Of a DNA stretch of 64,000 nt, positions 1-64,000 are shown in pieces; the stretch's first letter is position 1; every line of letters begins with the position of its first letter. The notes under the pieces are model-generated. The model was not told the DNA's origin. It saw nothing but the letters and a program-made list of their open reading frames with translations, and made no database searches. A program made the position numbers and the translations under genes. The stretch is taken from NCBI GenBank assembly GCA_044220955.1, contig JBGAQA010000033.1, positions 1-64,000 on the forward strand, read 5' to 3'. This DNA comes from Sandaracinaceae bacterium (GTDB lineage: Bacteria; Myxococcota_A; Polyangia; Polyangiales; Sandaracinaceae).

Positions 1-498
1 CTCCGACCCGCACACACGACATGTAGGGAGACGACGCCTATCCGACCCCCTATCGATTGAGGAAGGACCCCCTGGATAAAGAACGGAGGGGGCTCGGTCA
101 AACACTTTTCGGCGGGGCCTCGTCGAATTTCGGAAATCATAGTGATTCTTGATGTTTACGGTCGTAGCAGGCGGGATGCGAACGACCGGTTCGGGCAGGC
201 GTATCAAGAACAGCCCCGTCGCGCCTCGTCGCGTAGTGTCACCTCGTGACCACTACGAGTAATGGGCAGACAGGTCAACAAAGACGCTACGGATCGGGTC
301 GAGCCTCGACGCAGTCTGTATCCGCGTGCGCGCGCGTCGAGCGGATCATCTTCGATCCGCACCCCCGACGGATCCGTCGCGATCGCGCGTCGAATTGGCT
401 ATTGCGGGCCCCACCGGCGTCGGGCTAAAAGCAGCGCCGTTCAGCGCAGCTGCGCCCCCGCGGGGTTGGGGCGACGAGAGCTCGCCGGAGGAGACGAG

Positions 499-1293
499 AT
501 GGACCAGCAGCAGCAGATGTACGCGCAGCAGCAGGGCATGCAGATGCAACAGCCACAGGGCGCGCCCATGGGAGCGCCGCAACAGGCGAGCATCGCGCAC
601 GAGATCACGCACGGGCCCTCGTTCGCGCTCCTGCGCGTCGACCTGCAGCCCGGTCAGCGCCTCGTGACGGAGGCAGGCTCGATGGTCGCGCGCTCGTCGA
701 ACATCCAGATGGACGTGAAGATGAGCACGAAGGAGTCGATGGGCTTCTTCAACATGATCTTCACGATCATGATCGCGTTCGTCCGGAAGATGCTCGGCGG
801 CGAGAGCTTCTTCGTGAACCACTTCCACGGCGCGCAGCCCGGGAGCGTTTGGATCGCCCCGACGATGGCCGGCGAGATCACGCACCGCCGCATCAACCCG
901 GGCGAGAAGCTGATGCTGTCCGCGGGCGCGTACCTCGCGTCGGTCGGCGACATCGAGGTGAAGATGAAGTTCGGCGGCCTGAAGTCGATGCTCGCCAAGG
1001 AGGGCGCGTTCATGCTCGAGGTCTCGGGCAACGGCGACCTCTGGTTCAACAGCTACGGCGGCACGACGATGGTCGAGATCAACGGCCCGTTCATGGTCGA
1101 CAACGGTCACTTCGTCGCCTACGAGGGCCAGCTCAACTACAACCTCCGCTCGGCGGGCGGCGGGATGATGGGCTTCCTCGCGGGCGGCGAGGGTCTGGTC
1201 TGCGAGTTCAACGGACAGGGCCGCGTCTACATCCAGTCGCGCAACACGCAGTCGCTCGTCGGGTGGCTGACGCCGATGCTTCCCAACCGCTGA
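499..1293 (+). CDS. AIM24 (TIGR00266) family protein with Gln-rich N-terminus
   Basis: GGAGGAG RBS before ATG 499; motifs EAGSMVA, GGESFFVN, VDNGHFVA, GEGLVCEFNGQGRVYIQSRN. Confidence 0.9.
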   Translation: MDQQQQMYAQQQGMQMQQPQGAPMGAPQQASIAHEITHGPSFALLRVDLQPGQRLVTEAGSMVARSSNIQMDVKMSTKESMGFFNMIFTIMIAFVRKMLGGESFFVNHFHGAQPGSVWIAPTMAGEITHRRINPGEKLMLSAGAYLASVGDIEVKMKFGGLKSMLAKEGAFMLEVSGNGDLWFNSYGGTTMVEINGPFMVDNGHFVAYEGQLNYNLRSAGGGMMGFLAGGEGLVCEFNGQGRVYIQSRNTQSLVGWLTPMLPNR

Positions 1294-1313
1294 GCAGGAA
1301 CGGAGTCAACACC

Positions 1314-2015
1314 ATGCAGATCGACATCGGATACCGTCCTGCACACTCGATGGCCAAGGTCTCGCTCAACCACGGCGAGTCCATCATGGCCGAGTCCGGC
1401 GCGATGGTCGGCATGAGCACGAACGTGCAGATGCAGACCGGGATGAGCCAGAACACCGGCGGCGGCCTGCTCGGCGGCCTGCTCGGCGGCCTCAAGCGCG
1501 CGCTCGCCGGCGAGAGCTGGTTCCGCAACACGTTCACCGCGGTCAACGGCCCCGGCGAGGTGCTCCTCGCGCACGCGGTCTGCGGCGACATGGTCACGCT
1601 GGAGATGACGCAGCAGGGCTATCACCTCACCGCGAGCTCGTTCATCGCGTCGACGCCGAACGTCAACATCGACACGAAGGTCCAGGGCTTCAAGGGCTTC
1701 TTCTCGGGCGAGGGCGCGTTCGTGATGACCGCGACCGCGCAGTCGCCGGGGCAGCTCGTGATCGGCAGCTTCGGCGGCATCACGCAGCTCAACTGCGACG
1801 GCAACCTCGTCATCGACACCGGCCACCTCGTCGCGTGGGACTCGAACCTCACGTACAAGGTCGGCAAGAGCGGCGGAGGATGGATCGCGTCGTTCCTCAG
1901 CGGCGAGGGGCTCGTCTGCCACTTCCAGGGTCAGGGGCGCATCTGGATCCAGTCGCGCAACCCGGTCGAGTACGGACGGACGGTCGGCGGCATGCTGCCG
2001 CCGCGCCGCCAGTGA
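1314..2015 (+). CDS. AIM24 (TIGR00266) family protein
   Basis: GGAG RBS; AESGAMV, AGESWFRN, IDTGHLVA, GEGLVCHFQGQGRIWIQSRN. Confidence 0.9.
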   Translation: MQIDIGYRPAHSMAKVSLNHGESIMAESGAMVGMSTNVQMQTGMSQNTGGGLLGGLLGGLKRALAGESWFRNTFTAVNGPGEVLLAHAVCGDMVTLEMTQQGYHLTASSFIASTPNVNIDTKVQGFKGFFSGEGAFVMTATAQSPGQLVIGSFGGITQLNCDGNLVIDTGHLVAWDSNLTYKVGKSGGGWIASFLSGEGLVCHFQGQGRIWIQSRNPVEYGRTVGGMLPPRRQ

Positions 2016-2047
2016 TCGTCGGCGAAGAGAAGAAGGAGAAATAGAAC

Positions 2048-2734
2048 ATGCGTTACGACCTTCTCGAGAAGCCCGACTTCACGATGGTGCAGGTCACCTT
2101 CGACCAGCAGGGTGAGCAGATGGTGTGCGAGTCGAGCGCGATGGTCGCGCGCGACAGCGCGATCGACATGAAGACGTCGCTGCAGGGCGGCGCGATGGCG
2201 GCGCTCAAGCGCGCGGCGCTCGGCGGCGAGAGCCTCTTCCAGAACACGTTCACGGCGACCGCGCCGGGCCAGCGCCTCTTCTTCGCGCCGGCGCCGGAGG
2301 GCGACGTCGAGGTGCTGAACCTCGACGGCTACACGCCCATCATGATGCAGTCGGGCGCGTATCTCGGCTCGGCGCCCACGGTGCAGCTCGACACGAAGTG
2401 GGGCGGCGCGAAGGGATTCTTCTCGGGCGCCGGCTCGTTCCTGCTCAAGGCACAGGGGACCGGTCCCGTGTTCTTCTCCTGCTACGGCGGCATCCACGCG
2501 GTCGACGTCGGCCCGGCCGGCTACATCTGCGACACCGGGCACGTGGTCGCGTTCACGGGCGGCCTCAACTACAACGTGCAGAAGCTCGGCGGTCTCAAGA
2601 GCTTCCTGTTCGGCGGCGAGGGTCTCGTTTGCAACTTCCAGGGACAGGGACGGCTGTGGATCTCGACGCGCAATTCGTCGAGCCTCGTCAGCTTCCTGAA
2701 CCCGTACCGGCCCATCCAGCGCAAGTCGAACTGA
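2048..2734 (+). CDS. AIM24 (TIGR00266) family protein
   Basis: AAGGAG RBS; ESSAMVA, GGESLFQN, DTGHVVA, GEGLVCNFQGQGRLWISTRN. Confidence 0.9.
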   Translation: MRYDLLEKPDFTMVQVTFDQQGEQMVCESSAMVARDSAIDMKTSLQGGAMAALKRAALGGESLFQNTFTATAPGQRLFFAPAPEGDVEVLNLDGYTPIMMQSGAYLGSAPTVQLDTKWGGAKGFFSGAGSFLLKAQGTGPVFFSCYGGIHAVDVGPAGYICDTGHVVAFTGGLNYNVQKLGGLKSFLFGGEGLVCNFQGQGRLWISTRNSSSLVSFLNPYRPIQRKSN

Positions 2735-3268
2735 GTTTTCGGGGGCGCTGGGCGCGCCCCCCGCGAGACCGGCGGAGCCGGATCTCGCTCACCCCCAGCT
2801 CCGACTCGCCTCGCTACCGCTCGCCTCGCGAGGCACACGGCTCGGCTCGCGCGGCGGCCTCGTCGTGCCCGACACTGCCGTCGCACCCGGCACGCCCTCG
2901 ACCCTCGCGCATGCGCCGCGAGGCGCTCGCCTCGTTCGCCTTGTTCGTGGCTCTCGGGTGCTTGGCCGCGCCGGTGGCGAGGGCGCAGCGGGTGCGCATC
3001 GCACCGAGTTTTCGGGGGCGCTGGGCGCGCCCCCCGCGAGACCGGCGGAGCCGGATCTCGCTCACCCCCAGCTCCGACTCGCCTCGCTACCGCTCGGCTC
3101 GCGAGGCACACGGCTCGGTTCGCGCGGCGGCCTCGTCGTGCCCGAAACTGCCGTCGCACCCGGCACGCCCTCGACCCTCGCGCATGCGCTGCGAGGCGCT
3201 CGCCTCGTTCGCCCTGTTCGTGGCGCTCGGGTGCTTGGCCGCGCCGCCGGCCAGAGCGCAGCGGGTGC
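2733..3268. repeat. Direct duplication with 273-bp period (2733-2995 and 3006-3268) containing GC-rich hairpins and the start/signal-peptide region of the downstream gene
   Basis: Manual alignment shows about 10 mismatches in 263 bp; ATGs at 2911 and 3184 are in the same frame. Confidence 0.95.
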
Positions 3269-5496
3269 ACACGGTCGCGCGCGTGATCGCGTCGGCCGGC
3301 GTGCAGGGGCACCTGCTCGACCCCGTCTGCGACGAGAGCACGGCGCTCGCGCCTGCGGACGAGGGCCTCTTCACCTACGCGGTGGTGCGCGCCGCGCGCG
3401 CTCCCGACCATCCGATGGTGCTCGACGCGGGCGGCCTGGTCGCGCCCAACGGCGTGATGCGCTTCGTCGCGGAGCGCGACCCGCAAGCACTCGCGGAGAT
3501 GGTTCGGGCACTCGGCTACCGCGCGCTCGCGTTCGGCGAGAGCGAGCTCGGCTCGCCGCGACAGGACATGATCGCCGTCGCCCGCGAGCTGCGCGCGCGC
3601 GGGATCCCCATGATCACCTCGAACCTGCGCTGCCACGGGGATGCGCGCCCGCTCTGCGACCAGCTCGTCGACGCGGGCGACGGGATCTCGATGCACACCG
3701 TCCGCGACACGCGCGTCGCGGTCCTGGCGCTGCTGCGCGAGAACGCGCTCGCGCACGTCTCACCCGACCTGGCCGCGGGTCTCTCGCTCGATCCGCTGGA
3801 CGAGGCGGTCGAGCACGACGTGCGGCAAGCGCGACGACAGGGCGCCGAGATCGTCATCGCGGTGCTGACGCTCTCGGTCGACCGCACGCTGCAGCTGATC
3901 AACGGACTGCCGCCGGAGGCGCGGCCCGATCTCGTCGTGCTCGCGAACGCGGGGACGCACCTGTTCTCGGCACGGCCGACGTCCATCGAGACGACCATCG
4001 TCGCGCCCGCCCCGGGCGACGCGGCGGAGATCGTGGTCCGCGACGAGGACGACCTCCGTGTGCCGCGCACGATGGCGAGCGAGCCGCTCGCGATGCGCGG
4101 CATCTCGACCGGCGAGCCGGTCTTCGATCTCGCCGACGAGGTGGGCGACGCCTACTGCGACGCCTGGGGACGAACGCTGCCGGGCGCGCACCTCGCACGC
4201 CCCATCGACGCCGTGGGCATCGCCACGCTCGCCGCGGAGATCGCCCGCGAGCGCGCGGGCGCCGACGTCGCGGTGTTGAACCTGGCCGCGGTCGATCGGA
4301 CGTGGCGGCCGGCCCGGGAGGGAGCCCTGACCGAGAGCGACGTGTACGTCGCGCTGCAGTACGACGAGCCGCTCGTGGTCGCCGACGTGAGCCGTGCCTG
4401 GATCGAAGCCCTCGCTGCGCGCACGGTGCACGGTCACCTGATCACGCCTGGGCTCGACGCCGCGCACGGCCCCCGCGTCGGCGATCGCCCGCTCGTCACG
4501 CGCACCCACTACCGGGTCGTCACGCTGCGCTTCCTCGCGAACGGCGGTGACGGAACGCTCGACGGGCTCGATCCCCACGAGGCGCCGGACTGGCGGCCGC
4601 TCGACGACACGACCCTCCGCTCGGTCGTCCGGGACGCGCTCGCGCACCGGGACAGCCGCGATCCGCGTGACGTCCGCGCCCACCCGGGCGACACGCCCGA
4701 GTGGCTGCTCAGCGGCTCGCTCGACGGAGCGTTCACGGGATCGTCGATCTCGAACCCCGGCTACGACGTCTCGTCGCTCAACCGCTCCAGCACGGTCGCT
4801 CTGGGGCTCGAGGTGAACCTCGCCGCGAGCGCGTCGGCGCCCGACTGGACGTGGGAGAACGCGCTCGTCGCGCGCTACCGCACGCAGTGGTCGGCGACCG
4901 GTCACGCCTTCAGCGAGGCCATCGACCAGATCCAGCTGCGGTCGACGGGGAGCTGGCGCGGCTTCCACACGGCGAGCGCGACGCACGAGTGGTACGTGCC
5001 CGACCCCTACCTCGAGGCCTTCGTCGAGACGGAGTTCACCCGGCCGGACGCGCGCAACTTCCACTGGTTCCTCGTGCGCCCGCTCGGCGGCCTGCGCTTC
5101 ACGCTGATCCCGGAGCTCGACGTGAAGCTCGACGTCGGCTTCCAGACGCAGGCCCTGGCCACGGGACTGCTCGACTCGACCGGACAGCCGGAGGACACGG
5201 TCGACGGCGGCCTCGGCGTGGTCGTGACGCTGAGGCCCTGGGATCTGCTCCGCGACGGGGACCGGCACACGACGCTCTCGGGCACGGCCGACCTCTTCTG
5301 GTCGGATCCGCTCACCCGCAACCTCTGGCAGCTGCGCGGGCAGCTCGACGCGCAGATCGACCTCGCCGGGCCGCTCTCGATCACGCTCGGCGTGCGGCTC
5401 TACCTGCAGCAGGACCGGCAGGTCGCGCTCGGGGCCGCGGTCGACGCGACCGCCGGACTGCGCATCTCCAGCGTCGGGCGCCTGGTCGGGCCGTAG
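3184..5496 (+). CDS. Secreted 5'-nucleotidase-like protein (degenerate metallophosphoesterase plus 5'-nucleotidase C-terminal domain) fused to a probable outer-membrane beta-barrel
   Basis: Signal peptide ending ARA|Q; LDAGG, FGESE, ITSNL, ADVAVLN and YRVVTLRFLANGGDG match the 5'-nucleotidase layout; last ~260 aa are alternating amphipathic strands; alternative in-frame start at 2911. Confidence 0.7.
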   Translation: MRCEALASFALFVALGCLAAPPARAQRVHTVARVIASAGVQGHLLDPVCDESTALAPADEGLFTYAVVRAARAPDHPMVLDAGGLVAPNGVMRFVAERDPQALAEMVRALGYRALAFGESELGSPRQDMIAVARELRARGIPMITSNLRCHGDARPLCDQLVDAGDGISMHTVRDTRVAVLALLRENALAHVSPDLAAGLSLDPLDEAVEHDVRQARRQGAEIVIAVLTLSVDRTLQLINGLPPEARPDLVVLANAGTHLFSARPTSIETTIVAPAPGDAAEIVVRDEDDLRVPRTMASEPLAMRGISTGEPVFDLADEVGDAYCDAWGRTLPGAHLARPIDAVGIATLAAEIARERAGADVAVLNLAAVDRTWRPAREGALTESDVYVALQYDEPLVVADVSRAWIEALAARTVHGHLITPGLDAAHGPRVGDRPLVTRTHYRVVTLRFLANGGDGTLDGLDPHEAPDWRPLDDTTLRSVVRDALAHRDSRDPRDVRAHPGDTPEWLLSGSLDGAFTGSSISNPGYDVSSLNRSSTVALGLEVNLAASASAPDWTWENALVARYRTQWSATGHAFSEAIDQIQLRSTGSWRGFHTASATHEWYVPDPYLEAFVETEFTRPDARNFHWFLVRPLGGLRFTLIPELDVKLDVGFQTQALATGLLDSTGQPEDTVDGGLGVVVTLRPWDLLRDGDRHTTLSGTADLFWSDPLTRNLWQLRGQLDAQIDLAGPLSITLGVRLYLQQDRQVALGAAVDATAGLRISSVGRLVGP

Positions 5497-5528
5497 AGCG
5501 ATCGAGCTCGCCACACGTCGGATCGGGC

Positions 5529-6065
5529 ATGTCGATCGCACGCCTGTCGGTCCTGGCGCTCCTCGCCGGCTGCGCTGCCACGCCGCCGCCCATCACGACC
5601 GCCGACGCCACGCCGCCCTCGCCGATCTACCGCGAGTCGCTGCGTGACGCGCCGCGGCCGCGCTTCTACTTCAGCACGCGCACGCGGCAGGAGGCGGAGC
5701 AGTACGGCTGGGACCAGCTCGGGATCGCCTTCTACGCGTACGTCGTCCAGGTCCCGGGCTCGGTGCCCGTGTACTGCGAGACGCCGGCGAGCGCGCCGCA
5801 CTCCGACTATCGCTTCTCGACGGAGCCGGAGGCCGCCGCCCGAGAGGACGGCTGGATGCGGCTGAACGTCGCGTTCTACGCGTTCGCGCAGAGCATGCCG
5901 GGCCTGGTGGCCGTGCGCGCCGAGACGCCCGCGGACGATCCGACCGGGCCGCACGACTACGCGACGCGCGATCCGGTGGATGCCCGAGGCTTCGGCTGGG
6001 AGGCTCGAGAGATCGCTTTCTACGCGGTCGATCCGCGGTTGTTCGATCGCGAGCGGGCGGACTGA
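5529..6065 (+). CDS. Lipoprotein with three ~48-aa repeats (DUF5648-like)
   Basis: Lipobox LAGC; repeat ends GWDQLGIAFYAY, GWMRLNVAFYAF, GWEAREIAFYAV. Confidence 0.7.
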   Translation: MSIARLSVLALLAGCAATPPPITTADATPPSPIYRESLRDAPRPRFYFSTRTRQEAEQYGWDQLGIAFYAYVVQVPGSVPVYCETPASAPHSDYRFSTEPEAAAREDGWMRLNVAFYAFAQSMPGLVAVRAETPADDPTGPHDYATRDPVDARGFGWEAREIAFYAVDPRLFDRERAD

Positions 6066-6081
6066 CGTATCTTCGTCGGTC

Positions 6082-8025
6082 GTGGACGCTGGAGCCTTCG
6101 ATGCGCTCGCGCGCACGCTGCACCTCGACGAGCTGAGCCTCGCGCCCGGGCAGACCATCGGGCGCGGGACGCTCGCGGCCGCGCGTGAGACCGTGCCCCG
6201 CGCTCCGGTCGAAGCGGGGGTGACGGGACCGACGCTGCCGCGCCTCGAGGTGTCGCGCGAGCCAGCTCCGAGCCGAGCGCCGGATGGCCGCGACTTCGTG
6301 CTGACGACGCGCCTCGGCGAAGGTGGCATGGGCTTGGTGTGGCTCGCGCGCCAGATCTCGCTCGACCGCGACGTCGCGATCAAGGAACTGCGCGGCGAGG
6401 CCGCCTCGGCGCACACCCGGCGGGCCTTGCTGGTCGAGGCGCGCGCGACGGGCGCGCTCGAGCACCCGAACATCGTGCCGGTGCACGCTCTGGGCATCGA
6501 CGAGACGGGAGCGCCGCTGCTCGTGATGAAGCGCGTCGAGGGCGCCTCGCTCGCCGATCTGCTCGCCGACCCGGAGCACCGGGCGTGGGCGGACCTCGAG
6601 ACGCGCCACGGCGATCGGCTCGCGGCGCAGATCGACGTGCTCGCGCGCGTCGCCGACGCGCTGCACTTCGCGCATGCGCGTCGCTACGTGCACCGCGACG
6701 TGAAGCCCGAGAACGTGATGATCGGCAGCTTCGGCGAGGTGTACCTGCTCGACTGGGGCCTCGCGCTGCGGCTCGACGCGATCTCGGACCAGGAGCGCTC
6801 CTCGATCGCGATCGTCGGCACGCCCGGCTTCATGGCGCCCGAGATGGTGATGGGCCGGGTCGAGGACGTGACGCCGCGCACCGACGTGTACCTGCTGGGC
6901 GCGACGCTCCACGCGGTCTTGACGGGCCGGCCGCGCCACACCGGCGGAAACCTGCGCCAGGTGCTCGTCGCGGCGGCTGCGTCGGAGCCGGTGAGCTACG
7001 CCAGCGCGATCCCGGCAGAGCTCGCGGCGCTCTGCAACCGGGCGACCGACGTGGATCCGGGCCGTCGACCCGCGAGCGCCGCCGCCTTTCGCGAGGCCCT
7101 CGCGCTCTTCGTCCGGCACCGCGGCTCGCAGCGCCTGGCCGAAGAGGCGCTCGCCCGGCTCGAGGGGCTGGCCGGTGCGACGGTCGGCGAAGGGAGCGAG
7201 CGCGTCAGCCAGGATCCGGATACGGCCGCGGCGCTCGTGGAGTGCCGATTCGCCTTCACGCAGGCGCTGCGAGACTGGCCCGCCAACCCGGTCGCCTCGC
7301 ATGGCCTCGCGGCGTGCCTGCGCCGGATGATCGACGCGGAGCTAGGGCGCAAGAGCCCGGAGGCCGCCGAGGAGCTCGCCCGTCAGCTCGAGCCGCCGGA
7401 CCCCGAGATCGCGCGCCGGATCGCGCAGGTCCGCGCCGAGATCGCCGAGAGCCGGCGCTTCGAGGACGCGGCGCGCCGCGAGGAGCACGAGCGCGATCGC
7501 ACCGTCGGCGCGAGGCTGGGCGTGTACATCCAGGGCGGGCTCATCGCCGCGACCCTCGGGCTCGGCGTCGTGGGCACGTGGTCTCGGAGCGTCGAGGGCG
7601 GCCACCCGGCGGCGACGGGCATCCTCGGGTGGTCCCTCGGCGTGCTCGCGCTGGCGGTCGCCACGCTCGTCGCGTTTCGCGATCGCGCGCTCGCGAACCG
7701 CTGGGGGCGTCAGATGTCGGCCCTCCTCGTGGTGGTCCTCGGGGCGATCTGCGCCGGGAGCGCGCTCGTGGTGATGCGCGGCGGGGACGCGGACGAAGCG
7801 GTGACGATGGTGATGACCATGCTCTCGGGCGTGCTCGCGGCGGGCGCGATCGGGCTCGACCTGCGCCTCGGCTGGTCGGCGGCGGCGAGCCTCGGTGCCG
7901 CGCTCGCCTCGGCCATCGCCCCCTCGCTCTCGCCGCTCTCGGCGAGCCTGGCGTGCGTGGTCGCCGTGGCAGTGTTCCTGCCCGAGTCGATCCGCAACGC
8001 CCGCGGAACGACGGGCAAGCGCTGA
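6082..8025 (+). CDS. Hanks-type Ser/Thr protein kinase with C-terminal membrane helices
   Basis: LGEGGMG, VAIK, HRDVKPEN, DWGLA, GTPGFMAPE, DVY; hydrophobic C-terminus; GTG start inferred. Confidence 0.9.
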   Translation: MDAGAFDALARTLHLDELSLAPGQTIGRGTLAAARETVPRAPVEAGVTGPTLPRLEVSREPAPSRAPDGRDFVLTTRLGEGGMGLVWLARQISLDRDVAIKELRGEAASAHTRRALLVEARATGALEHPNIVPVHALGIDETGAPLLVMKRVEGASLADLLADPEHRAWADLETRHGDRLAAQIDVLARVADALHFAHARRYVHRDVKPENVMIGSFGEVYLLDWGLALRLDAISDQERSSIAIVGTPGFMAPEMVMGRVEDVTPRTDVYLLGATLHAVLTGRPRHTGGNLRQVLVAAAASEPVSYASAIPAELAALCNRATDVDPGRRPASAAAFREALALFVRHRGSQRLAEEALARLEGLAGATVGEGSERVSQDPDTAAALVECRFAFTQALRDWPANPVASHGLAACLRRMIDAELGRKSPEAAEELARQLEPPDPEIARRIAQVRAEIAESRRFEDAARREEHERDRTVGARLGVYIQGGLIAATLGLGVVGTWSRSVEGGHPAATGILGWSLGVLALAVATLVAFRDRALANRWGRQMSALLVVVLGAICAGSALVVMRGGDADEAVTMVMTMLSGVLAAGAIGLDLRLGWSAAASLGAALASAIAPSLSPLSASLACVVAVAVFLPESIRNARGTTGKR

Positions 8026-8028
8026 CGC

Positions 8029-9057
8029 TCAGAGCGTGGGCGGCGCGGGGATCAGCGCCGCGGGCGTCGCGTCGCGGCAGGGTTCGGGAGGTGCAGCGTG
8101 CAGCCACGCGCGCGAGCCCTGCGCGCGCGACTCCATCCAGCCGAGGATCGCGTCCCCGAGCGCGCCGTGCTCGGGCTCGTGCAGCAGATCGTGGAGCATC
8201 CCCTCGCAGCGCCAGAGGGTGCGATCCGGCGTCCCCGTCGCGCCCGCGAGCAGGTCGTCACTTCCCTCGGGCATCGTCACGCGATCGGCGTCGCCGTGGA
8301 TCACGAGCAGCGGCGCGTGGATGCCGTCCACCCACCCGCGCAGCCGGCCGATCGCCGAGAGCAGCTCCGCGGCCGTGCGCGCCGGCCCCGACTCGTGGTG
8401 CACCAGCGGGTCGGCCCGCAGGCGCGCGAGCGCGTCGGGATCGCGCGTGAAGTCGTCCTCGTCGAGCGAGAGCACGCCGGCGTAGGGGAAGAGCGCGGAG
8501 GTGAGATCGAGCAGCGCGTGGTCCACGTCGCCGACGTGGTGACGCAGAGCCGGAGCGGAGAGCACGACCCCGGCGAGCTGCGGATCGCGCGTCTCGGCGT
8601 AGAGCGTGGCGATCGCGCCGCCCATGCTGTGGCCGAGCACGAAGATCGGGCGCCCGGGCTCGCGCTCGCGGACGTCGGCCACGAACGTCGCGAGGTCCGA
8701 GACGTAGTCGTCGAACGTGTCGACCATCTGTCCCTGACCGTCCGACCGGCCGTGACCGCGGTGGTCGAACGCGTACACGGCGACGCCGCGCTGGGCGAGG
8801 CTCTCGGCGAAGGCCGCGTATCGAGCGGAGTGGTCGCGTAGCCCGTGGACGACCACGAGCACGGCGTGGGGCTCCGCGGACGCCGGGCGCCACGCGCGCG
8901 CGAAGAGCCAGAAGTCGCGCGCGCCACGCCACACCCACTCGCTCGACTCGACGCCCGCGCGCACGTCGTGGGCGGTGTGCCCCCGCGGCGCCACCAGGAG
9001 CTGCGAGGAGCAGCCGGACGCGAGCAGGACGAACGAGAAGAAGACGACGCGGCGCAT
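8029..9057 (-). CDS. Alpha/beta hydrolase, lysophospholipase/monoacylglycerol lipase-like, probable lipoprotein
   Basis: HGLRDH, DHRGHGRS, GHSMGG nucleophile motif, HGDAD, HDLLHE; ASGC lipobox. Confidence 0.88.
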   Translation of the reverse strand: MRRVVFFSFVLLASGCSSQLLVAPRGHTAHDVRAGVESSEWVWRGARDFWLFARAWRPASAEPHAVLVVVHGLRDHSARYAAFAESLAQRGVAVYAFDHRGHGRSDGQGQMVDTFDDYVSDLATFVADVREREPGRPIFVLGHSMGGAIATLYAETRDPQLAGVVLSAPALRHHVGDVDHALLDLTSALFPYAGVLSLDEDDFTRDPDALARLRADPLVHHESGPARTAAELLSAIGRLRGWVDGIHAPLLVIHGDADRVTMPEGSDDLLAGATGTPDRTLWRCEGMLHDLLHEPEHGALGDAILGWMESRAQGSRAWLHAAPPEPCRDATPAALIPAPPTL

Positions 9058-9076
9058 CGCGCGCAATGTGTCCGAG

Positions 9077-9610
9077 TCAGAAGACGCCCGGCAAGAGCCG
9101 ATATCGAACACGCGCCCGGTACGCGGCGTACGCCGGATCGGCGGCGAGCAGGCGCTCCTCGGCGAGCACGCGTGGCGCGACGAGGAGCACGACGGCGATC
9201 AGACCGGCGAACGCCGCGACCCAGCCGCGCGTCGCGCATGCCGTCACCAACATGCCGAGCTCTGCGAGGTAGATCGGATGGCGCACGAGCTGGTACGGGC
9301 CGCGCACGGTGATTGCGCGGCGCGCCGGCAGGATCGCGAACGAGCGGCCGAGCGTCGCGAGCGAGACGAGCGCCAGGAGCGCGAACGCGTCGTGCACGGC
9401 GATGGCGACCGGCGGCCAGTCGGGCTCGGCCAGGCGATAGGCGATACCGCTGGCGACGATCGAGGGCAGCGCGCGCACGATGTCCGCGCCCGCAGCCCGG
9501 CCCGCCACGCCGGTCCGGCGAAGGAACAGGACGCCGACGACGACGTTCACCGCGGACAGCGCGAGGCGCACGCCGAACGGGAGGTCGTGGTCGTGCACGA
9601 CCCCGAGCAC
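9077..9610 (-). CDS. Isoprenylcysteine carboxyl methyltransferase/PEMT-like membrane methyltransferase (start uncertain; frame stays open upstream)
   Basis: GPYQLVRHPIY, EERLL, YAAYRARVRYRLLPGVF. Confidence 0.8.
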   Translation of the reverse strand: MLGVVHDHDLPFGVRLALSAVNVVVGVLFLRRTGVAGRAAGADIVRALPSIVASGIAYRLAEPDWPPVAIAVHDAFALLALVSLATLGRSFAILPARRAITVRGPYQLVRHPIYLAELGMLVTACATRGWVAAFAGLIAVVLLVAPRVLAEERLLAADPAYAAYRARVRYRLLPGVF

Positions 9611-9705
9611 CGACCACCCGATCGCCGTGACGCCGAGGCAGGCGTCGAGCGCGCGATCGAGCGGATCTCGCGGGATCGGAGGGGCCGCCGTTGCGGGAGC
9701 GTCGA

Positions 9706-9804
9706 TCAGTAGAAGATGCGGCCCCAGCCGAAGACGTACGAGAGCACGTTGAGCAGCACGAGGATGCCGATGAAAGCGCCGACGCGGACGAGGTTGTTGT
9801 TCAC
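9706..9804 (-). CDS. 32-aa single-helix membrane peptide
   Basis: GTG with AAGGGG upstream; MNNNLVRVGAFIGILVLLNVLSYVFGWGRIFY; GC3-rich codons. Confidence 0.6.
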   Translation of the reverse strand: MNNNLVRVGAFIGILVLLNVLSYVFGWGRIFY

Positions 9805-9884
9805 GAGAGCCCCTTGAGCGAGACCATGGGTTACGAGCGACGGCCCGGATTCTTCCTCCGGTCGAGGCGCGATTTCAATGGCCG

Positions 9885-10508
9885 TCAGCTCGGCGGACCC
9901 GGGGCCGGCCCGCCCGTGGCCGCGGCGTACACGTCCGGGCCGAAGCGCCGCTGGACCTCGCCCCGCGCGACCTGCGCGCCCTCGAGCGCGGCCACGACCT
10001 GCTCGATCACCTCGAGCCGGACCGCGAGCCGGTAGTAGTCCCCCTCGTCGATGTCGCCCATTCGGGACAGCGCCTGCTCGAGGAGGCCGCGATCTTGCGG
10101 CAGCACCGCGAGGTGGCCGCTCCAGCCCTCGGCCTCGCCGCTCTCGAGCGCCTCCATCGCCATCGCGATCGGATTGAAGTGGAGGAACACGTGGCCGAGC
10201 TCGATGCGCCACGCGCCGAAGTCGCCCGGCTCGAGGTGCCAGCGCGCACCCGGGACGTGGCGGCGCACCACCTCGCCGAAGTAGCCGCCTGCGCTCGTGG
10301 CGAGCAGCTGCTTCAGCTCGTCGCTCGAGCTCGCCGCCTCGCGTGCGCTCGCGAGGTGGTGGTCGAGCAGGGGGAGCGTCTCCGGGGCGAAGTCGAGGTC
10401 GATCTTCAGCGACTGCTTCACCATGCGGAAGGCGCTCGCCGCCAGCTCGAGGACCAGATCGGGGGCCTCGTCGGCGTCGGGGACATCGGGGCCATCACGC
10501 TCGGTCAT
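9885..10508 (-). CDS. Hypothetical protein
   Basis: Globular-looking sequence (LDFAPETLPLLDHHL, GGYFGEVVRR) with typical codon bias. Confidence 0.75.
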   Translation of the reverse strand: MTERDGPDVPDADEAPDLVLELAASAFRMVKQSLKIDLDFAPETLPLLDHHLASAREAASSSDELKQLLATSAGGYFGEVVRRHVPGARWHLEPGDFGAWRIELGHVFLHFNPIAMAMEALESGEAEGWSGHLAVLPQDRGLLEQALSRMGDIDEGDYYRLAVRLEVIEQVVAALEGAQVARGEVQRRFGPDVYAAATGGPAPGPPS

Positions 10509-10640
10509 GGGGCGGGTTGTGGGTTCGATGCGCCGGCCACGCAACCGCCGGGCCGGGCGGGCGAGACCATGGCAGGACGAGGCCGATCCGTGATACCGAT
10601 CCCGGCTCGCGCGCGTCCGCGCTCCGGAGGTCCGTAGAGG

Positions 10641-13373
10641 ATGGCGACGAGAGACAAGCGCCCTGGCGTCTCTGACGCGCGGGGGCCCGAGGCGACCGAG
10701 GCGCCCTACCTCGGCAAGGCCGGGACGAGCCGGCTGGAGAACGTCCACGTGCCGCTGCCCGACGGGCGGATACGGTCGGTGGCGGTGTACGTCGCGGTCA
10801 ACGTGGCGACCGATCCACAGCTCGCCGGCGCGGCGACGGCCGGAGGCCTGCACCGCTTCGAGGGCGGGGAGGAGCTCGCGCTGCCCTTCGTCTATCACGA
10901 CCCCACGGCGCGCAAGCTCTGCGTCGTGGTGCCCGAGTCGCTGCGGCACCTCGAGCTGAAGGAGCGCGCGAGGCTCCTGACGGCGATCGCCGACGACCAG
11001 GCGGTGCCCGTTCCCGCTTATGCGCGTGATGCCGCGAGCGTGGTCGGGCCCACGGGGCTCGCGGCCTACCTCGCACGCTCGGAGAGCGAGTACCGGGACC
11101 GGGAGGGCGCGATCGCCCGCAAGGAGCAGGATCTCTCCGCGCGCGACGCGGCGATGCGACAGAAGGAGGAGGCGCTCGCCGCGCGCGAGGTACGCATCCG
11201 CGAGCGCGCCGAGGACGTGACCGGCCGCGAGGACGAGCTGCGGCAGCTCGCCGAAGAGAACGAGGCGATGGGCCGCGATCTGGCGATGCGCGAGCAGGAG
11301 CTGGAGTCGCGCCTGGCCGCGCTCGCCGACCGCGAGCGGGCGCACGCCGAGGCGCAGGCTCCCTCGCGCAAGGAGAAAGAGGAGCACACGACGCCGCGCG
11401 CCAAGAGCGTGCCGCCGCCGCGCAGCGAGGCGAGCAGCGCGACGCGCCTGCCTGCCGTGCTCGATCCGGTCGATCCGCCGCCGCCGATCGCGTCCATCGT
11501 CGACGAGGTCGACGACGACGTCGAGGACGACGTGGTCGAGGAGCTGGACGACGAGATCGATCCGATCGGAACGCAGCCGGGTCGACGGGCCACGGTCGCG
11601 TCCACGCAGGAGGCCGAGCTCGTCGATCCCGACGAGGTAGCGGAGGAGGTGGACCCGGACGCGCTCGTCCGCGAGGACGTGACCGGCGTGCACCGGACCG
11701 AGGACGACAGGGCCGCGACGCAGGTCGCGACGGCGTCGAGCATGGCGCCCCGCAGCCCCGGTGCTCCGGTGATGCCTGATCCGCTCACGCGCGGAGCACA
11801 GATCTCCGTTCGCATCGAGGAGCCGATCGAGCTCTCGACGCGGCTGGTCGAGCCGGAGATGGGCGAGCTGGACATGCTCGCGCGGCTCGTCACCGACGTC
11901 GGCGCGCCCGTGATCGTGCTGACGCTGACCGACGGCACGCCCGAGCGTGCGCGGCGGCTCGCCCTGGACCCCCGCAGCGCCGACGACCGGCGCGTGCTGG
12001 AGATCCTGCGGCGCCGCTTCGAGGCGCGCGTGCATCTCTTCGCACCCGACGGCTCGTTCCTGCGCACGACGGCGGTGCGCGCGGAGCGCGAGACGAACGT
12101 GGCCCGCATGATGGATCGCGCGGCGCGGCTGCGCGGGGACGCGAGCGCCGCGCCGGACGCCGCCAAGGAGCGGGCGCTCGGAGCTGCGCCGCCGGGGCCG
12201 ATCTCGCATCCGTTCGGCGGCGCCGAGGGCGAGCCGGAAGGCAACGCGGCTGCCGCAGCGCGCGCGCTCGCCGAAGTCTCCGAGTGGATGGCGCCGGAGA
12301 AGATCGATCAGGCGTTGCTCGAGCTCTCGGTCAGCGAGAGCGTCATCGACGCGGTGGTCGCGCGCGTGATCGAGCGCGCGGTGGCGCACGGCCTCGCGCT
12401 GCCCTCGGCGCTCGCCGACCGCGCCGTCTCGGCCGGGATCGCGCAGGAGCAGGGCGCGCTGGTCGGCAAGCAGATCGATGCGTTCCGCCAGACCGTGAGC
12501 GCCTCCGACAAGGGCGGTCTCGACGACGCGAGCATCGCGACGAACTGGGAGCGCCTGCTCGCCGCGGCCGCCGACCACGAGGTGGCCATCGACGGCGAGA
12601 CGCACGACCTCGCGTACCGGACCATCCGCGCCGTCCGCGGCGACACGACCGGCTCGCAGGCGATGGGCGACTTCGACCCGAGCAAGCTCGCCGAGGTGGG
12701 CGCGCCCGAGCTGGTGGTGATGCTGGATCACCCGCGCATGCGGCGCGCGGCGGCGATCACCCTCGCGACGCGGGGCGATGCGCAGTACGCGGACGCGCTC
12801 TGCAAGGCGGTGCGGAAGATGCCCAGGGCCGAGGTGGTTCGCGTCGTGCCGCGCATCACGAAGCTCGGCGAGGAGGCCGGTGACGCCCTCATCGACGGGC
12901 TCTCGGCCAGGAAGACCTTCGTGCGGCAGGCGTTCGCGCTCGCGCTCGGGAGCCTGAAGCTGCGCCGCGCCGTGGTGCCGCTCCTGCACCTCTTGACGAG
13001 CGAGGAGAGCGACGTCTGGCGCGAGGTCGCGCGCGTCCTCGGCACGTTCGGCAACGCCGCCTATCGCACGCTCCAGCGGCAGCTCTCGGAGGTGAAGGCC
13101 GGCGAGGAGCGCTACGTCCGGACGCTGGCGTACCTCTCGAACAACGGCTGCGAGAAGGCGATCCAGGATCTCGCGAAGGACGCCGGAGATCCGAAGGCGG
13201 CCTCGCTCGCCGTTCGGGCGCTCGCCATGCGCGAGGAGGCGCGCCTCGAGGACGAGCGCGTGCACGGCAAGCGCCCGCTCGAGGGCGCCGATCCCTGGCT
13301 CGCGTTCTCGCGGCGGTTCTTCGAGGAGCTCGAGGGGACCGCGCCCGACGCGGACCTCATCGAGACCGAGTAG
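10641..13373 (+). CDS. 910-aa protein: CpXC-like N-domain, coiled coil, acidic linker, C-terminal HEAT repeats
   Basis: VNVATDPQL...LPFVYHDP; E/R/A heptad stretch; DEVDDDVEDD tract; HEAT-like VRQAFALALGSL and VWREVARVLG. Confidence 0.75.
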   Translation: MATRDKRPGVSDARGPEATEAPYLGKAGTSRLENVHVPLPDGRIRSVAVYVAVNVATDPQLAGAATAGGLHRFEGGEELALPFVYHDPTARKLCVVVPESLRHLELKERARLLTAIADDQAVPVPAYARDAASVVGPTGLAAYLARSESEYRDREGAIARKEQDLSARDAAMRQKEEALAAREVRIRERAEDVTGREDELRQLAEENEAMGRDLAMREQELESRLAALADRERAHAEAQAPSRKEKEEHTTPRAKSVPPPRSEASSATRLPAVLDPVDPPPPIASIVDEVDDDVEDDVVEELDDEIDPIGTQPGRRATVASTQEAELVDPDEVAEEVDPDALVREDVTGVHRTEDDRAATQVATASSMAPRSPGAPVMPDPLTRGAQISVRIEEPIELSTRLVEPEMGELDMLARLVTDVGAPVIVLTLTDGTPERARRLALDPRSADDRRVLEILRRRFEARVHLFAPDGSFLRTTAVRAERETNVARMMDRAARLRGDASAAPDAAKERALGAAPPGPISHPFGGAEGEPEGNAAAAARALAEVSEWMAPEKIDQALLELSVSESVIDAVVARVIERAVAHGLALPSALADRAVSAGIAQEQGALVGKQIDAFRQTVSASDKGGLDDASIATNWERLLAAAADHEVAIDGETHDLAYRTIRAVRGDTTGSQAMGDFDPSKLAEVGAPELVVMLDHPRMRRAAAITLATRGDAQYADALCKAVRKMPRAEVVRVVPRITKLGEEAGDALIDGLSARKTFVRQAFALALGSLKLRRAVVPLLHLLTSEESDVWREVARVLGTFGNAAYRTLQRQLSEVKAGEERYVRTLAYLSNNGCEKAIQDLAKDAGDPKAASLAVRALAMREEARLEDERVHGKRPLEGADPWLAFSRRFFEELEGTAPDADLIETE

Positions 13374-13404
13374 TCGTCGAATCGGGGACAGACTCTGAGC
13401 CGAG

Positions 13405-13836
13405 TCAGAAGTCGATCGCGACTCCGGCGCCCATCTCGCCGGGCCCCGCGGTGACGCGGAGCCCGGCGCGGCGCGAGCCGGAGTCGACGTCGAGGCCGAT
13501 CGCGACCGGGAGCAGGATCAACAGGCCCACGCCGCCCATCGCACCCCCGAGGCACGCGAGGACGAGGCCGGGCAAGCCGAGGCCGCTTCCACGCCCGCTG
13601 AGCGAGAAGTCGCTGAGCATCATCCCGAGGCCGACGCCGACCAGCGCTACGCCGCCGAGCGTGACGCCGAGCGTCACGCGGTAGACGTCGCTCGCGGTCC
13701 GCGACTCTGCGTCGACCGCGCGCAGCGCTTCGCGCCCCTCGGAGGGATCGACGGGCGACTGCGCGCGTGCGCGAGAGCTGGAGCACGCGAGGGCGAGGAG
13801 TGTGCCGAGGGTGAGCGCGACGAGGAGGCGGTCCAT
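13405..13836 (-). CDS. Hypothetical secreted/membrane protein
   Basis: N-terminal signal, two Gly-rich hydrophobic helices, C-terminal strand ending in Phe. Confidence 0.65.
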   Translation of the reverse strand: MDRLLVALTLGTLLALACSSSRARAQSPVDPSEGREALRAVDAESRTASDVYRVTLGVTLGGVALVGVGLGMMLSDFSLSGRGSGLGLPGLVLACLGGAMGGVGLLILLPVAIGLDVDSGSRRAGLRVTAGPGEMGAGVAIDF

Positions 13837-14114
13837 GCCTGCGAGTCAGCGCGACTCGTTCCGTGGCGTTTCGTGCGCCGATCCGCCGGGTGTCCCGCCG
13901 CAGCGGTCGGCCGTCTCGGAGGCCAGACCCCACGAGTCGCTCCAGCAGCAGACGAGCGCGGCGAGTCGACGCCGGTCCGCCGGAGCAGCCCCCTGCGGAC
14001 GTACCTGCGGACTCTCCCGCCACGAGCTCGGCGGTTCGGCGAGAGCCCGGCGACGAACGAGCGCAGCGCGTGGTCAGCCCTGCGCGATGGATGTGACGGC
14101 GGCGGCGCGCTCGA

Positions 14115-14498
14115 TCAGCGCGGTGGGAGCCCGCGGAGCGCCCGCTCGACGACCTGCATGGTCTGGGGCCGCCGGATGACGGCGGTCGCGTACGGCTCGA
14201 GCCTCACCAGCGCGTCCGCGTCCGAGCTGCGGTCGCCCAGCACCACGATGCGTGTGCGCTGGCTCGCACGACGCGCGGCCGCGGCCACTCGCAGCGCGGC
14301 CTCCGGCGCTCCCTCGTCCAGTCGCAGATCGACGAGGATCGCGTCGAAACCTCGCGTCGAGAGCATCGCGAGCGCTTCGCGCGGACACGCCGAGCTGCGC
14401 ACGCGCCAGTGGGCCGACGCGAGGTACTGCTCGGCGGCGACCCTCGAACCATCGTCGGGGTCGACGATGAGCACGCGCCGCAGCTGGTTTCCGCCCAT
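14115..14498 (-). CDS. Stand-alone atypical receiver (REC) domain protein
   Basis: RVLIVDPD, FDAILVDL; conserved Thr and Lys appear replaced (VLGD, IRRP). Confidence 0.65.
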   Translation of the reverse strand: MGGNQLRRVLIVDPDDGSRVAAEQYLASAHWRVRSSACPREALAMLSTRGFDAILVDLRLDEGAPEAALRVAAAARRASQRTRIVVLGDRSSDADALVRLEPYATAVIRRPQTMQVVERALRGLPPR

Positions 14499-14879
14499 GT
14501 CGGCTTCCGACCGCAACGGGTGGGCCAAAGATCGCGTCGGTGAGTTCGCTCGATTTTTCCGGCTCGGCGTGGCCGGCTCATCTCGTCCGCGCAGCACGCG
14601 CTTTCAACAATGAGATGGGGCGTTTTGGACCAGCTCCTTCGGCCAGGCCTGGTCTTGCGGCGCAAGAGCGCCTCGAGCAGGCGCGGGACGTCCTGCGGCT
14701 CCATCGACGCGACGACGAAGAGCGCCGACGACGACTGGAAGGTCAGCTCGCGCCTTCGCGCGCCGCGCGCGCGATCCGTCTCGCACCTTCGAGGCAGGCG
14801 AGACGCTCCTCGGGCGTCAACGCGAGCCACCGCGAGCGCTGTTCACGCGGTCCCGCCACGTCCGCCACGCGCCGGGCGC

Positions 14880-16085
14880 TCAGCTCCGTGCCCGCAGGGC
14901 CACGTAGGCCAGCTGGATCGCCTCGTGGAGGCCCGCGAGGGTGATCGCGCGCTCGAGCAGCGCGTCGCGCTCGCTGCGCGGCCAGGCCCGGCCCAGGGGG
15001 CCGACTGCACCTCGCCGGTGCATCCTGCCCGCGATCCAGCCGAGGTAGTGCGCGAGCGGCTCGCGCTCGTCGTCGCCCTCCTCGGCGGGATCGAGCTTGT
15101 CCTCCTGGGGCGAGAGCCGGCGCACGAGCATGGAGGCGCGCTCACCGCGCGCGTTCGTGAAGACGGTGGTGCCGAGCATCCGCGGAGGCGCGAGGGCGGA
15201 GGTCACGATCGCGCGCACGACGCGCGCCGCGCCACGGAGCCCCTCGGCCGGCAGGCCGCTGGCGGAGCGCGCCGCTTCTTCCTTCACGTCGAAGATCCAC
15301 TCGCCCCGGGCGCCTCCACGCGAGAGGACCGCGAAGCGCTCGACGCCGAGGCTCCCGGTGCCGGCGACGCGACGGGCGACGTCGAGCACCTCGAAGTGAT
15401 CCGGCGCCGCGTCGTGAAGGAGCCCGGCGCGGGCCGCGTAGCCGGCGAACGCCTCGCGAGCCCGCACGGCCGTGGCCCTCGAGATCGGCCAGAGCCGGGC
15501 GTCGCGCTGGAGCGCGCGCTTGCGGGGCGAGCCGCGCAGATACGAGCGGTGCAGCGACGCCTTCGTGCGCGCCTCGACCCTGGCGATCAGGGCCGTGACG
15601 GCGCGGGGGGCGCGGGCGCGGAGGCGCGCGCCGAACGCGCCCGCGTTCCAGCCGTCGACGAGCGCGCGGCACGACGCGACGCGCGCCGAGGCGGCCAGGC
15701 CGCGCTCGTCGAGGGCGAGCAACCAGCTCACCGCCAGGCGCAAGAGGTCGATGCGCACCGGACCGACGCAGGCCTCGTCGAAGTCGTTCGGGCCGAACAC
15801 CACGCGCGTTCGCCCCGGGCGTGCGTCGTCCGTCCGGTAGGCCCCGAAGTTCTGCACGTGGAGATCCCCCGTCAGCCACGCCCCACCGTCGGGTCCCCGC
15901 CCGAGCTCGGGGTGCTCGCGCAAGATCCGGTAGAAGAGCGGCGCGCTCCCGCGGAGGAACGCGAACGCCGACGCGCACATGCGCCCGTGCTTGACCGCGA
16001 AGAGCCCGGCTGCCGTGCGATCGATCGCACGGTCGCTGGCGAGCTGGATCCTCGCGAGCGCGATGGGATCGATCGACCGCGGCAC
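14880..16085 (-). CDS. DUF2252 family protein
   Basis: RMCASAFAFLRGS, GDLHVQNFG, NDFDEA, GTGSLGVERF. Confidence 0.85.
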   Translation of the reverse strand: MPRSIDPIALARIQLASDRAIDRTAAGLFAVKHGRMCASAFAFLRGSAPLFYRILREHPELGRGPDGGAWLTGDLHVQNFGAYRTDDARPGRTRVVFGPNDFDEACVGPVRIDLLRLAVSWLLALDERGLAASARVASCRALVDGWNAGAFGARLRARAPRAVTALIARVEARTKASLHRSYLRGSPRKRALQRDARLWPISRATAVRAREAFAGYAARAGLLHDAAPDHFEVLDVARRVAGTGSLGVERFAVLSRGGARGEWIFDVKEEAARSASGLPAEGLRGAARVVRAIVTSALAPPRMLGTTVFTNARGERASMLVRRLSPQEDKLDPAEEGDDEREPLAHYLGWIAGRMHRRGAVGPLGRAWPRSERDALLERAITLAGLHEAIQLAYVALRARS

Positions 16086-16118
16086 GTGCGGCAGCGTCGC
16101 GCCCCGGGACGCTCGAGG

Positions 16119-18107
16119 TCAATCCTCGATGGCCCGGAGCAGCGCGCGAACGGCCTCGCGCATCGCCCGCATGGCGGAGGCGACGCTCGGCGCGCCCGCC
16201 CGGGCGGCGACGACGGACCAGGCGGCGTGATCGACCAGACGTGCCTCGAGCAGCGCACGTGCGGCGGGCGCGAGCGACGCGAGCGCCGACGGATGGGCGC
16301 GGACGAGCGCTCCGAGCGATCCCGCGACCACGTCGACGGGCTGTGCGCTGCACGCGTAGCGCTCGGCGAGCGCGCGGAGCTCGGCCGGTGGCCGCGGCGC
16401 GGGGGCGCCGAGACCTCGCGTCAGCGCCGCACGCAGCGCGGGCTCGATCGATCCGCCGTCGTCGGCCTCCTGCAGGGCGAGCTGCGCCTCGATCTCGTGC
16501 GCCAGGTCCTGCCGGAGCGAGGCGAGCAGGGCCCGGGCCGCGCTCGAGACCGGGCGCACCATCACCACGGCGGGCTCGCCGCTCCGGTCCCCGCGCGAGA
16601 CGCCGGCCCGCACGACCTCGTAGCCGAGCGCACGCCGGAACGCGACGAGCTCCGCGGTCGCGCCGAAGATGGTGCCGTGGAGATCGGGCGTGTAGCTCGC
16701 GTGGACCGCGTCCACGAGCCGCCGCGCGAGCCCCTGACGCCGGCGCGCGTCGTGGACCGCGATCCGGACGCTGCGGATCATCGACAGGCCCGCGGCCTCC
16801 GGGCGCAGCGCGTGACTGACGAGCGTGTCCGCGAGCGCGTGACCCGCGACGCGACGCTCCCCACGCAGCATCGCGTCTGCGAGCCCCGGCGGGAGCGAGC
16901 CTTCGCGCGCGACCAGGCTCGCCGCGACCACCTCGTCCCCCTCGAGCAGCGCGTGCACGTCGAGGTTCGGCGCGTCGAGCATGCGCATCAGATCGCTCGG
17001 CGTCGTCCGGTAGTGCGCGTGGACCAGCAGGCCGAAGAGCTGCCGGAGCGTCCGCTCGTCGTCCGCGAGCCGCTCGCGATCGAAGAGCACGTGGCGCACG
17101 CCGCCGGCCGGCGCGTGCGCCAGGCGGGCCGGCTCGGCGTCGAGCAGGAGCGCCTGGAAGGCCCAGTGCTCGAGCGGATCGTCGGCGGCCCACCGGATCG
17201 GCTCGTCGAGCGTGTGCTCGAGCGTGGGGAGCGCCCGCGCGCGCGCCCAGGCGACGAATCGCAGCGCGAAGCCCCGGCCCGTACCCTCGTACCCGCGGCA
17301 CGTGGTCGACAGGATCACGTGCGCGCCGGGGTGACGCGTCACGATGCGCTTCACGAGAGCGACCGGGAGCTGGGCCGCCTCGTCGACGACGACGACGTCG
17401 GCGTCGAGCGCCGCGTCGGCTGCTTCCAGCGGAGAGACGAGTCGGAGCGCGTGGGGTGCCGCGTAGCGGAGCACCTCGGCGGCCGCCTCGGGCGCGCGCG
17501 CGCTGACCACGATCCGAAGCGAGGGCCTCGCCGCGAGCGCGCGGCCGAGCGCGCGGCCGATGCCCGCCGACTTCCCCCGCCCGCGGTCGGCGAGGACGAC
17601 GGTGACGGTCGGCGGGGCCGAGCCGAGCGTCTCCGCGACGTCTGCCACGAGGTCGTCTTGTTCCGGCGTCGCCTCGGTCGACGAGGTTGGCGCGGCGAGC
17701 ACCCCGTCGTCGACGGGCGGCAGGCAGCGCTCGAAGCGGCGCGCGAAGCGCGAGCCGACGTCGTCGAGCGTGTGGGGGTGCACCGCCAGGTCCGGACGAC
17801 GCGGGAGCAACTCGAGGCGCGTCGGCATCCGCAGCACCAGAGCGCCGCCACCACGGATCAGCCCTTCTGCCCGCGCGATCACATCCGGGTCGAGCGCCTC
17901 GTGCAGGTCGAGGACGACGGCCGTGACGCTCTGCCCGAGCAGCGCCTCGAGCGCGCGGGGAGAGACCGAGCGCGCCCCCTCGGGCCCGTCGGTGCATACC
18001 CAGACGACGTCCGCGCGCGCGATGCCGGCCGTGACGCGCGCGGCGTCCTGCCGCGTCCGCGCTCGCGTACCGCGGACGACGATGCAGCGCCGGCTCGCCG
18101 CCGCCAT
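16119..18107 (-). CDS. tmcA: tRNA(Met) cytidine acetyltransferase
   Basis: ADRGRGKSA, VDEAA, STTCRGYEGTGRGF, PIRWAADDPLE, AHYRTTPSDL, GNAT segment RIAVH...QGLAR. Confidence 0.92.
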   Translation of the reverse strand: MAAASRRCIVVRGTRARTRQDAARVTAGIARADVVWVCTDGPEGARSVSPRALEALLGQSVTAVVLDLHEALDPDVIARAEGLIRGGGALVLRMPTRLELLPRRPDLAVHPHTLDDVGSRFARRFERCLPPVDDGVLAAPTSSTEATPEQDDLVADVAETLGSAPPTVTVVLADRGRGKSAGIGRALGRALAARPSLRIVVSARAPEAAAEVLRYAAPHALRLVSPLEAADAALDADVVVVDEAAQLPVALVKRIVTRHPGAHVILSTTCRGYEGTGRGFALRFVAWARARALPTLEHTLDEPIRWAADDPLEHWAFQALLLDAEPARLAHAPAGGVRHVLFDRERLADDERTLRQLFGLLVHAHYRTTPSDLMRMLDAPNLDVHALLEGDEVVAASLVAREGSLPPGLADAMLRGERRVAGHALADTLVSHALRPEAAGLSMIRSVRIAVHDARRRQGLARRLVDAVHASYTPDLHGTIFGATAELVAFRRALGYEVVRAGVSRGDRSGEPAVVMVRPVSSAARALLASLRQDLAHEIEAQLALQEADDGGSIEPALRAALTRGLGAPAPRPPAELRALAERYACSAQPVDVVAGSLGALVRAHPSALASLAPAARALLEARLVDHAAWSVVAARAGAPSVASAMRAMREAVRALLRAIED

Positions 18108-18114
18108 CGCCGCC

Positions 18115-18600
18115 TCAGCGGTTCAGATCGGGCTGCACCACCGCGTCGCGATACGCGATCCCCGCGGGCGCTCCGCGAAACGGGAACGTCACCTGCGAGC
18201 GCGGCTGCCCGTCCTCGTCGAACGTCGCGAGCTTGGCCTTGCCGCGCTCGATCCGCAGCGTCCCGTGCCAGCGGACCTGGCCGTCGGACGTGAGGCAGAC
18301 GATCGCCTCGGGCGTCGGCGCGACGTCACCGCCACGCAGCAGCACGAGCTGCCCGTCGCAGACCATCCCGGACTCGGGCGGGAAACCGACGTCGACCTGC
18401 CCGAGCACGTCCCCCGTGCCGAGCTCGACGCAGATCACGCGCGTGCCGCTCACGCCGAAGAGGCGCTGGTCCACGCGGTAGAGGCGCACGACGGGCTGCT
18501 CCGTCGGGACGTGCCAGACGATCGTCCCGTCCCGCGGCCGCAGCGCGACGATCGCCGATCCCATGACGACCACGACCGGCTCGAAGTCCACATCGCTCAT
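18115..18600 (-). CDS. Small PQQ-like beta-strand repeat protein
   Basis: ALRPRDGTIVW, CVELGTGDVL, CLTSDGQVRW repeats. Confidence 0.6.
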   Translation of the reverse strand: MSDVDFEPVVVVMGSAIVALRPRDGTIVWHVPTEQPVVRLYRVDQRLFGVSGTRVICVELGTGDVLGQVDVGFPPESGMVCDGQLVLLRGGDVAPTPEAIVCLTSDGQVRWHGTLRIERGKAKLATFDEDGQPRSQVTFPFRGAPAGIAYRDAVVQPDLNR

Positions 18601-18607
18601 GGCGCGC

Positions 18608-18617
18608 ATCGTACAGT
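18608..18617. promoter_or_regulatory. Overlapping divergent -10-like hexamers (TACGAT minus strand, TACAGT plus strand)
   Basis: Each lies 7 nt from its start codon (18600 and 18625) in a 24-bp intergenic gap. Confidence 0.55.
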
Positions 18618-18624
18618 TCGGGGC

Positions 18625-19620
18625 GTGACGACGCACGAGCGCGAGATCACCGAGGCCGTCTCTCTCGCCGACTGGCGCGGGACACTGCGACCCGAAGCGA
18701 TCGGCTACAGCCGGCGCCCCGTCCACGATGCGGCGATCCCCGCGCGGCCCGGCCGGCGCAAGCGCTGGGAGTACTGGTGCGTGATCGGCACGCGCGGCGC
18801 GCTGCAGGTGACGGTCGCGGATCTCGACTTCCTCGGGCTGGTCGAGCTCTCGTTCTCGGACTTCGAGACGAAGGAAGTGGCGAGCGCGCCCTTCGTCCTG
18901 CCGCTGGGGCTCGGGCTGACGCTGCCCGACCGGAGCGGCGAGGCCTGGCGCGTCCGCACGCCGCTCGGCGTCGTGTCGATCGAGCCGCGGGGAGACGTGA
19001 CGCACCTCTCGGTCCGCGCGCGGACGCCGCGCGGGCCGATCGAGGCGAACGTCGCGATCGCGACGCCACCCAGCGAGGAGTCGCTGAGCGTCGTCGTGCC
19101 GTGGAGCGAGCGCACCTTCCAGCTCACGACCAAGCGTGTAGCGCTGCCCGCGGCAGGCGAGATCTGCGCGCTCGGCCGGCGCTACCCGATCGACGACGCG
19201 CACGAGGGCTTCGCGTGCCTCGACTTCGGCCGCGGGGTGTGGCCGCGAGACACCGCGTGGAACTGGGGCACGGGCGCGCTCCGCAGGGGCGGCCGGCGCA
19301 TCGGGCTGCAGCTCGGGGGAAAGTGGACCGAGGGGACCGGTGCGACCGAGAACGGGGTCTTCGTCGATGGCCGACTCGACAAGATCGGCGCCGAGCTGCG
19401 ATGGGCGTACGCACGCGAGGACTTCCGGAGACCCTGGCGCGTCGAAGGCGACGACGTCGCGCTGATCTTCACGCCGTTCTTCGAGCGGGTCGCGAGGCTC
19501 GACCTGCGCGTGCTGCGCACCGAGCTACACCTCTGCTTCGGGCGCTGGTCGGGGCAGGCGGCGGGCGTGACCGTCGACGGTGCGCTCGGCTGGGCCGAGG
19601 AGCATCGCGCCCGCTGGTGA
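18625..19620 (+). CDS. DUF2804 family protein
   Basis: KRWEYW, LDFGRGVWP..TAWNW, GATENG, WAEEHRARW. Confidence 0.85.
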   Translation: MTTHEREITEAVSLADWRGTLRPEAIGYSRRPVHDAAIPARPGRRKRWEYWCVIGTRGALQVTVADLDFLGLVELSFSDFETKEVASAPFVLPLGLGLTLPDRSGEAWRVRTPLGVVSIEPRGDVTHLSVRARTPRGPIEANVAIATPPSEESLSVVVPWSERTFQLTTKRVALPAAGEICALGRRYPIDDAHEGFACLDFGRGVWPRDTAWNWGTGALRRGGRRIGLQLGGKWTEGTGATENGVFVDGRLDKIGAELRWAYAREDFRRPWRVEGDDVALIFTPFFERVARLDLRVLRTELHLCFGRWSGQAAGVTVDGALGWAEEHRARW

Positions 19621-19638
19621 GGGTGTGGTGCGCCGGGC

Positions 19639-20586
19639 TCAGCGGTGGTGGGCGAGGAGCCAGTCGAGCACCTCGGTCCCGATCACCCCGGTGGTGAAGG
19701 TCGGGATGTGGCTTCCGCCCTCGATCGTCATCAGCCGGACGTCGAGCCCCGCGTCGCAGCCGGTGAACGTGTGCGGCGTCGTCTCGGCGCCGGGGATCGT
19801 GCTCTCCGCGTCGATCGGCGCGTCGTCGGTCGGAGTCGCGTCACACCCGGCGCGCGCCGCCCAGCGCCCGGTCATCGCCAGGGCACCGGGGAACGCCCCG
19901 AGCCCGACGTTGCCGCCGGCGTAGGGGATCGTCGTGTCGGCGGTGCCGTGCAGGTGCAGAACGGAGACGGGCTGGCTCGGCGTGCACGCCGCGTCGGGCT
20001 CTGCGTCGGAGCCGGCGAGGACCGCGACGGCGGTCACCTCGTCCGCGAGCTCGCAGGCGATCCGGTACGACATGAACCCGCCGTTCGAGTGGCCGAAGAA
20101 GTAGACGCGGCCGGGATCGATCGAGCGCACCGCCATGGCCTCTTGCACGAGCCCGCGGAGGTACGCGACGTCGTCGACGCCGGTCGACGCGAAGTCGCAG
20201 CAGCCGTGCGCGTTCCAGAAGCGCTTGCCGCTCGTGTCGACGGTGCCGTCGGGCACGATCACCCACAGACCCCGCGAGGCGGCCGCGCGCGTGACGCCGA
20301 GGTACGTGTCCTGGACCGCGCCGGTGGCTCCGTAGCCGTGGAGCAGCACGAGCAGCGGAGCGGGATCGGCGCCGGGCGACGACGGAGCGACGAGGCGTGC
20401 ACGGCGATCGGTGGGCCCGATCGTGGTGGAGCCGCTCGTGCTCGCGCCGGTGTCGCCGACGCTCGCGTCGATGCCCAGGCCCGCGTCGGCGTCGGCGGCG
20501 GCGTCGGGCGTCGCGGCGGCCGGGGCCCCGCACGCGAGCAGGACGAGGGCGGCGGCGAACCGGAAGAACGGGCGGGACCGCGTCAT
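19639..20586 (-). CDS. PHB-depolymerase/LpqC-like esterase lipoprotein
   Basis: LLAC lipobox; LHGYG, WNAHGCC, DDVAYL, GHSNGGFM, HGTAD, GGSH. Confidence 0.85.
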   Translation of the reverse strand: MTRSRPFFRFAAALVLLACGAPAAATPDAAADADAGLGIDASVGDTGASTSGSTTIGPTDRRARLVAPSSPGADPAPLLVLLHGYGATGAVQDTYLGVTRAAASRGLWVIVPDGTVDTSGKRFWNAHGCCDFASTGVDDVAYLRGLVQEAMAVRSIDPGRVYFFGHSNGGFMSYRIACELADEVTAVAVLAGSDAEPDAACTPSQPVSVLHLHGTADTTIPYAGGNVGLGAFPGALAMTGRWAARAGCDATPTDDAPIDAESTIPGAETTPHTFTGCDAGLDVRLMTIEGGSHIPTFTTGVIGTEVLDWLLAHHR

Positions 20587-20663
20587 GGCGCGCAGTATGT
20601 CGCGTGCGCGGACCGGCACCACCAGCTTGGCGGGCCCGCTCCGCCGTGCGACAAGAGCCCCCC

Positions 20664-22337
<1,674 letters not shown>

Positions 22338-22339
22338 TC

Positions 22340-22545
22340 GGGGTCACTCCAGCACCATCCAAGTGGCCGAGATCACACCGAACCGGCGGCAAGGTGCGCG
22401 ATTCGTGCCGGAGCCCACGAAACAAGACGTCCCGGACGAATCGCGCACCTAGGCGCCCGATCGACATGATTTCGCCATGTTGAGCGGGTGTGGAGTGACC
22501 CCATCGGATTTCGCCATGTTGAGCGGGTGTGGAGTGACCCCATCG
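22340..22545. repeat. REPIN/MITE-like nested palindrome with duplicated 39-bp right arm; possible bidirectional terminator
   Basis: GGGGTCACTCCA (22340) versus TGGAGTGACCCC (22491 and 22530); perfect 15-bp IR 22392-22406/22436-22450; exact tandem repeat 22468-22506/22507-22545. Confidence 0.85.
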
Positions 22546-22558
22546 GAACCCCATCGGA

Positions 22559-24205
22559 TCAGAAGACCGGGGGCTCCTGGAAGCAGCGGTGGTCGACGCA
22601 GAACTCGCCGCCACACTCGGCGTCGGTGTCGCAGCCCATGCGACGCACCGTGGAGACCCACTGCGCCAGGTGGTTGGTCTCCTCCATGTTCTGGAAGGGC
22701 ATCCAGAACGGGACGGAGGTCGGGTCCAGGCCCGCGGCCGCACGCATCGGGTCGAAGGACGCCATCCAGAGCTGCGAGCGGACGTCCTCGTCGAGGCGCA
22801 GGCCGTAGCCGCGGCGGCTCGCCCACACGATCCAGAAGAGCGGGTGGCCGCGCTCGTTGAAGCTCGTCGGATTGAAGCGTGGCCACTGGTCGCTGAGGCC
22901 GTGGATCGCGTCGAGCGACACCGCGGCGCCGGTCCCGCTCGAGGGCACGAACCACATCTGGGCGTCGCTCATGCGGCTCGTGCCGCCGCCAGGGTCGTCG
23001 CCGATCGAGGAGGCGTTGGAGGGGGAGCGGTTGTAGATGACGAACTGCCCGTCGGGCGAGTAGCTCGGGTGGAAGTTGTTGTCGCCGCTCGAGGCGACGA
23101 GCGTCGGTCCGACGGTCCAGGCACCTCCGACGCGATCGAGCCGGACGATGCTCCCGCTGGTGATGCCGTTGGAGTCGAAGAGGCCGAGCGTGCTGCGCCC
23201 AGGGAACGACACGTAGACGATGTGCTCGCCGTCGGGTGACCAGTCCGGCATCGAGGCGGCCGCCCCGGTGACCCCTTCCTCGATAAGCGTTCCATCGGTC
23301 GCGGACAGGAAGCGGAGGCCGGCGAAGGAGCTGCCGACGATCTGCGCGTTGTCCGGGCTGAACGAGGTGAAGTTCGACTGGGCTGGGCCCGCGAGCGGGC
23401 CGCCCGTGCCCATGCCCCGGAGCAGGAAGCGCTGCGCGCGCGTCTCGATGTCGAAGACCTCGAAGCGCGAGGTCACCGTGTCCTCGCCGACCGCGATGAG
23501 CGCGCCGTCGCGGGAGAGAGTGTGGCAGCCGATGCAGAACGTCGCGGCCGTGGTCGCGACGTTGAGGAAGTGCTCCGCGCGCGCGCCCGGCACGCCGAAC
23601 TCGAAGCGGTTGATCGCCCCGTTGGCGCCCGGTGTCCAGTAGTACACGCCGCCCGTCACGTCCTGGTTCGCGAAGGTGATGGTCTGGCTCGTGGTCTCGC
23701 CGAGCGCGCCGGACGCGCTCACGCCGCGCAGCACGTACGTGATCGGTCCCCGGCCGCGCGCCGCGCTCGAGATCACCGTCCACGTGTCGTGGTCCGGCAT
23801 GAACACGCAGCCCGCCCCGACGCTCTCGGGGCAGCCGAAGTACACCCGGATGCGGCTCGTGCCGGCGGTGAACGCGAGCTGGAAGACGGTGCCGCCGTTC
23901 GGAAGGTAGTGGAACTCGAGCTGCGAGAGGTTCGGCGGGACCATCACGGCGTCGAGGGGGTACACGAGCGAGGGCGCGTGCGAGGCGTCCGGCGTGCCGC
24001 CGAACATCGCGGGGGCGTCGGACGGCGCGCTGGCCGTGACGATGTCCACGTCCACCGGCGCGACGTACGCGTCGTTGCCCGGAGGTGTCCCCGAGTCGGT
24101 GCCGGGACCGACGGGCCCTGCGTCACCCGTCGCCGTCCGGCCGGCGGTGCAGCCGGGGCCGAGCGCCAGCGCGACGAGCGTGAAGAGGACGGCACGATGC
24201 AGCAT
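22559..24205 (-). CDS. TolB-like/PD40 beta-propeller lipoprotein
   Basis: GPGC lipobox; FSPDN, PDWSPDG, PSYSPDG repeats; CIGCH motif; Cys-rich C-terminal tail. Confidence 0.8.
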   Translation of the reverse strand: MLHRAVLFTLVALALGPGCTAGRTATGDAGPVGPGTDSGTPPGNDAYVAPVDVDIVTASAPSDAPAMFGGTPDASHAPSLVYPLDAVMVPPNLSQLEFHYLPNGGTVFQLAFTAGTSRIRVYFGCPESVGAGCVFMPDHDTWTVISSAARGRGPITYVLRGVSASGALGETTSQTITFANQDVTGGVYYWTPGANGAINRFEFGVPGARAEHFLNVATTAATFCIGCHTLSRDGALIAVGEDTVTSRFEVFDIETRAQRFLLRGMGTGGPLAGPAQSNFTSFSPDNAQIVGSSFAGLRFLSATDGTLIEEGVTGAAASMPDWSPDGEHIVYVSFPGRSTLGLFDSNGITSGSIVRLDRVGGAWTVGPTLVASSGDNNFHPSYSPDGQFVIYNRSPSNASSIGDDPGGGTSRMSDAQMWFVPSSGTGAAVSLDAIHGLSDQWPRFNPTSFNERGHPLFWIVWASRRGYGLRLDEDVRSQLWMASFDPMRAAAGLDPTSVPFWMPFQNMEETNHLAQWVSTVRRMGCDTDAECGGEFCVDHRCFQEPPVF

Positions 24206-24308
24206 GGGCTCCCCTGGCGATGCGAGTTCGAGAGAGGGCGAGGGTAGCGGCCGATCGCGCTCGGTCCGCAAGAGGGTAGCGCCGCGGCGGGGCGCCTTTT
24301 CTCACGCC

Positions 24309-25970
24309 TCAGGGGCCCCAGCGCTGGGCGATCGGGACGCGCCGGCCGGGACCGAACGCCTTGTGGGTGACGATGAGCCCGGGCGGCAGCTGCCGCCGCT
24401 TGTGCTCCGCGATCCGCACCAAACGGCAGACCTTCTTCACCGTCGCCTCGTCGAACCCGGCCGCCACGATCTCCTCGGGCGCACGCACCTCTTCGACCAG
24501 GAGGCCCAGGATCGCGTCGAGCACGTCGTAGGGCGGGAGCGAGTCCTGGTCGGTCTGGTTCGGACGCAGCTCGGCGCTCGGCGGCTTGGTCAGCGTGCTC
24601 TCGGGGATCAGCGCCCGCCCCGCCTGCCGGTTCACCTCGCGGCTCACGCGGTACACCATCGTCTTGAAGACGTCGGCGAGCACCGCGAGGCCGCCCGCCA
24701 TGTCGCCGTAGAGCGTGCAGTAGCCGCACGCGACCTCGCTCTTGTTGCCGGTGTTGAGCAGGAGCCCGTTCATCCGGTTCGCGAGCGCCATGAGCACCGT
24801 CATGCGCAGGCGCGCCTGGACGTTCTCGAACGTGACGTCGCCCTCGGGCGCGGCGCCGAGCGTCGCGAGCGGGGCCGGCAGCACGTCGTGGTAGGGCGCG
24901 TAGAGCGGCTCGATCGAGACGATCTGGAACGGCAGACCGAGAGCCGCGGCCAGCGCGCGTGCGTCGGTGATCGACCCCTCCGAGGAGTAGCGGCTCGGCA
25001 GCGCCACGCCGTGCACGTTCTCGGGGCCGAGCGCCCGCGCCGCGATGCAGGCGACGAGCGCGCTGTCGATCCCGCCGCTCAGGCCGAGCACCGCCTTCTT
25101 CATCCCGCAGCGCCCGGCGTAGTCGCGCACGCCGAGCACGAGCGCCTCGAGGATCGCCGCCTCCTCGGTCTCGGGCAGAGCGTGGACCGGACCGCCCTCG
25201 GCGAGGTCGGCGACCACGAGCTCCTCGCGGAAGCTCGGGGCCTGCGCCCAGATCGATCCGTCGGGCCCGTACATCGCGCTCGTGCCGTCGAAGACGATGT
25301 CGTCGTGCGCCCCGACCTGGTTGACCATCACGAGCGGCAGGCCGTGCGTGCGCGCGATCGTCGCGAGCATCGCGCCGCGACCGTGGCGCTTGCGCCCCGT
25401 GAAGGGCGAGCCCGAGAGGTTCACGAGGACGTCGACGCCCGCGCGCACGAGATCGGCGATCGGGTCGGCCGCGTAGCGCCTGCCGCGCATGATCGCGACG
25501 TCGTTCCACGCGTCCTCGCACGTGGTGAGGCCCAGCTTCACGCCGTCGACCTCGACGATGCCGGGCTCGCTGCCCGCCTCGAACCAGCGGTCCTCGTCGA
25601 AGACGTCGTACGTCGGCAGGAGGCGCTTGTGCACGATCTGCCGCACGTGCCCGCCCTCGAACACGATCGCCGAGTTGTAGAGGCCGCGGCCGACGACGGC
25701 GTCGCGCGCGACGGGCGCCCCGACGATCGCGACGAGCTCTCTCGGAAGCGCCTTCGCGAGCGCGTCGATCGCGCTCATGACGCCCTGCACGAACGCCGGG
25801 CGATCGAGCAGGTCGCGCGGCCCGTACGCGGTGAGGGCGAGCTCGGGGTAGACGGCGACGCGCGCGCCGGCCGCCCGCGCGCGCTCGGCGAAGGACACGA
25901 TCTTGGCCGCGTTGCCGGCGAGGTCGCCGATCGCGGGATCGATCTGGCAGAGCGCGAAGCGGAGCGTCAT
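24309..25970 (-). CDS. nadE: Glutamine-dependent NAD+ synthetase
   Basis: Nitrilase domain (PELAL, KRLLPTYDVFDE, CEDAW) plus GLSGGIDS, ENVQAR, TGNKSE, PSAELRPNQTD. Confidence 0.95.
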   Translation of the reverse strand: MTLRFALCQIDPAIGDLAGNAAKIVSFAERARAAGARVAVYPELALTAYGPRDLLDRPAFVQGVMSAIDALAKALPRELVAIVGAPVARDAVVGRGLYNSAIVFEGGHVRQIVHKRLLPTYDVFDEDRWFEAGSEPGIVEVDGVKLGLTTCEDAWNDVAIMRGRRYAADPIADLVRAGVDVLVNLSGSPFTGRKRHGRGAMLATIARTHGLPLVMVNQVGAHDDIVFDGTSAMYGPDGSIWAQAPSFREELVVADLAEGGPVHALPETEEAAILEALVLGVRDYAGRCGMKKAVLGLSGGIDSALVACIAARALGPENVHGVALPSRYSSEGSITDARALAAALGLPFQIVSIEPLYAPYHDVLPAPLATLGAAPEGDVTFENVQARLRMTVLMALANRMNGLLLNTGNKSEVACGYCTLYGDMAGGLAVLADVFKTMVYRVSREVNRQAGRALIPESTLTKPPSAELRPNQTDQDSLPPYDVLDAILGLLVEEVRAPEEIVAAGFDEATVKKVCRLVRIAEHKRRQLPPGLIVTHKAFGPGRRVPIAQRWGP

Positions 25971-26482
25971 CCGCGCTTGGGTCCCACGAGGGTTCGCAAG
26001 GTCGAGCGCGCGCAGAGATCGCCCTGGGCATCCCGGATCTCGACGACGACCTCGATCTCGCGCCTCTCCGTCGACGAGGGCAGCGCCGGCGGACGGCTCT
26101 CGGCGACGAGATCGCCACGCGCCTTCTTCAGGTACTCGATCGAGAGCCCCGCGACGATGAAGCGCATGTCGTCGGGCAGCGCGTAGAACACCGCGACGTT
26201 GCCGGTCACCTCCGCGAGGTTCGCGAGCGCGATGGCGTGCACGCAGCGCAGGTGGTTGCGCACGCTCGGCCGATCGCGGAGCGTCACCCTCGCGTAGCCG
26301 ACGCGGAGCGCCTCGATGCGCGCGCCGATCGTTCCGGTGTAGGGCGCCGCGCGACCCACCATCAGCGAGAAGAGGCGCTTGCCGCCCGGCAGGCCGTGCA
26401 AGCGATCCCAGGCGTCGCGGACGAAGTTGCCGCGCTTCTCCACGTCGGGCGCGAAAGGAATGGCGGAGGCGATGGAGGCCAT
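25967..26482 (-). CDS. Hot-dog fold thioesterase (PaaI/DUF4442-like)
   Basis: APYTGTIG, NHLRCVHAIALANLAE, IEYLKKARG; 4-bp overlap with nadE. Confidence 0.85.
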   Translation of the reverse strand: MASIASAIPFAPDVEKRGNFVRDAWDRLHGLPGGKRLFSLMVGRAAPYTGTIGARIEALRVGYARVTLRDRPSVRNHLRCVHAIALANLAEVTGNVAVFYALPDDMRFIVAGLSIEYLKKARGDLVAESRPPALPSSTERREIEVVVEIRDAQGDLCARSTLRTLVGPKRG

Positions 26483-26541
26483 GGATGGCGAAGCTGCGAC
26501 CCCCTGGTGAGTTGCGCAAGGGCCGGGTGATGATGCGCGAC

Positions 26542-28593
26542 ATGGACACGCGCCCGCTCCGGTGGCTCTCGCTCGCGCTCGGGATCGTCGCTGGCTGCGG
26601 CGGTGGGGGCACGCCCCCGGCCGACGCGGGGGCCGGCCTCGACGGCGGTCCGGGCGCCGACACGGGCTCCATGCCGGACGCCGGTCCCACGCCCGACACC
26701 GGGACGCCGCCACCGCGCGACGCGGCGCGTCCCGACACCGGCCCCGAGGCGCCGCCGATGGGGACGCTCAGCGCCGACATCCGCGTCGACCACCTGGGCT
26801 GGCGCACGGGCGACACGAAGGTCGCCGTCCTGCTCGGCCACGCGCACGAGAGCGTCGAGATAAGGCGCGTGAGCGACGGAACCGTCGCGGGCACGTACAC
26901 GTCGGGCAGTACGAGCACCGACGAGGACTCGGGCGACTCCGTCTCGCGCGTCGACTTCTCGGACGTCACCACGCCGGGCGACTACTACGTCCTTCTCCCC
27001 GGACCGATGTTGCGCTCGTATCGCTTCACGATCGACGACGCCGTCTACGACATCGCCGCGCTGGCCGCGGCCAAGAGCTACTACTTCCAGCGCTGCAACC
27101 ACGATCACGCGCTGCCCTACGCGAGCGACAGGCTCGGCGGCTTCGCGGGCACGGACGGCCAGTGGGTCGACGACGCCTGCCACGACGGGGACTTCGCCGC
27201 CGTCGCCGGCCCCGGCTCGACGGACCACGGCCCGCTCGACGTGCACGGCGGCTGGCACGACGCCGGCGACTACCAGAAGACGCTCTGGGGCCGCGGCGTT
27301 CCGGAGCTGCTCTTCGCGTACGAGATGAACCCCGGCGCCTGGACCGACGCGCAGCTGAACATCCCCGAGAGCGGCAACGGAGTGCCGGACCTGCTCGATC
27401 AGATCGCGTGGGAGCTCGACTTCTACGTGCGCATGCAGCGGCCGGACGGGCACTTCATGACCAGCGTGAAGGGGCACAACGCGACGACCAACTCCCCCCC
27501 GAGCGCGTCGGACGAGGAGCGCGTGTACTTCGACTCGACCGCGCCGAGCGGTGGCGAGTGGTCGGGCGGCGGTACCACCCTCGTGGAGGCGAGCGGCAAC
27601 GCGGTGCTCGGGCTGGCGCACGCGGCGATCGTGTTCGCGCCCAGCGACCCCGCCCGCGCCGCCGCCTATCGCGCGGCCGCGACGAGCGGCTGGACGTGGC
27701 TCTCGGCCGCGAGCGCGAGCACCGACTCGGAGCGGCGGCTCCGCGCGGCCGCTGCGGCCGCCGTGCACCGGATGGACGGCTCGACCGCGAGCGCGGCCAC
27801 CGCCGTGTCGAGCTTCGCATGGCGCACGTGGGACGGTCAGCGCGGCGGCGGCGCGACGCCGAGCGAGGGCGTGATCGCGGCCGGCGCGTGGCACTGCCTG
27901 CTCGACGCGGCGTGCGGCGCGACCGTCCAGGCCGACATCCGCGACGCGGTTCAGGACGTGATCGTCGACGGCGCGTTCTCGCAGACCGGCGCCTACGGCG
28001 GGATGTTCGGCGGTCCGGGCAACGGCTGGGAGTGGAGCTGGGGCTCGAGCCGCGCGCAGAGCATGTACGGCGGCAACCTCATGATGGCCGCGCACTTCGG
28101 CATCCTCGGAACGCACACCGCGACGGAGGTCCGAGATCGCGCCGAGGCGCACCTGCACTTCATGCTCGGCCTCAACCCGCTCTCGATGCTCTACCTGACC
28201 AACATGGCCGCGTACGGCGGCGAGCACTCGTCGTTCCAGATCTACCACGCGTGGTTCAGCTACACGGGCAGCGACGGCGACCACGGCAACGCGACGTACA
28301 ACGGGCTGCCGGTGGGCGTGGACGAGCCGCTCTACCCCTACTACGCGGACGACACGGCCAGCTCGACCTACGGCCCGGCGCCCGGCATCGTCCCCGGCGG
28401 CCCGAACTTCTACTACTCCGCCGCGTACACCATCCCCATGCGTGAGCGCCCGGCCTACGCCTACCGCGACTTCTCCGTCGGCTGCGACTGGGACGGCTCC
28501 CAGTGCCGCGCGGCGTCGTGGGAGATCAGCGAGCCCTCGCAGAGCTACCAGGGCCCCTTCGTCCTGCTCGCGTCGTTCTTCATGAGCCGCTGA
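26542..28593 (+). CDS. Glycoside hydrolase family 9 lipoprotein with N-terminal Ig-like domain
   Basis: VAGC lipobox; IRVDHLGW, YYFQRC, GGWHDAGDYQK, LGLNP, WEISEPS. Confidence 0.88.
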   Translation: MDTRPLRWLSLALGIVAGCGGGGTPPADAGAGLDGGPGADTGSMPDAGPTPDTGTPPPRDAARPDTGPEAPPMGTLSADIRVDHLGWRTGDTKVAVLLGHAHESVEIRRVSDGTVAGTYTSGSTSTDEDSGDSVSRVDFSDVTTPGDYYVLLPGPMLRSYRFTIDDAVYDIAALAAAKSYYFQRCNHDHALPYASDRLGGFAGTDGQWVDDACHDGDFAAVAGPGSTDHGPLDVHGGWHDAGDYQKTLWGRGVPELLFAYEMNPGAWTDAQLNIPESGNGVPDLLDQIAWELDFYVRMQRPDGHFMTSVKGHNATTNSPPSASDEERVYFDSTAPSGGEWSGGGTTLVEASGNAVLGLAHAAIVFAPSDPARAAAYRAAATSGWTWLSAASASTDSERRLRAAAAAAVHRMDGSTASAATAVSSFAWRTWDGQRGGGATPSEGVIAAGAWHCLLDAACGATVQADIRDAVQDVIVDGAFSQTGAYGGMFGGPGNGWEWSWGSSRAQSMYGGNLMMAAHFGILGTHTATEVRDRAEAHLHFMLGLNPLSMLYLTNMAAYGGEHSSFQIYHAWFSYTGSDGDHGNATYNGLPVGVDEPLYPYYADDTASSTYGPAPGIVPGGPNFYYSAAYTIPMRERPAYAYRDFSVGCDWDGSQCRAASWEISEPSQSYQGPFVLLASFFMSR

Positions 28594-28676
28594 CGCCCGC
28601 GCGGTCGTGCTCGGGGCCGGCTCGAGCGCGGGGTGAGGTTGACGCCCGCCTGGACGCGACGCATGAGCGAGCCCGC

Positions 28677-29750
28677 ATGCTCTTCGACCCGCTCGTCTTG
28701 CGTGAGGGTGTCGTCTCGCGCAATCGCATCTGGCTCGCGCCGCTCACCAACCTGCAGAGCCACGAGGACGGCTCGCTCTCGGACGACGAGCTCCGCTTCC
28801 TCGCGATGCGCGCGGAGGGCGGGTTCGGTCTCGTGGAGACGTGCGCCGCGCACGTGGCCCAGGACGGAAAGGCCTGGCGTGGCGAGCTCGGCGTCCACGA
28901 CGACGCGATGCTCCCCGGCCTGACCCGGCTCGCGGGGGCGATCCACGCGCGCGGCGCGCTCGCGAGCGTGCAGCTCTTCCACGGCGGGCTGCGCGCCTCG
29001 GAGGAGGCCAGCGGTCTGCCCGTCTGGAGCGCGAGCGCCTACGAGGAGGGCGTGGTCACCCTGCCGCGCGCGGGGACCGAGGACGACATCGCCGGCGCGA
29101 TCGAGGCTTTCGCGCGCGCCGCCGAGCGCTGCGCGGAGGCGGGGTTCGACGCGGTCGAGCTGCACGGAGCGCACGGCTACCTCCTCGCCCAGTTCCTGAG
29201 CACCGTCTACAACCGGAGGACCGATCGCTGGGGCGGCTCGCTCGAGAACCGGGCGCGGCTGATCCGCATGGTGCTCCAGGCGGTGCGGGAGCGCGCGCCT
29301 GCGCTGGTCCGCATCGTCCGGCTCTCGCCCGAGGACTTCGCCCAGACGAAGGGCATCGACCTCGACGAGGCGATCCAGACGGCGCGCTGGCTCGCCGAGG
29401 ACGGTATGGAGGTGCTCCACCTCTCACTCTGGCGCGCTGCCCGCAACACGACGAAGCGGCCGGACGAGCACGCGACGCGCCTGTTCCGTGACGCCGTCCC
29501 GGCACGCGTTCGCGTCGTGACGGCGGGACGGATCCTGACCAAGCACGACGCGGACGCACAGCTCGCGCTCGGCGCCGACGCGGTCGCCATCGGGAGGGCG
29601 GCGATCGCGAACCACGACTGGCCGCTGCGCATCCGGGACGGCCACCCGACGGCGAGCGAGCCCTTGACGGAGGCGCACCTGCGCGCCGAGGGCCTGAGCC
29701 CGCGCTTCGTCGAGTACATGAAGAGCTGGAAGGGCTTCGTCGCGTCCTGA
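28677..29750 (+). CDS. NADH:flavin oxidoreductase (old yellow enzyme family)
   Basis: NRIWLAPLT, GFDAVELHGAHGYLLAQFLS, RTDRWGGSLENR. Confidence 0.92.
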   Translation: MLFDPLVLREGVVSRNRIWLAPLTNLQSHEDGSLSDDELRFLAMRAEGGFGLVETCAAHVAQDGKAWRGELGVHDDAMLPGLTRLAGAIHARGALASVQLFHGGLRASEEASGLPVWSASAYEEGVVTLPRAGTEDDIAGAIEAFARAAERCAEAGFDAVELHGAHGYLLAQFLSTVYNRRTDRWGGSLENRARLIRMVLQAVRERAPALVRIVRLSPEDFAQTKGIDLDEAIQTARWLAEDGMEVLHLSLWRAARNTTKRPDEHATRLFRDAVPARVRVVTAGRILTKHDADAQLALGADAVAIGRAAIANHDWPLRIRDGHPTASEPLTEAHLRAEGLSPRFVEYMKSWKGFVAS

Positions 29751-29770
29751 TCGCGGGCTACGCTCCCGCC

Positions 29771-31168
29771 GTGCGATGCACCGCGATCCTCGCGCTCGTG
29801 ATCTCTGCGACCGGCTGCGCCCCGCCTCCCGTGGCCAGCATGGACGCGGAGCGGCGCGACGCGGGAGCCGGCCCGCCCGACGCGTGGGCCCTCGACACCG
29901 GTCCGCCGGTCGACGCAGGCCGGTCGCTCGTCGATCCCGATCGACCCTACGGCTACCGGACGCTGCATCCGGCCTGCGGCGCGTGGGCCTACGACCTCGA
30001 CGACCCCTCGACCTACGACACGACGGGCGAGCTGGCCGTGGCGATCGCGGACGCGCGCTGCCGCTGGACGCTCGCGTGCCACGACGCGACGTCGTCCGCC
30101 TGCGATCCGTTCCGGGTCGACACGCCCGCCGAGGCGCTGCACGCGCCAGTCGAGGTCGGAGCCGCACGCGCCTGCCTCGACGCGCTCGGATCGGCCGCAT
30201 GCGACGACGAGTCGCGATATGCCGCCGAGCTGAGCTGTGCTCCGCTCGGGCGATACGGCGCTCCGGACGGGAGCCCGTGCAGCGCGGATCGCTGGTGCCG
30301 GTCCGGCCACTGCGAGGCCGCGAGCGCGACGTGCGGCGGCACCTGTGCGCCCGCGCCCGAGTGCGCAGGCGGCTGCGGGGCCGACGCGGGATGTGTCGCC
30401 GGTGCGTGCGTGCCGCGGCCGACGGAGGGCATGCCCTGCGGCGGGCTCGCGGGTCTCGAGTGCGCGAGCGGTCTCCTCTGCCACCCGGCGACGTACGCCT
30501 GCGTCCACGCGCCGATCGAGTCAGAGCCCTGCGTGATCTACTCGCTCTTCCCGGGGGTCGAGTCCGGCGCGTGCAGTCCGGGCCTCGCGTGCGACCACCG
30601 CGTGTGCGTGGCCCCCACGATCGGCGCTCCCGGCGACCCGTGCGACGCGACGCTGCACCTCTGCCCTTCCGGCAGCGACTGCATCGACGGTAGCTGCGCC
30701 GTGCGCCCTGCAGAGCGCGCGCTCTGCCGCGCCGCCGATCGGGCGTGCGCCTCGGGCCTGGGCTGCAATGCCAGCCGCGTGTGCGCGCCGATGGTGGGCC
30801 CGGGCTGCGACTGCACCGACGGGAGCGCGTGCCCGTGGAGCTTCCGCTGCGTCGCCGGCACCTGCCAGCGCATCGGCCTGGCGCGCGTCGCGTGTACGGA
30901 CGCCCTCGACTGCGACTGGGGCGAGTGCCTGGGCGGCGTGTGCGTGGTTCATGCGCTCGGCACGACGTGCAGCCTCGATGGGCCGGGGTGCTCCGAGGGT
31001 CACTGCCGGCCGATGGTGCGCGGCGTGTGCGCTCCGACCGTCCCGAGCGGCGGGGCGTGCGACGAGGACCCCTACGGGTGCGGCAGCGGCGAGGCGTGCG
31101 TCGACTTCACCACGTTCTGTGCGGTGCCCGCCGATCAGCAGAACCCGTGCGCGCCCGGCTGGCCCTGA
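29771..31168 (+). CDS. Cys-rich repeat lipoprotein
   Basis: ATGC lipobox; many G.PC...C..G..C...C modules; paralogue of the next gene. Confidence 0.8.
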   Translation: MRCTAILALVISATGCAPPPVASMDAERRDAGAGPPDAWALDTGPPVDAGRSLVDPDRPYGYRTLHPACGAWAYDLDDPSTYDTTGELAVAIADARCRWTLACHDATSSACDPFRVDTPAEALHAPVEVGAARACLDALGSAACDDESRYAAELSCAPLGRYGAPDGSPCSADRWCRSGHCEAASATCGGTCAPAPECAGGCGADAGCVAGACVPRPTEGMPCGGLAGLECASGLLCHPATYACVHAPIESEPCVIYSLFPGVESGACSPGLACDHRVCVAPTIGAPGDPCDATLHLCPSGSDCIDGSCAVRPAERALCRAADRACASGLGCNASRVCAPMVGPGCDCTDGSACPWSFRCVAGTCQRIGLARVACTDALDCDWGECLGGVCVVHALGTTCSLDGPGCSEGHCRPMVRGVCAPTVPSGGACDEDPYGCGSGEACVDFTTFCAVPADQQNPCAPGWP

Positions 31169-31222
31169 ACTGGATCGCTCGGCGCGAGGCGCCGCCTCGG
31201 CGACGCGCTACGCTGGTCCGGC

Positions 31223-32728
31223 GTGCAACGTCTCCTCGTCGCGTGCCTGGCGTGGGTGCTGCTCGGCTGCGGTTGCGGGGCGGCGACGCCCACGCCGGCG
31301 GATGGCGGGGAGGACGCGACGCCGGACGCGGGCGGCGTCGCCGACGTCGGACCCAGCGTGGATGCAGCGTACGAGCGGCCCGCGTGGCTCCCGCCACTGA
31401 GCGGCGCGTGTGGCGCGTGGACCGCCGACCCGGCCGATCCCGCGACCTACGACACGCGGCCTGAGCTCGCCCACGCGCTCGCGCAGATGCACTGCCGTCA
31501 CGCGGTTCGCTGCAACGACCTCGTCGAGGCGCTCGCCTGTGATCCCGTCCGCGTGACCGACGGCGCGCTGCGTGGCGAGGTCGATCTCGCGCGGGCGGCG
31601 CAGTGCATCGCCGCGTGGGACAGCGCGCCGTGCGAGGACTCCGGAGCGGGCACACCCGAGCGGTATCGGGTCTGCCAGCCGCTGGAGCAGGGCGTGACCG
31701 CGCCCGGCGGCCTCTGCACGGAGCAGAGCGACTGTGCGGGGCTCTGTCGCAACGAGTCCTTCGCGACCTGCGAGGGCGCCTGCCTCTCGGACGCCGAAGC
31801 GCGCTGCGACGCGGGCTGCCCGCCGGGGCAGCTCTGCTCGGTCGGTCGCTGCGTCATGCCCGTGCCCCACGGCGAGCCCTGCGTGCCGGGCCGTCCGTGC
31901 GCGCTCGGCTCGCGCTGCCGCGGCGACGTCTGCGAGCCGTACCCAGGGCTGGGCGAGCGCTGCGCGCAAGACCTCGGCTTCCCGCCTGGCTTCTGCGACG
32001 CCGGCTTGCTCTGCGACGTCGACGGCCGATGCCGCACGCAGCACACGGTCGCCGTCGGGCAGGCCTGCGGCGGCGCTTCGATCTGCGCAGACGGCTCCTA
32101 CTGCGATGGCGTCTGCTTCGCGCTCGGCACGTCCGTCGGGGACGACTGCATCGCCGCGGCCGACCCGAGGCACGCGCTGCGCTGCGTGCCCCCCCTCTAC
32201 TGCGCCGCGAGCCCCGGCGGGCCGGGCACCTGCCAGCCGCGGCGCGCCGCGGGTGAGGAGTGCGACGCGAGCGACGCCTGCGCGGATCCGGATCAGCGCT
32301 GCCATCCGGTCGACGACGCCGCGTCCGCGCGCTCGGTGTGCGCGGAGATCGTCGGCCCCGGCTGCCCCTGCGGCCCGGCGGCGCTCTGCCCATCGCAGTA
32401 CGAGTGTCACGAGGGCGCGTGCGCACACGTCGCGACGATCGTCCACCCATGCAGGCTCGACGGCGGCGGCAGCGACGAGTGCTTCATGCGCGGCGGCACC
32501 TGTGACGACGGCGTCTGTGTGCCGCACCTCTTAGGGGATCGATGCTCGCCCGCGCCCTTCCACCTCTGCCTCGAGGGAACGTGCGTGAACGGCTGGTGCG
32601 TGGCTCCGGGCGAGACGGGCGACCCATGCCGCGCGGACGCCGGATGCAATCACCCCGAGACCTGCGTGCGCGGGCGCTGCACGCCGCCCCCCGGCGTGAG
32701 CGAGTGCCCTCCGGTGACGCCACCCTGA
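31223..32728 (+). CDS. Cys-rich repeat lipoprotein
   Basis: LLGC lipobox; shares ACGAW..D..DP.TYDT..ELA and VGPGC.C with the previous gene. Confidence 0.8.
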   Translation: MQRLLVACLAWVLLGCGCGAATPTPADGGEDATPDAGGVADVGPSVDAAYERPAWLPPLSGACGAWTADPADPATYDTRPELAHALAQMHCRHAVRCNDLVEALACDPVRVTDGALRGEVDLARAAQCIAAWDSAPCEDSGAGTPERYRVCQPLEQGVTAPGGLCTEQSDCAGLCRNESFATCEGACLSDAEARCDAGCPPGQLCSVGRCVMPVPHGEPCVPGRPCALGSRCRGDVCEPYPGLGERCAQDLGFPPGFCDAGLLCDVDGRCRTQHTVAVGQACGGASICADGSYCDGVCFALGTSVGDDCIAAADPRHALRCVPPLYCAASPGGPGTCQPRRAAGEECDASDACADPDQRCHPVDDAASARSVCAEIVGPGCPCGPAALCPSQYECHEGACAHVATIVHPCRLDGGGSDECFMRGGTCDDGVCVPHLLGDRCSPAPFHLCLEGTCVNGWCVAPGETGDPCRADAGCNHPETCVRGRCTPPPGVSECPPVTPP

Positions 32729-32800
32729 CGACGGCGGAGTCGACCGTCTCTCCGCTCGCTCCATGGAGGCCGTCCGGAGCCGACGTCGGTCGCGGCGGGG

Positions 32801-33874
32801 TCAGCGGCCGCCGGCTCCCGCGGTGAGCGTCGCGATCGTTCCGTCCGGGCCCACGGCGAACGCGACGTCGCCGACGACCCGCACCGCGTTCAGCGGCAGA
32901 TCGTCGACGGGCTGCCAGCTCGCGCCCTCGTCGTACGAGACGTCGGTGCCCGAAGTGCCGACGACGAGCAGCGCGCGGCCCGCCACGGCGATCGAGGAGC
33001 GATAGCCGCGCGGCGCCGCACCGGCCGACCACGAAGCGCCGCCGTCCCCCGTGCGCGCGAAGCTGCCGGGCGCGGACGGGGCCGCGTAGTCGCCGCCGAC
33101 GGCGTAGCCCACGCGCACGTCGCGGAACGCGATGGCGAAGGTCCCGGCCGAGGGCGAGCCGGGGATCGGCACGGCCGCGCTCGTCCACGCGCCCTCGCCA
33201 CTCGATCGGAGCACGCGCGAGCCGCTCGTCGCGAAGAGCGTCGTGCCGTCCGTCAGCAGCGCGATGCACCCGTTGCTCGCGGCGAACGCGGCCTCACCGG
33301 GCTCGGCGAGCGGTCCGGTCCCGTCCACCCACGTCCGCCCGCCGTCGTGCGTACGCACGATCGCGAAGCGAGGGCCCTCGGGCGAGGGCATCGGATCGCC
33401 GAGTGCCAGGCCCTCGTCGCCGTCGAAGGCCAGGGAGTCGAAGAACACACCCTCTTCGACGCGCGTGTAGGCCTCCATCCACGACTGGCCGCCCGTCGTC
33501 GTGACGAACGCTCTCGCGGGGTTTCCGGCGGAGAGGACGACGGCGCGGTCGGCGTCGAACGCGTGCAGGCTGCGGAAGTCGAGCGCAGCCGTGCCCTCGA
33601 TCGCGCGGCTTGCCCAGCTCGCGCCGCCGTCGATCGAGCGCAAGACCGCGCCGTGGGCGCCGCTGGCCCACACCACCTCGCGCGAGGGGATCGAGAGACC
33701 GCGCAGGCTCTCGCTCGTCCCGCTCGGCAGACGCGTCCACCGGGGCGCTCGCGCCGTGACCGCCTCGCGCGGCACGCCTCCGCACGCGACGAGCACGAGC
33801 GCGAGCGCGAGCGGCGTCGTGCCGGGAAGCCGACGCCGTGGCGGGATCGGTCCGGTTTGATCAGAAGAACGCAC
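32801..33874 (-). CDS. YCF48/BNR (Asp-box) beta-propeller lipoprotein (start uncertain)
   Basis: Asp boxes SIDGGASW, TTTGGQSW, THDGGRTW, TGDGGASW, SYDEGASW; EAAFAASNG. Confidence 0.8.
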   Translation of the reverse strand: MRSSDQTGPIPPRRRLPGTTPLALALVLVACGGVPREAVTARAPRWTRLPSGTSESLRGLSIPSREVVWASGAHGAVLRSIDGGASWASRAIEGTAALDFRSLHAFDADRAVVLSAGNPARAFVTTTGGQSWMEAYTRVEEGVFFDSLAFDGDEGLALGDPMPSPEGPRFAIVRTHDGGRTWVDGTGPLAEPGEAAFAASNGCIALLTDGTTLFATSGSRVLRSSGEGAWTSAAVPIPGSPSAGTFAIAFRDVRVGYAVGGDYAAPSAPGSFARTGDGGASWSAGAAPRGYRSSIAVAGRALLVVGTSGTDVSYDEGASWQPVDDLPLNAVRVVGDVAFAVGPDGTIATLTAGAGGR

Positions 33875-35222
33875 TGGTGATGGGCGCGGCTTCCTCGAGC
33901 TGCGCGGCGAGCCCGAGGAGACGTCGGTCGTCGCGGCGGTGCATCACCACCTGGACGCCGATCGGCAGCCCTGCCTCGCTCACCGCGAGCGGCAGGCTCA
34001 GGGCCGGCTGACCCGACACGTTGAAGGGTGCCGTCCACGCGCCGATCGGCCCGACCGCGTGGAACGTCTCTTCCCCGCCGAGCCCTGCGAACTGCCCGAC
34101 CCGCGGGGGTAGCACGCACGAGACGGGCAGGATCCACGCGTCGACGGCCTCACCGAACCAGGCGTCGACGCGTGCCTCGAGCATCTCCTTGGCCGCGGCC
34201 GCGGTCTGCGGGCTCGTCTGGGCGCCGAGCTCGAGCATCCAGCGCGTGGTCGGCTGCACGAAGCGCCGCGCGATCGGGATCTGCGGGATGCTGCTGATCA
34301 TCTTGCTCATCACGGGCAGGAACTCGTCGACCCTGCCCTCGAGCGGCTCGCCCTCCTCCACGCGGTGGCCGAGCTGCTCGGCGAGGCGCGCGGCGCGGCG
34401 AACGGCGGCCTCCACCTCCGGATCGACGCGCGCGATGCGCGAGCGGGCGCTGAAGCGGATCGAGAGCGAGCGTGGCGGCTGCTCCGTCGCCGCGCGGAAC
34501 GAGCGAACGTCGGCCCGCTCGCTCGTGTCGCCGGCGAGCCCATCGAGCAGCATCGCGGCGTCGCGCACGGTGCGCGCCAGCGGTCCGACCGCGCTGATGT
34601 CGTGCGGGTCGACGGCATGATGCTCGTGGAAGAGCGCGTGACGGCTCGGCTTCACGCCGACGAGGCCACAGAACGACGCGGGGACCCGGATCGAGCCTGC
34701 GCCGTCCGACCCGGGTGCGATCGGGATCATGTCGCTGGCGACCGCCGCGGCCGCGCCTCCGCTCGAGCCGCCCGAGTAGTGCTCGAGCGCCACGGGATTG
34801 CGTGTGGGCGGCCCGAGCTCCGTGTCGACGAAGGGGAGGATCGTCATCTCGGAGCAGCTCGTCTTGCCGACGAGGATCATCCCCGCCGCACGACATCGCC
34901 GCGCCACTTCGCCGTCGACCGGCGAGCGCAGGTAGCGGTACATGCGCGAGCCCGCACGCGTGCCCATGAGCCGCATGTGCTCGTGGTCCTTGATCGCGGT
35001 CGGGATCCCGGCGAGGGGAGAGAGGCTCTCGCCGCGCCGGCGGCGCGCGTCGATGCGGGCGGCCGCGCGCAGAGCGCGACGCGCGTCGAGCTCGACGAAC
35101 GCCCCGATCCCGGGGTCGCTCCGCTCGATGGTGGCGAGCGAGGCCCGGGTGAGCTCCACGGACGAGATCTCTCGGCGGGCGAGGCGGCGAGAGAGATCGA
35201 GGACGGAGGTGACGAGCGCCAC
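33861..35222 (-). CDS. Amidase signature family enzyme
   Basis: AIKD, GGSSGGAAA, GSDGAGSIRVPASFCGLVGVKPS. Confidence 0.92.
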   Translation of the reverse strand: MALVTSVLDLSRRLARREISSVELTRASLATIERSDPGIGAFVELDARRALRAAARIDARRRRGESLSPLAGIPTAIKDHEHMRLMGTRAGSRMYRYLRSPVDGEVARRCRAAGMILVGKTSCSEMTILPFVDTELGPPTRNPVALEHYSGGSSGGAAAAVASDMIPIAPGSDGAGSIRVPASFCGLVGVKPSRHALFHEHHAVDPHDISAVGPLARTVRDAAMLLDGLAGDTSERADVRSFRAATEQPPRSLSIRFSARSRIARVDPEVEAAVRRAARLAEQLGHRVEEGEPLEGRVDEFLPVMSKMISSIPQIPIARRFVQPTTRWMLELGAQTSPQTAAAAKEMLEARVDAWFGEAVDAWILPVSCVLPPRVGQFAGLGGEETFHAVGPIGAWTAPFNVSGQPALSLPLAVSEAGLPIGVQVVMHRRDDRRLLGLAAQLEEAAPITSAFF

Positions 35223-35231
35223 GATCGTCCG

Positions 35232-35462
35232 TCAGCGATGCACGCGTGTCGCGACCAGACGCCGCGTGGCCGCGCTCACCGCCACCTCCATCGCCTCTTC
35301 GCGGGTCTTGCCACGCCCGCGAGCGACCGTCGCCCCCGGGCTGACGTTGTCCACCTTGCAGATCCACGTCGCACCGATGCGGTACGTGGTCACGCCCGCG
35401 GGCCACCCCCCGAGCGTGACGACCTCACGCTGGTGTTCTTCTGCTTTCAGCGGGTCCACCAT
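35232..35462 (-). CDS. Small hypothetical protein (76 aa)
   Basis: CAGGAG RBS; CKVDNVSPGATVARG; co-oriented between rhodanese and amidase. Confidence 0.7.
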   Translation of the reverse strand: MVDPLKAEEHQREVVTLGGWPAGVTTYRIGATWICKVDNVSPGATVARGRGKTREEAMEVAVSAATRRLVATRVHR

Positions 35463-35526
35463 CGAACTCCTGTCGTCCCGACGCGGCGCGATGCCCTCCG
35501 GGCTCGTGATCCGTTCCGGGGCTCGC

Positions 35527-36375
35527 TCACCGCTTCCCCCCGACCTCGATCGGCGCCCTCACGAGGTTGCCCCACTCGGTCCACGAGCCGTCGTAGTTCA
35601 TGACCTCCGTGCGGCCGAGCAGGTGGCGCAGGACGAACCAGGTGTGGCTGGAGCGCTCGCCGATGCGGCAGTACGCCACGATGGGCTTGTCGTCCTTCAC
35701 GCCCTCGCCGGCGTAGATCGCCTCGAGCTCGTCCCTCGTCTTGAAGGTGCCGTCCGGGTTGCAGGCCGCCGCCCAGGGCACGCTCGCGGCGCCCGGGATG
35801 TGGCCGCCGCGCTGGCACGTCTCGGGCAGGCCCGGGGGTGAGAGGATCTCGCCCGAGTACTCGGCGGGGCTGCGCACGTCCACGAGATGGACGGCACCCG
35901 CCTCGACGAGCGGACGCAGCCGTTCCAGCACGATCCGCTGCGCTTCGTCGACGTCGGGGACCACGTAGCTCGAGCGCGTCCGCGTGGGGACGTCGAGCGA
36001 GAGCGGGCGTCCCTCGGCGAGCCACTTCGTGCGACCACCGTTCATCAGGCGCACGTCCCGGTGCCCGTACATCTCGAGCTGCCACAGCGCCCACGCCGCG
36101 AACCAGTTGTTGTTGTCGCCGTAGAGCACGATGGTCGTGCCCTCCCCGACGCCAGAGGCGCGGAGCAGCTCCTCGAGCTGCGCGCGCGGGAGGATGTCGC
36201 GTAGGTGCCGGTCGCAGAGCTGCGTCGTCCAGTTCCACGCCAGCGCGCCGGGCACGTGCCCCTCTTCGTAGGCGTAGGTGTCGACGTCGACCTCGACCAC
36301 CAGCACCCTGGGATCGCCGACGTGCTCCTCGACCCACGCGGTGGTCACGAGCGAGTCGGGATGGGAATACGACAT
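35527..36375 (-). CDS. Tandem-domain rhodanese/thiosulfate sulfurtransferase
   Basis: GHVPGA, DVRSPAEYSG, active loop CRIGER, YDGSWTEW; AAAGGA RBS. Confidence 0.92.
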   Translation of the reverse strand: MSYSHPDSLVTTAWVEEHVGDPRVLVVEVDVDTYAYEEGHVPGALAWNWTTQLCDRHLRDILPRAQLEELLRASGVGEGTTIVLYGDNNNWFAAWALWQLEMYGHRDVRLMNGGRTKWLAEGRPLSLDVPTRTRSSYVVPDVDEAQRIVLERLRPLVEAGAVHLVDVRSPAEYSGEILSPPGLPETCQRGGHIPGAASVPWAAACNPDGTFKTRDELEAIYAGEGVKDDKPIVAYCRIGERSSHTWFVLRHLLGRTEVMNYDGSWTEWGNLVRAPIEVGGKR

Positions 36376-36476
36376 GAGCCGAGCGTCCTTTCCGGAAGCG
36401 AGCGGCGATTCTAGATGGCGGGCGCGAGGAAGAAAACGCCCCCGCCGAGCGTGTCTTCCGCGATAGCCTGCGAGCG

Positions 36477-37859
36477 ATGTCCTCCTCGGATGCGCCCGCG
36501 AGACCGCCGGAATCGGCGGCGAAGAGCGCAAAGGCCTCGCCCGCGACCCGGAGCGCGCACGGGACGCTGTATCTGCAAGTGCTCGCCGGGATCGTGCTCG
36601 GCGCGCTGCTCGGCTGGGTGCGGCCCCACTGGGGCGAGGCGCTCCAGCCGCTCGGCGACGTCTTCATCCGCATGGTGAAGATGCTCATCGCGCCGATCGT
36701 GTTCGCGACCGTGGTGCACGGGATCGCGGGCGTCGGCGATCTCCGCCGCGTGGGTCGCGTGGGCCTGAAAGCGCTGCTCTACTTCGAGGGGATGACGACG
36801 GTCGCGCTCTTGATCGGGCTGGCCGTGGTGCACGTGCTGCAGCCGGGGGCCGGGTTGCACAGCGACGCGTCGTCGCTCTCGACGGACGCGGTCCTGGCGC
36901 AGACGCACGGTCGCGAGGCGATGACCTTCACGCAGCACCTCACCAACATCGTGCCCGAGAGCTTCGCCTCCGCCTTCACGAGCGGCGAGATCTTGCAGGT
37001 GCTCTTCGTGGCGATCCTCGTCGGCCTCGCGATCGCCGCGATGGGCGAGAAGGGCAAGCCCGCGCTGCACGCCATCGACACGATCGCGGGTGTGCTCTTC
37101 CGCGTGATCGCGCTCGTCATGCGCCTGGCGCCGATCGGCGCGTTCGGAGCGATGGCGTATACGGTCGGTCACTTCGGGCTCGCGAGCCTGGGGAACCTCC
37201 TGGCCCTGATGCTCGGCTTCTACGCCACGGCGCTCACCTTCGTCGTCGTCGGGCTCGGGACCGTCTGTGCGCTCGTCGGGATCTCGCTCTTGCGCCTGCT
37301 GAGGTACCTGCGCGAGGAGCTGCTCGTGGTCCTCGGAACCTCGAGCAGCGAGTCGGTCCTGCCGCGCCTGATGGACAAGCTCGAGGCCCTCGGCTGCGGC
37401 GGCTCCGTGGTCCGGCTCGTGGTGCCGACGGGCTACTCGTTCAACCTCGACGGGACGTCGATCTACCTCACGATGGCGGCGATCTTCGTGGCCCAGGCCA
37501 CGGACACGCACCTGACGTGGGAGCACGAGGCGACGCTGCTCCTGGTCCTCTTGCTCACGAGCAAGGGGGCCGCCGCCGTGACGGGGGGCGGCTTCGTGAC
37601 GCTCGCCGCGACGCTGCAGGCGACCGGAGCGATCCCGGTCTCGGGCCTCTCCCTCCTGGTCGGCGTCGACCGCTTCATGAGCGAGGCGCGCGCGATCACC
37701 AACATGATCGGCAACGCCGTCGCCACGATCGTCGTCGCCCGCTGGGAGGGCGAGCTCGATCTCGGCCGGGCGCTCCGCGTCCTGGCCGGCGAGGATCCGA
37801 CCGCGGCGTCGAGCCCCGTTGACGGCGCGGCCGAGGCCTCGCAGGCTCGGCCCACGTGA
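36477..37859 (+). CDS. dctA: C4-dicarboxylate:cation symporter
   Basis: TLYLQVL, GTSSSES, PTGYSFNLDGTSIY, SKGAAAVTG, DRFMSEARA. Confidence 0.92.
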   Translation: MSSSDAPARPPESAAKSAKASPATRSAHGTLYLQVLAGIVLGALLGWVRPHWGEALQPLGDVFIRMVKMLIAPIVFATVVHGIAGVGDLRRVGRVGLKALLYFEGMTTVALLIGLAVVHVLQPGAGLHSDASSLSTDAVLAQTHGREAMTFTQHLTNIVPESFASAFTSGEILQVLFVAILVGLAIAAMGEKGKPALHAIDTIAGVLFRVIALVMRLAPIGAFGAMAYTVGHFGLASLGNLLALMLGFYATALTFVVVGLGTVCALVGISLLRLLRYLREELLVVLGTSSSESVLPRLMDKLEALGCGGSVVRLVVPTGYSFNLDGTSIYLTMAAIFVAQATDTHLTWEHEATLLLVLLLTSKGAAAVTGGGFVTLAATLQATGAIPVSGLSLLVGVDRFMSEARAITNMIGNAVATIVVARWEGELDLGRALRVLAGEDPTAASSPVDGAAEASQARPT

Positions 37860-37882
37860 ACCGGGAGACCGGAGACGCAGGC

Positions 37883-38437
37883 ATGATGTTGCTCCGACGC
37901 CTCATCCCCTTCGCGATCGCCGTGGCGATCCTCGTCGCCACGCCCGCGGCGCGCGCGCAGGAGGTCTCGGGGGCGCTGAACGCCGGCCCGATCGTCTCCG
38001 ACGGCGACGTCGGCGGGGGTGGCTGGCTCGACCTCTGGGCGGCGTTCGACTGGTTCCGGATCGGCGGCATGGCCGGCGCGCTCACGATCCCGTCGTCGCG
38101 CGACTCGCACGATCGCTTCGCGACGCCCTTCGCGCTCTCGCTCGCCGCCGTCGCCGACCTCGGCGACGTCTCGCTCGAGATCCGGACCTATGGCGGCATG
38201 TGGGGCGGCGCGACCCAGGAAGTGAAGATGACCGCCGGGGGTTTCCTGGGCGTCGGCGGGTTCCTCGCCGCGCACCTCGGCGGAGGCGTGAGCCTCGGCG
38301 GAGGCCTCGAATTCTGGGGCTTCCTCGGCGCCGGAGAGACCTGGGCCCTGGCGCCCACGCTCACGCTCACCTTCGGGCCTCCGCCAGTGACGCCCACCGC
38401 AGCGACCACCCCCGGATCGGAAGTGACGAACCCATGA
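37883..38437 (+). CDS. Secreted beta-strand-rich protein (possible small outer-membrane barrel)
   Basis: Signal peptide ARA|Q; about eight Gly/aromatic alternating strands. Confidence 0.6.
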   Translation: MMLLRRLIPFAIAVAILVATPAARAQEVSGALNAGPIVSDGDVGGGGWLDLWAAFDWFRIGGMAGALTIPSSRDSHDRFATPFALSLAAVADLGDVSLEIRTYGGMWGGATQEVKMTAGGFLGVGGFLAAHLGGGVSLGGGLEFWGFLGAGETWALAPTLTLTFGPPPVTPTAATTPGSEVTNP

Positions 38438-39144
38438 GCGAGCTCGAGCGTCCCGCCGTCACGATCGACGTCGTCGAGGATCGCACCTCCAGCACCCCTA
38501 GCGACGGCGGCTTCGTGCGCGTGCGGCGGCTGACCCTGCGCAACCGGTATTCGCAGGGCTCCGATCCCAGCCGCGACTACCCCTACGACTGCGTCGAGCG
38601 CACCGCGACGGACGCCGTCGGCATCGTGCTCTACGCACGCACGCCGGATCGCGTCTGCCTGCGCTCCTCGATCCGCCCACCGATCTCGCTGCGCCCGACC
38701 TACGCGCTGCCGATCGCCGCAGCGAGCGGCGACCCGACGCTCTTCGAGATCCCGGCCGGGCTCGTGGAGCCGGACGAGCACGGAGAGGAGGGCCTGCGCG
38801 CCTGCGCCGCGCGCGAGACGATGGAGGAGGTCGGGCTCGAGCTCGCCCCCGACGCGTTCTTCCGCCTCGGAGCGGGCGTGTACCTATCGCCGGGTCTGTG
38901 CGCCGAGAAGCTCTACTTCCTCGCGGCCGAGGCCGATCCCTCGAGCGCGCGCCCGCCGACGATGGACGGCTCTCCCGTCGAAGAGGCCGCGGTGATCCGG
39001 TGGATCATGATCCCGGAGGCGCTCGAGGCCTGCCGGAGCGGCGAGCTCGAGGACGCCAAGACCGAGGTCGCGATCCGCCGGCTCGCCGAGCACCTCGCCG
39101 AGGACGGCGGGCGGACGACGGATCCAGGCGGGCACGGCGAGTGA
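38434..39144 (+). CDS. NUDIX hydrolase (ADP-ribose pyrophosphatase-like)
   Basis: EIPAGLVE...AARETMEEVGL, SPG, DAKT. Confidence 0.88.
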   Translation: MSELERPAVTIDVVEDRTSSTPSDGGFVRVRRLTLRNRYSQGSDPSRDYPYDCVERTATDAVGIVLYARTPDRVCLRSSIRPPISLRPTYALPIAAASGDPTLFEIPAGLVEPDEHGEEGLRACAARETMEEVGLELAPDAFFRLGAGVYLSPGLCAEKLYFLAAEADPSSARPPTMDGSPVEEAAVIRWIMIPEALEACRSGELEDAKTEVAIRRLAEHLAEDGGRTTDPGGHGE

Positions 39145-40082
39145 CGGGACGCGGCGAGCGTCGATCGACCCGCGCGGACGCGCCCGGCGCGCGCATCCTC
39201 GTCGTGTACAAGAAGAGCGCGTTCCAGACCAACGTGCGCGAGCGGAAGAACCCGCGCTTCCTCGAGCTCTTGGCCCGCAAGGACGCCTCCGTCGCGCGCC
39301 TCGTCGAGGCGCACGAGGATCACCAGGCGACGCTCGAGGAGACGCACGAGGCGCTCGACAGGCTGGGCGTGCGCGCGACGTTTCGCTTCCGGGGCGACGA
39401 GGGCCTGGTCGAAGACTTCGACCTCGTCGTCACGGTCGGCGGCGACGGAACGCTGCTCTGGGCTGCGCGCTGGGTCGGGCCGGGCACGCCCGTGCTCGCG
39501 ATCAACTCCGCCCCGCACGACAGCGTCGGGCACTTCTGTGCCGGCAAGAAGGGCCGCGTCCGCACCGCGCTGGCGCGCGCGCTGGACGGGAGACTCCGCA
39601 AGACCGAGCTCTCGCGCATGCAGGTCGCGCTGGACGGCGAGATCGTGACGCGCCGTGTGCTCAACGACATGCTCTTCGCGCACCTCTCACCGGCGGCGAC
39701 GTCGCGCTACCTGCTCACCCTGCAGACCCGGCGCGGCCACGACCGCACGGAGGAGCAGAAGTCGAGCGGCATCTGGATCGGCCCCGCCGCGGGGTCGACG
39801 GCGGCGCAGCTCTCGGCCGGCGGACGCGTGCTGCCGGTCGCCTCGCGCAAGCTGCAGTTCGTCGTCCGCGAGCCCTACCAGCCCCGTGGCCGCCGCATCG
39901 CGATGACGCGCGGGCTGGTCGACGAGGGGGGCCGCCTGCGCATCGTCAGCAAGATCCGCGAAGGGAGGCTCTTCATCGACGGGCCGCACCGCATGCGAGA
40001 CGTGCGGATGGGCTCGGAGATCGAGCTCTGCCGGTCGAACGAGCCGCTGACGCTGCTCGGAATGCCCAGGGCGGCGCGATGA
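39141..40082 (+). CDS. nadK: NAD(H) kinase
   Basis: GGDGTLL, LNDML, KSSGIWIG, GSTAAQLSAGG; 4-bp overlap with the NUDIX gene. Confidence 0.88.
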   Translation: MTGRGERRSTRADAPGARILVVYKKSAFQTNVRERKNPRFLELLARKDASVARLVEAHEDHQATLEETHEALDRLGVRATFRFRGDEGLVEDFDLVVTVGGDGTLLWAARWVGPGTPVLAINSAPHDSVGHFCAGKKGRVRTALARALDGRLRKTELSRMQVALDGEIVTRRVLNDMLFAHLSPAATSRYLLTLQTRRGHDRTEEQKSSGIWIGPAAGSTAAQLSAGGRVLPVASRKLQFVVREPYQPRGRRIAMTRGLVDEGGRLRIVSKIREGRLFIDGPHRMRDVRMGSEIELCRSNEPLTLLGMPRAAR

Positions 40083-40140
40083 TGATCGGCCTCTGGCCGC
40101 TGGGTGTAGACTGGACGCCTCCCGCGTCTGTCGAGCTGCC

Positions 40141-42186
40141 GTGACCGGACACAGCCCCCCCACCTCCAGCCCCAAGGGGCAGCCCGCCGGCATGCGCATC
40201 CTCGATCGCCTGCGCGACGACGGGCGCATCAGCGCGACGCAGTACGAGAGCCTCTACCACCACGCGCGGCGCAGCGGCGAGCCGGTCCAGGAGGCCATCC
40301 TCGACGGCAACGTGATGAGCGAGCAGGACCTGCTCAAGTTCATCGCGGGCATCTACCAGACCCGCTTCGTCTCGACCGAGCGGCTCGCCAAGGCCGACGT
40401 CGACCGCGACATGCTGCGCCTGGTGCCGCGCAAGCTCGCGGAGCGCTACGCGACGGTGCCCGTGCTCTACGACCGTCGGACGCAGTCGCTCTCCATCGTG
40501 GTCGCCGATCTCGAGGAGGACGTCGCCAAGCAGATCCAGATGGTGACGAACGTCCGCGAGGTGAACGCGTACATCGCGCGCCCCGCGTCGATCCGCGCGG
40601 CCATCCGCAAGCACTACGGCGGCGATCCGCAGGCGTTCGCGAGCCTCGGCGGCGGCGGCGTCGGGATCGCCATCGGCGGCGAGGGGGACGGCGGCTTCGG
40701 AGGAGGCGGACGCGGCGGGGGTGACCTCGCGATGGATCTCGAGGGTCTCGGCGGCCTCGGCGGCGGCATCGGCGCGGGCATCGGGACCCCCGCTCCGCCC
40801 AAGGAGGCCAAGCCGGAGCGAAAGCGAGCGGCGATCGATCTCGGCACGCTGGAGATGCCGACCTTCGAGGCCAAGCCGGCCGAGAAGCCGGTGGAGACGA
40901 CGGCGAGCTTGATCGACACCGTCTCGGTGCTGGTGACTCTGCTCGAGCAGGGGCGCGCCGAGCTGCGCGGACACTCGTCGATGGTCGCGCGCATCTGCCG
41001 GCGCGCGGCCGATCGCCTCTCCATGAGCGCCGCCGACGCGGATGCGCTCGAGCTCGCGGCGCTGCTTCACGATCTGGGCAAGCACGCGACGTATCACCTC
41101 ACCGCGTTCAACGTGTCGCGCTTCGACGGCCACCGGATGCAGGCGGACTCGACGTGGAACGCGCCGCTGCGTCTCTTCGAGTCGGCGCGCCTGTCGCCGG
41201 CCGTCGTGGGCATCCTGGGCGGGCTGCACGAGCGCTGGGACGGCAAGGGCCTGCCCAAGAAGGTCGCCGGCGCCGACATCCCGCAGGGCGCGCGCATCCT
41301 GGCGATGGTCGAGACGTTCGCGGACCTGGTCCAGAACCCGAAGAACCCCTACAAGCGCACGCTGACACGCCAAGAGGCGGTCGACGTCATCCGTCAGCTC
41401 GGCGGCACCCTCTTCGATCCCTCCCTCGTGGACGTGCTGCGGCTCGCGGGCGCGGGCGAGGGCACGGTGCCGGGCTCGATCCGCCACCGCGTGCTGCTGG
41501 TCGACCCCGACTCGGCCGAGGCGACGGTCCTCGAGATGCGCTTCGCGGACCAGAACTGGGACGTGCTCGCGGTGGCCGATCGCGCCGCAGCGGAGAAGGC
41601 GCTCGGGCGCGAGCGCTTCGACCTCGTGATCAGCGAGGTCGACCTGGGCGGCGACGACGGCTTCTCGCTCGCGCCCATCGTGAAGGCGAGCACGAAGAGC
41701 CCGAACGTGGCGCTGGTCTACCTGACCAAGCGCGCCGATCGCGACTCCGTGCAGAAGGGCTTCGCGGCCGGCGCGTCGGACTACCTGCAGAAGCCCACGG
41801 CGCCGGACGTCGTCGTCGCCAAGGCCGTGCAGATCGTCGAGAGCGCGGCGAACCAGAAGAAGCGGGCCGCGGGCGGGCTCTCCGGCGCGCTGCGCGACAT
41901 GGGCCTGCCCGAGGTCGTGCAGGTGCTCGGCCAGAGCCGCAAGTCCGGCCAGCTGCGCGTGACGTCGGGCATCGTCTTCGGTGAGATGCACTTCGACGCG
42001 GGCAACATCGTGCACGCGACCTTCGGCACCCAGAAGGGCGACGCGGCGTTCTACTCGATGCTGCGCCTGACCGACGGCGACTTCGCGTTCGACCCGAACG
42101 TGAAGACGACGGAGCGGACGCTGGCGGCCTCGACCGAGAGCCTCCTGCTCGAGGGGATGCGCCGGATCGACGAAGGCATCCTCTGA
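40141..42186 (+). CDS. GSPII_N/MshEN-like + HD-GYP-like + REC + DUF4388 signalling protein (alternative start 40192)
   Basis: VPRKLAERY...P, LLHDLGK, HERWDGKGLP, VLLVD...KP, GALRDMGLPEVVQ...SGQL...LLLEGMRRIDE. Confidence 0.85.
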   Translation: MTGHSPPTSSPKGQPAGMRILDRLRDDGRISATQYESLYHHARRSGEPVQEAILDGNVMSEQDLLKFIAGIYQTRFVSTERLAKADVDRDMLRLVPRKLAERYATVPVLYDRRTQSLSIVVADLEEDVAKQIQMVTNVREVNAYIARPASIRAAIRKHYGGDPQAFASLGGGGVGIAIGGEGDGGFGGGGRGGGDLAMDLEGLGGLGGGIGAGIGTPAPPKEAKPERKRAAIDLGTLEMPTFEAKPAEKPVETTASLIDTVSVLVTLLEQGRAELRGHSSMVARICRRAADRLSMSAADADALELAALLHDLGKHATYHLTAFNVSRFDGHRMQADSTWNAPLRLFESARLSPAVVGILGGLHERWDGKGLPKKVAGADIPQGARILAMVETFADLVQNPKNPYKRTLTRQEAVDVIRQLGGTLFDPSLVDVLRLAGAGEGTVPGSIRHRVLLVDPDSAEATVLEMRFADQNWDVLAVADRAAAEKALGRERFDLVISEVDLGGDDGFSLAPIVKASTKSPNVALVYLTKRADRDSVQKGFAAGASDYLQKPTAPDVVVAKAVQIVESAANQKKRAAGGLSGALRDMGLPEVVQVLGQSRKSGQLRVTSGIVFGEMHFDAGNIVHATFGTQKGDAAFYSMLRLTDGDFAFDPNVKTTERTLAASTESLLLEGMRRIDEGIL

Positions 42187-42226
42187 TCGGCGAGAGCGCC
42201 CTGCCGCGCACTCCGGCGGATCCGGC

Positions 42227-42712
42227 TCAGCGAGGGGTGCGAGCCCTCACCCCGATCACCAGCGCGATCACGAGGGCGAGCCGGAACGCCATGCGCACCG
42301 CGCTCCCGCCGACGTCGAGCGAGGAGACGGTGAGCATCGCGAGCAGGCTGCCGTCGAGCTCCGCGAGCGCGCGGCGGGTCCCGTAGACCTGCCACGCGAG
42401 GCCCACGGGCAGAGCCAGCGCGAGCGCTGCGGCGACGGCGGCGAGCACCGGCGCGGCGAGCGCGCGCGACGCGAGCACGCGCTGCTCGAGGCCGAGGACC
42501 CACGCGAGCACGAACGGCGCGGCGCACGCGAGCGCGACCTCGAGGCCCGCCACCCAGGGCGCGTACGCGTCGTCGAACACGAGCTCGGAGAGCCCGGTGA
42601 CCTGCGCCGTCCCGGCGAGCAGCGCGGGCGACGCCAGCCAGCCGAGGACGAGCCCGAGCAGCGCCAGCGCGCCGAGGACGATCGAGTCGAGGGCCAAGCG
42701 TTCCCAGCGCAC
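42227..42712 (-). CDS. Hypothetical membrane protein
   Basis: About four hydrophobic helices; GTG start inferred. Confidence 0.55.
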   Translation of the reverse strand: MRWERLALDSIVLGALALLGLVLGWLASPALLAGTAQVTGLSELVFDDAYAPWVAGLEVALACAAPFVLAWVLGLEQRVLASRALAAPVLAAVAAALALALPVGLAWQVYGTRRALAELDGSLLAMLTVSSLDVGGSAVRMAFRLALVIALVIGVRARTPR

Positions 42713-42758
42713 GTGCCGAAAAGTGGCCGGTCCGCCGCCGCTTGGCGAGCATCCGGCC

Positions 42759-43865
42759 GTGCGTCGTCTCTTGCTCGCCAGCCTGCTCGTCGCCTGCGGC
42801 CCGGCGGCGCCCGCCGCCACGGCCCCCGCAGCCGCCCCGGTCGCTCCTGCAGCCGAGTCCGTCCCCGCGGCGGCGGCCGCGACGGTCCCCGAGGGCGACG
42901 CCTCGGCGTCGGAAGAGGACGCCGCCACGCCCGCCGCGACGGGCGAGGCCTTCCTCGGCACGGCCGACGCGCCGCTCCTCGAGGTGCTCGCGCACGCCGA
43001 GATCACGCAGATCGAGCGGGGTACCGGCGGCCGCAGCCTCGCCTTCCGGCTCACCTTCGCGGACGGCTCGCGCGGCTACTTCAAGCCGCCCCAGACGTTC
43101 TCAGGCGCTCACTTCTTCGCCGAGATCGCCAGCTACCACCTCGATCGCATGCTCGGCCTCGGGCGCGTGCCCCCGACGATCGGCCGGCGCCTCTCGTGGG
43201 GCCCGCTGCGCGAGGTCGCCGGCGGCGATGCGCGCACCTCGGAGGCGATCGTCGAGCGCGATCACGTCTGCGGCTCGCTCTCGTACTGGGTGCCCGAGCG
43301 CCTCGTGCCCCTCCGGCTCGGCCTGGGGTGGGAGGCGTGGGTGCGCTTCGCCCCGCCGCCCGCGATCTCCCCGTTCCAGCGCGCGCGCGTGTACGCGGCC
43401 CAGGCGGCGGGCTCGCTCGCGGGGCCCGAGCCGACCGAGACGCTGCGCGCGGCGGACGCGCCCGACACGGAGGATCGCGCGGCGGAGCTGTCCGACCTGG
43501 TGCTCTTCGACTACCTGACCGAGAACATCGATCGCTGGGGCGGTGACTACACGAACGTCCGCACGCGCGGCGCAGGCGGACCGCTCGTCTTCCTCGACAA
43601 CGCAGCCGGCTTCATCGCGTCTCACGCCGCGAGCCCGAGCTTCATGGACGCGCGCCTGCACGCGGTGCAGCGCTTCCGTCGCAGCACGGTCGCCGCCATC
43701 CGCGCGCTCTCGATCGACGCGCTCCGTGCCCGTGTCGAGGGCGACGCCTGCGCGCCCATCCTCGACGAGCGGCTCTACGCCCAGCTCGAGGAGCGGCGGG
43801 CCGCGCTCCTGGCCCACGTCGATCGCATGGTCGCCGAGCACGGCGAGGCCGCCCTGCCCTGGTGA
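42759..43865 (+). CDS. Lipoprotein with Fam20C/Four-jointed-like atypical kinase domain
   Basis: LVAC lipobox; GYFKP, AEIASYHLDRMLGLGRVPPTIGR, LFDYLTENIDR, FLDNAAGF. Confidence 0.75.
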   Translation: MRRLLLASLLVACGPAAPAATAPAAAPVAPAAESVPAAAAATVPEGDASASEEDAATPAATGEAFLGTADAPLLEVLAHAEITQIERGTGGRSLAFRLTFADGSRGYFKPPQTFSGAHFFAEIASYHLDRMLGLGRVPPTIGRRLSWGPLREVAGGDARTSEAIVERDHVCGSLSYWVPERLVPLRLGLGWEAWVRFAPPPAISPFQRARVYAAQAAGSLAGPEPTETLRAADAPDTEDRAAELSDLVLFDYLTENIDRWGGDYTNVRTRGAGGPLVFLDNAAGFIASHAASPSFMDARLHAVQRFRRSTVAAIRALSIDALRARVEGDACAPILDERLYAQLEERRAALLAHVDRMVAEHGEAALPW

Positions 43866-43878
43866 GCGCGAGCTCGCG

Positions 43879-45903
43879 TCACGGAACGAGCTCCTGTCCC
43901 TCGCCCCAGTGCACGGTGTAGGGGCGCACCTGCAGGATCACGATGTGGCGATCGGGCCCGGCGACGAGGAACTCCACGTCACACGCGTTCGCGTCGCTGC
44001 CGGGCCAGCGCCGCGTGAGCCAGTCGTGCTCGACCGTGAAGTGCAGGTGGAGCACCGTCAGCGCCTCGTCGAGGTGCAAGAGATCGAGCTCCGTGAGCAG
44101 CTCTGCGCCGCCCGTCCGCGACGAGCGCGAGAGCAGCTCGAACTCCGGCGTCTCCATGTACGTGTAGATGAGGTGCTGCTCGGGCACCTCGTCGCCGGTG
44201 GCGCCGGTGACGCTGCCCCCGAGGGCCTGCACGTTGACGAAGTAGCCCGGGCGCCCCTGGAAGAACGGGTTCGCCGTGATCACGACGCCGTTGGCGAACG
44301 CGCCGTCGACGAAGGGCTCGGCCAGGATGCCCATCGCGACCCGGTCGTGCTGCACGCGGTACCAGTCGCGCTCCTCGAACGCGCCGAGCAGCCACACGCT
44401 CGCCCAGACCTGCCGGATCGCGTCGCCGATCTGCGCGTCCGTCGCGTGGGCCGGCACCACGATCGAGCGGTAGAGGCCCGCGCCCGTGAACCCGGGCAGA
44501 TCCTCGGCGTTCGTCGAGCTGCGGAAGATCCAGCGAGCGTCGCGCGCGCCCGTCTCGATCCGGCGGCGGATCTCGCGGACGAGCGCCGGATCGATCGGCG
44601 CCGCCTCGATCCGTGCGCGCAGGTCGGCGAGGGCCGCGTCACGCGCGTGGCCGTCGGACACGAACGCCGGATCGGCCATCATCGGTGCGAGCGTGCTCGT
44701 GATCGCCGCGCTCTCGAGGTGCGCCACGTAGTAGTGGAAGGGGATCGCGAAGCCGCCCGGCGTGAGGATGCCGTCGAGGCTGGCGGCCTCTCCGAGCTGC
44801 GCGGCCTTGGCCCCGACCGTGCGCGCGTCGCCGAGGCGCAGCTCGTCGAGCGGGCGCAGGCGCGCCTCGCTCGCCTCGATCTGCGGCACGAGCGGCGCGC
44901 TCGGCCTGCGCGACGCCCACGCCGCCTCGGCCTCGCTCCGCGTCGCGGCGCGCAGCGTCCACTCCTGCGGAGCGACCGTCAGCGCGACGAGCTGGCCGTC
45001 CAGGCCCGTGATCGAGGGATCGCCGAGCGCGCTCCGTAGTCCCATGTTCGGCGTCTGCCGCGTCGCGCAGAGCACCGCGATGTGGCCGAGCGGCGCCTGG
45101 AGCTGCGCGCTGATCACGCCGGCGACGACGGGGATCTCGTCGGGCAGCTGCTCGAGAACGAGGATCTGGTCGGGTCGCACGCTGGCGAGCTCGAGCGCCC
45201 CGTGCACCACGCGCAGCGTGCCGAAGGCGGTGCCGTTCGTGAGCGGCTCGTACTCGATGCCCTCGAAGACCTCCTCCGTCGTCACGAGCGGGATCTGTCC
45301 CGGCACCATCGAGATGCTCCGCTCGTGCACGGGCGAGATCGGCCGGAATCGGAGCCGGTCACCCGTCCAGAGCGCCGACGCGAGCTGCCGGTAGAGCGCG
45401 ACGATGCGCGGGCCCGAGAGCGTGTCGCCGCTGACCAGCTCGAGGGTCCAGAGATCGGGGTCGACGTAGTGGACGATCGAGCCCATCTCGAAGCGACGGC
45501 CCTCGGTGCGGTACTCGGTCGCGTTGAACGCGCCGTGGTCCTCGATCGGGTGCCCCGCGCGCGCGAGCCGGTCGCGCGCGAAGAAGTAGTGGATCTCCCA
45601 GCGCTCGGTGTCGACGAACCAGATGCGGCGCTCGTCCGAGAGATCGACGAGGAACTTCACGACCTCGGTGCGCGCGACGGAGGAGGACGTCGGCCGCGCC
45701 GCGAGCGAGCGCCAGGTCGCCTCGTCGGGGATCGCATGCGCGGACTCGAGTCGCGGCGTCGTCGCGACCGCGGTCGGGCTCGAGGCCGTGCCGGCATCGA
45801 GCGCGTCGGGAGGAGGCGGCGCGTGCGTCGTGCCCTCGTGCGGGCGCGTCCCCGCGCAAGCGAGGAGCGCCGAGACCCCGATCGCGAGCAGGACGCGCAG
45901 CAT
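43879..45903 (-). CDS. Lipoprotein with phospho-His swivel and PEP/pyruvate-binding (ATP-grasp) domains; water-dikinase-like
   Basis: LLAC lipobox; QAPLGHIAV, GAKAAQLG, RSSTNAEDLPGFTGAGLY, VWAS, DVEF, LQVRP. Confidence 0.85.
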   Translation of the reverse strand: MLRVLLAIGVSALLACAGTRPHEGTTHAPPPPDALDAGTASSPTAVATTPRLESAHAIPDEATWRSLAARPTSSSVARTEVVKFLVDLSDERRIWFVDTERWEIHYFFARDRLARAGHPIEDHGAFNATEYRTEGRRFEMGSIVHYVDPDLWTLELVSGDTLSGPRIVALYRQLASALWTGDRLRFRPISPVHERSISMVPGQIPLVTTEEVFEGIEYEPLTNGTAFGTLRVVHGALELASVRPDQILVLEQLPDEIPVVAGVISAQLQAPLGHIAVLCATRQTPNMGLRSALGDPSITGLDGQLVALTVAPQEWTLRAATRSEAEAAWASRRPSAPLVPQIEASEARLRPLDELRLGDARTVGAKAAQLGEAASLDGILTPGGFAIPFHYYVAHLESAAITSTLAPMMADPAFVSDGHARDAALADLRARIEAAPIDPALVREIRRRIETGARDARWIFRSSTNAEDLPGFTGAGLYRSIVVPAHATDAQIGDAIRQVWASVWLLGAFEERDWYRVQHDRVAMGILAEPFVDGAFANGVVITANPFFQGRPGYFVNVQALGGSVTGATGDEVPEQHLIYTYMETPEFELLSRSSRTGGAELLTELDLLHLDEALTVLHLHFTVEHDWLTRRWPGSDANACDVEFLVAGPDRHIVILQVRPYTVHWGEGQELVP

Positions 45904-45943
45904 GACCCCGGTTCAGACGTTCGAGCGCGCGCCCGGGTTCACG

Positions 45944-46813
45944 TCAGCCGCTGCAGAAGCCGCTCCGGCACGAGCGCCCGTCGCGACAGCGCCCTCCCGA
46001 GCAGCAGCGCTGGCCTGCCCCGCCACAGGGCTGGCACGAGCCACCGCCCGTCGTCCCGCCGAAGCAGCCGAAGCCGCTGTGGCACTGCCCGCCTGCGCAG
46101 CACGCCTGTCCGTCGCCACCGCACGGGTCACACGTGCCGCCCCCGAGCGGGAAGCCGCCGTTGCAGACCAGCGAGCCGTCGTTGCAGGTGCCGCCGATGC
46201 AGCAGGGCTGGCCTGGGTCGCCGCACATCATGGTGCTGCCGTGACAGCGGCCGTCCGAAGGCGAGCAAGTGCCCGCGTCGCACGCACCGCCCTCGCAGCA
46301 CGGCTGGCCGTCGCCGCCGCAGGGCTCGCAGCTCGCGCCGTTGCAGAGGGCGCCGGGGACGCATGCACCGCCCTCACAGCAGATGTCGCCGACGTCGCCA
46401 CAGAGCGCGCAGGTGCCGCCGAAGCACGTCGAGCCCGGGTTGCAGGTCCCTCCCTCGCAGCAGACCTGATCCGGCTCACCACAGCCCATGCACGCCCCGC
46501 CGACGCAGACGTCGCCGACCGCGCACGCCGGGCAGCAGGCGCCGGCCGGACACACGCAGCTCGTCCCGTCGCAGACGGTTCCGTCCGTGCACGGTGTCGT
46601 GCACCCGGGCATCTGCCACGCATCGACGTCCATACCCGCATCGTCGCGCAGCACGCCGGTGTCGTCTCCGGGCCTGCCCGCGTCGCTCCCCGGGACGACG
46701 GCCGCGTCCTCACCCTCGTGCAGGCGCGCGGGATCGGGGGCGACCAGCGCGCTGCATCCAGCGCTCGCGACCAGCAAGAACGCACCGAGAGCCATCAAGC
46801 TACGAGTACGCAT
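45944..46813 (-). CDS. Cys/Gly-rich repeat lipoprotein
   Basis: SAGC lipobox; about six CG..GQ.CC.GG.C modules. Confidence 0.78.
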   Translation of the reverse strand: MRTRSLMALGAFLLVASAGCSALVAPDPARLHEGEDAAVVPGSDAGRPGDDTGVLRDDAGMDVDAWQMPGCTTPCTDGTVCDGTSCVCPAGACCPACAVGDVCVGGACMGCGEPDQVCCEGGTCNPGSTCFGGTCALCGDVGDICCEGGACVPGALCNGASCEPCGGDGQPCCEGGACDAGTCSPSDGRCHGSTMMCGDPGQPCCIGGTCNDGSLVCNGGFPLGGGTCDPCGGDGQACCAGGQCHSGFGCFGGTTGGGSCQPCGGAGQRCCSGGRCRDGRSCRSGFCSG

Positions 46814-46886
46814 GGGACGATCAGCATAGCAGCAGAGCGACGGCGAACGAACCACACCGGGGACGGGTCTGTTATGGTTCGTGCCC

Positions 46887-47285
46887 ATGCGCACCGTCCG
46901 GATCCTGCTCGTGCTCCTCTCCGTGCTCGCGCTGTGCGCGTGCTCCACGGCCATCGCGCTGACCGAACGCGGCACGACCGTCGCCGAGGTCGGCGCGACG
47001 GGCATGCCCGACGGCTGCACGATGCTCGGCGACGTCTCCATCGGCATCCCGCCGGACGCGGGTCACCCCGGGACGGAAGAAGAGCTCGTCATCCTGATGC
47101 GCAACAAGGCCGGACAGATGGGCGGCACGCACGTGCTCGTCGAGTCGCGCCATCGCCAGGACGACGGCCACGACAGCGCGCACTGGATCGGCCGAGGCCG
47201 AGCCTATCGGTGCGATCCGAGCCAGGCGGCGACGCCTGCCCCCACCGAGCCGGCCGCGTCCGGATCGAGCGGCACGTCGTCCTGA
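46887..47285 (+). CDS. Small lipoprotein (DUF4156-like)
   Basis: LCAC lipobox; C..LGDV, MRNKAGQMGGTHV, GRAYRC. Confidence 0.65.
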   Translation: MRTVRILLVLLSVLALCACSTAIALTERGTTVAEVGATGMPDGCTMLGDVSIGIPPDAGHPGTEEELVILMRNKAGQMGGTHVLVESRHRQDDGHDSAHWIGRGRAYRCDPSQAATPAPTEPAASGSSGTSS

Positions 47286-47328
47286 GCACCACCGGCTCCG
47301 CGACCACGGCCGCGGGGCCCGATGTCGC

Positions 47329-48186
47329 TCACGGCGCGCGCCGCGTGAGATCGACGGTCCCCGGCTCGCGCGGCCCGCTCGGCGACGTGTCCTGGTAGCT
47401 GAGCCCGGTCCCCGAGACGCAGTACGCCCAGTGCTTGCCGCTCACGGTGCCCACGATCTCGTCACCCACGATCGAGTAGCCGTCGGTGTCGTCGATGGTG
47501 TTCGTCTGCCGCGCCTGGCACAGACAGCTGCCGTCGGTCTGCGTCGTGCACGCTGCGTCGGGCGTCGCCATCCGGATGCGCGACTCGATGCCGGTGCAGC
47601 CCCCGACGAAGCTCGCGCAGAGCGCGGGCACGGTCACCAGGACGTCGACCTGCGACTGCGCGACGCGATGGGCCAGCACGCCGTCGAACGTCACGCGCCC
47701 GCGCCCCATGCCCGAGCCGCTCGCGCGCGCGCCGGGGCACATCATGACGGCGCTCAGGTCGACCGCGAAGCAGCCCCCTGACACGTCCCAGGTGCCGACG
47801 ACGTCCCCGCCGCAGGGGGTGAAGGTCGGACAAGGCGTGCCGTCGACGAGCACGGTGAGGGGCGCCCAGCTCGGGTCACCGAGCGCACCGGAGTCGCCGA
47901 AGGGGCTGCCGGCGTCGATCGGAGGCAGCACCGTGCCGACGTCGAGGGGCGCGTCCGGGCCGCCGTCCGCCGGCGATAGGCCCATGTCGGGCGCCACGAA
48001 CGCGTCCGGCGCCGCGAACGCGTCCGGCGCGAACGCGTCCGGCGCGACGGACGCGTCCGATCCCGCGTCCATCGCGGGCGAGCCGGTGTCGAGCTGTGGC
48101 GCCGCATCCTCGGGGAGCGTGGTGCTGCTGCTACAGCCGAGACCCGCCAGACCGGACAAGAGCAAGAAGCCGAACGATCGCCTCAT
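47329..48186 (-). CDS. Cys-containing lipoprotein with APDAF repeats
   Basis: GGAGG RBS; GLGC lipobox; CGGDVVGTW, YCVSG; 15-bp repeat GAACGCGTCCGGCGC three times at 47998-48045. Confidence 0.75.
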   Translation of the reverse strand: MRRSFGFLLLSGLAGLGCSSSTTLPEDAAPQLDTGSPAMDAGSDASVAPDAFAPDAFAAPDAFVAPDMGLSPADGGPDAPLDVGTVLPPIDAGSPFGDSGALGDPSWAPLTVLVDGTPCPTFTPCGGDVVGTWDVSGGCFAVDLSAVMMCPGARASGSGMGRGRVTFDGVLAHRVAQSQVDVLVTVPALCASFVGGCTGIESRIRMATPDAACTTQTDGSCLCQARQTNTIDDTDGYSIVGDEIVGTVSGKHWAYCVSGTGLSYQDTSPSGPREPGTVDLTRRAP

Positions 48187-48237
48187 GGGAACCTCCACGA
48201 ACGGGTGTGTGGAGAGTCGCACACGATCTTTTGCCTG

Positions 48238-50817
<2,580 letters not shown>

Positions 50818-50855
50818 CTATAATCGTGGTGAATTGTGCGTTTCCCGGGGGCGAC

Positions 50856-51203
50856 TCAGGGGTGCCCTTCGAGCAGCGCGAAGTTGCAGGAAGGATCGAG
50901 CTGCGGGATGCCGCCGGAGTCGATCACGAGCGTCGAACAATCGACGTTGTCGGCCCACGGGATGCACTGGCGGACGATGGTGTTCGGGTCCGAGATCCGG
51001 GTGACGTGGCCGCAGGTCGTGCTCGTCACGCCGCCGTCGAAGGTGAGCCGGACCCGCAGCGCGAAGCCGCATCGCATGTACATGTGGTCGATCGAGTCGA
51101 CCATGTGCTGGCAGATGCTGCTCGGCGACTGCGGACAGCCGCTCAGGAGCGTGGAGGTGGCGAGGAACGTCGCCAGCGCGGCGGCGCGGGTGGTGATGGT
51201 CAT
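50856..51203 (-). CDS. Small Cys-rich lipoprotein
   Basis: LSGC lipobox plus six further Cys; AGGGGG upstream. Confidence 0.65.
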   Translation of the reverse strand: MTITTRAAALATFLATSTLLSGCPQSPSSICQHMVDSIDHMYMRCGFALRVRLTFDGGVTSTTCGHVTRISDPNTIVRQCIPWADNVDCSTLVIDSGGIPQLDPSCNFALLEGHP

Positions 51204-51284
51204 GCGAGGGCCCCCTGGGGGGCGAGAGTGTCTTCGTTTCCCGGGTGTCGCAAGAGGCCCGGGCGCGCGTGTTAGGGTGCGCGC

Positions 51285-52688
51285 GTGCCCGTCTGGCTCG
51301 AGCGCCTGATCCCGATCCTCATCCTCCTCGCCGTCGTCGGCGTCGTGCTCGCCCGCCTGCCCAAGGTCGACGTCGGCCACGACAAGGCCTTCCTGCGGCG
51401 GCGCTTCTTCAACTGGTTCCCGCTCGGGATGACGTACGCGTTCCTCTACATGGGCCGCTACAACCTCGCGCAGGCGAGCACGGCGCTCGAGGACCTGATC
51501 GACAACCACGACTTCGGCGTCATCAAGGCCACCGGCACCTTCGTCTACGGTCTCTCGTTCGTGATCAACGGCCCGCTGACCGATCGCATCGGCGGCCGCG
51601 CCACGATGATCATCGCCGCGACCGGCTCGGCGCTCGCGAACCTCGCGATGGGGATGGTGGTGGCGAGCGGTCGGACCCAGAACATCGTCCCGATCCTGGC
51701 CGTGCTCTACGGCGTGAACATGTACTTCCAGAGCTTCGGCGCCGTCTCGATCGTCAAGGTGAACGCGTCGTGGTTCCACCTGCGCGAGCGCGGGACCTTC
51801 GGTGGCATCTTCGGGATCCTGATCTCGCTCGGCCTCTACTTCGCCTACGACTGGTGCGGGATCCTCGCGCAAGAGGCGCCCGCGCCCTGGGTGTTCTGGA
51901 TCCCCGCGATGATCCTGCTCGTGTTCGTGGTCGCGAACGTGGTCTGGGTGCGCGACACGCCGGGCCAGGCCGGGCTCGCGGACTTCGACACGGGCGATGC
52001 GAACTGGGGCGGCGAGGCGACGGCCACGGGCTGGCGCGAGTCGCTCGCGCAGATCGTCCGCGTCGGACGGATGATGCTGAGCCAGCCGGCGATCCTGATC
52101 ATCTGCGGCATCGAGTTCTGCTCCGGCTTCGTGCGCAGCTCGCTGATGGACTGGTACGTGCGCTTCTCGGCGCAGACGGAGACGGCGAGCAACTACATCG
52201 CCGCGAACTGGGGCCTGGCGCAGTGCATCGCGGGCATCACGGGCGGCGTGCTCGCGGGCGTGGTCTCCGACCGCGTGTTCGGCTCGCGCCGCGGTCCGGT
52301 CGCCGGGATGCTCTACGGCGTGTTGCTCGTGGGCGCGCTCGTGATGGGCGCGCTCATCACGAACGTGTACGCGCTCGGCGCGGTGCTGATCGTGATGATG
52401 CTCTCCGTGATCGGCGTGCACGGCATGCTGAGCGGCGCCGCGAGCATGGACTTCGGCGGCAAGAAGAACGTCGGCATCGTCGTCGGCATCATCGACGGCT
52501 TCGTCTACCTCGGTCAGGGCACGCAGTTCAGCACGCTCGGGCACATCGTCCCCGAGGGCGAGGCCGCGACGCACATGGCCAACTGGTGGACCTGGCCCGT
52601 GGCGATGATCCCCTTCGCGCTCCTCGGGCTCCTCCTCAGCTCGCGCATCTGGAACGCGAAGCCGCAGCGCTCGACCGCGGCACATTGA
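51285..52688 (+). CDS. MFS transporter (GlpT/OPA-like)
   Basis: YMGRYN, GPLTDRIGGR, WFHLRERG, GIIDGFVYLG. Confidence 0.88.
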   Translation: MPVWLERLIPILILLAVVGVVLARLPKVDVGHDKAFLRRRFFNWFPLGMTYAFLYMGRYNLAQASTALEDLIDNHDFGVIKATGTFVYGLSFVINGPLTDRIGGRATMIIAATGSALANLAMGMVVASGRTQNIVPILAVLYGVNMYFQSFGAVSIVKVNASWFHLRERGTFGGIFGILISLGLYFAYDWCGILAQEAPAPWVFWIPAMILLVFVVANVVWVRDTPGQAGLADFDTGDANWGGEATATGWRESLAQIVRVGRMMLSQPAILIICGIEFCSGFVRSSLMDWYVRFSAQTETASNYIAANWGLAQCIAGITGGVLAGVVSDRVFGSRRGPVAGMLYGVLLVGALVMGALITNVYALGAVLIVMMLSVIGVHGMLSGAASMDFGGKKNVGIVVGIIDGFVYLGQGTQFSTLGHIVPEGEAATHMANWWTWPVAMIPFALLGLLLSSRIWNAKPQRSTAAH

Positions 52689-52703
52689 TCCCGTCGCGGA
52701 CCC

Positions 52704-53141
52704 TCAGGACAGGACGCGGAACGCCTGACCGATCCCGGGCAGTGGGCGCACGCGACCGTTGACCGCGTTCAGCACGCCCGTGATGGCGAGGTAGAGCCAG
52801 CCGAGGAAGAGCGTGACGGGGATGCAGGCCGCGACGATCCAGCCGACGATCGGGATGAACGAGAGCAGCACGTCCAGGACGAGGCCCACCACCCAGAACA
52901 CGAGCCAGGTGATCGCGAGCACGAGGCCCTGGTTGAGGTGGTAGCGCGCGAACGGAGACTGGCGGCCGAGAAGGAGCGCGACGAAGACCAGCGGACCGAG
53001 GTAGGCGATGGCCGCCAGCCCCTTGTGCTCCTCGGCGTCGCGGACGTCCGCCGTCTCGATCGGGGTCGTCGTCACGAGCTCGCCGCCCGGAGGCGGCCGG
53101 TCGGCGACGCCCGGCGGCCCCTTCTGCCAGTCGTTCACCAC
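52704..53141 (-). CDS. DUF4870-like membrane protein
   Basis: LAAIAYL, FARYHLNQGL, IPIVGW, G...PLP.IG. Confidence 0.75.
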   Translation of the reverse strand: MVNDWQKGPPGVADRPPPGGELVTTTPIETADVRDAEEHKGLAAIAYLGPLVFVALLLGRQSPFARYHLNQGLVLAITWLVFWVVGLVLDVLLSFIPIVGWIVAACIPVTLFLGWLYLAITGVLNAVNGRVRPLPGIGQAFRVLS

Positions 53142-53155
53142 GCCCGCTTAGCACG

Positions 53156-54358
53156 TCAGCGACGCCTGTTCTTCTTGCGCCGCGGCTGCGTCCGCGGAGC
53201 GGGCGGCTTGGCGGACTTCGGCGGGTGCGCGCTGGCGCGCGGGGAGGGCACGGCGGCAGGCGGCAGGGTGATCGTCGGGCTGGTTCGCTCGCGCTCGACG
53301 CCGGCCGCGCCGAGCTTGAGGCGCCGCACGACGGCCTGCTTCTGTCGCTCCTTGTACGCGTCGTGGCTGGCGTCGCCGAGCTCGTTCGACTGCTCGGTCT
53401 CGCGATCGACGACCTGCAGCTCGGCCTGCGCGAAGACCACGCGGCCGAGCCCGAGCGCCGCGGGCGGAGCGAGCTCGAGGATGTCGTCGGGCAGGCGCAC
53501 GGGTAGATCGACGACGAAGTGCACGATGCGATAGCTCTGCGACGAGAAGACGTTGTCGATCGCGGGCGGCACCGCGTCCTCGTCCGGGAGCATCGCGAGC
53601 TCCTTGCCCACCTCCGAGAGGGCCGGGTGCTTGCGGACGTAGCCCATGAAGTCGAACATCGTGTTCGTGCTCTCGCCCGGCACGATGTAGTTGAACGGGA
53701 AGAGCATCCGCTCGAGGTACGCGAGCACCGGGAAGACGTCGTCCGGCGAGCGCGTGACGATGCGGAAGCGCAGCTTGTCGTAGATCTGGGCGGCGTGCGT
53801 CTCCTTCTTGGAGAGCAGCTTGCTGTAGAGCGAGTCCTTGTTCTTGCGGCCGCCGATGAACTCGAGGATCGGCAGTCCGCGCGCCAGCATGCTGCCGATG
53901 ACGCGATAGACCTTCTGCTCGACGAGGTGGAACACGTCCTGATCGGAGATCGGGAGCATGTAGAGCAGCTCGCGCGCCTCGAGGTGATGGATGATGTGCA
54001 TCACCTTCAAGATCGTGCAGGCGCAGAGCTGGCGGTGGCCGCGGCCGCTGGCCACGAGCATGAGCTCCGCCGCGCTCGCGTCGGCGACCGGCTTGGGGAT
54101 CGGAAAGTCGAAGTTGCGGCGCAGGTACTGGATCGCCGCGTTCTTGATCGCCTCGCTGCGCGCGCGGCTCGCCGGGTCGGCGAGGTCGAACTCGTGCGCG
54201 CCGAGGAACTCGGTCACGTCCGTCTCGGTGCGGAACGCGAGGCGCGCCCAGTCGATCACCGAGCCGCCCCGGAGCAGGAGGCGAATGCTCTCGAGGTCGG
54301 CGAGGCTCAGCTCCGAGAGGGACCGGTAGGGGGCCGGCGCGCGCTGAGCATCGCTCAC
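53156..54358 (-). CDS. TIGR04552-like protein with RelA/SpoT-type nucleotidyltransferase motifs
   Basis: LRGGSVIDW, RKNKDSLYSKLLSK, IYDKLRFRIVT, AELQVVD, SHDAYKERQ. Confidence 0.75.
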   Translation of the reverse strand: MSDAQRAPAPYRSLSELSLADLESIRLLLRGGSVIDWARLAFRTETDVTEFLGAHEFDLADPASRARSEAIKNAAIQYLRRNFDFPIPKPVADASAAELMLVASGRGHRQLCACTILKVMHIIHHLEARELLYMLPISDQDVFHLVEQKVYRVIGSMLARGLPILEFIGGRKNKDSLYSKLLSKKETHAAQIYDKLRFRIVTRSPDDVFPVLAYLERMLFPFNYIVPGESTNTMFDFMGYVRKHPALSEVGKELAMLPDEDAVPPAIDNVFSSQSYRIVHFVVDLPVRLPDDILELAPPAALGLGRVVFAQAELQVVDRETEQSNELGDASHDAYKERQKQAVVRRLKLGAAGVERERTSPTITLPPAAVPSPRASAHPPKSAKPPAPRTQPRRKKNRRR

Positions 54359-54375
54359 CAGCGCGATGGTACAGC

Positions 54376-54579
54376 CTACGAGCTCGACTCGGTCGCCGAG
54401 CGGTCCTTCTGCGGCATCCGGGGCGCACTGGGCGAGAAGCGCCCGAGGTTGAGCGTGCCGAAGAAGATGCCCATCGAGACGAAGAGCACGAAGAAGTTGC
54501 CGACGAACGCCCCGTTGCAGCCGCCGAGCGTGAGCCCGAGCAGCGCGATGGCGAGGATGGAGAAGGTCTTCGTGGTCAC
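54376..54579 (-). CDS. 67-aa membrane peptide or lipoprotein
   Basis: GAGGTG RBS before GTG; LGGC lipobox followed by a second hydrophobic helix. Confidence 0.6.
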   Translation of the reverse strand: MTTKTFSILAIALLGLTLGGCNGAFVGNFFVLFVSMGIFFGTLNLGRFSPSAPRMPQKDRSATESSS

Positions 54580-54783
54580 GGCAACATCACCTCGGTGAAA
54601 GGTACGAAGATGTAAGTAAGTCTCCGACACCCGGCCGAGGAGGTCCAGTTTCTATCAACCTGTCGGCGGGGTGCCAACCCCGAAATGAGCAGGGCCGAGG
54701 CCAGGGCCGATCGGGCGTTCTTCCGGGTTTTTCGGCCCCCGGGCGTGGGACGAGGGCCACGCCAGCGTGGTAAGCCATCGCTC

Positions 54784-57177
<2,394 letters not shown>

Positions 57178-57187
57178 CGACGAACCG

Positions 57188-58042
57188 ATGAGCGCGACGA
57201 TCGAGGCGTGGCGCGACGCGGGGGCGTACGTCGAGCTCCTCGGGCATCGGATCTTCTACCGGCGCGCCGGCGAGGGGCCGACGCTCCTGCTCGTGCACGG
57301 CTATCCGACGTCGAGCTGGGACTGGGCGCCGATCTGGGACGCCCTCACGCTCCGCTTCGACGTGATCGCGGCCGACATGCTCGGCTTCGGCTACTCGGGG
57401 AAGCCGCGCGGACACCGCTACACGATCGCGGAGCAGGCCGACCTGCAGGATGCACTGCGCGCGCACCTCGGCGTGCGCGAGCACCACGCGCTGGTCCACG
57501 ACTACGGCGTGACCGTCGGCCAGGAGCTCCTCGCGCGCGGCGCGCCCGGCATGCGCTCGATCGCATTCCTCAACGGAGGGCTCTTCCCCGAGACGCACCG
57601 GCCGCGTCCGATCCAGCGCCTGCTCGCCTCCCGCCTCGGGCCGCTCGTCGCGCGCCTCTCGACCGAGCGCGCCTTCGCGCGCTCGCTCTCGGCGGTGTTC
57701 GGCCCGCGCACGAAGCCCTCGCCGGCCGAGCTGCGCGCGTTCTTTCGGCTCGCGTCGCGCGACGGCGGGATGCTCGCGCTCGCCGGCCTCATCGGGTACA
57801 TGCGCGAGCGCGAGGAGCGGCGGGAACGCTGGGTCTCCGCGCTCGTGGAGACGAAGCTGCCCCTCTTGGCCATCAACGGCACGCTCGACCCCGTGAGCGG
57901 AGCGCACATGGTCGCGCGCCTGCTCGAGCTGCGACCCGGGACCGAGGTCGTCCGGCTCGAGGTCGGGCACTATCCCCAGATCGAAGCGCCCGGCGAGGTC
58001 GTGCGCGCCTACCTCGCCTTCACCGAGCGCTGCGGCACATGA
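57188..58042 (+). CDS. Alpha/beta hydrolase (MEST/epoxide-hydrolase-like)
   Basis: HGYPTSSWDW, HDYG, DPVSG, GHYPQIE. Confidence 0.88.
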   Translation: MSATIEAWRDAGAYVELLGHRIFYRRAGEGPTLLLVHGYPTSSWDWAPIWDALTLRFDVIAADMLGFGYSGKPRGHRYTIAEQADLQDALRAHLGVREHHALVHDYGVTVGQELLARGAPGMRSIAFLNGGLFPETHRPRPIQRLLASRLGPLVARLSTERAFARSLSAVFGPRTKPSPAELRAFFRLASRDGGMLALAGLIGYMREREERRERWVSALVETKLPLLAINGTLDPVSGAHMVARLLELRPGTEVVRLEVGHYPQIEAPGEVVRAYLAFTERCGT

Positions 58043-60309
58043 GAGCGCTGCTCCGGCGACGCTCCGTGCAGGTGGCGCTCGCGGCCTCGGCGCTCACGAC
58101 GATCGCCTGTCTCGTCTCGCCTCTGCTCGCCGTGCATGGAATCGAGAGCGCGCTCGTGCTCGGGCTCGTACTCCCCCCGTTCGTCGCGGCGATGGCGTGC
58201 CGGATCGTCCTCGGGCGTGAGCAGCGCACGATCGGAGAGGCGGTCCGCGAGGCGGCGGAGGCCGGAACGCTCGTCCTGGCCCTGCCTCTCGTGGGGCTGC
58301 TCTTCGGCGCGCTACGCGCGCGCTGGTGTACGCCGCTCGAGGGTCTCGCGTTCTTCGCCCTCGGACCGGCGTCGGGCGTGGCCCTGGCCGTCACGACGGG
58401 CGCGCTCGTCGGCTCGCTCCGCGGTCCTGCGCGGGTCCTCACCGGCGTCGCCGCGCTCCTGCCGGTCGCGGTGGCGCTGGTCGGACTGCTCCGCTTCTAC
58501 ACGACGCCCGCGATCTTCGCGTACTCGCACTACGTCGGCTACTTCCCGGGCTCGCTCTACGACCCGGACATCGCGATCACGGGCACGTACGTCTCGTTTC
58601 GCGCGCTCTCGGCGTGCTGGCTCGGCGCGCTGCTGGCGCTGCTCGCCGCGTGGCGCTCGAGCACGAGGCCGACGCTCGCGGCGCTCCGCGCTCACCCCGC
58701 GACGCTGCCGCTCGCGCTCGCGCTCGTCGTGATCGCGGCGACGGGCGAGGTGTATGGTCCCGAGCTCGGGCACCGCAGCACGAGCGCGTCGATCCGGCAG
58801 GCGCTCGGCGCGTCGCTCGAGGGCGAGCGCTGCACGGTGATCGTCCCGCGCGAGCTGCCGCGCGAGCAGGCCGAGCGCCTGCGCGACGAGTGCGACTTCC
58901 GCGTGGACCGCGCCGAGCACGTGCTCGGCGTCACCCACCCGGGCCGGATCACCGCCTTCTTCTTCCGCACGGCGAGCGAGAAGCGCGAGCTGATGGGCGC
59001 CTCCGGCACGTACATCGCGAAGCCCTGGCGCGACGAGGTGTACCTGCAGCTCGGGCTCGATCCGCACCCGGTGCTCTTCCACGAGATCGTGCACGTCGTC
59101 GCCGCGGCGACCGGCGTCGGTCCCTTCCGCATCTCGGGCGGACTCGGAGGACTGCTCCCCTCGCCCGGGATCATCGAGGGCGTCGCCGTCGCGGTCGCGT
59201 GGGACAGCCGCGAGGGCCTCACGCCGCACCAGTGGGCCCGCGCGATGAGCGAGATCGATCGCGCACCGGAGCTCGAGGACGCCTCGGGTCTCGGCTTCCT
59301 GCTGCAGCCCGCCGGGCGCGCGTACACCGCGAACGGCTCGTTCATCCGCTGGGTGCTCGACACGCGCGGGGCCCCGGCCGTGCTGCGCCTCTATCGCGGC
59401 GGGAGCTACGAGGAGGCGCTGGGCGAGCCGCTCGCGCAGGCCGAGGACGAGTGGCGCGCGTTCCTTCGCACGGTGCCGCTGCCGCCCGAGGCCGTGCCGC
59501 TCGCGCGCCTGCGCTTCGCGCGCTCGGCCATCTTCTCGCAGGTCTGCCCGCACGCGATCGCCGCGCTCGAGGGCGCGCTCGAGACCGACGAGGACGCGGG
59601 CGACGACCACGGCGCGCTCGAGGCGTGCGACCAGATCCTCACGATCGACCCGGGCTACCTCACGATCACGGCGCACCGCATCGGCGCGCTCGCCCGGCTC
59701 GGGCGGCTCGACGAGGCGCGGGCCCAGCTCCACACGCTCGAGACCACGGACGAAGTGCCCGCCGCGCTCGTCACGAGCGCCCGCATCGAGCTCGCCGACG
59801 CCCTGCTCTCGCGAGGCCAGCTCGAGGAGGCGCGCGGGCTCTACGAGGCGGGCATGGACGAGCCACTCTCGGAGGACCAGGCGCGCCAGCTCGAGGTGAA
59901 GCTGCTCGCGATCGCGCGCGGTCCGAGCGTCATCGGCCCGCTCGCCGAGGTGCTGGTGCCGAGCGGACGGCGCTTGCACGACGGCGCCACGACGATCGAG
60001 GCGCTCGCGCGTCTGCGCGACCTCGGCGGCGACGGGCTCGCCGACTACCTGATCGCGCGGCAGATGATCTTTCGCCAGCGCTACGACCTCGCCGGCCCAC
60101 GCCTCGCGCGCGCGCGCGCCGCGGGCCTGCCCGGGGAGCGCATCCAGCGCGAGGCGCTGCGCCTCGACGGCGTGATCCGTGCGCGCACGGGCGACCTGGA
60201 CGGGGCCCAGCGTGTGTTCGAGTCGATCGTCCACGGCGGCGACGAGGGACAGCGGGTCGAGGCCGAGGACTGGCTCGCGCGGATCGCCTGGCAGCGCCGC
60301 CGGGGCTGA
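58039..60309 (+). CDS. Multi-pass membrane protein with gluzincin-like HEXXH peptidase domain and TPR-like C-terminus
   Basis: N-terminal membrane helices; FHEIVH...IIEGVA; helical repeats; ATGA overlap with the upstream gene. Confidence 0.72.
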   Translation: MRALLRRRSVQVALAASALTTIACLVSPLLAVHGIESALVLGLVLPPFVAAMACRIVLGREQRTIGEAVREAAEAGTLVLALPLVGLLFGALRARWCTPLEGLAFFALGPASGVALAVTTGALVGSLRGPARVLTGVAALLPVAVALVGLLRFYTTPAIFAYSHYVGYFPGSLYDPDIAITGTYVSFRALSACWLGALLALLAAWRSSTRPTLAALRAHPATLPLALALVVIAATGEVYGPELGHRSTSASIRQALGASLEGERCTVIVPRELPREQAERLRDECDFRVDRAEHVLGVTHPGRITAFFFRTASEKRELMGASGTYIAKPWRDEVYLQLGLDPHPVLFHEIVHVVAAATGVGPFRISGGLGGLLPSPGIIEGVAVAVAWDSREGLTPHQWARAMSEIDRAPELEDASGLGFLLQPAGRAYTANGSFIRWVLDTRGAPAVLRLYRGGSYEEALGEPLAQAEDEWRAFLRTVPLPPEAVPLARLRFARSAIFSQVCPHAIAALEGALETDEDAGDDHGALEACDQILTIDPGYLTITAHRIGALARLGRLDEARAQLHTLETTDEVPAALVTSARIELADALLSRGQLEEARGLYEAGMDEPLSEDQARQLEVKLLAIARGPSVIGPLAEVLVPSGRRLHDGATTIEALARLRDLGGDGLADYLIARQMIFRQRYDLAGPRLARARAAGLPGERIQREALRLDGVIRARTGDLDGAQRVFESIVHGGDEGQRVEAEDWLARIAWQRRRG

Positions 60310-60313
60310 CGCC

Positions 60314-61972
60314 TCAGGGGGCGCAGAGCCAGAGACCACCGAGCCAGACGCGGTCGATGGCGCGCGTCTCGTCGCGCAGGAGCGCGGCGATCGTGATGGC
60401 GACGCCCGTCGGCGAGGGCGCGGACGCGATGCGCACGTCCACGATGCGCTCACCGGCACTGGTGGGGTGGACGTCGAGGAGCGGCGGGCAGCCGCCGTCG
60501 CACTCGTCGACGCGCGTCGCGTCGCGACCGACGACGAGGTGCACGAGCCGATCGCTCGCGTCGTCGACCTGCACGACGGCGGACACGCCTGCGCGCACGG
60601 CCGTCGCCGCGACCCTGCGCACCGGGGCCCCGAAGGAGAGCGTCCTGGCCGTCCCGGTCGTGCGGCAGTCCATGAGGCCTCCGGCCGGGCAGACGACCCG
60701 CCACACCGTCACGTCGCTCCCGCTCGGGTAGAGCAGCGTCGCCGCGTCGGGCGCGTCCACGTCGAACACGATCGCGGGCGGACCGGTCGCGCCCGCCGCG
60801 AGCTGCACGAGCGCGAAGTCGCGCGCCGGACGGAGATCCCACGCGACGACGGCTCCCGCACCGTCGTAGGCCGAGAGGAGCGGGCCGTGGGACGCGCTCG
60901 TCTCGAGGTATCCGTCGGGCAGCGTTCCGGCCGTGGGGATCGACGCATACGAGCCGACCCCGATCCCTCGATCGATGTTGCCGAGGACCTGCGTGCTCGT
61001 CGTGCCGTCCTCGTGCGTCTCGCGGAACGCGTACCAGAGGGGCTGCACGTCGCCGAGCGTCGTGAAGGGCGACGCGCCACCGACGACGGCCACACGGCCA
61101 GGCTGCTGGCCGGGGAACATCACCATGGGAGTGATCTCGGAGAGCATCAGCTCGGTCGCGCCTGGCTCGAAGATCCACGCCGACGTCTCGCTTCCCGTCG
61201 CGGGAGGCTCGAGCGCGGCCACGCCGCGGAACACGTCGGCGTCGGTCGCCAGCGCGAACGAGCGCACGCGATCGATCGTCGGCCCACCGGCGACGGGGAA
61301 GACGGCTCGAGGGTCGGCCAGAGCGTCGGCGGCGATCTCGACCAGGCGGAGCGACCGGTCCGGCGCTCCCTCGAGGTACCCGACCCACGCATACGGCACG
61401 CTCGCGCTCGCGCGCTCCGCGAGGCCGAGCTGTCCGACGACGAAGCCGTCCACCGACTGAGGTGAGACGAACCCCCCGAGGACGGTCGGGGGGACGAGCG
61501 CGAGGCCGGAGGTGCCGTGACCCGCCCCGAGGACGGCATCGAGCAGGGCCGCGTGCCCGCGCGCGTCACACTGCGATCCGCCTCCGTCGACGGGCGGCAT
61601 GCCGGCGTCGTCGCCGGAGCGAGCCTCGACGCAGGTCGTCGCCTCGCACGTGCCGCCGCGACAGTCGGCGCTCGTGGTGCACTCCGTGCGGCACTGGCCG
61701 CCCTGGCAGCGCAAGGGCGCCGCGCAGATCGCCTCCGTGCATCGCTCCTCGACGTCGAGCGTGCAGACACCGCCGCCCACGGACGCGATGCAGCGCAGAC
61801 CGGCTGCGCAGTCCCGCGCGCTCGTGCACTCGCTACGACAGCGGCCGTACGTGCACGTCAGCGGCGTGGCGCAGTCGGAAGGGCGCGCGCACGCAGCGCC
61901 CACGGCTGCGGTCGGCTGGCACGCGCACAGCGCCAACGAGAGGAGGGGCACCACGACGCCGACGCGCGACAC
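60314..61972 (-). CDS. Lipoprotein with N-terminal Cys-rich repeats
   Basis: LCAC lipobox; C...DC...L.C..G.C modules, then a beta-rich region. Confidence 0.72.
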   Translation of the reverse strand: MSRVGVVVPLLSLALCACQPTAAVGAACARPSDCATPLTCTYGRCRSECTSARDCAAGLRCIASVGGGVCTLDVEERCTEAICAAPLRCQGGQCRTECTTSADCRGGTCEATTCVEARSGDDAGMPPVDGGGSQCDARGHAALLDAVLGAGHGTSGLALVPPTVLGGFVSPQSVDGFVVGQLGLAERASASVPYAWVGYLEGAPDRSLRLVEIAADALADPRAVFPVAGGPTIDRVRSFALATDADVFRGVAALEPPATGSETSAWIFEPGATELMLSEITPMVMFPGQQPGRVAVVGGASPFTTLGDVQPLWYAFRETHEDGTTSTQVLGNIDRGIGVGSYASIPTAGTLPDGYLETSASHGPLLSAYDGAGAVVAWDLRPARDFALVQLAAGATGPPAIVFDVDAPDAATLLYPSGSDVTVWRVVCPAGGLMDCRTTGTARTLSFGAPVRRVAATAVRAGVSAVVQVDDASDRLVHLVVGRDATRVDECDGGCPPLLDVHPTSAGERIVDVRIASAPSPTGVAITIAALLRDETRAIDRVWLGGLWLCAP

Positions 61973-62000
61973 GCGGCGAGCGTAGCAGGTGAGCGCCGGC

Positions 62001-62483
62001 TCAGAGCACGAGCGCGAGCGCGAGCCCGACGTCGGCGCCGGGCACGCCCGCCACCGTCACGCTCGGCGCGCTCGGGTGGTGGTGTGCCGCGCCGCCGATG
62101 AACGTGAAGAGCCCGACGATCTCGGCGACGAGCAAGATGGGTCCACCGATGATCGAATCGATCCCTCCGCCGAGCAGGTGCGCGAAGGGGATGGCCGCCA
62201 TCGGCGCCCGGCCGCAGTCCGCGTAGCCGGAGTCCGGCGGGAGCGAGCGCGACGGGGCGTTCGGGTCGTAGCAGTGGCCGAGCTGCACCGGCATCAGGAT
62301 CGTGATGCCCGCCAGGATCGCCGCTCCGAAGACCACGCCGCCCGCGATCATCAGGCCCTCGTCGGGATGCGTCTCGAGCTCTCGAGACGCGGGGACCTCG
62401 CTCGCGGTGGGCGTCGTCTGGGCAGACGCGACCGACGATGCGAGGAGGACGAGCGCGACGGAGACGGCGAGGCGGCGCTGCAC
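62001..62483 (-). CDS. Hypothetical secreted/membrane protein
   Basis: Signal ASA|Q; hydrophobic helices; C-terminal strand pair; GTG start inferred. Confidence 0.55.
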   Translation of the reverse strand: MQRRLAVSVALVLLASSVASAQTTPTASEVPASRELETHPDEGLMIAGGVVFGAAILAGITILMPVQLGHCYDPNAPSRSLPPDSGYADCGRAPMAAIPFAHLLGGGIDSIIGGPILLVAEIVGLFTFIGGAAHHHPSAPSVTVAGVPGADVGLALALVL

Positions 62484-62552
62484 GGGCGGTGTCCGAGCAC
62501 CGGCCGTACCAACGCGCCGTGTGCCATCCCGTGCCCTGCTACCTTGCGGGGC

Positions 62553-64000
62553 GTGCCTTCCCTCGCCCGATGGGTCCCGGCGCTCGCGCTGCTCGTGCTC
62601 TCGAGCGCGTGCGGGGCACGCCCGGCCCACCCTGCGCGGCCCGATCACGCCGAGGCGATCGCCGACGAGGCCATCTGGTCGTCGCTCGCCGCGCGGCTCG
62701 AGGCGCGAACGGTCGCGCACGTCGAGGAGGTGAAGTTCGTGATCGACCTCGGGGATCGCGACATCGCGGGTGCTCCGCACGTCTACTTCCTCGATTCGAG
62801 TCGATACGACTCGCACTACGACTTCGCGCGCGCTCACCTCGACCGCGAGGGAGGGCGCATCGCCGATCCGATGGCGTTCTACGTCTCCGAGTACCGGCGG
62901 CCGGAGCGGCGCTTCTGGCTCGGCTCGCTGGTGCGCTACCGCGACCAGGATCGCTTCGTCCTGGAGATCCTGGCGGGAGACACGATGAGCGGCGAGGCGC
63001 TGCGCGCGTGCTTCGCGCTCGTCCGCTCGCGCGTGTACTTCGGCTCGGCGCTCGCGTTCCATCCCATCTCGGACCAGCACGAGCGAACGCTCGCCACGAT
63101 GTCGGGCGAGCCGCTGCCGGTGCTGCGCGACGAGGCGCTGCACGCCGGCTGGAGCTACGAGCCTCTCTTGCAGGGCGTGGCCTACGGCTACGTGCGGCTC
63201 GTGCGCGGCCGGCTCGACCCGGCGAGCGTCCGACCGAGCCAGATCCTCGTGCTCGAGGAGGTGCCCGACGACGTGCCCGTCTGCGCGGCGATGATCACCT
63301 CGCGCTTCCAGGCGCCGCTCGCGCACGTGGCGCTGCTCAGCGCGAACCGCGGGACGCCGGACGCCGCCGTCCGCGATGCGATCGAGGACCCGCGCTTCGA
63401 GGCGCTCGAGGGGCGGCTCGCGCGCCTCGTCGTCGGCGAGAGCGAGCTCTCGATCGAGGAGGCGACGCTCGCGGACGCCGAGGCGTTCTGGGCGGGGATC
63501 CGCCCGAGCGAGCGCTTCTCTCCGCGGCTCGACGAGAGCGTGGCGCGCCTCGTACCGCTCGCCGAGCTGCGCACGGACGACGTCGACTTCGCGGGCGCGA
63601 AGGCCGCGAACCTGGGCGAGGCGGCGAGCCTGCCGGGCGTGGAGGTGCCGCCGGGCTTCGTCGTACCGGTGCGCTACTTCGTGGAGCACCTCGCAAGGAG
63701 CGGCCTCCGCCCCGAGATCGACGCGATGCTCGGCGACCCCGCGTTCGCGGCCGACGCGGGCGTGCGCGCGACGCGGCTCGAGGCGATCCGCGCGCGCATC
63801 GCCGCCGCGCCGGTCGACCCGGCGCTCGTGACGCGCGTGCGGGACGCGATCGCGGCGCTCGGGGCGAGCGGGAGGCTTCGCTTCCGGTCGAGCACGAACG
63901 CCGAGGATCTACCGGGCTTCAACGGCGCCGGGCTCTACAGCTCCGCGATCGTCGCGCACGGTGGGGGCGACGCCGAGGTCGCGAGCGCGCTCGCTCGCGT
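62553..64000 (+). CDS. Second water-dikinase-like lipoprotein (partial; runs off the window)
   Basis: Not in the ORF track. Manual translation gives MPSLARWVPALALLVLSSAC, VKFVIDL, QAPLAHVAL, GAKAANLG, RSSTNAEDLPGFNGAGLY; paralogue of 43879-45903. Confidence 0.85.
   Translation, partial: MPSLARWVPALALLVLSSACGARPAHPARPDHAEAIADEAIWSSLAARLEARTVAHVEEVKFVIDLGDRDIAGAPHVYFLDSSRYDSHYDFARAHLDREGGRIADPMAFYVSEYRRPERRFWLGSLVRYRDQDRFVLEILAGDTMSGEALRACFALVRSRVYFGSALAFHPISDQHERTLATMSGEPLPVLRDEALHAGWSYEPLLQGVAYGYVRLVRGRLDPASVRPSQILVLEEVPDDVPVCAAMITSRFQAPLAHVALLSANRGTPDAAVRDAIEDPRFEALEGRLARLVVGESELSIEEATLADAEAFWAGIRPSERFSPRLDESVARLVPLAELRTDDVDFAGAKAANLGEAASLPGVEVPPGFVVPVRYFVEHLARSGLRPEIDAMLGDPAFAADAGVRATRLEAIRARIAAAPVDPALVTRVRDAIAALGASGRLRFRSSTNAEDLPGFNGAGLYSSAIVAHGGGDAEVASALAR

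Follow-up and report, generated by a model that had tools for sequence, protein, structure and literature searches.

The prevailing view of the periplasm is that it contains no ATP. The Fam20 family, comprising the Golgi casein kinase Fam20C, the xylosylkinase Fam20B and the pseudokinase Fam20A, is treated as an animal family in reviews, as far as the available part of one of them goes (PMC7948968). An acidic residue, Glu213 in ceFam20 and Asp152 in the hydra protein, pairs with a lysine, and its loss in Fam20A contributes to pseudokinase status, according to the available portion of PMC5865150. In StGWD1, a plant alpha-glucan water dikinase (GWD), a substrate-side domain is followed by a His domain and a C-terminal, PPDK/RPH-type ATP-binding domain, as described in the accessible text of PMC13553574. 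We analyzed a window of 64,000 nucleotides (positions 1 to 64,000 of contig JBGAQA010000033.1, Sandaracinaceae bacterium, assembly GCA_044220955.1), for which an initial annotation had proposed an extracytoplasmic phosphorylation module made up of a Fam20-like kinase (gene A) and a dikinase (gene B), both lipoproteins.

The features of the locus are collected in Table 1. The annotation of two convergent genes lying 13 bp apart was confirmed from the sequence for coordinates, strands and gap alike, with the stop codons of A and B at 43863-43865 and 43879-43881. Given this orientation, A and B cannot share a transcript in the window. The gap consists, apart from its first base, of a 12-nt palindrome, CGCGAGCTCGCG (43867-43878). 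No intrinsic-terminator-like site was found in this gap, and its RNA fold was no better than that of shuffled sequences (z -0.26). The Cys-rich repeat lipoprotein gene beside B matched no Pfam family, is kept there in 4/5 congeners and possibly forms a co-transcript with B. The frame of B2, the second gene of this type, carries the lipobox LSSAC and the conserved APLAH His motif.

Table 1. Features of the A-B locus and its surroundings (positions in the window).
Feature	Position	Strand	Description	Basis
Gene A	42759..43865	+	Lipobox-bearing Fam20-type kinase; GTG start, TGA stop, 368 aa	ORF and translation
A signal peptide	42759..42797	+	Lipobox LVAC; Cys13 at 42795-42797	Sequence
A tether	42798..42953	+	Residues 14-65, Pro/Ala-rich, predicted disordered	pLDDT averages 46-55 over residues 1-60
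A kinase domain	42954..43862	+	Residues 66-368	Fam20C motif alignment and 51-sequence alignment
A K109	43083-43085	+
A E122	43122-43124	+
A D258	43530-43532	+
A N266	43554-43556	+
A D280	43596-43598	+
A-B gap	43866..43878		13 bp between the stop codons	Sequence
Gene B	43879..45903	-	Lipobox-bearing swivelling-His/ATP-grasp dikinase-like protein; ATG start, 674 aa	ORF
B ATP-grasp domain	43882..44871	-	Nucleotide-binding, residues 345-674	Key residues K366, R461, E467, E644, Q658, R660
B swivelling His domain	44905..45255	-	Phosphohistidine-type, residues 217-333	His274 (45082-45084) invariant, starts short helix
B N-domain	45256..45756	-	Residues 50-216 (~165 residues), mixed alpha/beta, highly conserved	Secondary structure, pLDDT 85-98
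B tether	45757..45855	-	Residues 17-49	pLDDT <50 over residues 18-44
B signal peptide	45856..45903	-	Lipobox LLAC; Cys16 at 45856-45858	Sequence
Cys-rich repeat lipoprotein gene	45944..46813	-	Begins MRTRSLMALGAFLLVASAGC; directly upstream of B, same strand, 40-bp gap	ORF
B2, paralogue of B	62625..64000	+	Continues to contig position 64478; 49% identical to B	PPDK_N match

Lipoprotein signals were identified as a basic n-region, a hydrophobic h-region and a lipobox of the form [LVI][ASTVI][GAS]C near the N-terminus. The lipoboxes reported initially, LVAC in A and LLAC in B, are both present at the N-termini. In A (VRRLLLASLLVAC followed by G; Cys13) the lipobox is accompanied by a basic RR and a hydrophobic LLLASL, and in B (MLRVLLAIGVSALLAC followed by A; Cys16) by a basic R and a hydrophobic VLLAIGVSA; the congener proteins of both follow the same rule. 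The frame of A is open upstream as far as 42597 and alternative starts therefore exist; a database protein 99% identical to A (P0122) begins at the same start. Among homologues of A, 49/121 passed a strict lipobox rule and 103/119 had a hydrophobic N-terminus, as did 112/115 of the B homologues of at least 600 aa, against 1090/3395 (32%) of control ORFs. Lipobox or AxA-type sites are visible in homologues of A and B, and across several phyla the signal peptide of the homologues keeps a constant position relative to a conserved mature N-terminus, which reads FLGEPDAPRI in A and SAHAIPDE in B. From the motifs and this conservation we infer that A and B are exported, and their description as proteins of the Sec/lipobox type appears sound, signal peptides being almost always present across both families. 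A crude scan of the genome found a lipobox-like start in 509/3686 ORFs and in both members of 87/3462 adjacent ORF pairs, and two adjacent lipobox genes are thus not rare here.

The Fam20-like assignment of A held up. Gene A scored 40.9 bits against the Pfam Fam20C model (PF06702; cut-off 26.8), with residues 227-363 of 368 covered, and again exceeded the cut-off when its own genome was searched in six frames with Fam20C. Its best sequence match in the PDB was human Fam20C (phmmer E 3.5e-11, ~290 residues aligned). The FKP, AEIAxxHLDR, NxDR (NMDR) and LDN motifs of Fam20C could be aligned residue by residue, so that K109, D258 and D280 correspond to the beta3 Lys, the catalytic Asp (equivalent to H/YRD) and the metal-binding Asp (equivalent to DFG). 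When the AF2 model of A (pLDDT 85.4) was searched with Foldseek, the leading matches listed (15 from ranks 1-28) were all Fam20C, Fam20A or Fam20B, with E values of 2.4e-16 to 8.3e-11 and TM of ~0.5-0.6, and the next family was PI4KII (E 3.8e-6). By family and predicted fold, gene A is a Fam20-type kinase. We rejected a CotH identity for A, as there was no CotH match anywhere in the genome and none among the listed fold matches.

Both genes had been described as carrying intact ATP-utilising motifs, and the nucleotide-site residues are indeed kept in each. In A, residues K109, E122, D258, N266 and D280 are invariant in an alignment of 51 sequences, and in B this is true of H274, K366, R461-S462-S463, E644, Q658 and R660 in an alignment of 54. 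E122 is the canonical alphaC-type Glu, equivalent to Glu218 of ceFam20. Relative to Fam20C, A has a 9-residue deletion, and the unmatched Fam20C segment carries the acidic residue equivalent to ceFam20 Glu213. In view of this missing segment, kinase activity of A is not assured.

In gene B, the Pfam family PPDK_N matched residues 362-665 only (E 3.2e-24). The AF2 model (pLDDT 89.4), together with structural matches, gave the order lipobox, tether, N-domain, swivelling His domain and ATP-grasp domain, with a low-confidence Pro/Ala-rich stretch at residues 21-40 (pLDDT 35-41). The N-domain contains charged residues that are invariant in the family alignment (R78, K83, D87, R92, H105, R136, R137, D148, E155 and D160) and is presumed to be the substrate site. 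It gave no Pfam match when residues 45-350 were searched at E up to 10, and no PDB sequence match. The name dikinase needs qualifying: the PPDK_N ATP-grasp and the swivelling domain with its conserved His are features of the PEP synthase/PPDK type, but the PEP/pyruvate-binding TIM-barrel domain is absent by Pfam, and the AF2 model ends with the ATP-grasp. B is therefore not a PEP synthase or PPDK; with the best PEP synthase model, whose cut-off is 598 bits, it reached 73 bits. Rifampin phosphotransferase (RPH) was likewise rejected, with 64 bits against a 999-bit NCBIfam cut-off and a different domain order. The database name ‘PEP/pyruvate-binding domain-containing protein’ is misleading for B, which has no such domain, carries its His before the ATP-grasp and scores far below the family cut-offs.

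A profile search for the B family yielded 2098 clusters at 50% identity, with named members in Myxococcota, Verrucomicrobiota, Bacteroidota, Gammaproteobacteria, Planctomycetota and a Micavibrio MAG. The culturable Sandaracinus amylolyticus has named B homologues. When 24 longer members were scanned, a Lamin Tail Domain was present in 12, CarboxypepD_reg-like domains in 5, a Por_Secre_tail-like segment in 3, and fn3 with Calx-beta in 1; these domains, on members from other phyla, are of an extracellular type. A large exported family of this kind seems to be undescribed so far. We suggest tentatively, as a possibility and not as a probable outcome, that it is a large unrecognised group of Sec-exported swivelling-histidine dikinases that spend ATP outside the cytoplasm on an extracellular or envelope polymer, resembling the way in which plant GWD, by phosphorylating starch surfaces, makes them accessible to hydrolases.

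We then considered whether A and B belong together. They are adjacent in 5/5 congeners (G001-G005) as well as in the window, within a conserved genus block of nadK, an HD-GYP regulator, A, B and the Cys-rich gene, and synteny extends over the entire neighbourhood. Two of them, G002 and G005, have A inverted; there B and then A are co-directional and 111-184 bp apart, so that co-transcription is possible in these two congeners. It counts against independence that the adjacency is kept in every congener despite these two inversions, and that both genes belong to rare classes. The genome holds two Fam20-like genes and two B-type genes among ~3,700 ORFs, a number from a crude calling that is too low, and by a post hoc estimate the chance of a Fam20-like gene lying next to a B-type gene is ~0.1%, which is unlikely a priori. 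Outside the genus, 15 A loci and 20 B loci were examined to a distance of +/-8 kb, and neither A-B linkage nor any other neighbour from the window was found. Distances between A and B on the same contig elsewhere were 107-600 kb (G007, G012, G014, G021, G023 and G053), and the recurrent neighbours of A outside the genus were agmatine deiminase (7/15 loci) and CN-hydrolase (6/15 loci). Among 200 genomes sampled across the phylum, 17 had A orthologues, all of them of the same order, and 67 had B-type genes; only G113 had both. The functional pairing put forward initially thus comes down to an adjacency confined to the genus, as the survey found no linkage at the 35 loci outside it and, in the phylum sample, a B-type gene in only 1/17 A genomes, the kind of outcome that the initial annotation had named as refuting the pairing. 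As far as comparative genomics shows, a two-gene module is not supported.

We consider it probable that A and B are two independent exported, membrane-tethered phosphotransferases, which are neighbours through genus-level synteny and would not share a joint function. We also infer from the sequences that both are catalytic and that B runs a dikinase cycle. A would be exported through Sec and lipidated at Cys13, with a ~50-residue tether holding the kinase domain. ATP-Mg would be bound through K109, E122, N266 and D280, and D258 would act as the catalytic base for phosphorylation of a hydroxyl group that a protein or a glycan carries, in the envelope or in the surroundings. B would be a lipoprotein with a catalytic body in three parts, namely a substrate-side domain, the swivelling His domain and the ATP-grasp domain. 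The last of these would move the beta,gamma-pyrophosphate of ATP onto His274 with release of AMP, and the gamma-phosphate would go to water. The His domain might then swing to the N-domain and pass the beta-phosphate to an acceptor, a step that is pure conjecture because neither a fold nor a substrate is assigned to the N-domain. It speaks against this overall reading that no source of ATP outside the cytoplasm is known for these organisms.

If, in this genus, the two proteins instead worked together as an extracytoplasmic phosphorylation module, B might prime a phosphorylated substrate or nucleotide for the kinase or supply it, or both might modify one envelope polymer. Such a module would fit the persistence of the pair in all congeners and the window despite the local inversion of A, the predicted export and ATP use of both proteins, and the co-directional arrangement in G002 and G005. 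We nevertheless regard it as improbable, since the genes are convergent in the window, the synteny in the genus extends to the entire neighbourhood beyond the pair, none of the 35 loci outside the genus is linked, and in the phylum sample 16/17 A genomes lack a B-type gene and 66/67 B genomes lack A.

It is somewhat less improbable, yet still unlikely in our judgement, that one of the proteins, or both, are exported without carrying out ATP-driven phosphotransfer in the envelope, being pseudoenzymes, binding proteins or users of another donor, or becoming active only once they have reached the inside of another cell (vesicles might carry them into ATP-rich prey, for instance). The presumed lack of periplasmic ATP speaks for this. 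The Glu213-type acidic residue is also missing from A, and its absence is a mark of the pseudokinase Fam20A in the available account. Further points in favor are the close B homologues in a Micavibrio MAG, Sandaracinaceae, Opitutaceae and Cellvibrionaceae, and the B-family copies in the protist Anaeramoeba, which have no signal peptide and indicate that this chemistry proceeds in a cytosol as well. However, both families keep the full canonical set of ATP- and metal-binding residues without variation, which is unexpected for pseudoenzymes, and no secretion-system or vesicle-targeting signal was identified. That the export signals are artefacts of wrong starts, with both enzymes cytoplasmic and B a truncated PEP synthase-like enzyme, is very improbable indeed. 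Although the frame of A extends upstream and B relatives are automatically annotated as ‘phosphoenolpyruvate synthase’ or ‘rifampicin phosphotransferase’, the constant place of the signal peptides before a conserved mature N-terminus across several phyla, their frequency relative to controls, and the low scores of B together with its missing PEP/pyruvate domain argue against this.

Taken as independent phosphotransferases, A and B each pose one question, namely the role and ATP source of such an enzyme outside the bacterial inner membrane. With gene A, the exported bacterial branch of Fam20 gains a further genome. The fresher of the two results is gene B, which is predicted to be exported, has the domain order of GWD and an N-terminal domain that is new by sequence search, and has thousands of relatives that are mislabelled in databases. 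If B does act outside the cell, it would represent a new class of extracellular phosphorylating enzyme. Should the reading of the B family be true, it would mean, together with the neighbouring exported kinase of the Fam20 type, that phosphorylation driven by ATP is a common and not an exceptional process in the envelope of bacteria or in their surroundings.

In comparison with the animal Fam20 kinases, A is alike in fold, in the FKP Lys, the AEIAxxHLDR helix, the NxDR Asp and the LDN Asp, and is predicted to enter the secretory route as they do. It differs in being bacterial and apparently lipoprotein-anchored, and the identity in structural alignments is ~20-23%. Unlike the Cys-rich animal proteins described in the available part of PMC3696010, the mature part of A has two Cys only, neither invariant nor nearly so, and the conserved-cysteine signature is thus absent. 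The deletion that removes the Glu213-type segment is a further difference from Fam20C. The CotH spore-coat kinases, which the initial annotation had named as the best-known secreted bacterial kinase, are, like A, an atypical bacterial kinase family, and they act outside the vegetative cytoplasm. Lamin Tail Domains, present on some members of the B family, are also frequent in bacterial CotH proteins.

With PEP synthase and PPDK, B shares the Lys of GxKxxxLxE, the RSS and E...Q.R motifs and a swivelling His domain, but it lacks the PEP/pyruvate TIM-barrel and has the His domain before the ATP-grasp instead of after it. RPH, which we compared together with HpeI-type ATP-binding subunits, is arranged as ATP-grasp, rifampin-binding and His domains, whereas the order in B is N-domain, His and ATP-grasp; to our knowledge, RPH has no signal peptide. 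From GWD, which acts inside plastids, B differs in its predicted export and lipid anchor, in an N-domain of ~165 residues as against the 440-residue central domain of GWD, and in having no CBM45: no Pfam match to CBM45/CBM20 or GWD1_pHisD was found in the whole protein at E up to 0.1 or in residues 45-350 at E up to 10. The look-alike score of B and GWD from a language model (Atlas) was only 0.76, within noise. As far as the available description of plant GWD1 goes, B shares its domain order, and in both a short helix bears the catalytic His.

Gene A, encoding a lipobox-bearing Fam20-type kinase, and gene B, encoding a lipobox-bearing swivelling-His/ATP-grasp dikinase-like protein, are convergent, and 13 bp separate their stop codons. 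Both N-termini consist of a basic residue, a hydrophobic run and a lipobox (VRRLLLASLLVAC-G in A and MLRVLLAIGVSALLAC-A in B), followed after the lipobox Cys by a Pro/Ala-rich stretch that is disordered in the structure models. Sequence and alignments confirmed the convergent arrangement, the 13-bp spacing, the lipoboxes and the retained nucleotide-site residues noted in the initial annotation. A database protein 99% identical to A begins at the same place. The gap between the genes contains a palindrome of 12 nt and no terminator-like site, its fold being no better than that of shuffles, and scanning of positions 42400-46200 detected neither terminators nor promoters. G+C is 0.71-0.77 throughout the A/B region with no compositional break; the window lies on contig C228 of a 7.5-Mb metagenome-assembled genome that is 88% complete and that its named homologues assign to Sandaracinaceae (Myxococcota). 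In a metatranscriptome from one sludge run, in which 7% of sampled words were present, two contigs at a depth of 2-3 were 100% identical to the window, and none matched gene A. Given this depth and possible DNA carry-over, the contigs prove neither expression nor silence.

Positions of genes A and B, protein segments and associated features (window coordinates unless a residue range, contig or extracted locus is named)
Feature	Position	Strand	Remarks
Response regulator gene	40141-42186	+	just upstream of A
Possible small membrane-protein ORF	42227-42721	-	divergent from A; no Pfam family
Gene A	42759-43865	+	GTG start, 368 aa
A-B gap	43866-43878		between stop codons
Gene B	43879-45903	-	674 aa
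B signal peptide with lipobox	residues 1-16		from sequence
B tether	residues 17-49		pLDDT <50 at residues 18-44
B alpha/beta N-domain	residues 50-216		confidently folded; without Pfam or PDB sequence match
B PPDK_N	residues 362-665		Pfam
Metatranscriptome contig 1	45047-45273		within B
Metatranscriptome contig 2	46445-46630		within Cys-rich gene upstream of B
Cys-rich repeat lipoprotein gene	45944-46813	-	40 bp upstream of B, same strand
ORF with lipobox-like start	46881-47285	+	between B and gyrB; no Pfam family
ORF with lipobox-like start	47329-48222	-	between B and gyrB; no Pfam family
gyrB	48238-50754
ORF with lipobox-like start	60314-61972	-
B2, paralogue of B	62625-64000	+	on to contig position 64478 (L004 865-3363); 17 kb from B, same contig
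Second Fam20-like gene, own genome	C227:56349-56732 (L002 1486-2460)	-
Inverted A, congener G002	L066 3561-4631
Inverted A, congener G005	L065 10112-11071

The initial annotation had proposed that A and B form an extracytoplasmic phosphorylation module, a proposal it tied to their linkage or co-occurrence in related genomes. A adjoins B in all five congeners (G001-G005). The two genes are convergent in G003 and G004 (~30 bp apart) and in G001 (~1.5 kb apart); inversion of A alone has made B and A co-directional in G002 and G005, where 111-184 bp lie between them. These inversions are clean, single-gene and in place, and the flanks of the inverted A are the HD-GYP regulator and B, as in the window. 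Four of the five congeners share a syntenic block comprising an NAD kinase-like gene, the HD-GYP response regulator, A, B, the Cys-rich gene and a small lipoprotein gene, of which only A and B were detected in G001. Since the whole block is syntenic in four congeners, the adjacency of A and B tells no more than shared ancestry. Where A and B were found on one contig elsewhere (G007, G012, G014, G021, G023 and G053), they lay 107-600 kb apart.

Of 61 genomes, 59 contained A-like and 39 contained B-like matches (60 relatives, including the unpublished G026, and the window's own genome); without G026 the counts are 58 and 38 of 60. An even sample of 200 genomes across the phylum contained A orthologues (E <=1e-30) in 17, all within the window's order, and B-type genes (E <=1e-20) in 67, across many families. 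These phyletic data argue against A and B being an obligate pair. The window's own genome has just two Fam20-like and two B-type genes, so that the a priori chance of their adjacency is ~0.1%, and the adjacency outlasted the inversion of A, which favours a link between them. However, this figure is post hoc and the adjacency is confined to one genus: tblastn of 19 window proteins within +/-8 kb of 15 A and 20 B loci outside the genus returned the query gene itself only, and a single genome of the 200 (G113) held both genes. We therefore consider a functional module quite unlikely. What stands of the proposal is that A and B are probably exported ATP-using enzymes, as indicated by their conserved export signals and catalytic residues.

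Gene A scored 40.9 bits against Pfam Fam20C (cut-off 26.8), and all six of its matches at E <=1 among PDB sequences were Fam20 proteins, led by human Fam20C (E 3.5e-11, ~290 residues). Foldseek searches with the AlphaFold2 model of A (pLDDT 85.4) gave, at ranks 1-28 and among the matches listed (15), only Fam20C, Fam20A or hydra/worm Fam20 (E 2.4e-16 to 8.3e-11), followed by PI4KII (3.8e-6) and then Helicobacter CtkA (~1e-4). Invariant columns in a 51-sequence alignment were K109 (YFKP), E122 (AEIA) and D129-R130 (HLDR), together with D258-R259-W260 (NIDRW), N266 and D280 (LDN), all of which align to the ATP-site and catalytic motifs of Fam20C. Nine Fam20C residues directly before the AEIA helix are unmatched in A, among them the acidic counterpart of ceFam20 Glu213, whose replacement by Gln is described as partly responsible for the pseudokinase status of Fam20A (PMC5865150). 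Retention of the canonical helix-C-type Glu (E122) makes A probably, although not certainly, catalytically active despite lacking a Glu213-type residue.

Unlike the animal Fam20 enzymes, which are Cys-rich (PMC3696010), mature A has two Cys only, neither of which is invariant or nearly so in the family alignment. Fam20 is presented as an animal family in the relevant sections of reviews (PMC7948968; PMC3696010). No description of bacterial Fam20 proteins, including those of myxobacteria, was found in full-text literature, a search in which subscription journals were mostly outside the scope, and literature on PF06702, Fam20-like proteins or DUF1193 contained nothing bacterial judging by title or abstract. 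A belongs to a branch of Fam20 found in bacteria, and the pair is not a new system. The second, distant Fam20-like gene of the same genome is 32% identical to A across the C-terminal half and, at 28.9 bits, exceeds the Pfam cut-off; its signal peptide is of the cleavable type, and the FKP lysine is replaced by Arg (AFRPE).

Outside the genus, agmatine deiminase (PAD_porph) was found at seven of 15 A loci, accompanied at six by a carbon-nitrogen hydrolase gene that is N-carbamoylputrescine-amidase-like. The deiminase lies directly downstream of the A orthologue on the same strand in L069, L073, L076, L079, L081 and L082, and as a fragment ~2.5 kb from it in L080. These neighbours may reflect ancient gene order or point to a function related to polyamines. 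Other recurrent neighbours of A orthologues encode a Fic protein and a DUF2079 membrane protein. In the window, the gene just upstream of A encodes a large response regulator with MshEN, an HD-GYP-type HD_5, a receiver domain and DUF4388, and its position is conserved in the genus. The small ORF divergent from A has a sole counterpart, 34% identical and adjoining A in G004; it fails the codon-position G+C filter and may not be a gene.

The domain layout of B was taken from its AlphaFold2 model (pLDDT 89.4) and a full PDB scan. PPDK_N was the only Pfam family detected in B, and on the same segment NCBIfam gave 73 bits for PEP synthase (cut-off 598) and 64 bits for rifampin phosphotransferase (cut-off 999), scores so far under the cut-offs that B is neither enzyme. 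His274 is located at the start of a short helix inside an invariant QAPLGH motif, and the nucleotide-site residues K366, R461-S462-S463, E644, Q658 and R660 are invariant in 54 sequences. Residues 45-350 and 195-302, searched separately, matched no Pfam family at E <=10, and a profile of the N-terminal half matched nothing among all PDB sequences at the same threshold. Whole-model structure searches barely probed residues 50-216, as the match lists were filled by ATP-grasp. Among named ESM Atlas matches of residues 48-216, the best (0.76) was to an algal cluster with GWD1_pHisD; shuffled sequences often equal this score, and the likeness is a lead only.

A profile of the N-terminal half of B (residues 48-345, 22 sequences), searched over 1.84 billion representatives, retrieved 2098 clusters at E <=1e-3, 1350 at <=1e-10 and 318 at <=1e-30. 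Among the listed representatives, 105 appear full-length, and 75 of these satisfy a strict signal rule; several others have a lipobox with the basic residue missing, and about a dozen start with MG... and have no signal, including two from the protist Anaeramoeba. The signal-less group includes P0275, P0379 and P0407. Besides the copies of this anaerobic protist, other MG-starting representatives have low-complexity, AT-rich-looking N-termini, which suggest eukaryotic or intracellular-bacterial copies. Pfam searches of 24 longer members detected a Lamin Tail Domain (LTD) in 12, a CarboxypepD_reg-like domain in five, a Por_Secre_tail-like segment in three, and fn3 with Calx-beta in one protein of 3227 aa; these added domains are of types found in extracellular proteins. 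Forms of ~950-1030 aa with an N-terminal LTD are P0301, P0326, P0334, P0346, P0347, P0351, P0362 and P0372, while P0311, P0318, P0348 and P0382 have the LTD, N-domain and His part, with PPDK_N undetected by Pfam.

Named close relatives of B come from Sandaracinaceae/Polyangiales, Opitutaceae (Lacunisphaera, Oleiharenicola, Nibricoccus), Cellvibrionaceae, Steroidobacteraceae, Planctomycetota, a Micavibrio MAG and Prolixibacteraceae, and are labelled in databases as hypothetical, 'PEP/pyruvate-binding domain-containing', 'phosphoenolpyruvate synthase' or 'rifampicin phosphotransferase'. Culturable Sandaracinus amylolyticus also has named homologues. Many polysaccharide degraders and some predators are among the taxa with B; together with the signal-less protist copies, this is compatible with a widely available polymer acceptor, or with action inside other cells. 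The paralogue B2 is 49% identical to B, with its own lipobox (LSSAC) and a conserved APLAH His motif, and has counterparts in all five congeners (matches at 45-49% identity).

At 20 Sandaracinaceae-family loci, recurrent neighbours of B were Ser/Thr kinases, a Big_7 protein, UPRTase and uncharacterised 650-aa proteins. The genome collection contained 42 B loci, 12 of them of other lineages; Pfam searches around nine of these 12 identified hybrid histidine kinases, one GHL6-like hydrolase and several peptidases, and GlcNAc-2-epimerase-like genes lay beside B at three related Opitutaceae-type loci. As no universal partner occurred among the 20 family loci and nine other-lineage loci, the substrate of B cannot be deduced from its neighbours. 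The Cys-rich gene next to B, kept in four of five congeners (G002-G005), encodes many CG..G..CC.GG.C units and has no Pfam family.

A strict lipobox rule was satisfied by 61 of 120 listed B homologues, and the remainder mostly have classical AxA-type signal peptides right before the conserved mature start SAHAIPDE. A hydrophobic N-terminal segment was present in 112 of 115 B homologues of at least 600 aa, compared with 1090 of 3395 control ORFs, a crude set from the window's own genome. For A homologues, the lipobox rule was satisfied by 49 of 121 and the hydrophobicity rule by 103 of 119; the 16 that failed on hydrophobicity nonetheless mostly end in a ...TAVGC-type lipobox. From these N-termini, we infer that export is a family trait of both A and B.

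A and B would thus leave the cytoplasm by the Sec route, receive a lipid anchor and be tethered to a membrane that faces the periplasm or surface. A would use the gamma-phosphate of ATP to phosphorylate a hydroxyl on a protein or glycan. In B, His274 would be pyrophosphorylated by ATP in the ATP-grasp cleft with release of AMP, the gamma-phosphate would pass to water, and the His domain would then swing over to the N-domain, where invariant Arg, Lys, Asp and His residues may bind the acceptor. The weight of the finding would lie mainly in the family of B and in the question of ATP supply for the two exported enzymes.

Potato glucan water dikinase (GWD) is described as having a substrate-side domain, a His domain and an ATP domain in that order (PMC13553574), and B has the same order, unlike PEP synthase/PPDK and RPH. 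In contrast to GWD, B lacks a CBM, and no similarity in sequence to the GWD His-domain family was detected. B therefore resembles GWD in architecture and presumed mechanism, while homology is demonstrated only for the dikinase parts that they share. We found no description of exported PPDK_N (PF01326) proteins by title or abstract in literature that mostly excluded subscription journals. B represents a variant of the swivelling-His dikinases that is new in its architecture and its predicted export.
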